From Clostridia bacterium (lineage in GTDB: Bacteria > Bacillota > Clostridia > UMGS1883 > UMGS1540), in assembly GCA_045578225.1 (NCBI GenBank), contig JAZNJV010000022.1:1-43404 (forward strand): a DNA stretch of 43,404 bases. Reading direction: 5' to 3'. The position numbers were made by a program, and so were the translations under genes. The notes beneath the pieces were generated by a model. It saw only the letters and a list, made by a program, of their open reading frames with translations, searched no databases and was not told the DNA's origin. Shown here piece after piece: positions 1 through 43,404 of this stretch (positions are counted from its first letter, which is position 1; every line of letters starts with the position of its first letter).

Positions 1-18
1 TGGTGGGCCCTCAGGGAC
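1..18 (-). repeat. Orphan 18-nt copy of the 3' end of the tRNA-Met(CAU) gene (possible att-type direct repeat)
   Basis: tggtgggccctcagggac at 1-18 is identical to 206-223 (CCA end, discriminator, 3' acceptor strand and start of the T arm of the tRNA at 206-282). Identity stops at nt 19 and no tRNA body follows. Confidence 0.6.
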
Positions 19-95
19 ACAGCCGCTTCGCGTCTTGCGTGCTTGCCGACCCAAATGCTTCGCATTTCGGTACCCGACGCGCACCACTCACCTAC

Positions 96-118
96 AAAAC
101 AGTCCCCCGGACTGTTTT
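96..118. terminator. Bidirectional stem-loop, likely intrinsic terminator
   Basis: aaaacagtcc / ccc / ggactgtttt forms a perfect 10-bp stem with a 3-nt loop. The A-tract and T-tract arms give a U-run after the GC core on either strand. Confidence 0.5.
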
Positions 119-167
119 GCTTCACGGCTCGTGCCCTCACAGAGAGCGAGTCCCTTTTAATAAAAGG

Positions 168-210
168 CACCAACAAAAAAAGACACACAAGGTGTCTTTT
201 TTTGTTGGTG
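168..210 (-). terminator. Long hairpin terminator directly after tRNA-Met; one arm includes the tRNA CACCA end
   Basis: Arm 168-186 (caccaacaaaaaaagacac) is the exact reverse complement of 192-210 (gtgtctttttttgttggtg), with a 5-nt loop. The core GACAC/GUGUC stem is followed by U7 on the minus-strand transcript. Confidence 0.6.
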
Positions 211-282
211 GGCCCTCAGGGACTCGAACCCGGGACCGTTCGGTTATGAGCCGAATGCTCTAACCAACTGAGCTAAGGGCCC
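206..282 (-). tRNA. tRNA with CAU anticodon (elongator tRNA-Met type; a lysidine-modified tRNA-Ile2 cannot be excluded), CCA encoded
   Basis: The reverse complement is GGGCCCTTAGCTCAGTTGGTTAGAGCATTCGGCTCATAACCGAACGGTCCCGGGTTCGAGTCCCTGAGGGCCCACCA. It has a 7-bp acceptor stem, a GTTCGAGT T loop and anticodon loop CTCATAA. It lacks the initiator features (no 1:72 mismatch, no GGG/CCC anticodon stem). Confidence 0.9.
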
Positions 283-436
283 TTATTGGGAGCAAGTGTT
301 TTCATCTCTTCCTACTTCCAAAATCCCCGGCCCCCGAAAAGCTCCGCTTTTTGGGGAGAAGGAGGAGTAAGGAAGTGGATGGATGTTTCCGCCCTTGCGG
401 CGGAAACGGAATCAAACGTACTTTACTCCGACGTGG

Positions 437-511
437 TGGTGACCCCTACGAGAATCGAACTCGTGTTACCGCCGTGAAAGGGCGATGTCTTAACCGCTTG
501 ACCAAGGGGCC
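437..511 (-). tRNA. tRNA-Glu (UUC), CCA encoded
   Basis: The reverse complement is GGCCCCTTGGTCAAGCGGTTAAGACATCGCCCTTTCACGGCGGTAACACGAGTTCGATTCTCGTAGGGGTCACCA. The anticodon loop is CTTTCAC. The sequence closely resembles Firmicute tRNA-Glu. Confidence 0.92.
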
Positions 512-542
512 ACGAAGTGCCTAAAAGGCACTTGCAGGGTAC

Positions 543-571
543 AGTATACCATATATTTTTCGAAATTGCAA
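543..571 (-). promoter_or_regulatory. Sigma-A type promoter for the tRNA-Glu/tRNA-Met unit
   Basis: The minus strand reads TTGCAA, a 17-nt spacer, then TATACT. The -10 lies about 30 nt upstream of the tRNA-Glu 5' end. Confidence 0.6.
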
Positions 572-579
572 CCCTTTTT

Positions 580-1671
580 TTATCGGCCGCTGTATTTTTC
601 GAGCCGCGCGAGGACTTTTTCGGCGGCATCTCCGGAAAGCGGCGTCGGTTTATAATCGTTTCTATCGGTACAGGACGAAATGCGGCAGGGAATGATTTCG
701 CTTTTCCACGCGCCCATCATTTTCCCGTCCATTGTTTCACGTGAAATCTGATAGATAAAGCAGTCTTTATCGACAGGGTTATGATTGCCGCCAAAGCAGA
801 AATTGCCGAGGCTATACACAATTTCGCGGCCTTTGTATTCCTCAATCCCTTGGATTACGTGCGGATGGTGCCCGATTACGCCGTCGGCACCCATGTCGAT
901 CGCGTACCGGCCGATGGCTTTTTGCACGTCGTAGGGGTAATTTTCGCCCTCAAGACCCCAGTGAAAGCTCATAAACACCGCGTCGGCACCCATATTCCGG
1001 AGCGTGTCGATAGCCGTTTTTATGTTCTTTCTTACCTCGCCGTCGTCATACCAAATGGAAAACGCGGCGTAGCCTATGTATGTTTCGTCTTTCGCTTTCT
1101 CGCGTCCCTCTTTTACTACTTCCGTTTTGTCGGGCGAGACGGCAAAAAGGGCATACTGCTTGCCTGCGGCGTACTCGATTTTGGCTTCTCGAAGCGCTTT
1201 TTTCGTATCCTGATACCCGACCTCCAGAAAATCGTACGTATGGTTATTTGCAAGGGAAACGACCTCAATATCGCCAGCCTTTAAAATCTCCGTATAGTGT
1301 GCGGGGCCTTTAAAGGTGTACGTTTTCTCGGCGCGCACGGCGCTTTCTGTGAGCGTCCCTTCGAAATTTACAAACGAAATCGTGTCCTTCTCAAAAATCG
1401 GGCGCACGTTTTCAAAAAAGTACGCGTGATTTTCGCCTTCCAGCGCAAACCTTTCGTGAAAACTGCCTGCGTAGGAAAACTTCGGGTCACTTCCGAGCGT
1501 GCAGTCCCCTGCGAAGGAAAGCGTAATCGTATCCCGCACGGGGGGCGGGGGCGTTTGCACGGCCGAGGCAGGGGCCGCTTTTCGCTTTGCGGCCAAAATG
1601 CCGCCACAAATTCCTAAAGCGAGCGCTACCGCGGCCGCGGTAGCGCATAAAATCAGCTTTCTGTTTCTCAT
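580..1671 (-). CDS. CapA/PgsA-family metallophosphoesterase-like protein (poly-gamma-glutamate capsule synthesis family), membrane anchored
   Basis: 363 aa with an N-terminal hydrophobic anchor. Family-typical motifs are present: [40 protein letters not shown] and SLGNFCFG. The start overlaps the serS stop (ATGA). Confidence 0.75.
733..748. promoter_or_regulatory. Degenerate parS-like site inside the capA-like gene
   Basis: TGTTTCACGTGAAATC matches 14 of 16 positions of the perfect TGTTTCACGTGAAACA sites at 5168 and 5206. Confidence 0.4.
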
Positions 1672-2936
1672 TTCTCAATTACGTCGGTGCCCATGTACGG
1701 ACGAAGCACCTCAGGCACACGAATACTGCCGTCGCCGTTTTGGAAGTTTTCCAAAATCGCGGCAACCGTTCTGCCCACAGCGACGCCCGAGCCGTTTAAG
1801 GTGTGCACGAGCTGTGCTTTGCCGTTGCCGTCGCGGAAACGAATGGAAGCGCGGCGCGCCTGGAAATCCTCAAAGTTACTGCAGGAGGAAATTTCCACGT
1901 ATCTGCCGTAGCTCGGCATCCAAACTTCAATGTCATATTTCATCGCGGCTGTAAAGCCAAGGTCGCCCACGCAAATTTTTACAACGCGGTACGGAAGGCC
2001 GAGACCCTGCAACACGCTTTCGGCGTCGCGCGTTAATTTTTCGAGTTCTTCATAGGAATCTTCCGGGCGTGTAAACTTTACAAGCTCTACCTTATTAAAC
2101 TGGTGCTGGCGGATAAGGCCGCGTGTGTCGCGCCCTGCGCTGCCTGCCTCCGCTCTAAAGCAGGCGGAATAGGCGGCATGCTTTATGGGAAGGTCGGCAC
2201 CGTCTAAAATCTGGTCTCTATAGAGGTTTGTAACAGGCACTTCCGCGGTCGGGATAAGGAAATACTCGGTGCCGCTTACTTTAAAGGCATCTTCTTCAAA
2301 TTTCGGCAGCTGTCCTGTGCCGACCATGCTGTTTCTGTGCACCATGTACGGCGGCAGAATTTCGGTGTAGCCGTTTTCTCTTGTGTGCTTATCGAGGAAA
2401 TAGCTGATAATGGCGCGCTCAAGTCTCGCCCCAAGGCCGCGGTACACGGTAAAGCGCGTACCTGTAATTTTACCGGCCGAAGCAAAGTCCAAAATCCCAA
2501 GGTTTTCGCCAAGGTCCCAGTGTGCCTTCGGCTCAAACGGAAACTCTGTCGGCTCGCCGAATTTACGAATTTCCACATTGTCCTCATCGGTGTCGCCGTC
2601 GGGCACGGTGGGGTTCGGGATATTCGGGATGGAGAGCATCTTCTTCTGGAGTTCTTCTTCCACTTCGCGCGTTTCCGCGTCGAGGGCTTTTACCTTATCG
2701 GAAATTTCACGCATTTCGGCGAGTATGGCCGTGGTGTCCTCTCCGTTTTTCTTCATTTTCGGAATTTCCTTCGAAACTTCATTCTGGCGCGCCTTCATCT
2801 GCTCGGCTTCAAAAAGAAGCTCGCGGCGCTTTTCATCGAGCGCCAAAACCGCGTCGATATCCACGTCTTCCTTTCTGCGTGCGAGTGCGGCCTTTATTTC
2901 TTCGGTTTCTGTGCGTAATCTTTTAATATCCAGCAT
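1668..2936 (-). CDS. serS: Seryl-tRNA synthetase
   Basis: 422 aa with an N-terminal coiled-coil arm and class II motifs ([34 protein letters not shown]). Confidence 0.95.
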
Positions 2937-2949
2937 TTTGTCCCTCTCC

Positions 2950-3372
2950 TTAGTCTAAGTTTCTCGTAATTTTCGATTTTACATAATTATAACGGCTCAA
3001 AATTCTCGGCTTTAACATTTCGGGGTCTACCGCATCGAGTACGCGCTTTGCGTCTCTCCAGTCTCCGCTTTCGCAAAAGCCGTCCGCTTCATAAATGGCT
3101 TCCACCGCATCGGCATATGTGCCGCCGCGATATTCTTCAAGCTCCGCCGTCAGCTGTCTTACTTTTTCTTCGAGACCGGAAATGGTCACCGCGTTTTTCG
3201 TTTTCTCTTCGTTTAGCGCCGCATTTTCCGTTTGCAGACTTTGCACGCGACTCTCATAATTTTCGTTTGCTTTTCTGTAATCCGTCATCGCAAGGCTTAA
3301 AAGTACAAGCACGAGCGCCACGGTAAACAGAATGATGGTATAAATCCAAAAAGACTTCGATTTTGTGTTCAT
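2950..3372 (-). CDS. Membrane-anchored coiled-coil protein, function unknown
   Basis: 140 aa with one N-terminal TM helix ([22 protein letters not shown]), then a heptad-like segment. An RBS (AAGGGTGA) lies upstream and the gene ends 13 nt before serS. Confidence 0.6.
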
Positions 3373-3490
3373 TTTTGTTCACCCTTTCTTAAAGCGTTCA
3401 AATTTCTCTTCTGCGCGATTTTTTACTTTTTTAATATGGTTTCATTTCTTTTTCATTTTTCGTGCCTTAGAGGTCAATTTTGAAAGCCGC

Positions 3491-4333
3491 TTAAATTCCA
3501 AATTTTTCCATAATTCGTTCAAATTCGCCGTCAGCCGCGTATGTTATCTCAATTTTACCCTTTTTGGCGTTGCCGCAGATTTTTACGCGAAGGCCAAGCT
3601 TTTTTGAAAAGCGTTCTTCGAGATCCCGAATTTCGGCGGTGTATTTTACAGGCGCTTTTTTCTCGGAGCGACCAAGGCTTACAAGGCGTTCCAATTCTCT
3701 CACCGAAAGACCTTCCGCGATGACTCTTTCGGCAAGGGCGAGCTGTTCGGCATCGGGGGCGGCGAGGAGCGTTCTCGCATGCCCTGCGGAAATTTTCCCG
3801 TTTCGTACCATCTCTCGCACAGGCTCCTTCAGCGCCAGAAGACGCAGTGCGTTTGCTACAGCGCTGCGGCTTTTGCCGATTTTTTCGCTCACCTCTTCTT
3901 GCGTCATGCCGTATAAATCCATGAGATTTCTAAATCCGTCGGCCTCTTCCATCGGATTTAAGTTTTCACGCTGGAGATTTTCGATGAGCGCAATTTCGCT
4001 GGCCGTTTTATCATCATACTCGCGTACAATGGCCGGAATTTCCTGTAAATTTGCCATACGTGCGGCACGCCAGCGGCGTTCGCCTGCAATAATCGTATAA
4101 AATCCGTTTTCATTTTTCACAACCACAATCGGCTGAATAATGCCGTGCTCCCGCACGGAAGCTGCAAGCTCCGAAAGGGCTTCGGGGTCAAACGTTTTAC
4201 GCGGCTGTGCGCGGTTTGGCTCTACTTCGGTAATTCTGAGAGAAACAACCGCATCGCCGCTCTCCGCCTCGCTCAAAACCGGATCGGAAATAAAAAGTGC
4301 GTCAAGCCCTTTACCAAGTCCTCGTTTTGCCAT
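3491..4333 (-). CDS. parB: ParB/Spo0J chromosome partitioning protein
   Basis: 280 aa. N-terminal GLGKGLDALF, the ParB-box GERRWRAA (CTP-binding motif) and an HTH segment are present. Confidence 0.93.
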   Translation of the reverse strand: MAKRGLGKGLDALFISDPVLSEAESGDAVVSLRITEVEPNRAQPRKTFDPEALSELAASVREHGIIQPIVVVKNENGFYTIIAGERRWRAARMANLQEIPAIVREYDDKTASEIALIENLQRENLNPMEEADGFRNLMDLYGMTQEEVSEKIGKSRSAVANALRLLALKEPVREMVRNGKISAGHARTLLAAPDAEQLALAERVIAEGLSVRELERLVSLGRSEKKAPVKYTAEIRDLEERFSKKLGLRVKICGNAKKGKIEITYAADGEFERIMEKFGI

Positions 4334-4355
4334 GCATTCCCTTCCTTCCTATATA

Positions 4356-5120
4356 TTATTTCTGTCCTTCTAAAACTTCTTCCGCGAGATCCGTATAGCT
4401 TTCTGCGCCGCGGCTGGACGGGTCATACACAATAACCGGTTGCCCAAAGCCGGGGGCCTCAGAAAGGCGAACGTTGCGCGGAATAATGGTGCGATATACC
4501 TTTTCGGGGAAAAACTTCTTTACTTCATCCACAACCTGAATGGCGAGATTGGTGCGCGAGGAAAACATCGTCATCAGAACACCCTCAATCTCGATTTTCG
4601 GGTTTAGAAGCTTTTTCACGCGTTTTATCGTAGCCGTCAACTGGCTGAGCCCTTCCAGCGCGTAATATTCGCACTGAATCGGCATCAGCACGGAGCCTGC
4701 GGCCGTGAGCGCATTGAGTGTGACAAGACCGAGCGACGGCGGGCAGTCAATAAAAATAAAGTCATAGTTATTTTCTATCGGCGCAAGCGCTTCTTTTAGG
4801 CGATATTCCCTTGCCATGACGCCTACAAGTTCAATTTCCGCCCCCGAAAGCGCGATGCTCGACGGGCATACGGAAAGATTCGGGAAGGCCGTTTTTACAA
4901 TGATTTCTTCCATCGAAGCGGAGCGAATAAGAATATCATAAATGGAATTTTCAATGGTACGGTTATCTATGCCGAGACCGCTTGTGGCATTCCCCTGCGG
5001 ATCCATGTCAATCAGCAGCACGCGTTTGCCTTTTTTGGCGATACACGCCGCCAAATTCACGGCCGTTGTCGTTTTGCCAACACCGCCTTTTTGGTTAGCG
5101 ATTGCAATAATTCTTGCCAT
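4356..5120 (-). CDS. parA: ParA/Soj partitioning ATPase
   Basis: 254 aa with the deviant Walker A motif KGGVGKTT and family-wide similarity. Confidence 0.93.
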   Translation of the reverse strand: MARIIAIANQKGGVGKTTTAVNLAACIAKKGKRVLLIDMDPQGNATSGLGIDNRTIENSIYDILIRSASMEEIIVKTAFPNLSVCPSSIALSGAEIELVGVMAREYRLKEALAPIENNYDFIFIDCPPSLGLVTLNALTAAGSVLMPIQCEYYALEGLSQLTATIKRVKKLLNPKIEIEGVLMTMFSSRTNLAIQVVDEVKKFFPEKVYRTIIPRNVRLSEAPGFGQPVIVYDPSSRGAESYTDLAEEVLEGQK

Positions 5121-5152
5121 GGCGATTTCCTTTCTTTTTGTAGTCTGTCCTC

Positions 5153-5187
5153 ATTATATCATAAAAATGTTTCACGTGAAACAAAAA
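5153..5187 (-). promoter_or_regulatory. Candidate parAB promoter (extended -10) overlapping parS-1
   Basis: The minus strand reads TGaTATAAT (-10 at 5153-5158). The -35 position (TTTCAC) is weak and falls inside the parS palindrome at 5168-5183. Confidence 0.45.
5168..5183. promoter_or_regulatory. parS site 1 (perfect consensus)
   Basis: TGTTTCACGTGAAACA is the canonical 16-bp ParB/Spo0J binding palindrome. Confidence 0.9.
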
Positions 5188-5205
5188 AGCAAAAAAAATA
5201 AAAAA

Positions 5206-5221
5206 TGTTTCACGTGAAACA
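5206..5221. promoter_or_regulatory. parS site 2 (perfect consensus)
   Basis: TGTTTCACGTGAAACA lies 38 bp from site 1, separated by an A-rich spacer. Confidence 0.9.
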
Positions 5222-5309
5222 TTTTTGCCCCTTTTCAATGCCTCTTTTTTGCCCTTGTTTTTTACCCCTTTTTTGCATAGAATTCCCTTGAAAATTTTTT
5301 ATTTTTTTA

Positions 5310-5338
5310 TTGCAAAAGCAGGTTTTTTTTGGTATAAT
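5310..5338 (+). promoter_or_regulatory. dnaA promoter
   Basis: TTGCAA, a 17-nt spacer, then TATAAT. It lies 200 nt upstream of the dnaA ATG. Confidence 0.6.
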
Positions 5339-5371
5339 ATAAGAAGATTTACCGTATGCGGAAAAAATGCG

Positions 5372-5488
5372 TTTTCCACACTGTTTTCCCGCGGTTTTTC
5401 ACTTTTCCACCGAGTTATCCACATAAAACAAGCTATTTTTGCCCGTTTTTTTAAGTTTTCCACATAGGCACTTTTTAAGTTATCCTAC
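5372..5488 (+). promoter_or_regulatory. Upstream oriC DnaA-box cluster
   Basis: Boxes are TTTTCCACA 5372-5380, TTTTCCACC 5403-5411, TTATCCACA (perfect) 5415-5423, TTTTCCACA 5456-5464 and TTATCCTAC 5480-5488. All share one orientation and lie between the promoter and the dnaA start. Confidence 0.8.
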
Positions 5489-5537
5489 TTTTGCACGGGC
5501 AATTTCAATATACTTTTCGAAAGGAATTTTACGCGTA

Positions 5538-6851
5538 ATGAACGGTGAACTTTTAAACATCTGGAATCACGTTCTGCCCCTCATTGAGGAAGAAGTTACA
5601 CCTGTTGGCTATAAGACCTGGATACTATCGATTTCCCCTCAAAATTTAGAAAACGGCTTTCTACACGTTTCCGTGCCGAACGATGTGAATAAGAACATGG
5701 TAGACCATCGGTATAAAGAGCTTATCCAAAACGCTTTTTATGAAGTTTGCGGCAATCGCTGCACGCTTGTAGTGCACATCGGCACGGAGGAACCGCAAGA
5801 AGAAAAGAAAGAGCCGCGCGCCGCGCGCAATCTCGGCATGCCGCTCAATCCCAAATATACGTTTGACAGCTTCGTGGTCGGCGGCTCAAACCGCTTTGCC
5901 CATGCGGCGTCCCTCGCTGTTGCCGAAACACCCGCGAGAACGTATAACCCCCTCTTTCTCTACGGCGGTGTAGGGCTTGGTAAAACGCACCTTCTCCACG
6001 CCATCGGCAATTTCATTATTGAAAATAACAGCGATATGAAGGTTATGTACATTTCTGCTGAAACCTTCACAAATGAGCTTATCAATTCCATTAAAGATTC
6101 GAAGAATGATGAATTTCGCGAAAAATACCGCTCTGTGGACGTTTTAATGGTCGATGATATTCAGTTCATCGCAGGCAAAAAAGTCACAGAGGAAGAGTTT
6201 TTCCATACGTTTAACACGCTGTATGATGCAAACAAGCAGATTATTATCACGAGTGACCGCCCGCCGAAGGAAATTAAAACCCTCGAGGAACGGCTTCGTT
6301 CCCGCTTTGAATGGGGTATTATCGGCGATTTATATGCACCGGACTATGAGACGCGCTTCGCAATTCTCAGAAAAAAGGCACAGCTTGAAAATATCACCAT
6401 CGGCGATGAAATTTTAGAGCTGATTGCCGATAAAATTACCTCGAACATTCGCGAGCTTGAAGGCGTTTTCAATCGCGTTATCGCCTATCGCGGCCTTATC
6501 AACAGCGAAATTACGATTGATGTCGCACTTGACGCGATGAAGAGCTACCATGCCACCGGCGGCCCGCGTGCCACGGCGGACGAAATTGTGGAAGCTTGCG
6601 TAAAATTCTATCATGTGAAAAAAGAAGATATTATGAGTGCAAAGCGCACAAAGCCGATTGCAAGGGCAAGGCAGGTTGCGATGTATTTAATGCGTGAAAT
6701 ACTCGGTCTTTCGAATTTAAAGATTGCCAAGTATTTTGAAAAGCACCATACCACGATTATGTACGGCATTGAAGAAGTAGAAAAAATAATCAGTGAGGAC
6801 CCGTCTTTCCAAATGGAAATTTCCACACTGAAAAAGGATATCACGGAATAG
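5538..6851 (+). CDS. dnaA: Chromosomal replication initiator DnaA
   Basis: Start set at ATG 5538 (MNGELLNIWNHVL...). Walker A GGVGLGKTHL, Walker B VLMVDDIQF and a C-terminal DNA-binding domain (...HHTTIMYG...) are present. The longer ORF from 5439 runs through the DnaA boxes. Confidence 0.95.
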   Translation: MNGELLNIWNHVLPLIEEEVTPVGYKTWILSISPQNLENGFLHVSVPNDVNKNMVDHRYKELIQNAFYEVCGNRCTLVVHIGTEEPQEEKKEPRAARNLGMPLNPKYTFDSFVVGGSNRFAHAASLAVAETPARTYNPLFLYGGVGLGKTHLLHAIGNFIIENNSDMKVMYISAETFTNELINSIKDSKNDEFREKYRSVDVLMVDDIQFIAGKKVTEEEFFHTFNTLYDANKQIIITSDRPPKEIKTLEERLRSRFEWGIIGDLYAPDYETRFAILRKKAQLENITIGDEILELIADKITSNIRELEGVFNRVIAYRGLINSEITIDVALDAMKSYHATGGPRATADEIVEACVKFYHVKKEDIMSAKRTKPIARARQVAMYLMREILGLSNLKIAKYFEKHHTTIMYGIEEVEKIISEDPSFQMEISTLKKDITE

Positions 6852-6903
6852 TTTTCCACACCCCGTTTTGCCTGTTTTATCGGGCGTTTTCGGCTTTTCC
6901 ACC
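6852..6903 (+). promoter_or_regulatory. Downstream oriC DnaA boxes (dnaA-dnaN spacer)
   Basis: TTTTCCACA at 6852-6860 and TTTTCCACC at 6895-6903. Confidence 0.65.
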
Positions 6904-6914
6904 GTATCCGCATA

Positions 6915-6952
6915 CTCTACTATGATTACTATATTTTAATTATATATATATG
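6915..6952. other. AT-rich DNA unwinding element with candidate DnaA-trios
   Basis: The sequence is ctctactatgattactat followed by attttaattatatatatat. On the bottom strand 6917-6931 reads TAG TAA TCA TAG TAG. A GC-richer spacer (gtatccgc) separates it from the last DnaA box. Confidence 0.55.
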
Positions 6953-6983
6953 CGTTTTCGAGAAAACGAAGGAGGATGTACGC

Positions 6984-8099
6984 ATGATTTTTTCCTGTGA
7001 AAAACAAACGCTTTCGGAAGCGGTTTCCGTTGTAATGAAAGCCGCCGGCACAAATCCCGCCCTTCCCGTTTTGGAAGGTATTTTACTCAGTACAGATGCA
7101 GATAGTCTGATTTTAACCGGCTCAAATCTTGAAATGGGCATTGAATGCCGCGTGCCGGCCGATATAAAAGAAGACGGTGCCATCGTCTCCGGCGATGTAC
7201 GCGTTTTCTCGGAAGTCATTCGTAAGCTCCCTTCGGGTGCTGCCGATATTACGGTACAGGAAAATTTTTCCATGACCGTACAAAACGGTAAATCCGTTTA
7301 TAACATTTTAGGAATGAATCCCGAAGAGTTTCCGGACCTTCCTGTGGTACTGGAAGACTCGGGCATCACACTCCCTGCCGAGGTACTGAAAAAGATGATT
7401 CGCCAGACGGTATATGCCGCGGCCCAGAAAAATGAAAGACCGCAGCTGACGGGTGTATATTTTGAAATTGAGCCTACTGTTTTCCATATGGTGGCGCTCG
7501 ACGGCTTCCGTATGGCCATTCATAACGAGCCGCTTTCAGAAAACCCCGATGAAGAGCCGTACAGCTTCATTGTGCCCGCGAGAACGCTTCTCGAGCTTTC
7601 GCGCATTTTGCCCGATGATGATACGCCTGTTCTCATTACCGCAAGCACAAAGCATGTTCTCTTTACATTTAAGAATATTCGCCTCGTTTCGAGACTTTTG
7701 TCGGGCGAATATTTCCAGTATAAACAGATTATACCCACAGATTTTAAAATTCAAACCACACTTCCGCTTCGCGATATTTTAACGTGTGTAGAACGTGCGG
7801 ACCCGATTGTTTCGACAGATGTATACAAAAACCCTGTTGTAATGACGCTTTCGGGCGATACCCTCGCGATTGACTGTGTCACCGCGGTAGGCAAAGCACA
7901 TGACGTAATTGAAATTCCTGACTGCGGCAGCGAAATTCGCATCGGCTTTAACCAAAGATATTTACACGATGCCCTTTCCGCTTGTGACAGCGAGGCGATT
8001 ATTATGGAATTTAACGGCAGCCGAAACCCCTGTATTATACGGCCTTCTGAAGGGGATTCGTTCCTCTTTATGGTTTTGCCTGTCCGTATCAGCGAATAA
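6984..8099 (+). CDS. dnaN: DNA polymerase III beta sliding clamp
   Basis: 371 aa with a strong RBS (GAAGGAGG). The position after dnaA is conserved and the sequence shows family-typical similarity. Confidence 0.93.
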   Translation: MIFSCEKQTLSEAVSVVMKAAGTNPALPVLEGILLSTDADSLILTGSNLEMGIECRVPADIKEDGAIVSGDVRVFSEVIRKLPSGAADITVQENFSMTVQNGKSVYNILGMNPEEFPDLPVVLEDSGITLPAEVLKKMIRQTVYAAAQKNERPQLTGVYFEIEPTVFHMVALDGFRMAIHNEPLSENPDEEPYSFIVPARTLLELSRILPDDDTPVLITASTKHVLFTFKNIRLVSRLLSGEYFQYKQIIPTDFKIQTTLPLRDILTCVERADPIVSTDVYKNPVVMTLSGDTLAIDCVTAVGKAHDVIEIPDCGSEIRIGFNQRYLHDALSACDSEAIIMEFNGSRNPCIIRPSEGDSFLFMVLPVRISE

Positions 8100-8111
8100 A
8101 AGGAGAAAAAA

Positions 8112-8324
8112 ATGCAGGAAGAAACCATCGTCCTTCGCGGCGAGTATATAAAGCTTGATCAGGCCTTAAAATTTGCCCTCGGCATGGGTGGGGGCGAGGC
8201 GAAGGAGTATATTGTATCGGGCGCCGTGCTTGTGAACGGAGAAGTGGAAACAAGGCGCGGCAAAAAGCTTCGCGGCGGCGATATTGTGCTTACGGACGAA
8301 GTAAAAATCACCATTTTGGAATAG
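8112..8324 (+). CDS. yaaA: S4-domain RNA-binding protein YaaA/RlbA-like
   Basis: 70 aa with the pattern IKLDQALKF...VNGEVETRRGKKLRGGDIV. The position between dnaN and recF is conserved. Confidence 0.85.
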   Translation: MQEETIVLRGEYIKLDQALKFALGMGGGEAKEYIVSGAVLVNGEVETRRGKKLRGGDIVLTDEVKITILE

Positions 8325-8333
8325 GAAAAAAGC

Positions 8334-9425
8334 ATGTTTGTAAAAAGCCTTTCTCTTCGTGATTTCAGAAATTATACGGAAGCGGAAGTGCAGTTTTCGC
8401 CAAAGTGTAACATCATTTACGGCGAAAATGCACACGGCAAAACCAATCTTTTGGAGGCGCTTTGGCTCTTTACGGCCGGTAAAAGCTTTCGCACCGCGCA
8501 AGATAGCGACATGATTCGTTTTTCCGCAGAGGAAGCACGGGTTAAAACAGAGTTTTCTGCATTTGGAAGAGAAAATACGGCAGAAATTACGCTTTCGCAA
8601 GGCAAACGAAAGCTGTTGCGCCTTGGCGGCGCACCGCTTTCGAAAACGAGTGAAATCCTCGGCCAGTTTCCCGCGGTAATCTTCAGCCCCGATGAGCTTC
8701 ATATCATCACCGGTGCGCCCGAGGTGCGCCGGCGGTTTATGGACAGCGCAATTTCCGCGGCCCGGCCGCTTTACTATAGCGCGCTTCACACGTATCTAAG
8801 AACATGGAAGCAGAAAAACGCGCTTCTTAAAAATATGCCGAAGAAGGAAGACCTTGCCATCTGGAATGAGAGGCTTTCGGAATGCGGCGCGCGCGTTATG
8901 CAGTATCGAAATGCATTTTTTGAAGAGCTTTCTCCCCATGCCGCACGCATCCATCGCATGGTGGCAGGGAAGGAGGAAGCACTTTCCGTTTCCTATGCGC
9001 CGAGTGTAGCCGTAAAAGAAACAGAAGAGGCGCAAAAAGAATTTTTATATACCCAGCTTATGAAGAAAGCTGACGCGGAGATCGGTGCGGGCCTATCGCT
9101 CCTTGGACCGCATCGTGACGAAATCCGCTTTTTGATTGACGGAAAAGACGCCCGTGCCTTTGCTTCCCAAGGGCAAATGCGCACGGCGGCTGTTTCCGTA
9201 AAAATCGCACAGGGTGTGCTTCTCGAAGAACAGACGGGCGAAGCACCGCTCGTACTGCTAGACGATATTTTGGGTGAGCTTGACAGCATGCGCCGCGCGC
9301 TCCTCCTTCGCAGTCTTTCCAAAAATCAGGTTCTATTAACGTGTACGGAAAAGAATGCAGTAAAAATAGAGGGCGAAGTGCTTTATATCGAAGTGAAGGA
9401 GGGTTCTCTTTGTACGTCCATATAG
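8334..9425 (+). CDS. recF: DNA replication/repair protein RecF
   Basis: 363 aa with Walker A GENAHGKTNLLEAL, the signature SQGQMRT and Walker B LVLLDDILGELD. Confidence 0.93.
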   Translation: MFVKSLSLRDFRNYTEAEVQFSPKCNIIYGENAHGKTNLLEALWLFTAGKSFRTAQDSDMIRFSAEEARVKTEFSAFGRENTAEITLSQGKRKLLRLGGAPLSKTSEILGQFPAVIFSPDELHIITGAPEVRRRFMDSAISAARPLYYSALHTYLRTWKQKNALLKNMPKKEDLAIWNERLSECGARVMQYRNAFFEELSPHAARIHRMVAGKEEALSVSYAPSVAVKETEEAQKEFLYTQLMKKADAEIGAGLSLLGPHRDEIRFLIDGKDARAFASQGQMRTAAVSVKIAQGVLLEEQTGEAPLVLLDDILGELDSMRRALLLRSLSKNQVLLTCTEKNAVKIEGEVLYIEVKEGSLCTSI

Positions 9426-9673
9426 GCGGAGACTATGCCCTGCCTCTTTCAGAAATTGTAGGCATTATGGATATTGAAAATACCAGCACGTCTTTTGTAA
9501 CGCGTGAATTTTTGCGCAAAAAGGAACAAGAGGGCAAGGTAATTACCACCACCTTAGATCTTCCAAAATCCTTTGTCGTTACAAAAACGAATGTGTATAT
9601 AACCCCTGTCACGGCGGCCACACTTGAAAAACGGTGTAAGATGTGGGAAAGACGTGCAGGAAGAAAGGAATAA
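9410..9673 (+). CDS. remB: DUF370 / RemB (YaaB)-like small protein
   Basis: TTG start at 9410, 7 nt after GGAGG. The sequence LYVHIGGDY...IVGIMD...[23 protein letters not shown] fits the RemA/RemB family. The recF-gyrB position is conserved. Confidence 0.7.
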
Positions 9674-9677
9674 AGCT

Positions 9678-11582
9678 ATGCAGGAACAAATCGAAAAATA
9701 TGACGGCAGTCAAATTCAAGTTCTGGAAGGACTGGAAGCGGTACGAAAACGTCCCGGTATGTACATCGGCTCGACCTCGTCGATGGGTCTTCACCATCTC
9801 GTATATGAGATTGTGGATAACTCGATAGACGAAGCGCTCGCCGGCTTTTGTACCCATATCGAAATTACGATTGAGGCGGATAATTCCATCACCGTAACCG
9901 ATAACGGCCGCGGTATTCCCGTAAGCATTCAGCCGCAGACGGGTCTTCCGGCTGTAGAAGTTGTTTTCACCGTTTTGCACGCCGGCGGTAAGTTTGGCGG
10001 CGGCGGATACAAGGTTTCGGGCGGTCTTCACGGCGTAGGTGCCTCGGTTGTAAACGCGCTTTCCGAAAGCCTTGAGGTAAACGTATATACCGACGGGGAG
10101 GAATACCACCAGGCGTATGCGAGAGGCGCGGTGACCGCACCTTTAGAAAAGCTCGGCAAAACAGAAAAGCGCGGCACACGCGTGCATTTTAAGCCGGACC
10201 CCGAAATTTTTGAGGACCTTATCTATGACTACGAGGTGCTCCTTCGCCGCATGCGCGAGCAGGCTTTCTTAAACGGCGGCGTGAAAATCACGCTCGAAGA
10301 TAAGCGCGAAGAAGGGCGCCGCGATGTGCTTCTGTATGAAGGCGGTATTCGCCAGTTTGTAGAGCATCTGAATAAAAATAAAACGCCGCTTCACGAAAAC
10401 GTCATTTACATCGAAGCCGATGAAGAAGTGAGAAGCGCGCAGATTGCACTGCAGTACACTGATAGCTACGCAGAAACCGTAATAAGCTTTGCAAACGATA
10501 TTAAAACCACCGAAGGCGGTATGCATGAAACAGGCTTCAGAGCCGGCCTTACCAAGGTTTTAAATGACTATGCAAGAAAAATTAAAGTCTTAAAGGATTC
10601 CGATGCAAACCTCTCGGGTGAAGACGTTCGCGAGGGCGTTACGGCCATTATCAGCGTAAAGCTGCAGGAAGCGCAGTTTGAAGGGCAGACGAAAACGAAG
10701 CTCGGCAACAGCGAAATGCGAACGCTTGTAGAAAGACTTATTAACGAAAAGCTTGCAACCTTCCTCGAAGAAAACCCGACCGTGGGGCGCGTGATTATCG
10801 AAAAGGCACTCGCTTCCTCAAGAGCGAGAGAAGCCGCGCGCCGTGCCCGCGATAATGAAAGAAAGAAATCCGGTCTTGAAAGCCTTTCCCTTCCGGGAAA
10901 ACTTGCCGACTGCTCCTCCCGCGATAATACATTCACAGAAGTCTACATCGTTGAGGGTGATAGTGCCGGCGGCTCCGCAAAGCAAGGGCGTGACCGTAAA
11001 TTCCAAGCCATTTTGCCGCTTTGGGGTAAGATGCTGAACGTTGAAAAAAGCCGCATTGATAAAGTAATCGGCAACGATAAGCTCACGCCTGTCATCACCG
11101 CCATCGGTGCAGGCATCGGCGATGACTTTAACATTGAAAAGGTGCGCTACGGCAAAATTATTATCATGGCCGATGCTGACGTGGACGGCTCGCACATCCG
11201 TACGCTTCTTTTAACCTTCTTCTTCCGCTTTATGCGGCCGCTTATTGATAACGGCAGAATTTATCTCGCCCAGCCGCCGCTTTACAAGGTGTTTAAGGGC
11301 AAGAAGGAAAAATACGCATATAATGACGAAGAACTCGCACTGGCGCTTCAGGAAATCGGCTCGGACGCTACCGTGCAGCGCTACAAGGGTCTTGGTGAAA
11401 TGAACGCCGAGCAGCTTTGGGAAACAACGATGAATCCCGAAACGAGAACGCTTGTAAAGGTAACGCTCGAAGACGCCGTGGCCGCAGACGAAATTTTCAC
11501 CATCTTGATGGGTGATAAGGTAGAGCCGCGCCGCGATTACATTATCGAACACGCCAGAAGCGTTCGCAATCTCGATATTTAA
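9678..11582 (+). CDS. gyrB: DNA gyrase subunit B
   Basis: Start at ATG 9678 ([31 protein letters not shown]). GHKL motifs, Toprim EGDSAGG and the [10 protein letters not shown] motif are present. Confidence 0.95.
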
Positions 11583-11596
11583 GGAGGGAATAAAAA

Positions 11597-14056
11597 ATGT
11601 TTAATACAGAAAATGAAAAAATTATTCCCGTCGAGATTAGTCGGGAGATGAAAACCGCGTATATTGACTACGCGATGAGTGTTATTATCGGCCGCGCACT
11701 TCCTGATGTGCGCGACGGTTTAAAACCCGTACACCGCCGTATTCTTTACACAATGAATGAAGACGGCATCACGGCCGACAAAGCGTATCGTAAGTGCGCC
11801 ACCACAGTTGGTGACGTGCTCGGTCGCTACCATCCGCATGGTGACGCTTCTGTATACGATGCGCTCGTGCGCCTCGCGCAGGACTTCTCGCTTCGCTATG
11901 TCCTCATTGACGGACAGGGTAACTTCGGTTCTGTGGACGGAGACCCCCCTGCTGCATACCGTTATACGGAATCGAGAATGTCGCGCCTTGCCCACGAAAT
12001 GGTGGCAGACATTGAAAAAGAAACTGTAGACTTTACGCCGAACTTCGACGAACGTCTCAAAGAGCCTGTGGTGCTTCCGTCGCGCTTCCCGAACCTTCTT
12101 GTAAACGGTTCTTCGGGTATCGCCGTCGGTATGGCCACAAATATTCCGCCGCATAACCTCGGCGAGGTGATTGACGCGATAAACGCCATGCTGGATGACC
12201 CCGAAATTTCCATTGAGGAAATTATGGAATATATCAAGGGGCCTGACTTTCCCACCGCAGGGTTAATCCTTGGCCGAAGCGGCATTCGCAGCATGTATAC
12301 TACAGGCCGCGGCCACATCATCATGCGCGCAAGAGCGGAAATTGAGGAAAAGAACGGCCGAGAAAGAATTGTCGTTACAGAAATTCCGTATCAGGTCAAT
12401 AAAGCGCGCCTTATCCAGAAAATTGCAGAGCTTGTAAAGGATAAACGCATTGAAGGCATCTCCGACATTCGCGATGAGAGTGACAGAGAGGGTATGAGCA
12501 TTGTGATTGAGCTTCGCCGCGAGGCCAATGCGAATGTAGTCCTCAATCAGCTTTACAAAAATACACAAATGCAGGAAACCTTCGGCGCCATTATGCTTGC
12601 GATTGTAGACGGGCAGCCGCAAATCCTGAACATTAAAGAAATGCTCTGGCATTACATTGTGTTCCAGGAAGAGGTTATCCGCCGCCGCACCATTTTCGAT
12701 AAGAAAAAGGCAGAGGCAAGAGCGCACATTTTGGAAGGTCTTCGCGTTGCGCTGGACCATATCGACGAAATTATCCGCATAATCCGCGAAAGCTATAATG
12801 ACGCAAAAATACGTCTTATGGAAGCCTTTGGTCTTTCTGATGTGCAGGCACAGGCCATTCTCGACATGCGCCTCGCGAGACTGCAGGGACTTGAGCGCGA
12901 GAAGATTGAAGCCGAATACAAAGACCTTATGGAAAAAATCGCGTACTACACCGAGGTTCTTGCCAATGAATCGATGGTGCGCGATATCATAAAAGAAGAG
13001 CTCGGCGTTATCCGCACGAAGTACGGCGACGAGCGCCGCACCGAAATCACCGCAATGGTTGGCGACATTGAGGATGAGGATATGATTGACGAAGAGGAAT
13101 GCGTATTTACGCTTACGCACTTCGGCTACATTAAGCGTATCCCCGCCTCCACCTACAGAAGCCAGCGCCGCGGCGGCCGCGGCATTTCGGGCCTTTCTAC
13201 CCGCGAGGAGGACTTTGTAGAAACGCTCTTCACCGCCTCCACACATGCAAACATTCTGTTCTTTACAAATCGCGGCAGAATGTATCATATTAAGGGGTAT
13301 CAAATTCCCGAGGCAGGCAGACAGGCGAAGGGTACAGCCATTGTAAACCTTCTGCCGCTCGCGCCCGAGGAAAAGATTGCCACGATGCTCGCCGTACGCC
13401 AGTTTGAAGAGGATAGCGCGCTCATTATGGCCACCCGCATGGGTACCATTAAAAAGACGATGCTCTCTGAATTTAACACGGCACGCCGCGGCGGTCTTAA
13501 CGCCATCGGTCTTAACGAAGGGGACGATTTAATTGCCGTACGCCTTGTAAGCCCCGAGGATAACGTCCTCATCGGCACGCATGATGGTATGGCCATCCGC
13601 TTTATGGAAGGCGATGTACGCCCGATGGGCAGAACGGCACACGGCGTACGCGCGATAAAGCTTCGCGAGGGCGACTATGTCATCGGCATGACGTGTGCAA
13701 GAGAAGAGTCCGAGCTTTTGGTGGTTACCGAAGGCGGCTACGGCAAGCGCACAACGCTTGATGCGTACAAAATCCAGTCGCGCGGCGGCATTGGTATCCG
13801 CACGTATAAGATTACGGAGGCGACGGGCAGCGTCGTCGGCATCAGCACCGTTACGGACGGCGAGGATATCATGATGATTACAAGCGAAGGCGTTATTATC
13901 CGCCAGGCCGCTTCGGGCGTATCGAGCATCGGCCGAAACACGCAGGGCGTTCGCCTTATTCGCATGGAGTACGATGTCCGCGTTGTGTCCATTGCCCTGA
14001 CGGAGCACGAAGAAGACGAAGAGCCTGCCGAGGAGCAGGAAACAGCGGAAGAATAA
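11597..14056 (+). CDS. gyrA: DNA gyrase subunit A
   Basis: 819 aa with [12 protein letters not shown], the active-site region AAYRYTESR, beta-pinwheel repeats and an acidic tail. Confidence 0.95.
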
Positions 14057-14060
14057 TAAG

Positions 14061-14090
14061 AAAATGGGGCGAAATATTCGCCCCATTTTT
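14061..14090 (+). terminator. Intrinsic terminator after gyrA
   Basis: The stem atggggcgaa / ttcgccccat is followed by TTTT. Confidence 0.75.
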
Positions 14091-14112
14091 GTCTCTTTGT
14101 TAGGGGGTTTTT

Positions 14113-15087
14113 ATGAAAGGCAAGAAACTGGTAACAATCGGCGGCGGCACGGGCATGTCCACGATGCTCCGCGGCCTTAAGAAATACACAGAAAACATCA
14201 CTGCCGTTGTCGCGGTGACGGATGACGGCGGCGGCAGCGGCCGCCTTCGGGAGGACCTCGGAATCCTTCCTCCCGGTGACATTCGAAACTGTCTTTTAGC
14301 CCTTGCGGATGCCGAGCCTTCGATGGAAGCGGTTTTTTCGCACCGCTTTTCAAGAGGCACGCTTTCGGGGCAAAGTGTAGGAAACCTCATTATTGCCGCA
14401 ATGAACGAAATGTACGGCGATATGGAAAAAGCCATCGGGCGCCTTGGCGAGGTCTTGGCAATTTCCGGCCGCGTTTTGCCGGTTACGACGGAAAACGTCC
14501 ATCTGGCCGCCACACTTTCCGACGGGGCGGTCATCTGCGGCGAATCGCGAATCGGGTACGCCAGAAGGGCGTATAATTCCCCCATCGAAAAAGTGAGCCT
14601 TGTGCCGCACGGCGCCCGCGCGACAGAGGCGGTGCTTTCGGCGATAGACGAGGCCGAGGCCATACTTCTCGGCCCGGGGAGTCTGTATACGAGCGTAATT
14701 CCAAACCTTTTGGTGGAAGGGATAAGCGAAGCGCTAAAAAAGGCGCGCGCGCCTAAAATTTACATATGTAACGTGATGGAACAGCCGGGCGAAACGGAAG
14801 GGTACACGGCATATAGGCACGTGGAGGCCATTTTGGCGCACGGCGGCACCGTGGAATACGCGGTTGTCAATACCGCGCCGCTTTCTGCGGAAATTATGGA
14901 AAAGTATAAGGAAGACGGCGTGGGGCCCGTAGCCTTTGACGAAGCGCGCTTTCGTGAGCGGGGCATCGGTCTTATCAAGGCGCCGCTTTTAGAGGGGGCG
15001 GGTACGCTTGCACGCCATAATCCCGACCGCCTTGCCGAATGTCTTTTAAATGCGATTTCCGCAATCGAAAAAGGGATTGCGTTTTAG
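14113..15087 (+). CDS. yvcK: YvcK/CofD-like gluconeogenesis (cell-shape) factor, UPF0052 family
   Basis: 324 aa with VTIGGGTGMSTMLRGLK, VVAVTDDGGGSGRLR, GDIRNCL and GPGSLYTSVIPNLL. Confidence 0.88.
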   Translation: MKGKKLVTIGGGTGMSTMLRGLKKYTENITAVVAVTDDGGGSGRLREDLGILPPGDIRNCLLALADAEPSMEAVFSHRFSRGTLSGQSVGNLIIAAMNEMYGDMEKAIGRLGEVLAISGRVLPVTTENVHLAATLSDGAVICGESRIGYARRAYNSPIEKVSLVPHGARATEAVLSAIDEAEAILLGPGSLYTSVIPNLLVEGISEALKKARAPKIYICNVMEQPGETEGYTAYRHVEAILAHGGTVEYAVVNTAPLSAEIMEKYKEDGVGPVAFDEARFRERGIGLIKAPLLEGAGTLARHNPDRLAECLLNAISAIEKGIAF

Positions 15088-15102
15088 AATATCTCTTGCC
15101 GC

Positions 15103-15157
15103 GTTATTCGCTTTAAAATATTTTAAAGCGAATAACTTTATATTTAAAGCGAATAAC
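15103..15157. promoter_or_regulatory. Operator-like array: 34-bp perfect palindrome plus a third half-site
   Basis: gttattcgctttaaaat|attttaaagcgaataac (15103-15136) is a perfect inverted repeat. TTTAAAGCGAATAAC recurs at 15143-15157 and ends 2 nt before the -35 hexamer. Confidence 0.6.
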
Positions 15158-15159
15158 TA

Positions 15160-15188
15160 TTGACTTTTTGGGTATGATGTTATAAAAT
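15160..15188 (+). promoter_or_regulatory. Near-consensus sigma-A promoter of the island gene
   Basis: TTGACT, a 17-nt spacer, then TAAAAT. It lies 33 nt upstream of the ATG at 15221. Confidence 0.6.
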
Positions 15189-15220
15189 GTACATACAATA
15201 GGAGAGAAAGAGGTGTTACA

Positions 15221-16249
15221 ATGCGGTTCCATGATGAAAAAAAGAGAAGCATTATGCTGTATCTCCTGGAAAAGATTGAACAGGAAGTGGAAAATCCCTC
15301 TCAGATTGTGGCGGAGGCGTTTGGTATCAACCGAAACACCGTACATTCTTACATTAACCAGCTTAGCGCCGAAAACAAAATACGAAGAGAAAAACGCGGA
15401 AAATATGTATTGGTGGAGGACTCTTTTGTATATAGCTTTTTACGGCGGCGCGAGGAAATAAAGAATGAAACGCAGATATATGAAAAGAGTCTTAAAAAGC
15501 ATATCGAAGCGTTGCCGCAGAACGTGCAAGAAATATGGGAATATGCGTTTAGCGAGATGGTGAATAACGTCATTGACCATTCCGGTGCCCAAACCCTATT
15601 CGTTTGGATAAAGCAAAATTATTTGAAAACTTCCGTTTTTATAGGTGACGACGGTATCGGAATTTTTGAAAAAATTAAAAAGTATTTCGATTTTCCGTCC
15701 CTGGACGTTGCCATTTGCGAACTTTTTAAGGGGAAACTCACAACTGACCGTGAAAACCATTCAGGCGAAGGGATTTTCTTCAGTTCAAAGCTCATGGATG
15801 AGTTTGCCATTTTCTCCAGCGATAAAATTTTTACGGCAGACAAATTTGCCCCCGGAAATATACAAAACGTTTCGGAAAAGGCTGAAAAAGGGACGCTTGT
15901 TTTCATGGCGCTTTCAAACTATACACATAAAAAAAGCAAAGAAGTATTTGATAAATATGCGGATGCAGACGGCGGTTTTTCGAAAACCATCCTGCCGCTT
16001 AGAAATATTTTTGATGCTTCTCCCGTTTCCAGATCGCAGGCGAAGAGAGTGCTGACGAGTCTGGATAAATTCGAGGAAATTGTACTGGATTTTGCAGGCG
16101 TTCCATGGATGGGGCAAGGCTTTGCACATCAGATTTTTGTACTTTTCAAAAAACAGAAGCCACATATTCGGATTATCCCCATAAATATGAATGAGGATGT
16201 AACCAAAATGTATAATCATGTTATAAATACAAAAGAGGACGCAGAGTAA
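15221..16249 (+). CDS. Winged-HTH + GHKL (histidine-kinase-like) ATPase + STAS-like (DUF4325-type) fusion protein, function unknown
   Basis: 342 aa with RBS AGAGGTG. The N-terminal HTH includes GINRNTVHSYINQL. Bergerat-fold motifs are EMVNNVIDHS (N box), DDGIGIF (G1) and GEGIFF (G2). The C-terminus SRSQAKRVL...IVLDFAGVPWMGQGFAHQIF looks DUF4325/STAS-like. The coding sequence is clearly AT-rich. Confidence 0.7.
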   Translation: MRFHDEKKRSIMLYLLEKIEQEVENPSQIVAEAFGINRNTVHSYINQLSAENKIRREKRGKYVLVEDSFVYSFLRRREEIKNETQIYEKSLKKHIEALPQNVQEIWEYAFSEMVNNVIDHSGAQTLFVWIKQNYLKTSVFIGDDGIGIFEKIKKYFDFPSLDVAICELFKGKLTTDRENHSGEGIFFSSKLMDEFAIFSSDKIFTADKFAPGNIQNVSEKAEKGTLVFMALSNYTHKKSKEVFDKYADADGGFSKTILPLRNIFDASPVSRSQAKRVLTSLDKFEEIVLDFAGVPWMGQGFAHQIFVLFKKQKPHIRIIPINMNEDVTKMYNHVINTKEDAE

Positions 16250-16252
16250 GCG

Positions 16253-16280
16253 AACCCCCGAAAAAGTTCGGGGGTTTTCT
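16253..16280 (+). terminator. Intrinsic terminator of the island gene
   Basis: aacccccgaa / aaag / ttcgggggtt gives a 10-bp stem with a 4-nt loop, followed by TTCT. Confidence 0.7.
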
Positions 16281-16281
16281 A

Positions 16282-16310
16282 TTGCTTTTTTTGTGCAGGT
16301 ATGGTAAAAT
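16282..16310 (+). promoter_or_regulatory. Promoter of the DUF3798-pgeF-SBP-DUF1015-whiA operon
   Basis: TTGCTT, a 17-nt spacer, then TGgTAAAAT (extended -10). Confidence 0.55.
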
Positions 16311-16386
16311 AAAAAATGGAAAGTTGTTTCCGCATGAGAAAAGAAGAAAAACAAAACGCGATTTCAGTAAAAGGAAAGGCAAAAGT

Positions 16387-17487
16387 ATGCGAAAAAGAAT
16401 ATTTTGTATGCTTCTGGCAGTGCTTTTTATACTGCCTGCAGGCTGTAAAAACAAAGGAAATACGGGCGGTGAGGATGTTTCCTATAAAATCGCCGTGGTG
16501 ACGGGAAGCGAAAAAATGGGCGAGGCGATTTATGCCGCCCGAAAGCTTTCGGAAAATGCAGAAATCATAACGCGCACGTATTCGGACAGTTTGTCGAGCG
16601 AGGAAACGGTTTCTATTTGTACGAAGCTTTCGGAAGACCCGCTTGTGCGTGCGATTGTGTTCGTCCGCGCCATCTCGGGGATTGACGAGGCGGCCAAAAA
16701 GGTAAAAGAAGCAAGACCCGATATTTTGTTTATCGCAGGCGCCAAAACGGAGGATGCCGGCTTTGTAGCGCAAACGGCCGATATTGTTTTAACGGAAAAT
16801 ACGGTCGAAATGGGCCGTGAAATCGTAAACGAAGCGTACCGCATGGGCGCGAAGAAATTTATCCATTATACCTTTGCGCGCCATCTACTCCGCGAGCCTG
16901 TGCTTCGCCGCCGCGAGGTAATGGTGCAAAGATGCGAAGAACTCGGCATAAGCTTTATGGATATCACAACGCCTGACCCGCAGAACGCGGAAGGGGGCGT
17001 AGAAGAAGCGAAAACGTTTATCCGCGAGGATGTTCCGGAGCAGGTGGGAAACTACGGGGCAAACACCGCTTTTTATGCGACGGATTGCACCATCGCCGCA
17101 GAGCTTATTAAGACCGTTATGGAATGTGGGGCACTTTATCCCCAGCCGTGCTGTCCTTCGCCGTTCCACGGCTTTACGGAGGCACTCGGGGTTTCTGCCG
17201 GTGCCTATGATGAACCCGAGCGCGTTCTTTCCGAGGTGGCACAGGGCATCACTCCGTACGGCAACACCGGCCACATGGCCACATGGCCCGTATCGGCTGA
17301 AATTTTAATGGTGGAAGTAGGCGTTTCCTACGCCAGAGCGTATGCCGAAGGCGAAATCGGCAAAGAACTCGAAAAAGAAAAGCTTCTTTCGATTTTTGCC
17401 GAAAAATCGGGCGGTCGCGCCACGCTTGCAGAGATGGCGCACGCGAAAAACTGCTTCCTCTTCCTGTGCGAGCCGTATATGCTCTAA
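16387..17487 (+). CDS. Lipoprotein, periplasmic-binding-protein-like (DUF3798-type)
   Basis: Start at ATG 16387 (MRKRIFCMLLAVLFILPAGC; lipobox LPAGC). Later motifs RPDILFIAG, GAKKFIHYTFARH and PQPCCPSPFHGF match my recollection of DUF3798 proteins. Confidence 0.65.
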   Translation: MRKRIFCMLLAVLFILPAGCKNKGNTGGEDVSYKIAVVTGSEKMGEAIYAARKLSENAEIITRTYSDSLSSEETVSICTKLSEDPLVRAIVFVRAISGIDEAAKKVKEARPDILFIAGAKTEDAGFVAQTADIVLTENTVEMGREIVNEAYRMGAKKFIHYTFARHLLREPVLRRREVMVQRCEELGISFMDITTPDPQNAEGGVEEAKTFIREDVPEQVGNYGANTAFYATDCTIAAELIKTVMECGALYPQPCCPSPFHGFTEALGVSAGAYDEPERVLSEVAQGITPYGNTGHMATWPVSAEILMVEVGVSYARAYAEGEIGKELEKEKLLSIFAEKSGGRATLAEMAHAKNCFLFLCEPYML

Positions 17488-17543
17488 AAAAGCCTCCCTG
17501 TATAAAAGGGGAGCCTTTTGGATAAGGCTGTAAGGAGAACAGA

Positions 17544-18341
17544 ATGATTATAAAAAAAGAAAAAAACGGCGTGCCTTTTTATGCGCCGTTTTCAGAATTT
17601 TCGTTTTGTGCCGCCGCGATTACCACACGCGCGGGCGGCGTATCGCGTGAGCACCTCGCCTCTTTAAATCTCGGCACACGCTGCGGCGATAGCGAGGAAA
17701 ACGTACGCGAAAATTTAAAAAGAGTAGCGGAGGCGGTAGGATTTTCCCCCGAAAAAACCGTACTCACAAACCAAAAGCACACGGAAACTGTGCGCCGCGT
17801 ATATGAAAAAGACGGCGGCACAGGCATACGGTCTCCCCGCTTTTCAGAGGGGGTAGACGCCCTTATTACAGACGAAATCGGCCTTCCTCTTCTTGCGTAT
17901 TTTGCCGACTGCGTGCCCGTTTTATTTTGTGATACGGGGACGCACGCCGTAGGCGTTTGCCATAGCGGCTGGCGCGGCACCGTCGCGAAAATTGCGGGAA
18001 ATGTCGTGCAAAAAATGCGGGAGGAATTCGGCACAAAACCCGAAAATGTATGCGCCGTAATCGGCCCGCACATCGGGAAATGCTGTTTTGAGGTTGACGA
18101 GCCGGTATATCGCGAATTTTTGGCGGCGTTCCCAAGCGACGGCGGCTTTTCCGCGCGCCGGGGCGAGAAATATCATATTGACCTTGCGGCCGCCATTTAT
18201 AAAACGCTTCAGAATGCGGGTGTGGGGCAGATTGAAAGCATGGAAAACTGCACCGCATGCGAGAGCGAGACGTTCTTCTCGCACCGCAAAACAGGCGGAC
18301 GGCGCGGCTGCTTTGGTGCCGTCATCGTCAGAAAGGAATAG
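17544..18341 (+). CDS. pgeF: YfiH/PgeF-family (DUF152) purine nucleoside phosphorylase / peptidoglycan editing factor
   Basis: 265 aa with TTRAGGVS, the FADCVPV motif, CHSGWRGT and FFSHR at the C-terminus. Confidence 0.85.
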   Translation: MIIKKEKNGVPFYAPFSEFSFCAAAITTRAGGVSREHLASLNLGTRCGDSEENVRENLKRVAEAVGFSPEKTVLTNQKHTETVRRVYEKDGGTGIRSPRFSEGVDALITDEIGLPLLAYFADCVPVLFCDTGTHAVGVCHSGWRGTVAKIAGNVVQKMREEFGTKPENVCAVIGPHIGKCCFEVDEPVYREFLAAFPSDGGFSARRGEKYHIDLAAAIYKTLQNAGVGQIESMENCTACESETFFSHRKTGGRRGCFGAVIVRKE

Positions 18342-18350
18342 GAAAGCGGA

Positions 18351-19883
18351 ATGCGAAAAATTCTTTGTATCGTTTTAGTGCTTGCCCTTTGCGGCTGCCA
18401 CGGCACATCTTCTCCTGCAGATGGCGGCGAGAAGCTCACAGGCGATTTTACGCTGGCCATGCGAACGCCCGAAAGCCTTGACCCCCTCCGCGCCACGGAG
18501 GAGACGGCGGCGCTCGTGTTTGACCTTGTATATGATAGCCTCGTGTATGTAGACCGCGAGATGCGCCCCGTACCCTACCTTGCGGAAAGCTGCACGATTT
18601 CTGAGGACGGGATGACAATTTCCTTCGCCCTGCATGACGGAATTCTCTGGCACGACGGCGCGGCCTTTACCGCGGCGGACGTGGAGCACACCATCGGGCG
18701 CATTCGGTCACTTGGGGAAGACTCGATGTACTATGACCGCATTTCCTATATCGAAGCGGTCACCGTTTCCGATTTATTGCACTTTTCGGTGAAGCTTACA
18801 AAGCCGCATGTTACGGTTTTAAATCTGCTTGATTTTCCCATCGTGCCCTGCCACCGAGGGGATTTGGATACCACTATGGTCGGCACGGGGCAATATAAGC
18901 TGGAAGCGTATACCCCGAATAAAAATATGACGCTACTAAAAAACGAAGGCTGGGCCCTTTCCGATCCGCCTGCGATGGAGCGCATTTACGTAAAAATGGT
19001 ACAGCGTGCAGAGGATGCGACAAGCCTTGTAAAAATCGGCGAGGTGACGGCGGTAGCGGCCAATATGCGCACAATCGGCGGCCTCGGCATTGGCGAAAAT
19101 ATGAAAATTACGCACTATCCCACGCTCGAATACGAATTTGTAGGCTTTAATATGGAGAACCGCCACCTTGTATCCGACAAGGTGCGCCACGCCATCTCAC
19201 TCGCTCTCGACCGCGCCAAAATCATTGAGGACGTATTCCTCGGCTACGGCAGCGCCGCCACGGTGCCCGTGCCGCCTACGTCGTACCTGTACGTCGGGGA
19301 AGCCGATAAAACGGCGAGAAATATAGAGGAAGCACGTGCCAATCTTTTTGCGGAAGGGTACGTGATTGAAGAGGGCAAGGCGCGCAAAATGCTTGCGGAG
19401 GCGGAAGAAATTACGCTTTCCCTGTCGCTTCTCGTAAACGAAGAAAATGAGGAGCGCAAAAAGGCGGCGGAATGTATACGGCGGGACCTTTCTGAAATCG
19501 GCATTTCGATAGACATTGTAACGCTTCCGTTTTCCGAGTACCTTACAAGGCTTTCGGAAGGTGCGTTTGATATGTACGTGGGCGGTTGCCGCTTTTCGGC
19601 CGACCTTGATTTTTCCTTCCTCCTCGGCGCCGCGGCGCCGATCCAAAACGGATATTCCTCGGAGGAACTGGACGCCGCAATGCGCCTGATAGACCCCCAA
19701 AAGACGGATGAAACCATCCGTGCGGCGTACATCGCGTTTCAGGAGGTTTTCCTTCGCGATATGCCCATTACAGGTCTTTGCTTTTTAGACGGGGCACTGG
19801 TACACTCTGCCTCGCTTTGCGGCATCGAAAATCCTGCCGCCTCGAAATTATACAGAAATATAGGCAAATGGTATCTTGCATAG
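18351..19883 (+). CDS. ABC-transporter family-5 (peptide/nickel, OppA-like) solute-binding lipoprotein
   Basis: 510 aa with lipobox LALCGC and SBP_bac_5-like motifs (DPLRATEE..., LVYVDREMRPVPYLAESCTISEDGMTISFALHDGILWHDG). Confidence 0.8.
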   Translation: MRKILCIVLVLALCGCHGTSSPADGGEKLTGDFTLAMRTPESLDPLRATEETAALVFDLVYDSLVYVDREMRPVPYLAESCTISEDGMTISFALHDGILWHDGAAFTAADVEHTIGRIRSLGEDSMYYDRISYIEAVTVSDLLHFSVKLTKPHVTVLNLLDFPIVPCHRGDLDTTMVGTGQYKLEAYTPNKNMTLLKNEGWALSDPPAMERIYVKMVQRAEDATSLVKIGEVTAVAANMRTIGGLGIGENMKITHYPTLEYEFVGFNMENRHLVSDKVRHAISLALDRAKIIEDVFLGYGSAATVPVPPTSYLYVGEADKTARNIEEARANLFAEGYVIEEGKARKMLAEAEEITLSLSLLVNEENEERKKAAECIRRDLSEIGISIDIVTLPFSEYLTRLSEGAFDMYVGGCRFSADLDFSFLLGAAAPIQNGYSSEELDAAMRLIDPQKTDETIRAAYIAFQEVFLRDMPITGLCFLDGALVHSASLCGIENPAASKLYRNIGKWYLA

Positions 19884-19898
19884 AAAGGAACAAAAGAA

Positions 19899-21131
19899 AT
19901 GAAAAACGTATTTGTGCCGGCAGACATTCTTCTGCCGAAAACAGAAGATTGGGAGAAGTGGAGCGTGGTCGCGTGCGACCAGTACACTTCTGAGCCCGAG
20001 TACTGGGAAGAGGTAGAAAAATTTGTAGGCGATGCTCCTTCCACCTTGCGCCTGACGCTTCCTGAAATCTATCTCGAAAGTGAAGAAGCAGGGGCGCGCA
20101 TCGAAAAAATCGGGGAAGCGATGGCGGCGTACGAGAGCGAAATGACGCTCCTTCCCCATAGCTTTATCTATGTAGAGAGAACCATTGGCGAGGGGAAATG
20201 CCGCCGCGGCATTGTGGGCGCGGTGGACCTTGCATGTTATAACTACGAAAAGGGCGCAAAATCCCCCATCCGCGCTACGGAAGGCACGGTAATCGAAAGA
20301 ATTCCGCCGCGCCTTCGCGTACGAGAAGGCGCTACGATGGAGCTGCCGCACGTTATGATTTTAATTGACGACCGTGCGAAAACTGTGATTGAGCCTCTTT
20401 CTGAGAAAAAGGGCGAAGTGCTGTATGACTTTGACCTTATGATGGGCGGCGGGCATATAAAAGGCTACCGCGTGCCTGACGCGGAGGCCGAAAGAATTCG
20501 GGAAGCCATCGCAAAGCTTGGGGAAGACTTCTGCGCGCGCACGGGCGAGGAAGACCCGTTCGTTCTTGCGATGGGTGACGGAAACCACTCCCTCGCCACC
20601 GCAAAGGCATACTACGAAAACTTGAAAAAGACGCTCTCGCCCGAGGAAGCGGCGGTGCATCCTGCAAGATACGCGCTTGCGGAAATCGTAAATCTTTACG
20701 ATGATTCCCTCGTATTCGAGCCGATTCACCGCGTGGTGTTCGGCGTAGACCCCGAGAAGCTTCTTGCAGATTTTGCCGCATTTTGCAAAGAAAACGAAGG
20801 CGAGAATGCGCCCGAGGAAATTCCCTATTACTACGAGGGTGGCGAAGGCGTTTTGAAAATTGAAAAACCCGTATCTCCGCTCGCCGTCGGCACGCTGCAG
20901 CGTTTTCTCGATGAAAAGGGCATTAAAACCGACTATATTCATGGCGACGAAGTCACCAAAAGACTTGGGCGCGAAAAAGGGAACATGGGCTTCCTTCTGC
21001 CGCCGATGGAGAAAACAGCGCTTTTTGACACAGTAGAGAAAGACGGCGTTTTGCCGCGCAAAACCTTCTCGATGGGTGAAGCGAACGAAAAACGCTTCTA
21101 TCTGGAAGCCAGGAAAATTGTAAAGGACTAA
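19899..21131 (+). CDS. DUF1015 family protein
   Basis: 410 aa. The N-terminus FVPADILLP...WSVVACDQYTSEPEYW and the motifs IRATEGTVIERIPPRL and GDGNHSLATAK are typical of DUF1015. Confidence 0.75.
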   Translation: MKNVFVPADILLPKTEDWEKWSVVACDQYTSEPEYWEEVEKFVGDAPSTLRLTLPEIYLESEEAGARIEKIGEAMAAYESEMTLLPHSFIYVERTIGEGKCRRGIVGAVDLACYNYEKGAKSPIRATEGTVIERIPPRLRVREGATMELPHVMILIDDRAKTVIEPLSEKKGEVLYDFDLMMGGGHIKGYRVPDAEAERIREAIAKLGEDFCARTGEEDPFVLAMGDGNHSLATAKAYYENLKKTLSPEEAAVHPARYALAEIVNLYDDSLVFEPIHRVVFGVDPEKLLADFAAFCKENEGENAPEEIPYYYEGGEGVLKIEKPVSPLAVGTLQRFLDEKGIKTDYIHGDEVTKRLGREKGNMGFLLPPMEKTALFDTVEKDGVLPRKTFSMGEANEKRFYLEARKIVKD

Positions 21132-21135
21132 ACAT

Positions 21136-22029
21136 ATGTCATTTGCATCGGATATTAAAACAGAGCTGCTCGAAGCCGAGTTCGGGAAGCCGTGCTGCAT
21201 ACGGGCCGAGCTTTGCGCCCTCGTATGCTTTTCAGGCGCGGTGCTTCCGCCCTACCGCGTTCGCATTTCTACGGAAAACGCGGCCGTGGCGCGGCGGGGA
21301 TATTCCCTCATAAAAGAATATACGGGCATTTCGGGTGAGATTGTCACGCGGAAGGTGCGCGGCAAAAGCATGTATACCATTGAAATCGAAAAGGAGGAGG
21401 ACGGCCTTCACCTTTTATCGGAGCTTGGTCTTCTTTCGAGAAACGGCATTTCATTTCGCGCAAGCGAGACGGAGGAGGCATGCTGCCGAAGAGCCTTTCT
21501 TCGCGGCGCGTTCCTTGGCGGCGGCACCGTGGCAAACCCCGAAAAGGAATACCATATGGAAATCACAACGCCAAGGAAAGGCCTTTCGGAAGACGTGGTT
21601 TCGATGTTTTCGTCCTTTGGCCTTGCGGCCCGCACGTGCCTTCGAAAGACAAATTACGTGGTCTATTTTAAAAGCAGCGAGGAAATCGGCGATGCGTTAA
21701 ATATTATCGGCGCGCCGATGGCGTATATGGAATTTACATCCGTTCGTATTTTGAAGGAGCGGCGAAACCATATAAACCGCCGTGTGAATTGCGATTCGGC
21801 AAACCTCGACAAAACGATAGACGCAGGGCAGGCGCAGCTTGCGGCCATCCGCCGCCTTTCCGAGTGCGGAAGGCTCGCGTCACTCCCCGATTCTCTTCGC
21901 GAGGCCGCCGAGGCACGCCTCGCAAATCCCGAGGCTACGCTTTCCGAGCTTGCCGCGCTTTTAAAAATCAGCAAATCGGGCGCGGCCCATCGCATGCGAA
22001 AGCTACTTGAAATTTCCAAAACGCTTTAA
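21136..22029 (+). CDS. whiA: DNA-binding sporulation/cell-division regulator WhiA
   Basis: 297 aa with SFASDIKTEL...CCIRAEL, LAGLIDADG-like repeats and a C-terminal HTH (LSELAALLKISKSGAAHRMRKL). Confidence 0.9.
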   Translation: MSFASDIKTELLEAEFGKPCCIRAELCALVCFSGAVLPPYRVRISTENAAVARRGYSLIKEYTGISGEIVTRKVRGKSMYTIEIEKEEDGLHLLSELGLLSRNGISFRASETEEACCRRAFLRGAFLGGGTVANPEKEYHMEITTPRKGLSEDVVSMFSSFGLAARTCLRKTNYVVYFKSSEEIGDALNIIGAPMAYMEFTSVRILKERRNHINRRVNCDSANLDKTIDAGQAQLAAIRRLSECGRLASLPDSLREAAEARLANPEATLSELAALLKISKSGAAHRMRKLLEISKTL

Positions 22030-22075
22030 GAATACTTGTCTCCCCCCTCGCATATGGTAAAAGGGGGGTGAAAGT

Positions 22076-22291
22076 ATGCGAAAAAGAAAACCTGCGCCGA
22101 AACCCAAAAAACAAGAACAGGCAAAAAAACCGCGCCGCAAGGGATTTTGGCTTCGCGCGGGGCTTGCGGCCCTCCTGTTTTTTGGCGCCGTTTACATACG
22201 CGACAATGTGGAGGGGGCACAAGAATATCTGGAAAGGTGCCTTACAGAGTCTGTCAATATAGAAAAATTTCTGGAATATAAAGGACTGTAA
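22076..22291 (+). CDS. Small basic single-pass membrane protein, unknown function
   Basis: 71 aa with a strong RBS (AGGGGGGTGA). A Lys/Arg-rich N-terminus precedes one TM helix (FWLRAGLAALLFFGAVY). Confidence 0.5.
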   Translation: MRKRKPAPKPKKQEQAKKPRRKGFWLRAGLAALLFFGAVYIRDNVEGAQEYLERCLTESVNIEKFLEYKGL

Positions 22292-22313
22292 CCTTGCGTT
22301 ACAGTCCTTTTTC
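22281..22313. terminator. Bidirectional terminator between convergent genes
   Basis: aaggactgtaac / cttgc / gttacagtcctt gives a 12-bp stem followed by TTTT. It overlaps both stop codons. Confidence 0.75.
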
Positions 22314-24704
22314 TTCTAAAATAGATTTTACTTTTTCTTCATAGAGAGCGGCAAGCTCCGCGGCGTATTCTTCGCTTGCGGCGTGGGCTACAATGCGGCA
22401 GGCCGCCCGCTCGCCGTCAGGAATAATAAAGACCCAGCCGTTTTCCTCGCGAATGCGGGCGCCGCCCTCGTCACCGCCTACGGAAATGGGCGAGAAAGCA
22501 CGCATAATGCGGCCCTTTTGGTTTTGGGCACAGGCAACGGTGCGCCGCCGCGTGGAAAAGGGAGGCACCATGTCGCCTATCGCGGCAAGCGGTCTATTTT
22601 CGCGCGCCAGAAAATCGAGAAGGAGAATCGAGGCCCCCACCGCATCAAACGAGAGTACGTGTTGCACTTCGCTCGAAAAGTCGCCGCGCGCTGAAAGCGC
22701 CGCGGAAAGAGAAGCGGGAGAGTCCTCCGTTCTCGATACGTGTGCGCCGAGCGCGCGCGCCATCTCCTCGAAAACGGAAGAGGCCGAGGCGCGAACAAAA
22801 ATATGCGCGTTTTCAAATCGGCGCATCACCAAAAGGGCAAAAACGGCATCGCGCATATCGGAGGAGAGCATGCGCCCGCGCCCGTCAAAAAGGGTGAAAG
22901 ATTCCGAAAGCGCATCGAAAATCGCGCCAAATGCAAAGCCTTCGCGCGCCGTTTTCTGCATGAAGGCCGTACGCGCTTCGCCCGCGCGCGGCGCTTCTTC
23001 AAAAACGACAGAAAAGCCTTTTCGGCGCGCCGCTTCCTCTAAAATGGGCCGCGTAAGCGGCGGCGCGGAGACGAGAATGCGAAGTCCTTTTAAAGAAACC
23101 GTATCTTTTAAAATGTGATGGAGATAGACGCTCGTAAAATCTTCTATTTTTTGCGGCTTTTTCATGTTGTCAGGGGTTGTGGGTGCAAAATCCTCCCGCA
23201 GATAGAGCGTGTGCAGGCGCCGCGCCTCGCTTTCCGAAAGGGCGATGCCGCACTTGCCCATACACACCAAAACGCCCTCTCCGCCCTCTGTCGCAACGTG
23301 TATCGCGCCGGAAAGCGCGTACGTCTCGGTACTAAAGCGTGCCGCGGGGAGAGAAAGGGTCCCGAAATCAAACACCTCGCATCCCACCGATAAAAGTCCC
23401 GCCAAAACGCCCTCGCGCAGCATGTGCGCCGCAGGCGTGCCGTCCGAGGAAAGGCCGCAGCGCCCCCCAAGAAGTGTTCCAAAAGCGCCGCCCGCGCGCG
23501 CCGATGCAGCGGGCGTAAGGTCTGTGCCGATGTGGCCTACAAGACCTCGCTCCGTAAATAAATCGGGCAGCGCCGCATGCCCCCAAACGAGGCTCTCCGA
23601 TACAATTTCGCCTTCGCCGACGGCTTTCCCCGGCCATACGCGCACCCCGGGGCGCACCACAGCGCCGCTTCCTATGCGGCTTCCTTCCCCGATAACCGAC
23701 TGCTCATAAAGACTTGCCCCTTCCCCCACATGGGCGTGTGCGCATACAATACTGCCGCGAATTTGCGCGTTTCTCGATATGGAAACGCCGCCAAATAAAA
23801 TGCTTCGTTTGACGGAAGCCCCCTCCTCAATCACGCATCCGTCGCCAACAGAGGTGAAGGCCTCAATATGCGCGCCGCTTTTTACGTGCGCGTTTTTCCC
23901 AAGGAACACGGGCGGCGAAATGTGCGCGCCGCGCTCGAGCTTCGCTCCTTCCTCGGCATAGACCCCTTTTTCAAGGCGGCAGCCTTCGATAGGAATATTC
24001 GTTTTGCCCGCGAGAATGTCATACTGGGCATGGCGATACGCATCAAGGTCCCCAATGTCGCACCAAAAGCCGTCCGCGGTGTAGCCGTAAAGCGCGCGCC
24101 CTGTCTCGAGTAGCCGCGGAAAAAGGTCCTTTGAAAAATCAAGCGGCAGCTTGTCGGAGAGCGAGAGAACGGAAGGGTTTAAAAGGTAAATGCCTGTATT
24201 TACCGTGTCACTTAAAACGCGCCCCCACGAAGGCTTTTCGAGAAAACGGGTGATACGCCCCTCATCATCCGTTACCACAACGCCGTACTCGAGCGGAATG
24301 TCCATGCGATGAAGAAGAAGGCTCGCCTCCGCGCCGCGTGCGCGGTGGAAGGCGAGGAAGGCGGAAAGGTCCACATCCGTTATCGCATCGCCGCATAAAA
24401 CGAGGAAGTCCCCGTCAATAAAATCCCCTGTATTTTTCACGCTGCCTGCCGTGCCGAGCGGCGTATCCTCGAGAAAATACGTAATGCGAACGCCGAAAGA
24501 GGTGCCGTCGCCAAAATACGAGCGGATGGCCTCGGGCATATAGCCGAGCGTGATGCCGATGTCATAAAAGCCGTGCTTTTTTAAAAGCCGGATGGCGTAT
24601 TCGAGCACAGGGCGGCCGAGGATGGGCGCCATCGGCTTTGGAAGGGATGCGGTGAGAGGACGAAGGCGCGTGCCCTCGCCGCCTGCGAGGATGATTGCTT
24701 TCAT
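22299..24704 (-). CDS. Sugar-1-phosphate nucleotidyltransferase (NTP_transferase + left-handed beta-helix) fused to a phosphomannomutase/phosphoglucomutase-like domain
   Basis: 801 aa. N-terminal LAGGEGTRLRPLT is followed by hexapeptide repeats at aa 255-365. The C-terminal ~415 aa has PGM/PMM-like domain order, but the catalytic motifs are not recognisable. Confidence 0.8.
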   Translation of the reverse strand: MKAIILAGGEGTRLRPLTASLPKPMAPILGRPVLEYAIRLLKKHGFYDIGITLGYMPEAIRSYFGDGTSFGVRITYFLEDTPLGTAGSVKNTGDFIDGDFLVLCGDAITDVDLSAFLAFHRARGAEASLLLHRMDIPLEYGVVVTDDEGRITRFLEKPSWGRVLSDTVNTGIYLLNPSVLSLSDKLPLDFSKDLFPRLLETGRALYGYTADGFWCDIGDLDAYRHAQYDILAGKTNIPIEGCRLEKGVYAEEGAKLERGAHISPPVFLGKNAHVKSGAHIEAFTSVGDGCVIEEGASVKRSILFGGVSISRNAQIRGSIVCAHAHVGEGASLYEQSVIGEGSRIGSGAVVRPGVRVWPGKAVGEGEIVSESLVWGHAALPDLFTERGLVGHIGTDLTPAASARAGGAFGTLLGGRCGLSSDGTPAAHMLREGVLAGLLSVGCEVFDFGTLSLPAARFSTETYALSGAIHVATEGGEGVLVCMGKCGIALSESEARRLHTLYLREDFAPTTPDNMKKPQKIEDFTSVYLHHILKDTVSLKGLRILVSAPPLTRPILEEAARRKGFSVVFEEAPRAGEARTAFMQKTAREGFAFGAIFDALSESFTLFDGRGRMLSSDMRDAVFALLVMRRFENAHIFVRASASSVFEEMARALGAHVSRTEDSPASLSAALSARGDFSSEVQHVLSFDAVGASILLLDFLARENRPLAAIGDMVPPFSTRRRTVACAQNQKGRIMRAFSPISVGGDEGGARIREENGWVFIIPDGERAACRIVAHAASEEYAAELAALYEEKVKSILEEKGL

Positions 24705-24718
24705 GTGCGTATTTCTCC

Positions 24719-25099
24719 TTAAAAAATATTGTATAGGGAAAGCGCCTCGCGCTTTGGGATGTGGGAAATGAGAGAGCGAAGGGTTTCGAGGGAGGCGAGG
24801 AGCTCCGGCCCTTCGTGCGTTGCGGCATAGCCTTTCGCCTCGGCGGCTTCGAGCATAATGTCATCGAGAAGAGAGTGGTCTGTAAAAAGCGCAAGGCGCG
24901 GCGACACCTTCTCCCAAGAACCTGAAAAGTGCTTCATTTTTGTATTCACCTCGGAAAAATCCTCGGCATGGGCGGAGGAAATCAGCCCGTCAATTTCAGA
25001 AATCAACGCATCGCTTTGGCGCGTAAGATACGAAGAGTACGCAACGAGGCTTCCTAAAATCGCGAGAAGAAGCAGAAGAGAAAAGAAAACCGTACGCAT
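24719..25099 (-). CDS. DUF4363 family small membrane-anchored protein
   Basis: Start at M56 of the long ORF (MRTVFFSLLLLLAILG...). The C-terminal HIPKREALSLYNIF is typical of DUF4363. It is paired with the upstream DUF421 gene. Confidence 0.7.
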   Translation of the reverse strand: MRTVFFSLLLLLAILGSLVAYSSYLTRQSDALISEIDGLISSAHAEDFSEVNTKMKHFSGSWEKVSPRLALFTDHSLLDDIMLEAAEAKGYAATHEGPELLASLETLRSLISHIPKREALSLYNIF

Positions 25100-25112
25100 A
25101 TAAAAATTCTCC

Positions 25113-25730
25113 TTACGGTTGTTTTTTTTGTACAGAGAGGCCGCTGTCTTTTTGGTACGTTGCCAAAAAGACGTCCGACGGGCGCGTCCTTCCCAGCATT
25201 TTCGAAAGGGCCGCGCGGGATACGCCGCTCTTTTTGAGGTTTTCGTCGATAATGCGCCCGTCACTTATGAGGGTATAGGGGATTTGCGTGTTTTTCGGGA
25301 AGGCGCTGATGCTGCCGTCTGTTTCGAGGATGGCAATTTCCACCTCGTCCACACTCCCGATGTCCTTTTTTCGAAGCTCGTCCTCTATATCATCAATATT
25401 CACACGAAGGCGGCGCATCTCGCTCTCATCCAAAACGCCACCGCGAATTAAAATGGCGGGGCGGCCCAGGAGAAAGGCGCGCGCACGCTTACTTTTAAGG
25501 CTTAAATAGGAGAGAAGCACCTCCAAAATCACAAGCGCCGCAATCGGCACAAGACCCGCGAGGAGCGGAATGCCCGTCTCCTGCATGGGGACGGCGGCAA
25601 GGTCCGAAAGCATCAGCGTTACCACAAGCTCAAACGGCTGCAGCTCTCCGATTTGCCGTTTGCCCATAATCCGCATGGCTAAAATCACGGCGAAATATAA
25701 AATAACAGTCCTTGCAAAGGATATAATCAT
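25113..25730 (-). CDS. DUF421 (YetF/YdfS-like) membrane protein
   Basis: 205 aa with N-terminal TM helices and RIMGKRQIGELQPFELVVTLMLSDLAA, then the soluble domain. Confidence 0.8.
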   Translation of the reverse strand: MIISFARTVILYFAVILAMRIMGKRQIGELQPFELVVTLMLSDLAAVPMQETGIPLLAGLVPIAALVILEVLLSYLSLKSKRARAFLLGRPAILIRGGVLDESEMRRLRVNIDDIEDELRKKDIGSVDEVEIAILETDGSISAFPKNTQIPYTLISDGRIIDENLKKSGVSRAALSKMLGRTRPSDVFLATYQKDSGLSVQKKQP

Positions 25731-25756
25731 GCGCGTGCTCCTTTAGAAGAAATTTC

Positions 25757-25785
25757 TTGCTTTCCGCACCCTTTTTGTGTATACT
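25757..25785 (+). promoter_or_regulatory. Candidate recG promoter
   Basis: TTGCTT, a 17-nt spacer, then TATACT. Confidence 0.5.
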
Positions 25786-25829
25786 GAAAAGAGGAAGTTT
25801 TTCATAGTATGTGCGAAAAACGGAGAAAT

Positions 25830-27878
25830 ATGCCTTATAAAATTTTTAGAAAGGAAGGGAGTGCGGTGCTTCGGTTAGAAGACGGCCTTGAGAAAATCTC
25901 GGGCATCGGCCCAAAGAAAAAAGAACAGCTTGCTTCTATCGGCCTTTTCACGGTGCGCGATGCGCTTTTCCACGCGCCGATTCGGTATGAAGACAGGCGC
26001 GCGCGCAAAGAAATTGCCGCGCTTTCTGACGGGGAACGCACAGCGTGCCATGTGGTCGCGCGCGGCCGCGCCGCATTGCGGCGGGAAGGCGGCAAAACGC
26101 TTTACTTCCAAACGTTTTGTGACGGCACGGGCGAAATTACCGCCGTATGGCAAAATTCGCCGCATATTCTGCGCACGTTTTGCCACGGGGAAAGCTACGT
26201 TCTCTACGGGCGCGCCTTTGTGCGCGGGCGAGCGAAGCGCATGTTCTCGCCGCTTTTTGCCAAAAGCGAGGAGGCGGAGAAAAAAATCGGCGGCATTGTG
26301 CCGATTTACCCCACGGGCGCGGATGTTTCCCAAACGCTTCTTCGTACAGTCATCGGCGCTTCTCTTTCCGCGGCCGATGCCCTTCCCGATATTTTGCCGA
26401 GCGCAGTTCTTCGAAAGGCGCGCGTTTTGCCGCTTTCGGAAGCGATTCGAAAGCTCCATGCGCCGTTTACCATGGCCGAGGCCGAGGAAGCGCGCACGCG
26501 CCTTAAATTTGAAGAATTATTTTTACTTTTTACGGGGATGCATAGAGAGAGGGAGAACCTTTCAAAACGCGAAGGCCGAAAGCTTTCGGCGGACCTTGCG
26601 CCCTTTTTCGCCGCCCTTCCGTTTACGCTGACCTTGGGGCAGCAAAATGCCATAGAGGATATACGGCGCGACATGGCTTCCGGCCGCGTTATGAACCGCC
26701 TTATCGAGGGCGATGTGGGCAGCGGCAAAACGGCCGTGGCCGCCGCGGCTTTATATATCGCCTTTAAAGAAGGGGGACAAGGCATTTTAATGGCGCCCAC
26801 CGAAATTTTGGCGCGCCAGCATGCCGCCTCGCTCCGCACGCTTTTGCCCGATGTGCCCGTTGTGCTTTTAACGGGGCGCCTTACGGCAAAAGAAAAACGC
26901 GCCGCGCTTTCTACAATCGAAAGCGGCAAGGCATGCGCGATTGTAGCGACGCAGGCCGTGTTAAATCCTGATCTTGCACTTGCAAACATTTCACTTGTCA
27001 TTGTGGACGAGCAGCACCGCTTCGGCGTTCGCCAGCGCGGCTTTTTGTCGAACCTCGCATCCTCGCCGCACGTGCTTGTTATGAGCGCCACCCCCATTCC
27101 GAGAACGCTTTCGCTCACATTCTACGGGGATTTGGATATTTCCATTCTTCCTGCACGCCCGGAGGGGCGCGAGAAGGTGGATACCTTTGTAGTGCCCCCG
27201 TCTTACCGCGAGCGGCTGTACGCGTTTATTAAAAAAGAACTTGTAAAGGGCAACCGCGCGTACATCATCTGCCCCCGTGCCGAGGAAGGCGACGGCGAGA
27301 TTTCCGACGCCGAGAGCTACGCGGCGTCTCTCTCTCCCTATTTTGAAAAGGACGAGGTTTTGTGCCTTCACGGCAAAATGAAAAATAAAGACGAAATTAT
27401 GGAAAAATTTGCGGCGGGGCCGCCGTCCGTTCTCGTGGCCACCACGGTGGTAGAGGTAGGGGTAGACGTGGGAACGGCCACGGTCATCGTGATTGAAAAC
27501 GCCGAGCGCTTCGGCCTTTCGCAGCTCCACGAGCTGCGCGGGAGCGTGGGGCGCGGCACGGAAAAATCGTACTGCGTGCTCGTTTCGGAGGCGGAAAATG
27601 AAGTATCCCGCCAAAGACTGGCCATTATGAAAAATGAAAATGACGGCTTTCGCATTGCCGAGGAAGACCTTCGTCTTCGCGGCGCAGGCGAATTTTTCGG
27701 CACGCGGCAGCATGGAAATTTGCAGCTACTCTACGCGGATTTATGGGAGGACAGCCGCCTTTTCCCCGTAGCCTCGGCCGCGGCCGCCGCACTTTTAAAA
27801 GAGGACGGAAATCTTTCAAAGCACCCCGAAATTCAAAAAGCGGTAGAAGCCTTATATCAGCGGTTTGCCATGAACTAG
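25830..27878 (+). CDS. recG: ATP-dependent DNA helicase RecG
   Basis: Start at ATG 25830 (GGAG 6 nt upstream). Walker A GDVGSGKT, the DEQHRFG box and helicase C motifs are present. Confidence 0.92.
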   Translation: MPYKIFRKEGSAVLRLEDGLEKISGIGPKKKEQLASIGLFTVRDALFHAPIRYEDRRARKEIAALSDGERTACHVVARGRAALRREGGKTLYFQTFCDGTGEITAVWQNSPHILRTFCHGESYVLYGRAFVRGRAKRMFSPLFAKSEEAEKKIGGIVPIYPTGADVSQTLLRTVIGASLSAADALPDILPSAVLRKARVLPLSEAIRKLHAPFTMAEAEEARTRLKFEELFLLFTGMHRERENLSKREGRKLSADLAPFFAALPFTLTLGQQNAIEDIRRDMASGRVMNRLIEGDVGSGKTAVAAAALYIAFKEGGQGILMAPTEILARQHAASLRTLLPDVPVVLLTGRLTAKEKRAALSTIESGKACAIVATQAVLNPDLALANISLVIVDEQHRFGVRQRGFLSNLASSPHVLVMSATPIPRTLSLTFYGDLDISILPARPEGREKVDTFVVPPSYRERLYAFIKKELVKGNRAYIICPRAEEGDGEISDAESYAASLSPYFEKDEVLCLHGKMKNKDEIMEKFAAGPPSVLVATTVVEVGVDVGTATVIVIENAERFGLSQLHELRGSVGRGTEKSYCVLVSEAENEVSRQRLAIMKNENDGFRIAEEDLRLRGAGEFFGTRQHGNLQLLYADLWEDSRLFPVASAAAAALLKEDGNLSKHPEIQKAVEALYQRFAMN

Positions 27879-27890
27879 AAAGGAAGAGCC

Positions 27891-29414
27891 ATGCGAGAAA
27901 AAACGTATAAAAAAATATTCGGGCGAAGCCTTATTGTAGCCGTTTGTATCCTTCTGCAGCTTTTGTGCCTCGTTTTGCTCATTCAAAGCGGCATACGGCG
28001 CTATGCCTTTTTGGCGCCGATGCTCGGCATTATAAGCGCCATGGCCGCGCTCTACATCATAAACCGCACCGATACGGCAGGCTATAAGCTTATTTGGACG
28101 GTGCTCATCCTCATTTTCCCGATTTTCGGCGGGCTGTTTTATGTGATGTATCGCCTCCAGGCTTCAAACGAACGGCTTCTGCGCCCGTCGAAGAAAACGA
28201 AAAGTGCGTACCTTCTGCCGGGCGATGCCCTTTCCGAGGCGGCCAGAGAGATGCCGCGGATGGAAACGTCCATGGCGTCGCTTCAAAATTTTTCGGGGTA
28301 CCCTGTATACGACCGCACAAAGACCACGTATTTCCCGAGCGGCGAGGAAAAATTTACCGCGCTTTTAGATGACCTTCGTGCCGCACAAAACTATATTTTT
28401 CTCGAATATTTCATAATAAAGCGCGGAAAAATGTGGCAAAGCATTTTGGACACTTTGTATGCGCGCGCGGCGCGCGGCGTCGAGGTGCGCCTTATGTTTG
28501 ACGATATGGGGTCTTTAAACCTTCTTTCCCAAAAAGAAAAAGCGGAGATGGGTGCACGCGGCATAAAGTGCGTAGTGTTTAACCCCTTCCGCCCGTTTTT
28601 ATCGGTGGTACAAAATAACCGCGACCATAGAAAAATCGCGGTAATTGACGGCAAGGTCGCCTACACGGGCGGCGTAAACATTGCCGACGAATATATAAAT
28701 CTTATAAACCGTTTCGGCACTTGGCGCGATGCCGCCCTTCGCATGGAAGGCGCCGCCGCGTGGAGTATGACGGTGATGTTCCTCGAAATGTGGGGCACGG
28801 CCACAAAAAGCGAAGAGGATATTTCGCGGTATTATCCGTATAAAAAGACGCCCCTCACCGTGCCTTCCGACGGGTACGTCCAGCCGTATGCCGACAGTCC
28901 TTTAGATGCCGACCACGTGGGCGAGCGTGCGTATATGCAAATGATTACGGGCGCGAGACGGTATTTGTATATCAGCACGCCGTACCTTATTTTGGATGAT
29001 CACATGCTCGCCGCCCTTCGCACCGCCGTGCAAAGCGGGGTGGACGTGCGGATTCTCACGCCCGAGCGGTGGGATAAGCGGCTTGTGCATCTTACCACGC
29101 GCTCGTATTACAATGCGCTTTTATCCTACGGCGTGAAAATTTACGAATACACGGGCGGCTTCAACCACGCCAAAACCTTCGTGTCGGACGATGTGGTGGC
29201 GGCGGTCGGCACCGTAAACCTCGACTACAGAAGTCTCTATCTTCATTTTGAATGCGGCGTAAAGCTGTACGGCACCGAGTCCGTCATGGCCGTGCGGCAG
29301 GATTTTCTCCACACGATATCGAAAAGCCGCGAAATTACGGAAAAGGATATAAAGCGGGGCGCTATTACGAAAATTGCGCAGAGCATTTTGCGCCTTTTTG
29401 CACCGCTTATGTAA
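27891..29414 (+). CDS. cls: Cardiolipin synthase (PLD superfamily)
   Basis: 507 aa with N-terminal TM helices and two HKD motifs (HRKIAVIDGKVAYTGGVNI and NHAKTFVSDDVVAAVGTVNLD). Confidence 0.9.
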   Translation: MREKTYKKIFGRSLIVAVCILLQLLCLVLLIQSGIRRYAFLAPMLGIISAMAALYIINRTDTAGYKLIWTVLILIFPIFGGLFYVMYRLQASNERLLRPSKKTKSAYLLPGDALSEAAREMPRMETSMASLQNFSGYPVYDRTKTTYFPSGEEKFTALLDDLRAAQNYIFLEYFIIKRGKMWQSILDTLYARAARGVEVRLMFDDMGSLNLLSQKEKAEMGARGIKCVVFNPFRPFLSVVQNNRDHRKIAVIDGKVAYTGGVNIADEYINLINRFGTWRDAALRMEGAAAWSMTVMFLEMWGTATKSEEDISRYYPYKKTPLTVPSDGYVQPYADSPLDADHVGERAYMQMITGARRYLYISTPYLILDDHMLAALRTAVQSGVDVRILTPERWDKRLVHLTTRSYYNALLSYGVKIYEYTGGFNHAKTFVSDDVVAAVGTVNLDYRSLYLHFECGVKLYGTESVMAVRQDFLHTISKSREITEKDIKRGAITKIAQSILRLFAPLM

Positions 29415-29426
29415 AGGGAGAAGAAA

Positions 29427-30560
29427 ATGGGAAAAGAAAAAAAGGCCGCATTTTATGCGGCGCTCGCGGTGTTTTGCCTTGGAATGCTGCTGGCCCTTTC
29501 AGGCGGCTTTCTCCTAAAGGCAAATCCGTATAATTCGTATGCGCTCGAGGCGGCGCGCTGGCTCGAAGGGCATTTAGACCTTGCCGAAAACTACGCCCAC
29601 CTTGAAATTGCGACGTATGGCGGCAGATTTTTCGTAAGCTTCCCGCCGTTTCCGGCGCTCGTTTTATTGCCGCTCGTACCGTTTTTCGGGGCAAACACGC
29701 CTGACGCACTTCTTTCCGTTTTGTTTGCGGCGGCAGGGGCGTATGCCGCGGTGCGCATAGCGTCTTCTTATGGAAAATCTCCGGAAGAAGCCTTTTTCTG
29801 GGGCATTTTTGTAACAGCAGGCGGCAATCTTTTGTCGCTTTTGTGTACGGGTTGGGTATGGTTCATTGCACAGACGATGGCGTTTTCCCTTCTCCTCTTC
29901 GCGCTGTATGCCGCAAGAAAAGGAAAAACGGCCGCGTCGCTCTTTTTTGCGGCGTGCGCCTTCGGGTGCCGCCCGTTTTCCGTACTCGCAGTGCCCGTTT
30001 TATTCTATCTTCTCCATACAAGCGGGCAGCGCGTTTCCAAGAAAACGCTTCTTCGCTTTTTGCCTGCGGCCGCACTTATTCTTTTTTATGCCGCTTTAAA
30101 TTTTCTGCGGTTTGGAAATCCCTTTGAGTTTGGGCACACGTATCTCCCCGAATTTCAGGCCGAGCCGCAATTTGGCCTTTCATATGTATTTGAAAACGCC
30201 AAAACGCTTTTCCGCCTTCCCCAAATTTCGGAAGGGCGCATTGTGTTTCCCGAATTTAACGGGTTTGCGTTCTTTCTCGCTTCGCCCCTTTTTCTGTCAT
30301 ACGCGCGCGCCTTTTGTATGCAAAAAAAGAAGGGCAAGGATTACATGATCCTCACCCTCCTTCTTCTCTGGCTCGTTCTTTTCTGCGCGCATCGCACGAT
30401 GGGCGGCTGGCACTTCGGCCACCGCTACACGGCAGATCTTCTGCCCCTTGCCTTCCTCGGCACCATGGAGCTGGGCGCCCGCGCCCGCGGCGCGACCGTG
30501 ATTTTGTGTATAGTAGGTATGGCACTGCACATGTACGGATGTATCACACAGTATATGTGA
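29427..30560 (+). CDS. Polytopic membrane protein, GT-C/ArnT-like glycosyltransferase fold (tentative)
   Basis: 377 aa and highly hydrophobic, with roughly 10 predicted TM segments. Its general resemblance to PMT_2-type proteins is judged by eye only. Confidence 0.45.
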   Translation: MGKEKKAAFYAALAVFCLGMLLALSGGFLLKANPYNSYALEAARWLEGHLDLAENYAHLEIATYGGRFFVSFPPFPALVLLPLVPFFGANTPDALLSVLFAAAGAYAAVRIASSYGKSPEEAFFWGIFVTAGGNLLSLLCTGWVWFIAQTMAFSLLLFALYAARKGKTAASLFFAACAFGCRPFSVLAVPVLFYLLHTSGQRVSKKTLLRFLPAAALILFYAALNFLRFGNPFEFGHTYLPEFQAEPQFGLSYVFENAKTLFRLPQISEGRIVFPEFNGFAFFLASPLFLSYARAFCMQKKKGKDYMILTLLLLWLVLFCAHRTMGGWHFGHRYTADLLPLAFLGTMELGARARGATVILCIVGMALHMYGCITQYM

Positions 30561-30625
30561 CACCCCGAAAAAAGACTTTGGCAAGAAATGCGGCCTTTTT
30601 AGGCTGCGCCTTCTGGAAATAACAA

Positions 30626-30650
30626 AGGGACACTCTAAAAGAGTGTCCCT
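30626..30650 (-). terminator. greA terminator
   Basis: The agggacactc / taaaa / gagtgtccct stem is followed on the minus strand by TTTGTTATTT. Confidence 0.7.
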
Positions 30651-30667
30651 ACATGTTTGCCTTTGTC

Positions 30668-31144
30668 TTATTTCCCGATAGAGAGTACCTTAAACTGCAG
30701 TTTCGCGCCCGACGGCACCAAAGCCTCCACCGTGTCGCCCACGTGTGCGCCGAGAAGCGCACGCCCTACGGGCGATTCGTCAGAAATGCGGTCACGCGAG
30801 GGGTCGGCCTCTGTCGAGCCTACGATGGTGTATTCCACCTCTTCGTCAAACTCCACATCCAGAACACGTACCTTTGTGCCTACATTTACTACGGTTGTAT
30901 CAATATTGTCTTCATCAATCAGCTTAATGTTCTTCAGTTTCTCTTCAAGCTCCACAATGCGGTTTTCCACCTGTGCCTGCTCGTTTTTCGCTTCGTCGTA
31001 TTCGCTGTTTTCCGAAAGGTCACCATACGCGCGAGCTTGCTTAATTTTTTCCGCAACCTCGTGGCGACGCACCGTTTTAAGGTTTTCGAGTTCTTCTTCG
31101 AGCTGACGAAGACCGTCCGCCGTCAGAATCGTAACTTTAGCCAT
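30668..31144 (-). CDS. greA: Transcription elongation factor GreA
   Basis: Start at [19 protein letters not shown]. The motifs [15 protein letters not shown] and a C-terminal FKBP-like domain are present. Confidence 0.92.
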
Positions 31145-31191
31145 GAAAAATTCCACTCCTACTTTGTTATATTCCGGAAGTTCATTACTTA

Positions 31192-31220
31192 ATTATAGCA
31201 CATGCATATTGGGTTGTCAA
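31192..31220 (-). promoter_or_regulatory. Consensus sigma-A promoter of greA
   Basis: The minus strand reads TTGACA, a 17-nt spacer, then TGcTATAAT (perfect -35, -10 and extended -10). Confidence 0.7.
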
Positions 31221-31273
31221 GAGGTTTTATTGCTTTTATACGAAAAATTTTTGCAAAACCCGACATTATTTTA

Positions 31274-31918
31274 TTATTTTTTACAAAAAACGTCAGCATC
31301 CTCGTAGGAAAAGCCGAAAAAGGGCAAGAGCGCCGCGAGCGTCTTTAAGGAAGTACCCACGTGTGCGGTCACTTTTCGAAGGGCAGGCGGCGGTAAAACG
31401 GTGAGGACGCCCTCGGGGGCGCTAAGGTCCAGCCCCTCGCCGCCCAAAGCGCCCGGCAGATGCACCGAAAGGCCGTTTTCGGTTGGATGCGGCGCGGAAA
31501 CAATCGGCACCACCATGCCCGTCTCCGCTTCAATCGCGTCGGCAAGCGGCGAAAGGGAGGCGTCTCCCAAAAGCTCCAAAAACTGTACGCGCCGCGCCGC
31601 GCGAAGTACCGTTTCGAGAAGAACCCCCTCGCCGGGCGCAAGAGAAAGCTGTGTGACGTCGCTCGGCAAAAGCCGATCCCAAACGGCGTGCACCAGTTTT
31701 CGTACGTCGCTCTTTGGTACGGGCAGAGAAAACCGCTCGGCAAAAAAAGCATCTAGCGTATAGGCACCGGCAAGGTGCGGATAAAGGCGGCGGCGAAGGC
31801 GAAGCCTTGGAAAAGGGCCGCGCCGCACGCGGTAGTGTACATATAACGCTTCGCCCGAGCCGACGGGCTCTGCTTTCACAAAGTCCTCTGTATCGGGGAT
31901 AAAAATAGCCAGCCTCAT
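31274..31918 (-). CDS. Hypothetical protein (no recognisable domain)
   Basis: 214 aa with an RBS (GGGAGG) 7 nt before the ATG. GC-rich codon usage matches its neighbours. It lies downstream of the sipL-like gene on the same strand. Confidence 0.55.
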   Translation of the reverse strand: MRLAIFIPDTEDFVKAEPVGSGEALYVHYRVRRGPFPRLRLRRRLYPHLAGAYTLDAFFAERFSLPVPKSDVRKLVHAVWDRLLPSDVTQLSLAPGEGVLLETVLRAARRVQFLELLGDASLSPLADAIEAETGMVVPIVSAPHPTENGLSVHLPGALGGEGLDLSAPEGVLTVLPPPALRKVTAHVGTSLKTLAALLPFFGFSYEDADVFCKK

Positions 31919-32085
31919 GTTGTCGCCTCCCTACCGATGGCGCGTGCATGGAGGCTTTGTGTGAAATTTTTTACACGCGGACCGCGCGCGAGACCCAAGG
32001 GCCGCCGCCTTTCGGATTTTTCGTTTTCGGCAAAGAATTTCGAAAAAGGTTTCCACCTCGGAAAGGCAAACCCAAATTCGCCCCT

Positions 32086-33621
32086 TCACGGCACTAAAAG
32101 ACGCATACCGACGGAGAGCGGCGCGTGTTCATCCAGGCGATTTACCGCGGCGATTTTAGAGGCCGAGACGCCGTACTTTTTGCCGAGAGACCAAAGCGTA
32201 TCCCCCGGCGCCGTGAAGGCAATTACGATAGAGGGGCGCTTTTCCGCCTCCGCGTCCGCCATGCGTACCTCGGAAACGGTTTCCACGGTTTCCTCTTCGA
32301 TGAGAGAAAGGTCTACAGAAAGATTTATGCGCACATCCACGCTCCCCGAATCGGGCAGGGTGAAGCCGGCGTCGAGAAGCCGCACCCGCGCCGAAATTTC
32401 CGCACCGCGCGCCGCATCCGTATCTAAAGAGAGGGAGAAGGGCACGCGCTCTTTATAGACATAGGCGGAAGCTTCCCCGTCCGAAAGATATAAAAGGCGA
32501 ACGGCAATTTCCCCTTCCACTTCTGCCTTTTGGCCGTCGAGAGAGACGGAAGTGACTATCGGCGCGGCAAAAAGCGCGCAAACGGTAAAAATGGGCGGAT
32601 ATTCGGGCGGCAGCGTGAGCGTCTTTCTTGTGGTGACGCTTTCATTTCCCACCGCGCGCGTAGCCTTCATACGAAGCGGCGTTTTTACTACCTCGGTAGC
32701 GTATCCGGGGCAGTAGCAATCCTCTAAAATTTCAATTTCTTCGCTTTTTCGCGTACGGGCGCGAAATTCCATCGTAACCTCGGTACCAAAGCGGCGTCCG
32801 CCGTCCGTGTCGGCTTCAAAATAGATATCGTTGACGTCGTAATCGAGCGTGTAGGCCATGCCCTCCTCCGTACCCGGAAGGTCTAAAATTTCCGTAAACG
32901 GAATGGAGTGAAACATGGAAACAGGCGCGAGAGACGGGGTGTCGCCCGTGTAAAGCGTCATCAGGCGCACCACGCCTTTTATAATCATTTTCCCCGTTAC
33001 AAGGCGCACGTCCTCTTCTATAATGTGGGCATCTGTTTTGAGCACCGAAAGGATGGCCGGCTTCTCCGGCGGCACCTCCTCAGTGCAGGAGGCCGTCACG
33101 GTGAAGGTGCCGCCGCCCCCGTCGCTTTCGGCTACAATGCTTGTGCGGCGAACTTCCATGGGCGCGTCCGCCGTAACATCGGTCGAAAGCGCCGCCTCAC
33201 GCGGCCTTGTAAGTACAATAGAAAGCGCAACGGTCCCTTTCACGGAAAGCTTTCGCGAGTTTAAGAGAAGGCCCGAGGCGCCAAGCACTTCCGCGGAAGC
33301 GGAAATCTCTGCCCCGTCCGCCGGCGGACACCCGCAAACATCTTTAAAAGGAACTTCTACCGAAAGGCTTTCCACCATCGGCGTCCCCTCGCCGCCCTCG
33401 GGCACATACAAAACACAAAAGGAAACTGTGCCGCCGACTAAAATTCTGTCCCCTTGCGCGCGGCACGAGGTAATGCGCGCACGTGCGTCTACATCTAAAA
33501 TTTCGCCAATGTCAGGCATTGCATCGGGAACGATCGAGTCGCTCTCGGAAAGAAGCTCTGTCGTAAGGTGCGCGAGCGTGTCACGCGTAGACAGCGTTTC
33601 TTTTTGTACCATAAATTCCAT
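32086..33621 (-). CDS. sipL: SipL-like spore morphogenesis protein (DUF3794/SPOCS repeats + C-terminal LysM)
   Basis: 511 aa with repeated DUF3794-like segments (IVPDAMPDIGEILDVDARARI..., similar units recurring). The C-terminal LysM is YTV-type (FTAPGDTLWSLGKKYGVSASKIAAVNRL). Size and architecture match C. difficile SipL. Confidence 0.65.
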   Translation of the reverse strand: MEFMVQKETLSTRDTLAHLTTELLSESDSIVPDAMPDIGEILDVDARARITSCRAQGDRILVGGTVSFCVLYVPEGGEGTPMVESLSVEVPFKDVCGCPPADGAEISASAEVLGASGLLLNSRKLSVKGTVALSIVLTRPREAALSTDVTADAPMEVRRTSIVAESDGGGGTFTVTASCTEEVPPEKPAILSVLKTDAHIIEEDVRLVTGKMIIKGVVRLMTLYTGDTPSLAPVSMFHSIPFTEILDLPGTEEGMAYTLDYDVNDIYFEADTDGGRRFGTEVTMEFRARTRKSEEIEILEDCYCPGYATEVVKTPLRMKATRAVGNESVTTRKTLTLPPEYPPIFTVCALFAAPIVTSVSLDGQKAEVEGEIAVRLLYLSDGEASAYVYKERVPFSLSLDTDAARGAEISARVRLLDAGFTLPDSGSVDVRINLSVDLSLIEEETVETVSEVRMADAEAEKRPSIVIAFTAPGDTLWSLGKKYGVSASKIAAVNRLDEHAPLSVGMRLLVP

Positions 33622-33652
33622 ACCGGTTCCTCCCTAAAGGTTTTTTGCTTTA

Positions 33653-33681
33653 TATATATGCCGCAAGCGGACGAAGTATGA
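33653..33681 (-). promoter_or_regulatory. Possible sigma-E-type (mother-cell) promoter of the sipL-like gene
   Basis: The minus strand reads TCATACT, a 14-nt spacer, then CATATATA. This resembles the sigma-E consensus (-35 ..CATAtT, -10 CATAcA.T). The match is by eye only. Confidence 0.3.
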
Positions 33682-33815
33682 AAAAAATGCCGAATTTAGA
33701 ATGTTATCCAAAAGATATTCGTACGTAACATATTTGTAATATGATGGGTGTATAATAAAAATGCAGAAAGAGAGGAAGGGTTTATCCCTTATAGATATTC
33801 GGAAGGATTTTGACC

Positions 33816-34292
33816 ATGAAAAAGAAAGCATTTTTAAGCATCCTCTGTGCAGCACTCTTAGCTTTCGGTATTACGGCACAGGCCGCACCGGAAACGATAG
33901 CGGCAAACGCCGGCAGTACTGCTTCGGGGCTCATGATTGTGAAGAAGCCGGAAACATCGGTTTCCTCCACCACAAAAAAGAAGTACACGCTCTCGGCCGT
34001 TGTGCGCCCGGGGGCAGAGGTTTCCCTCTATAGCTATGATGCGGCGGCAGGCGTATTCCGCCTTCGCAAAACCGCTGGCGGCGCACCCCTTTCGAAGGTT
34101 GTAAATGCAGGCGGCATATACCTGCAGGAAATCGACCTTGCAAAGGAAACGAACGCGCTGCTCCTTCGCGCAGAGCACGGCGAGGGGAATTACCAGCATG
34201 TACGGCTCGATATTACGCTTTTAGACCAGTCCCTTCTCGACAGTATTCGCGGTTTCGCCGCAAATTTCCGTTCGATTTTCGGCGGCTGGTAA
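33816..34292 (+). CDS. Secreted protein, unknown function
   Basis: Start at ATG 33816, 8 nt after GGAAGGA. The signal peptide is MKKKAFLSILCAALLAFGITAQA|AP. Confidence 0.6.
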   Translation: MKKKAFLSILCAALLAFGITAQAAPETIAANAGSTASGLMIVKKPETSVSSTTKKKYTLSAVVRPGAEVSLYSYDAAAGVFRLRKTAGGAPLSKVVNAGGIYLQEIDLAKETNALLLRAEHGEGNYQHVRLDITLLDQSLLDSIRGFAANFRSIFGGW

Positions 34293-34344
34293 GAAATACA
34301 GAAATGGATAGAGAAGGCCACGTGCCTTCTCTTTTGGAATTAAA

Positions 34345-35808
34345 ATGAGAAAAGAAAAGATTAAAAGCGGAATCCTTCTTTTGTTAATAGTGAGCGCTGT
34401 GGCGCTGGCTGCGAGTGTGTGGTTTGGAAGCGGCATTTGGCCGCGTGGGTACGATTTTTTCGCTACCCTGCCGAATCGCGCATTTTTTTCGCAGCTTTTT
34501 AAGAAAGAGCAGCCGTATATAAGCCCTATGGAAAACCTGGCAAAGCCGCGGCTTTTGGTTGTTACAAACGGGGGCGACCGCGCAGTATATTATAATAGCG
34601 ACGCGTCCTACGCGCCGTACTATGAAGCGGTAAACACCTTTTTTAAAGCTACACTTTCGAGGGAGGACAAAGTGATGATGTCCACCGCGGTGGACGAAGA
34701 GGAATGGTACGCCGTTCTTCGAAACGACGAAATTCTCGACACAAAGTCCATCTACATTTCCTATGGCACCGTGTTTTCACCCCACCTTTTTGCACAGGTC
34801 ATCGGCACGGAGCATACGTGGCTCGAAAAGCATGCCACCGCCCTTTCCGAATTTATTGTGGCCCCCATCGGGGATACGGGCGAGGATGTCCTTTTGTATG
34901 TGCGAGACCAAAGTGGCGGCGAGGTTACGAAGTTTTATATCCATTACCCCGAAAAAGCGGCGCTGTACAGCGTCATTTCGGGCATGACGGAGGACCTTGG
35001 CTATTCATACGCCTTCGAGCTGAATTTGCATGACAGCCACATCGGCATTGGCGGCGGTGTGGAGCAAAAGGTGGTTATGGACCCGTTAATTCTCATTTCG
35101 CCGCGCAGTACGGAAAGCGTACCTGTCGAGGGCACAAATCCCGTAGAGAATGCGACGGACACAGCGGCGCTTTTATCCGTTTTCGGCTACCGCGCGAGTG
35201 GCGTAAACCGCCACACGGGTACGGACGGCACCGAGTATTTCGTAGAAAATTACAGTTCCATTCATATTTCCCCGAGCGGCTTTTTGGAATACGTTGCGGT
35301 GGATGCCGATAAAGGCGTAAACATTCTGCCCGCGGCCTCGGGCACGGAAACGGTATACGATGCGCTAAACGGCGCCGTGGGCTTTGCCGCGCGCGTTTGG
35401 GAGTCTCTCGTGCCCGACAGACCCTTTGACGCTCTCGTTTCCTCCGACCTTGTGGAGAGTGAAACGGGCGAATACGTCTTTACGCTGGACTATTATTATG
35501 AGGGCACGCCCATCATCGTGCGCGAGGGCGAAATGCGCCACGCCGTGGAAATCTACGTAAAAGACGGCAAGATTACCACGTACCGTCATATTCTCCGCCG
35601 CTTTGCGCCGCGCGGGGAAAAGGTCGAGAATATCCCCATGCTCGAAGCCATTGACGGACTTTACACGCGCCTTTCGAAGGAAGATACGCAAATCCGTATT
35701 CAGGATTTATATATTGCCTATATGGAAACGGAAGCAGATACGGCCCTTCGCCCCGTGTGGTGCGCGAAAGTGGAGGGGAAGGAAAAGCTCCTGTATTATT
35801 TCGGATAA
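34345..35808 (+). CDS. Membrane-anchored extracytoplasmic protein, YycH-like (tentative)
   Basis: 487 aa with an N-terminal anchor (MRKEKIKSGILLLLIVSAVALAASVW). Size and topology resemble YycH-family regulators. The family call is by eye only. Confidence 0.45.
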   Translation: MRKEKIKSGILLLLIVSAVALAASVWFGSGIWPRGYDFFATLPNRAFFSQLFKKEQPYISPMENLAKPRLLVVTNGGDRAVYYNSDASYAPYYEAVNTFFKATLSREDKVMMSTAVDEEEWYAVLRNDEILDTKSIYISYGTVFSPHLFAQVIGTEHTWLEKHATALSEFIVAPIGDTGEDVLLYVRDQSGGEVTKFYIHYPEKAALYSVISGMTEDLGYSYAFELNLHDSHIGIGGGVEQKVVMDPLILISPRSTESVPVEGTNPVENATDTAALLSVFGYRASGVNRHTGTDGTEYFVENYSSIHISPSGFLEYVAVDADKGVNILPAASGTETVYDALNGAVGFAARVWESLVPDRPFDALVSSDLVESETGEYVFTLDYYYEGTPIIVREGEMRHAVEIYVKDGKITTYRHILRRFAPRGEKVENIPMLEAIDGLYTRLSKEDTQIRIQDLYIAYMETEADTALRPVWCAKVEGKEKLLYYFG

Positions 35809-35895
35809 ACTGGGAAAAGCGCGCGCTTTTGCAAAAAGTTGTGCCTTGCTTTTCTCCTTTTCTCCCTTTACAATGAAGGTAAGGGGGAGATAGAT

Positions 35896-36132
35896 ATGAA
35901 AAAGATATTTTTGGCGCTGGAAGCTGTTTCCGGCCTGCCGCGCCGCGTCATGTTCGGCGGGCTCGTGCCGGCGCTGCTTCTTCTTTTGGCGAGTGCATGG
36001 GTACTTTTTCGGGGGAGCGGCTCGTACGCGGCCCTTGTCTTATCCGAGCAAATGTGTAGAACGGGCATCACGCTCTTTTCAGAAGGGATGGTGCTCGGTC
36101 TTTTCCTTGATATTCTTTTAAAAAGAGCTTAA
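35896..36132 (+). CDS. Small two-TM membrane protein, unknown function
   Basis: Start at ATG 35896 after AAGGGGGAG. The 78-aa product has two hydrophobic segments. Confidence 0.5.
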   Translation: MKKIFLALEAVSGLPRRVMFGGLVPALLLLLASAWVLFRGSGSYAALVLSEQMCRTGITLFSEGMVLGLFLDILLKRA

Positions 36133-36146
36133 AAAGGAGGAACTCC

Positions 36147-36965
36147 ATGGAAAAAATAACGACCTGTCTTTCCGAAATACGAAAGAGAACCGATTTTGTG
36201 CCGCGCGTTGCCGTGGTGCTCGGCTCGGGTCTTGGTGAAATGGCGGAAAAAGCAGAAAAAGCCGTGCGCATTCCGTATGCTGCCCTCTCTGGCTTTCCAA
36301 AGTCCACGGTTTCGGGGCATGCGGGGCAGTTTGTCTGCGGCTATGTGGGCGATGTGCCCTGCGTTTTCATGCAGGGGCGTGTGCATTATTATGAAGGCTA
36401 TTCCATGGAGGACGTGGTGCTTGGCGTTCGCATTATGCGGCAGATGGGCGCCGAAACGCTGATTTTAACAAACGCCGCCGGCGGCATAACGCATACGGCC
36501 GGCACATTGATGGCCATTTCGGACCATATTTCGTCCTTTGTCCCCTCGCCGCTTCGCGGGGAAAATAAAGAGGCACTCGGCCCGCGCTTTCCCGACATGA
36601 GCGCGGTGTATAGTCCGCGGCTTATCGAAATATTCGAAAAAAGCGCCGCGGCGCTTTCCATACCGCTGGCGCGGGGCGTGTATCTGCAGGCTTCGGGCCC
36701 GCAGTACGAAACGCCCGCGGAAATTCGCGCGTTTCAGGCAATGGGGGCAGACGCTGTCGGCATGAGTACCGCCGCGGAGGCCATTGCGGCGGCGCATATG
36801 GGCATGGAGGTTGGCGGCATCAGCTGCATCGTCAATGCCGCGGCAGGCATATCGCCCGTGCCGCTTTCGCATGAAGAGGTAAAAAAAGAAGCTGCCAAAA
36901 TGGGCGAAAAATTCCGCCTTCTTTTGGAGCACAGCATAAAAAGCCTTGGAGGGGAAGCCAAATGA
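36147..36965 (+). CDS. punA: Purine nucleoside phosphorylase (PNP/MTAP family 2, PunA-type)
   Basis: 272 aa with [39 protein letters not shown] and GADAVGMST. Confidence 0.88.
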
Positions 36966-37432
36966 AAGAAGTGACAATTTATACAGACGGCGCCTGTAGC
37001 GGCAACCCGGGAAAAGGGGGCTTTGGCGCGATACTCGTGTACGGCAATCGCGAAAAAGAGCTTTCCGAAGGCTACAGAAAAACGACGAATAACCGCATGG
37101 AACTTCTCGGCGTTATCCGTGCGCTCGAGGCGCTTCGGGAGCCTTGCCGCGTCCAGCTGTACAGCGACTCGAAGTACGTAGTGGAGGCGATAGAGAAGGG
37201 CTGGGCGGTCACCTGGCGGAAAAACGGGTGGAAGCGAAAGAGCGGCCCCGCCCAAAATCCCGATTTATGGGAAAAGCTCCTCACGCTTTTCGAAACACAC
37301 ACCGTCACCTGCCACTGGGTAAAGGGACACGCCGAAAACGAAAAGAATAATCGGTGCGATGCACTCGCTACCACTGCCTATACAAAAGAAAACCTTTTCA
37401 TCGATGAAGGATATGAAAAACTGCAAGCATAA
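36962..37432 (+). CDS. rnhA: Ribonuclease HI
   Basis: 156 aa with [24 protein letters not shown] and [19 protein letters not shown]. The start overlaps the punA stop (ATGA). Confidence 0.92.
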
Positions 37433-37461
37433 AAAAAGTCGCAACACGTTGCGACTTTTTT
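37432..37461. terminator. Bidirectional terminator
   Basis: The aaaaaa-gtcgca/acacgt/tgcgac-tttttt structure lies between convergent rnhA and the deacetylase gene. Confidence 0.7.
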
Positions 37462-37467
37462 ATATTC

Positions 37468-38784
37468 TTAAATGGCAGGAACGGGAAGCGGTCTTTCCGG
37501 GTCAAATACCTCCGACACGGGGAACAAATCTTCTAGCATTTCGGGGTTATGGTACATGCGGTAGCCGTCGAGATTGCGGCGGCCTTGGCGAAGGTAATTG
37601 TCACCCACCTGTACCCAGTAGGTATGCGCGTCCACATTGCAGAAGTAGCGGAAGCCCATATTGTAGAGAATATTGAACTTTTCATTCTCCGCCGTGTAGC
37701 TTTCAATGCCTGCAATATCCTCGCCGTGGGCGTAGATAATCACATCACATGGGCCTAAAATCGGCTCCACCTCGTCTTCCCACTTCTGGGCATCGGTACG
37801 AAGCGTTTCTGTTTCAATCGAGCCATATAGGCGGTGCCCCCAGCTGTGGCTTGCAAATACCCAGCCAATCTCGCGCATGCGGTCGGCCACGGCCTTTGCC
37901 TTTTCAATTTCGCTCGGATCATACCCTTCGCCCGACGGGCAGGTGCGGTATCCGAGCACGCCGTCATACCCCGTGATGGCAAGCGTGGCGCGTGCGCCTT
38001 GATACGAAAAATCGGGGTGTTCTTTTATGAAGCTTTCCAAAATGGGCACAAGGTCATACTCGCCGCGCGAGATAGACCCGTCATCTTCCACATATTCGTT
38101 GATGGGGTAGCCGTCCTCTCCAATCACAAGGCGCGTGGCAAAGCCATCCCCTGTCATATAGCCGTAGTAGCTTACATCGTCCTGACTCATCACGAGCGGC
38201 TTTTTGCCGGGCGGCAGAAGGATTTCGCACGGCGTCATCCGCATCTGGCCATTTTCGCTTTCCTGCATTTTAGCCATATCGTCTAAATTCACAAGCACAT
38301 ACCCGCGCTCGTGCAGGATGCGAAGCATCGCGCGAAATTCCGATATGGTTGTCATATACTGGTTGTACCCGTCCTCGGTGTACTCCCCGTCAAACGCCTT
38401 GGCATTATCCGCAATCAAGGTGTGGAAAAAGACGTGCGTCACCTCGTGGATATTTGCGGGCTGAAGCGTCTCTTTGGTAGCTTCAATCTCGGAAAGGAGT
38501 GCAGAAAGTGCCTCGTTTTCGGCGTAGCCTTCAAAGCTTTGAATTTCCGCAATCGCTTCGTCATAGGCATATCCCTTACAAAGAAGCGCTGCACGGTCGT
38601 ACACGACTTCGGCCACGGGTTTTTCCTGCGGCTTTTTCTCCCCGCCGCCCGAAAAGAGGCCGAAAAGACCGCGCACCCCTAAAAACAAGAGGAACAAAAG
38701 CAGCGCGACGCATGCGTAAAAAGCAATGGAAAAAACAATTTTTTGACGTTTTAATTTCTTTTTGCGTTCTTCCGAAAGCGGCAT
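37468..38784 (-). CDS. Membrane-anchored polysaccharide deacetylase (NodB-like) family protein
   Basis: Start at M13 (MPLSEERKKK; RBS GGAAGGG 6 nt upstream). A TM anchor is followed by MSQDDVSY and HSWGH motifs compatible with NodB motifs 1 and 2. Confidence 0.65.
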   Translation of the reverse strand: MPLSEERKKKLKRQKIVFSIAFYACVALLLFLLFLGVRGLFGLFSGGGEKKPQEKPVAEVVYDRAALLCKGYAYDEAIAEIQSFEGYAENEALSALLSEIEATKETLQPANIHEVTHVFFHTLIADNAKAFDGEYTEDGYNQYMTTISEFRAMLRILHERGYVLVNLDDMAKMQESENGQMRMTPCEILLPPGKKPLVMSQDDVSYYGYMTGDGFATRLVIGEDGYPINEYVEDDGSISRGEYDLVPILESFIKEHPDFSYQGARATLAITGYDGVLGYRTCPSGEGYDPSEIEKAKAVADRMREIGWVFASHSWGHRLYGSIETETLRTDAQKWEDEVEPILGPCDVIIYAHGEDIAGIESYTAENEKFNILYNMGFRYFCNVDAHTYWVQVGDNYLRQGRRNLDGYRMYHNPEMLEDLFPVSEVFDPERPLPVPAI

Positions 38785-38854
38785 ACAAATCCCTTCCTTT
38801 CTATCTACATATTGTAGCATAATTCGCTATATATGTCAAGGGATACGTTTTTCC

Positions 38855-38884
38855 TTGACAGACGCCCCTCTTTACTGGTATACT
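38855..38884 (+). promoter_or_regulatory. Promoter of the DUF3048 gene
   Basis: TTGACA, an 18-nt spacer, then TGgTATACT (extended -10). Confidence 0.55.
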
Positions 38885-38939
38885 GAATATAAGACTAAAA
38901 GAGTCCGTAGCGCCTGGCGCTGCGGGGAAAGGAACGACT

Positions 38940-39935
38940 ATGAAGAAGCTTCTCCTAATTTTCCTTGCAGGTATCTTAGTTCTTTCCGGCTGTAAAGCCA
39001 CCGCGCCCGAAGGCGGCGGTGCGCCCACGCCTGCGCCCGAAAATTCGGCCGCACCGGAAAGCGAATTTTACACGGCATACCAATCTGCCACAGAGCGCCC
39101 CAGGGCGGTTATGGTGGATAACGATAACTCGGGCGCATGGCCGCATGCAGGCCTTACGGATGCGTATATGATTTACGAAGTGCCCGTTGAGGGCGGCGCC
39201 ACGCGCCTTATGGCTCTTTTTAATGAAAAGGACACCGAAAAAATCGGCCCTGTACGCTCTTCCCGTCACTACTTTTTAGATTATGTACTCGAGCATGACG
39301 CTGTCTATACGCACTTCGGCTACAGTCCGCGCGCGCAAGCCGATATTCCCGCACTTGGGATAAACAACATAAACGGCGTTTTGGGCGGCGACGGGGATAT
39401 CTTCTGGCGCGAAGGCAGTGGATGGCACACGGCGTTTACGTCTATGGAAAAAATTGACGGCATGGCCGCGAAAAAGGGATATCGTCAAAATCGTGAAAAA
39501 GCACCGCTTCTCTTCTCGCCGCAAGATGTGGCACTCGAAGAAGGGGAAGTTGCGGAAACCGTGAAAATTCCGTACGCAGGCTTTTATTCCTCCTCCTTTG
39601 CGTATGATGCGGCGTCGCTCTCCTACAAAAAGTTTATGAACGGCTCGCCCCACATCGTACAGGAAGAGCCTTCCATCTCCGTAAAAAATATTATTATCAT
39701 GCAGATGCGCACCTACCCTCTAGGGGATGGCTCCGCGCGCATTAACGTAGACACTGTAGGTAGCGGCGAAGGCTACTATATCACAATGGGCCGCGCCGTA
39801 CCGATTACATGGGAAAAACCGTCCCGCAGCGGGAAAACGGTATGGAAAACGGCCGACGGGGAAGAAATTTTGTTAAACCCCGGCCAGACGTGGGTCATGC
39901 TTTTGCCGAGCGGCGTTTCTCCCGAGATTGGATAA
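38940..39935 (+). CDS. DUF3048 (YerB-like) lipoprotein
   Basis: 331 aa with lipobox LVLSGC. The motifs RPRAVMVDN, GLTDAYMIYEVPVEGGATRLMALF and VRSSRHYF are typical of DUF3048. Confidence 0.75.
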   Translation: MKKLLLIFLAGILVLSGCKATAPEGGGAPTPAPENSAAPESEFYTAYQSATERPRAVMVDNDNSGAWPHAGLTDAYMIYEVPVEGGATRLMALFNEKDTEKIGPVRSSRHYFLDYVLEHDAVYTHFGYSPRAQADIPALGINNINGVLGGDGDIFWREGSGWHTAFTSMEKIDGMAAKKGYRQNREKAPLLFSPQDVALEEGEVAETVKIPYAGFYSSSFAYDAASLSYKKFMNGSPHIVQEEPSISVKNIIIMQMRTYPLGDGSARINVDTVGSGEGYYITMGRAVPITWEKPSRSGKTVWKTADGEEILLNPGQTWVMLLPSGVSPEIG

Positions 39936-39936
39936 T

Positions 39937-41292
39937 ATGCAGAAAAACGATACTTTAACCGTAGAAATACTTTCGCAAGGCGCCACGGGCGAAGGCGTAG
40001 CAAAGCCGGAAGGGTTTCCGCTCTTTATCCCCGGCGCCATCGAAGGCGAAACGTGCCGCGTGCAAGTGGTAAAGCTTCAGAAAACGCATGGATTTGCAAA
40101 ACTTTTGGAAGTGGTTACCCCTTCGCCGCACCGCACCGTGCCCCCGTGCCCCGTATATGCAAAGTGCGGCGGCTGCAGCCTTATGCATATGGACGCCTCG
40201 CTTCAAAACGAAACGTGGCGCCAAATGTGCGAGAACGCCTTTCGCCATGTGGGGGGACTTTCGCCCCGTGTGCATCCCGTATATACCGACGGGCGCGCCC
40301 TGCGATACCGAAACAAAATACAAATGCCTGTAGCGGCGGCGCCTTCGGGCATCGCCGCCGGCTTTTTTGCGCCGCGGTCACATCGCCTCGTGCCTTCGGA
40401 GGACTGCCTTCTCCAGTCCGAAAAAACGGGTGAAATTATCCGCGCGGTCACTTCGTGGATGGAAGAAAACGGCATATTGCCCTATGCGGAGGAAACGCAC
40501 CGCGGCACGATTCGCCATATCTATGTACGCGAAGGGGACGCGGGGGAATGCATGGTCTCGCTCATCACAAGAACGCGCGCGCTTCCCCATATGGAGGCGC
40601 TTTCCGAACGCCTTCGCGCGCTTGGCGTTTCCACGCTTCTCCAAAATATCAACCCGCACCGTACCAATGTAATTTTGGGCGAGGAGACGCGCGTTATATT
40701 CGGCACAGGGAAGATTACGCGTACGCTCGGCGGCATAGCGTTTTCCATTTCGCACCATTCCTTTTTCCAGGTCAACGCCCCTATGGCCGAAAAGCTGTAC
40801 GAAAAAGGCCTCGCACTTCTTGGCGATATTTCCGACAAAACGGTGTTTGACCTGTATTCGGGCATTGGCTCCATCTCCCTCTTTTTGGCCAGACATGCAA
40901 AACGCGTCATTGGCGTGGAAATCGTACCCGAGGCCGTAAAAGATGCCGAGGAAAATGCGGCGCGAAACGGGTTTTCTAACGCCTTTTTCTACGCGGGCGA
41001 CGCGTTTGAGGTAACGCAAAAGCTGTTAGAGGAAGGAGAACGCGCCGATGTGGCCGTTGTTGACCCCCCTCGAAAGGGATGCGACGCTGGGCTTCTCAAA
41101 ACGCTTCTTTCCATGTCTCCGCATAAAATTCTCTATATCTCCTGTAACCCTGCCACGCTCGCACGCGACGCCGCGTACCTTTGCGAAAATGGCTACACGT
41201 TTGACGAAGTTTTCCCCTTTGCACTCTTCCCCCAGACGCATCACGTGGAGAGCTGCGTGCTCTTTTATCGCACACAGTGCGACTCGATATAA
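39937..41292 (+). CDS. rlmD: 23S rRNA (uracil-C5)-methyltransferase RlmD/RumA family (TRAM + Fe-S + SAM MTase)
   Basis: An N-terminal TRAM domain is followed by the Cys cluster CPVYAKCGGCSLMHM, the SAM motif DLYSGIGSISL and the catalytic ISCNPATLARD. The ATG at 39937 is preferred over the TTG at 39928. Confidence 0.88.
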   Translation: MQKNDTLTVEILSQGATGEGVAKPEGFPLFIPGAIEGETCRVQVVKLQKTHGFAKLLEVVTPSPHRTVPPCPVYAKCGGCSLMHMDASLQNETWRQMCENAFRHVGGLSPRVHPVYTDGRALRYRNKIQMPVAAAPSGIAAGFFAPRSHRLVPSEDCLLQSEKTGEIIRAVTSWMEENGILPYAEETHRGTIRHIYVREGDAGECMVSLITRTRALPHMEALSERLRALGVSTLLQNINPHRTNVILGEETRVIFGTGKITRTLGGIAFSISHHSFFQVNAPMAEKLYEKGLALLGDISDKTVFDLYSGIGSISLFLARHAKRVIGVEIVPEAVKDAEENAARNGFSNAFFYAGDAFEVTQKLLEEGERADVAVVDPPRKGCDAGLLKTLLSMSPHKILYISCNPATLARDAAYLCENGYTFDEVFPFALFPQTHHVESCVLFYRTQCDSI

Positions 41293-41414
41293 ATCCCTAA
41301 CGAGATTTTCTATATATCCTAGAGGATTCGATATGTGCCAAGGCACTCGATATGTTGCCATACGGCAATGAGATTTATAGCATATCGAAAACGAAAGGAA
41401 ATCGTGTATATCGA
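41284..41414. repeat. Array of five TCGATAT heptamers (three direct, two inverted) with two mini-hairpins
   Basis: TCGATAT occurs at 41284, 41328 and 41347. ATATCGA occurs at 41382 and 41408. Copies 2 and 3 extend to TCGATATGT(T)GCCA, and each runs into a small palindrome (gtgccaaggcac; ttgccatacggcaa). Confidence 0.5.
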
Positions 41415-41429
41415 CAAAGGGGAATGACA

Positions 41430-41776
41430 ATGGAACAGAATAAAAACATCTTAAGAGAAGAAACCATCCGTTTTGCGATAGGATTTCTGATGTTTGTGAT
41501 ACCATAACCGGATGTTCTGTATATGTAAATCAACTCTTGCGATGCTCTTCTTCAATTGGCGCGAAGCTTCACGAGGCAAAGTAAGCACAAAGAAAAGCTG
41601 ATTTTATAAATAAATTAGAAATTTCTTTAAAAGAAAGTTTTGAAACCGAATATTGGTTAGAACTGCTATTTCGCAAAAGCAAAATAGATGAAATCACATA
41701 TAAAAATATGGTAAACAAATGCGGCACTATACGGAGAAAATTGATTGCTTCTGTCACTACCGCAAAAGGCAAATAG
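41430..41776 (+). pseudogene. Decayed four-helix-bundle protein gene (23S rRNA intervening-sequence protein / Avd-like family)
   Basis: A 25-codon N-terminal piece (MEQNKNILREETIRFAIGF...) stops at 41505. The remainder continues in another frame (..NQLLRCSSSIGAKLHEAK*AQRKADFINKLEISLKESFETEYWLELLFRK...) with an in-frame TAA at 41582-41584. The ETEYWLELL motif is characteristic of the family. Confidence 0.7.
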
Positions 41777-41805
41777 GAGATCCGTATACGAAAGGAACAC
41801 GTCAC

Positions 41806-42387
41806 ATGCAAAAGAAAAAGAAAAGCGGGCCGCAGCTATTTATGCATGCCGTAATTGTACTTACGGCCATTGTAGCCTGCGCCGCCTTTATTCTATATTA
41901 CGGACATGTATGGAGGCGGGCGGCGGTTTTATGGTGCGGCATCGTATGCTTTATGATTTTATATCATTTCTGGGTTCGGATTCTTTTGGGGAATCTCTCC
42001 AAACGCTTCCGCATAAATTCCGCACACCCGTGGTTTTTGGAAAGGCCGTTCGAAAAAAAGCTATATGCCTTTTTACGCGTGAAACAATGGAAGGGAAAGG
42101 CGCTTACGTATGACCCCGAAGCGTTCTCTATAAAGGCGCATTCGCTCGACGAAATTGCCGCCACCATGACGAAGGCGGAGCTTGACCACTGGATGAACGA
42201 GCTTGTCTCCTTATCAAGCCTTTTATTTTCGCTTCTTTGGGGAGAGTTTTGGATTTTTCTGCTGACCGCCGTGGCCGCCATGCTTTTTGACGGCCAGTTT
42301 ATCCTCATTCAAAGATATAACCGCCCCAAAGTGCTGCGTATTTTGGAAAAAAGAAAGCAAAAAACGGCGCCGCCCGTGTTGGTTTAG
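41806..42387 (+). CDS. Membrane protein, glycosyl-4,4'-diaponeurosporenoate acyltransferase-like family
   Basis: Start at ATG 41806 (MQKKKKSG...). TM helices are present. The motifs LRVKQWKGK, MTKAELDHWMNE and ILIQRYNRP match my recollection of this family. Confidence 0.6.
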   Translation: MQKKKKSGPQLFMHAVIVLTAIVACAAFILYYGHVWRRAAVLWCGIVCFMILYHFWVRILLGNLSKRFRINSAHPWFLERPFEKKLYAFLRVKQWKGKALTYDPEAFSIKAHSLDEIAATMTKAELDHWMNELVSLSSLLFSLLWGEFWIFLLTAVAAMLFDGQFILIQRYNRPKVLRILEKRKQKTAPPVLV

Positions 42388-42402
42388 CAAAAAGAATATA
42401 AG

Positions 42403-42432
42403 AAAAGAGCCTGTGGTTTGCAGGCTCTTTTA
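42403..42432. terminator. Bidirectional terminator
   Basis: agagcctg / tggtttg / caggctct is flanked by an A-tract and a T-tract. It lies between convergent genes. Confidence 0.7.
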
Positions 42433-42435
42433 TCT

Positions 42436-43404
42436 TTATTGTAATAAATCTCCGGGCATGTAATATCGAAATGCCTCGGCGATATGCAGCTCCGTCACAT
42501 GCTCGGAATCTGCAAGGTCAGAGATGGTGCGCGCCACCTTTACGATGCGCGTGTACGCGCGTGCGGAGAGGTGCATGGCGGAAAAGGCCTCCTTGGCCAT
42601 CGCGATGGCGCCGGATGTAAGGCTGCACACGGCCTCTACATCTGTCTTAAGCTGCGCATTGTGCGTAAGGCCAAAGGGAGAAAGCCGTGCCTTTTGCCGC
42701 TCGCGCGCGGCGATGACGCGTGCGCGAAGAAGGGCGCTTGATTCCGCGGAAGGCGCAGAAAGGTCATCATATGTAACGGCTTCCGCCTCGACACGAAGGT
42801 CAATTCTGTCAAGCAGCGGGCCGCTGATTTTACCCACATATCGGGCGATGGACGAGGCTGTGCAGCGGCAGCGGTGCGTTTTATCGCCATAGTAGCCACA
42901 GCGGCAAGGGTTCATGGCGGCCACCAGCATAAAGTCACTCGGATACGTGTAGGAAGCCGCGGCACGGGTTACCGTTACCACGCCGTCCTCCATCGGCTGG
43001 CGGAGAATTTCCATGGCATCGCGGTGAAATTCGGGAAGCTCATCTAAAAACAAAACGCCGTGGTGCGCGAGCGAAATTTCGCCGGGCCGTGCATTTTGCC
43101 CGCCGCCCGTAAGGCCCACGGTGGAAGCGGAGTGATGCGGTGCGCGAAATGGGCGCGAAGCGAGAAGCGGCGTCTCTTTGGAAAGCATACCGGCAACCGA
43201 ATGAATTTGCGTCACTTCCAGCGCCTCTTCTTTGGTAAGGGGCGGCAAGATGGAAGGAAGGCGCTGGGCAAGCATGCTTTTGCCCGACCCCGGCGGCCCC
43301 ACAATCAAAATGTTATGCCCGCCTGCGGCCGCAACTGTGAGCGCGCGTTTTACGTTTTCCTGTCCCTTCACCTCGGCAAAATCACCGCCTGCGGCGCTCG
43401 CCTC
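42436..43404 (-). CDS. comM: Mg-chelatase-like AAA+ protein ComM/YifB, C-terminal part (5' end outside the window)
   Basis: The reading frame stays open to the window edge (..DFAEVKGQENVKRAL..). Walker A GPPGSGKSM, Walker B LFLDELPEF and a CxxC-containing segment are present. Confidence 0.88.
   Translation of the reverse strand, partial: EASAAGGDFAEVKGQENVKRALTVAAAGGHNILIVGPPGSGKSMLAQRLPSILPPLTKEEALEVTQIHSVAGMLSKETPLLASRPFRAPHHSASTVGLTGGGQNARPGEISLAHHGVLFLDELPEFHRDAMEILRQPMEDGVVTVTRAAASYTYPSDFMLVAAMNPCRCGYYGDKTHRCRCTASSIARYVGKISGPLLDRIDLRVEAEAVTYDDLSAPSAESSALLRARVIAARERQKARLSPFGLTHNAQLKTDVEAVCSLTSGAIAMAKEAFSAMHLSARAYTRIVKVARTISDLADSEHVTELHIAEAFRYYMPGDLLQ

Follow-up and report, generated by a model that had tools for sequence, protein, structure and literature searches.

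We consider it probable that a single gene located beside yvcK in a Clostridia bacterium (gene X) forms an autoregulated, moron-like accessory cassette, and that its product is a one-polypeptide relative of the CapK/CapS and VapK/VapS switches. The gene lies within a 43,404-nucleotide stretch of contig JAZNJV010000022.1 (the window), where positions 15103-16277 constitute a self-contained unit comprising three operator half-sites, a promoter, one open reading frame and a terminator. The features of this unit, of the encoded protein and of the downstream genes are collected in Table 1.

Table 1. Features of the cassette, of protein X and of the genes downstream
Feature	Position	Strand	Remarks
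Operator palindrome, half-sites A and B	15103-15136	+	perfect 17+17 inverted repeat, 34 bp
Half-site A	15103-15110		GTTATTCG
Half-site B	15129-15136		CGAATAAC; 18 nt between A and B
Half-site C	15143-15157	+	TTTAAAGCGAATAAC; 100% direct repeat of B, 21-bp phasing
Sigma-70-type promoter	15160-15188	+	TTGACT-17-TAAAAT; consensus scan, 10/12 matches
Gene X	15221-16249	+	342-aa open reading frame
Intrinsic terminator of the cassette	16252-16277	+	11-bp stem, 6 GC pairs; -19.4 kcal/mol, z = -3.8
T-rich tail	16276-16294		after the cassette terminator
DUF3798 lipoprotein gene	16387-17487		first gene past the unit
Cu-oxidase_4/YfiH-type gene			after the DUF3798 gene
SBP_bac_5 gene			next in order
DUF1015 gene			next in order
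whiA	21136-22029		5 kb beyond the DUF3798 gene
Winged HTH of X	residues ~5-75		approximate limits
SpoIIAB/RsbW-like GHKL domain of X	residues ~100-250		approximate limits
DUF4325 STAS-like domain of X	residues ~255-337		approximate limits

A self-contained unit of atypical composition

A self-contained unit beside yvcK had been proposed from inspection of the sequence, and each of its parts was recovered here: the operator-like repeats and near-consensus promoter by a repeat search and a consensus scan, together with the 342-aa reading frame and the terminator. The original prediction went astray only in what follows the unit, which it took to be the promoter of a whiA-containing operon; the next gene in fact encodes a DUF3798 lipoprotein, and whiA lies further downstream. 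An Rfam search of the unit gave no credible match.

The GC content of gene X is 0.400 and that of the unit 0.391, as compared to 0.52 for the rest of the window and 0.55-0.58 for the yvcK region. Gene X is the GC minimum among the 34 genes of the window (0.40 vs 0.53; z = -3.8), and its GC3 is likewise low (z = -3.5). The contrast of 37% against 62% first reported for this region, from counts of single lines, was correct in direction and somewhat overstated in size. The window copy is intact and lies among housekeeping genes in the oriC-proximal chromosome, outside any recognisable prophage, and no mobile-element gene was seen nearby. The GC3 of the window copy, 0.43, exceeds the 0.24-0.28 of three close relatives, which suggests a long residence in this host.

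Protein X joins a winged-HTH head, a GHKL domain and a STAS-like domain

When X alone was searched against Pfam, DUF4325 (PF14213) was matched over residues 273-327 with a score of 47.7 bits (gathering cut-off 23; E = 1.2e-12), while HATPase_c (E = 3.7e-4; score 21.3, threshold 26.4) and HTH_45 (E = 3.9e-4) both remained below threshold. At the level of the family the picture is fuller: among 132 representatives, DUF4325 was found in all 132, HATPase_c in 99 and HATPase_c_2 in 97, along with assorted wHTH families. The anticipated GHKL and DUF4325 profile matches thus exist, and the profile and fold searches together confirm the three-module architecture that had been read from the sequence.

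The best Foldseek matches of the full-length AF2 model (pLDDT 78.9) were to SpoIIAB (1til/1tid; E = 2.6e-6, TM 0.72-0.78), with RsbW (6m36) matched at TM 0.82, which supports a SpoIIAB-type nature of the central GHKL domain; the GHKL fold also matched DesK. By sequence, full-length X returned only weak DesK GHKL matches from the PDB, and a BFVD fold search revealed nothing at E<=0.001 and no full-length relative. The GHKL motifs are readily recognised as an N box (E112/N115/N116/H120), a G1 motif (D143-G145-G147) and a lid/G2 motif (K170-G171-K172-x-T174 ... H180-x-G182-x-G184). Residues N115, N116, H120, D143, G145, G147, G171, T174, H180 and G182 are invariant in representatives that are 31-50% identical to X, and N115/N116, D143-G145-G147 and G182/G184 are invariant or nearly so over all 132 representatives. 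The ATP-binding residues of X are therefore conserved, from which ATP binding is predicted.

The C-terminal domain was modelled with a pLDDT of 92.3, and STAS domains dominated its top 50 Foldseek matches (TMq 0.60-0.65, probability ~1.0, E-values only 0.02-0.1), including SpoIIAA (1tid_B) at TM 0.65; the STAS-like fold assigned to this segment by eye is thus upheld. Its best PDB sequence match is VapS, which aligns in register but weakly (E = 0.11). In that profile alignment, Gln299 of X is positioned opposite Ser48 of VapS, and this column is Q in 124/132 representatives, the next column being A or G. An hhalign comparison of the C-terminal profile with a SpoIIAA sequence gave the same register at a non-significant probability of 0.26. 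On this weak match, the canonical STAS phospho-serine position would correspond to Gln299 and a phosphorylatable Ser/Thr would be missing there, in agreement with the original reading that the SpoIIAA phospho-serine is absent. R271-S272 is invariant within the STAS-like domain, and could provide an alternative phospho-acceptor, which leaves room for a phosphorylation switch.

A conserved operator array precedes the promoter

The chance expectation for a perfect 17+17 palindrome in 43 kb is ~2.5e-6 (43404 x 4^-17). Half-site C, which repeats half-site B, ends 2 nt ahead of the -35 hexamer, and the DNA homology between one cassette and another begins exactly at 15103, where the palindrome starts. 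The geometry of this array was constant across 36 distinct promoter-linked modules, even though the search pattern permitted variation: the same element with an A-B spacing of 18 nt was present in 36/36, the B-C spacing was 13 nt in 29/36 and 14 nt in 7/36, and the distance from half-site C to the -35 was 2 nt in 35/36. Similarly, a TTGAC -35 is kept directly 3' of half-site C in homologous cassettes. Lineages carrying the recognition helix ISLNTVYRY, as opposed to INRNTVHSY, display different repeats over their own promoters (AGTTAAAAA, and also CAGTTnCAAATAA at 22-bp phasing). A search for a further operator within the 43-kb window found none.

The palindrome folds as RNA with -17.9 kcal/mol (z = -5.2) and, since no other terminator follows yvcK, it could double as a hairpin terminator for that gene. 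A role as a mere yvcK terminator was rejected because other cassettes keep the palindrome despite having a separate upstream terminator.

The cassette is distributed across many chromosomal loci

The family comprises 807 clusters at 50% identity (E<=1e-30) and 6,671 clusters at 90% identity among word-sharing candidates, and its members are always solitary. Their neighbourhoods, of which five were inspected for the close subfamily outside the window and three for more distant members, are differing and unrelated housekeeping contexts, and the GC content of the gene is in every case 6-22 points lower than that of the carrier. The position of the gene varies and it belongs to no housekeeping operon. 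On inspection, the neighbours were mostly housekeeping genes, with possible TA/ATPase-type genes noted only at locus L032. A scan of genome contigs with YvcK returned only relatives of 53% identity or less, and neither YvcK nor X had an exact-protein match. One Rhs-fused relative (P0208) was observed at a contig end, with faint Rhs matches only.

At loci other than that of the window, precise presence/absence polymorphism of the cassette was observed in otherwise near-identical surroundings, at 58-103-nt direct repeats of the operator module. Such repeats flank X at many loci (25 modules lie just downstream of X) and are 83-88% identical to each other with their half-sites preserved, whereas only one operator module is found with several copies, that of the window included. 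Solo modules persist at empty sites, phage genomes included. In a metagenome scan this solo class numbered 26 modules, with repeat samplings of the same site counted; a full operator module was seen by eye in 12 of the 26, of which 8 are chromosomal (L047, L048, L049, L070, L076, L082, L084, L114) and 4 are in phage contigs (L036=L044, L045=L046). The other 14 were set aside as CGAATAA-type tandem repeats.

These repeats invite a reading of the cassette as a minimal element capable of mobility or replication, whose module would be an att-like, iteron-like or recombination site and whose protein would be a DNA-handling ATPase. The bracketing of X by modules at many loci and the solo modules left behind in chromosomes and phages are in keeping with it, and the module has the layout of iteron replicons, in which an inverted repeat is combined with phased direct repeats; in addition, the wHTH region weakly matches replication-initiator PHROGs (E = 0.02-0.1). 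X carries no recombinase, nuclease, HUH or Rep catalytic domain, however, and repeats of 83-88% identity with kept half-sites are more readily explained by selection for protein binding than by a new duplication upon insertion. Moreover, some copies, that of the window among them, have one module, and loss by recombination between direct repeats would explain solo modules without active mobility, all of which renders this reading highly improbable.

We also weighed whether X might be an ordinary host one-component transcription factor with a dispersed regulon, responsive to ATP/ADP or a metabolite, with low GC and variable position as incidental features. Predicted autoregulation, a solitary gene and a wHTH are features shared with many host regulators, and the window copy is intact, partly ameliorated in GC3 and surrounded by housekeeping genes. 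Against this stand the single operator of the 43-kb window, the precise presence/absence of the gene at near-identical loci, the presence of family members inside phage genomes, and the conservation of operator and protein across hosts of very different GC. In fact, two hosts whose X proteins share 63% identity have DnaA, DnaN and RecF proteins that are only 46%, 37% and 35% identical, respectively, so that X exceeds all three in conservation. We therefore judge a host regulator of this kind to be quite unlikely. Instead, low GC, varied neighbourhoods, conservation across hosts, presence/absence polymorphism and phage carriage together support the foreign or mobile origin that had been suspected from composition.

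Relatives of X are carried by phages

Family members with 43-58% identity were found on 20 metagenomic viral contigs of IMG/VR, while tblastn against 50,697 GenBank phage records and 72,556 plasmids (PLSDB) identified no homologue. The gene immediately preceding X in three phage lineages encodes a phrog_36/phrog_248 transcriptional regulator/activator, and terS comes after X; in other cases X sits beside endolysin and holin genes. The late regulator/terS gap and the vicinity of lysis genes are classic sites for phage morons, which like X have their own promoter and terminator and a composition unlike that of their carrier. This cassette thus combines a promoter and terminator of its own with atypical composition, patchy presence and carriage by phages. 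It differs from phage morons in that the window copy resides in the oriC-proximal chromosome rather than in a prophage, and in the addition of a conserved operator array, often with a second array copy downstream. The pattern of carriage suggests a part in phage-host or prophage biology and not in housekeeping, and a role in phage-host conflict is plausible; designation as a defence or addiction module, as originally raised, is speculative.

A more specific proposal is that X is an anti-phage or superinfection-immunity gene that would sense infection (ssDNA or a phage protein) and act via its SpoIIAB-like domain, either by sequestering a sigma-like phage late activator or by phosphorylating a host or phage target. 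The nearest structural matches of its GHKL domain are anti-sigma factors, X follows the phrog_36/phrog_248 regulator in three phage lineages, and, as is typical of prophage morons, it has its own promoter and terminator, is AT-rich and is patchily distributed. Related parts also serve immunity in CapKS and VapKSC (PMC13373217), and coupling to DUF4325 genes is known for the PIN.4 VapC family (PMC5499597). Yet X has no effector domain and no partner gene, its neighbours in chromosomes are for the most part housekeeping genes and not defence islands, and PADLOC-DB v2 (2023, predating CapKS) yielded only weak HTH-type matches within residues 5-103 (AbiEi at 8.5e-4, Csa3, mad1). The late-regulator site is, furthermore, a general moron hot spot, and so the synteny may be incidental. 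We hold an immunity function of this kind to be unlikely.

A variant in which X would be a single-protein sensor-effector of phage-host conflict, with a non-phosphorylatable STAS domain gating a SpoIIAB-like domain for the capture of sigma-like phage late activators, and with modules serving both as operators and as sites of gain and loss, strikes us as rather improbable; if true, it would represent a minimal mobile immunity/regulatory cassette of an undescribed kind.

Comparison with known partner-switching systems

The original prediction knew of no assigned function for this architecture, a statement that needs updating: in 2026, a system was characterised in which the same parts are distributed over two proteins. 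CapK (HTH-STAS-GHKL) and CapS (STAS-wHTH) are regulators of immune operons and are related to the VapKSC toxin-antitoxin system (Chambers et al., EMBO J 2026, PMC13373217). In common with X these systems possess HTH, SpoIIAB-like GHKL and SpoIIAA-like STAS parts, and a DNA-binding repressor that autoregulates via palindromic sites, as is proposed for X. CapK, like X, has STAS fused to GHKL in one chain. The differences are nonetheless substantial. CapK/CapS consists of two genes plus a regulated operon, whereas X is a single solitary gene with its own terminator; the domain order of X is wHTH-GHKL-STAS, unlike that of either CapK or CapS; the phospho-acceptor Ser of CapS (S54) and VapS (S48) (PMC13373217) is Gln in X; and full-length sequence similarity between CapK/CapS and X is not detectable. 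No immune operon of the CapKS type adjoins X, downstream genes being unrelated at every locus examined, and neither a PIN nor any other toxin gene of the VapKSC kind is adjacent in the window or at homologous loci.

Similarly, SpoIIAB/SpoIIAA and RsbW/RsbV share with X the GHKL fold, the STAS fold and intact ATP-binding motifs, but are separate proteins, whereas X fuses kinase-like and antagonist domains under a wHTH head. X lacks the canonical Ser of SpoIIAA-type partners, and within the window no sigma factor gene adjoins it and no PP2C phosphatase gene is nearby. The Pfam entry for DUF4325 describes the STAS-like domain alone rather than its fusion to wHTH and GHKL, and our literature search returned no paper on a wHTH-GHKL-DUF4325 protein, on its cassette or on the function of any family member.

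A model for a tethered switch

For the autoregulated cassette that we favour, we infer DNA binding, ATP binding and an intramolecular contact between the STAS-like and GHKL domains. X would dimerise or oligomerise, and its wHTH domains would bind the inverted pair A/B and then the 21-bp direct repeats that run into the -35, such that occupancy of the half-sites would repress the promoter of X itself; a second operator module lies immediately 3' of the gene in many relatives, and X may bind there too. The GHKL domain would bind ATP, and the tethered STAS-like domain would dock on it as SpoIIAA does on SpoIIAB. With Gln in place of the phospho-acceptor Ser, the most likely role of the STAS-like domain would be that of a non-phosphorylatable pseudo-substrate or of a ligand-sensing partner, for which the internal STAS domain of CapK offers a precedent: it helps to bind ssDNA, which CapK and VapK both sense (PMC13373217). 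A change of nucleotide state, or of a ligand, would in turn switch either DNA binding or a protein-protein output. As regulation of itself alone brings no obvious benefit, an output is presumably missing from this model.

Significance

Partner switching between GHKL and STAS proteins is the classic two-protein logic of sporulation and stress sigma-factor control. Since 2026 it has been extended to bacterial immunity by CapKS and VapKSC (PMC13373217). X unites a DNA-binding head with a kinase-like domain and the STAS partner of the latter in one chain, apparently with loss of the phospho-site, and this fused switch is packaged as an autonomous cassette, predicted to be self-repressing, that has spread over Clostridia chromosomes and phages. 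With one gene and an operator of ~55 bp, it would be a compact model for control of a GHKL switch by a tethered pseudo-substrate STAS domain, and could reveal what prophage-type cassettes do for gut Firmicutes.

A discrete low-GC cassette beside yvcK

The feature is genuine, and its original description is right in all but one detail. As predicted, a discrete unit lies beside yvcK, and its palindrome, near-consensus promoter, 342-aa ORF (the gene referred to here as X) and terminator were all located. The proposed low-GC island was likewise borne out, with a GC of 0.40 for X versus 0.52 for the remaining window and 0.55-0.58 for yvcK; X ranks lowest among the 34 window ORFs (z = -3.8; GC3 z = -3.5). 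The exception is the far flank, which had been assigned to the promoter of the whiA operon: the next gene encodes a DUF3798 lipoprotein, followed by a Cu-oxidase_4/YfiH-type gene, an SBP_bac_5 gene and a DUF1015 gene, and whiA is found only further on. yvcK and whiA are usually adjacent, and since four genes of normal GC stand between them in addition to X, this arrangement has been disrupted by more than the cassette. The region is origin-proximal, with dnaA, dnaN, recF, gyrB (presumably, from its position), gyrA and yvcK at 5439-15087. Elsewhere, X is likewise two genes away from dnaA in L030, and ~4 kb separate it from a GidB-family gene in L002.

Positions and contexts of the cassette, related modules and X (L numbers denote metagenome or viral contig loci)
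Feature	Locus	Position	Strand	Remarks
Self-contained unit	window	15103-16277	+	between yvcK stop (15087) and next gene
Operator palindrome	window	15103-15136	+	perfect, 34 bp
Third half-site	window	15143-15157	+	identical to second, 21 bp from second
Promoter TTGACT-17-TAAAAT	window	15160-15188	+	
X ORF	window	15221-16249	+	342 aa
GC-rich hairpin terminator	window	16252-16277	+	-19.4 kcal/mol, z = -3.8
whiA	window	21136-22029		
Module direct repeats around X	L094			103 nt, 88% identity
Module direct repeats around X	L030			58 nt, 86% identity
Module direct repeats around X	L092			63 nt, 83% identity
Chromosomal solo sites, full module (n=8)	L047, L048, L049, L070, L076, L082, L084, L114			
Phage solo module	L045 (=L046)	9314-9368		immediately after phrog_291 endolysin
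Phage solo module	L036 (=L044)	5931-5985		between tail genes (minor tail protein, Dit-like) and Gp80-like gene
X context	window			gyrA-yvcK / X / DUF3798
X context	L001, L029			rplM-rpsI / X
X context	L002			addA-like helicase / X / rho
X context	L008			PPDK / X / era
X context	L030			two genes from dnaA
X context	L032			HMGL-like / X / MqsA-like HTH

X fuses a winged HTH, a GHKL ATPase and a STAS-like domain

The predicted three-module composition of X (wHTH, GHKL and DUF4325) is settled for all three domains by family-level evidence and backed by structure models. In X alone, DUF4325 matched Pfam above threshold (E = 1.2e-12, residues 273-327), and HATPase_c (3.7e-4) and wHTH (3.9e-4) each fell below it. 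Among 132 family representatives with 31-50% identity to X, DUF4325 was matched in 132, HATPase_c in 99 and HATPase_c_2 in 97, and many matched MarR, HTH_24 or HTH_11-type wHTH models. The AlphaFold2 model (pLDDT 78.9) has a wHTH at residues 5-75 and then an alpha/beta domain; its best PDB fold matches were SpoIIAB (1til_E, E = 2.6e-6; 1tid_A, TM 0.78), RsbW (6m36, TM 0.82), UsfX and the DesK catalytic domain. A separate model of the last 93 residues, built from a diverse alignment (pLDDT 92.3), matched almost exclusively STAS domains, such as SLC26/SulP STAS, RsbS (6jhk) and SpoIIAA (1tid_B), at TMq 0.60-0.65 with modest E-values of 0.02-0.1. Across the representatives, N115, N116, H120, D143, G145, G147, G171, T174, H180 and G182 of the GHKL domain are invariant and E112 and G184 nearly so, and therefore selection acts on the ATP site. 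R271, S272 and F301 are invariant in the STAS-like domain.

The canonical phospho-serine of STAS partners appears to be lost in X. The best PDB sequence match of the C-terminal profile was 'Escherichia VapS' (9z7o_A), in which Ser48 is the phospho-site (PMC13373217); the hit is weak (E = 0.11), yet it stays in register for 60 residues. In this alignment LDFkgVeeiGQaF pairs with LDFSNVKMFASPF, and after subtraction of an 18-residue tag from the chain numbering Gln299 stands opposite Ser48. This column is Gln in 124 of the 132 representatives and is followed by Ala or Gly. The by-eye reading of the SpoIIAA motif DSSG as GQGF in X is therefore supported, although the weak E-value limits this support, as does an hhalign comparison with SpoIIAA that did not reach significance. 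Alternatively, the invariant R271-S272 pair could supply another phospho-acceptor, and a phosphorylation switch would then be possible.

A conserved operator predicts autoregulation

The operator is conserved in both sequence and geometry. Seven independently located cassettes share the layout GTTATTCG-N18-CGAATAAC-N13-CGAATAAC-2 nt-TTGAC, in which half-sites A and B form the palindrome and C is the third. In 36 distinct promoter-linked metagenome modules, with a search pattern that permitted 16-20 nt between A and B, this spacing was 18 nt in all 36; half-sites B and C were 13 nt apart in 29 modules and 14 nt apart in the other 7, and the gap from C to the -35 was 2 nt in 35. The half-site consensus is TTAAA(A/G)CGAATAAC, and some cassettes have a fourth CGAATAA within the promoter spacer, 21 bp further on. 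DNA similarity between cassettes begins exactly at 15103 and stops where the coding sequence ends, and a scan of the 43,404 nt of the window found no further operator copies.

More distant lineages have the recognition helix ISLNTVYRY instead of INRNTVHSY, and different repeats overlie their own -35, -10 and RBS; phage-borne copies carry AGTTAAAAA-type repeats over the promoter region, and a distant member (L169, 4902-4982) has four direct CAGTTnCAAATAAnA repeats across the -35 and -10 in exact 22-bp phasing, an iteron-like layout. This covariation of recognition helix and repeats is our main argument for predicting that the wHTH binds the repeats and that X represses itself. The window palindrome could also form an RNA hairpin (-17.9 kcal/mol) doubling as the yvcK terminator. 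We rejected termination as its main role, because other cassettes retain the palindrome behind a separate terminator.

Gain and loss of X at operator modules

When metagenome contigs were searched for complete operator modules, at least 120 stretches matched (80 loci among the matches listed), and these were pooled with 12 viral-contig loci. Among the matches listed, and with the same site sometimes counted repeatedly, X lay downstream of at least 32 modules, at least 25 modules directly followed X in the same orientation, and at least 26 were solo, with X on neither side; at least 23 without X downstream had upstream sequence too short to classify, and 2 more were left unassigned. Where a module follows X in this way, X thus has direct repeats of the module on both sides. 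Inspection by eye found a full module in 12 of the 26 solo entries listed, eight chromosomal and four on phage contigs. The other 14 were set aside as CGAATAA-type tandem repeats. Short tandem CGAATAA/CGAATAAC-like arrays occur in unrelated metagenome contigs (L061, L062, L065, L066, L069, L078, L096, L124 and others), where the pattern matches by composition, and were treated as noise.

When three chromosomal solo sites were compared with occupied loci by alignment, the block of promoter, X and one module showed a precise presence/absence polymorphism: solo L114 and occupied L094 are alike on the left through module 1 (98%) and on the right from module 2; L070 and L092 show the same pattern, and the upstream match of L084 to L091 is less clean. 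Because the flanking repeats have diverged but retain their half-sites, we consider the second module functional, a candidate second cluster of binding sites that could serve looping or insulation. On this view, recombination between the two modules would occasionally delete X and leave a solo module; active, site-specific insertion of the cassette may also occur, and the repeats may serve cassette mobility or replication. Only one module accompanies the window copy. In L030 the second module (7089-7146) directly follows the X terminator and stops ~20 nt short of a 4HBT thioesterase start codon, with no -35 following; possible roles are those of a roadblock, of a looping site or of a control element for the neighbouring gene.

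In one gut lineage the cassette lies between tRNA-Tyr/tRNA-Thr and tRNA-Arg (L094 1881-2069 and 4942-5018; L114; L049 2654-2731). In L114, a relative that lacks X, similarity breaks off ~25 nt inside the 3' end of tRNA-Arg, a break point that suggests integration of an element at tRNA-Arg, which may account for this region turning up in 'viral' contigs.

A large, solitary and phage-linked family

Of 7,637 word-sharing candidates, 6,671 90%-identity clusters belong to the family at E<=1e-3; at 50% identity it comprises 2,795, 1,810 and 807 clusters at E<=1e-3, 1e-10 and 1e-30, respectively. Nearly all of the best 150 of the latter clusters are full length (330-365 aa). Source annotations were only 'DUF4325 domain-containing protein' or 'anti-sigma regulatory factor / predicted transcriptional regulator', and we found no functional description of the family in the literature searched. 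The cassette is autonomous and its distribution patchy. X was solitary at every locus inspected, as were three more distant members. Between the window and the L030 host, X is 63% identical versus 46% for DnaA, 37% for DnaN and 35% for RecF. In every case X is lower in GC than the DNA that carries it: hosts at 0.35-0.39 have copies at 0.29-0.32, and viral contigs at 0.35-0.53 have copies at 0.27-0.32. One rival reading is that X is an ordinary host regulator. At the end of contig L167 (1-2055), near PSCyt1/PSCyt2/PSD1 and DUF1501 genes, a 684-aa ORF (P0208) combines faint RHS/YD-repeat matches with a full X-like module (residues 330-662); this may be polymorphic-toxin C-terminal cargo or a gene-calling or assembly artefact.

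Although tblastn of X found no match in GenBank phages or PLSDB plasmids, 20 IMG/VR contigs carry family members at 43-58% identity. In three lineages (L178, L187, L190) X is flanked on one side by a phrog_36/phrog_248 transcriptional regulator or activator and on the other by the small terminase subunit gene (terS), or by an HNH gene plus terS; we take this regulator for a late-gene regulator because it directly precedes the packaging genes. In L184 X is two genes upstream of terS, and in L183 it adjoins endolysin and holin. Each phage-borne copy has its own promoter and terminator. Near-identical terminators, GCACCC-TYCG-GGGTGCTTTT, occur 3' of X in different phages with unrelated flanks (L178 ~8075-8100, L187 ~8060-8085, L185, L190), which implies that cassette and terminator move together. 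X-less modules of the window's own GTTATTCG type, palindrome and third half-site included, also lie within phage genomes, and could be lost-cassette scars, decoys or targets of host-encoded X. These positions of X and of solo modules are classic moron sites, and X may have an anti-phage or superinfection function, for example through capture of sigma-like late activators. Some 'viral' contigs with the closest lineages (L173, L192) resemble host sequence bordering a tRNA integration hot spot, so that the solo modules are the only indication that phages directly carry the subfamily to which the window copy belongs.

X matched two PHROGs of unknown function over separate parts, phrog_3364 (residues 25-235, E = 9.4e-11) and phrog_20761 (residues 270-335, E = 1.4e-4), which suggests that phages also encode HTH-GHKL and DUF4325 as split proteins. 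In a Francisella prophage, neighbouring genes for a 293-aa hypothetical protein and a 112-aa DUF4325 protein separate the cI repressor from the integrase (PMC7924643).

Proposed mechanism and significance

We regard X as a fused, phospho-site-less, self-contained version of known GHKL-STAS partner switching, in a mobile, putatively autoregulated cassette. An X oligomer would bind its own operator and repress its gene, the GHKL domain would bind ATP, the tethered STAS-like domain would dock on it as pseudo-substrate or ligand sensor, and nucleotide or ligand state would switch either a protein-protein output or the binding to DNA. As a precedent, CapK/CapS (2026) fits best: there, ssDNA activates an HTH-STAS-GHKL kinase, whose phosphorylation target is a STAS-wHTH repressor; VapK/VapS control a VapC toxin (PMC13373217). 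X falls outside both systems, because it is a single gene with another domain order, without the phospho-Ser and without a regulated neighbour, but it plausibly acts in a similar mode. The X family is very large and unstudied, X with its operator is a compact experimental system, and the new tie of a closely related two-protein logic to immunity adds to the interest of this family.
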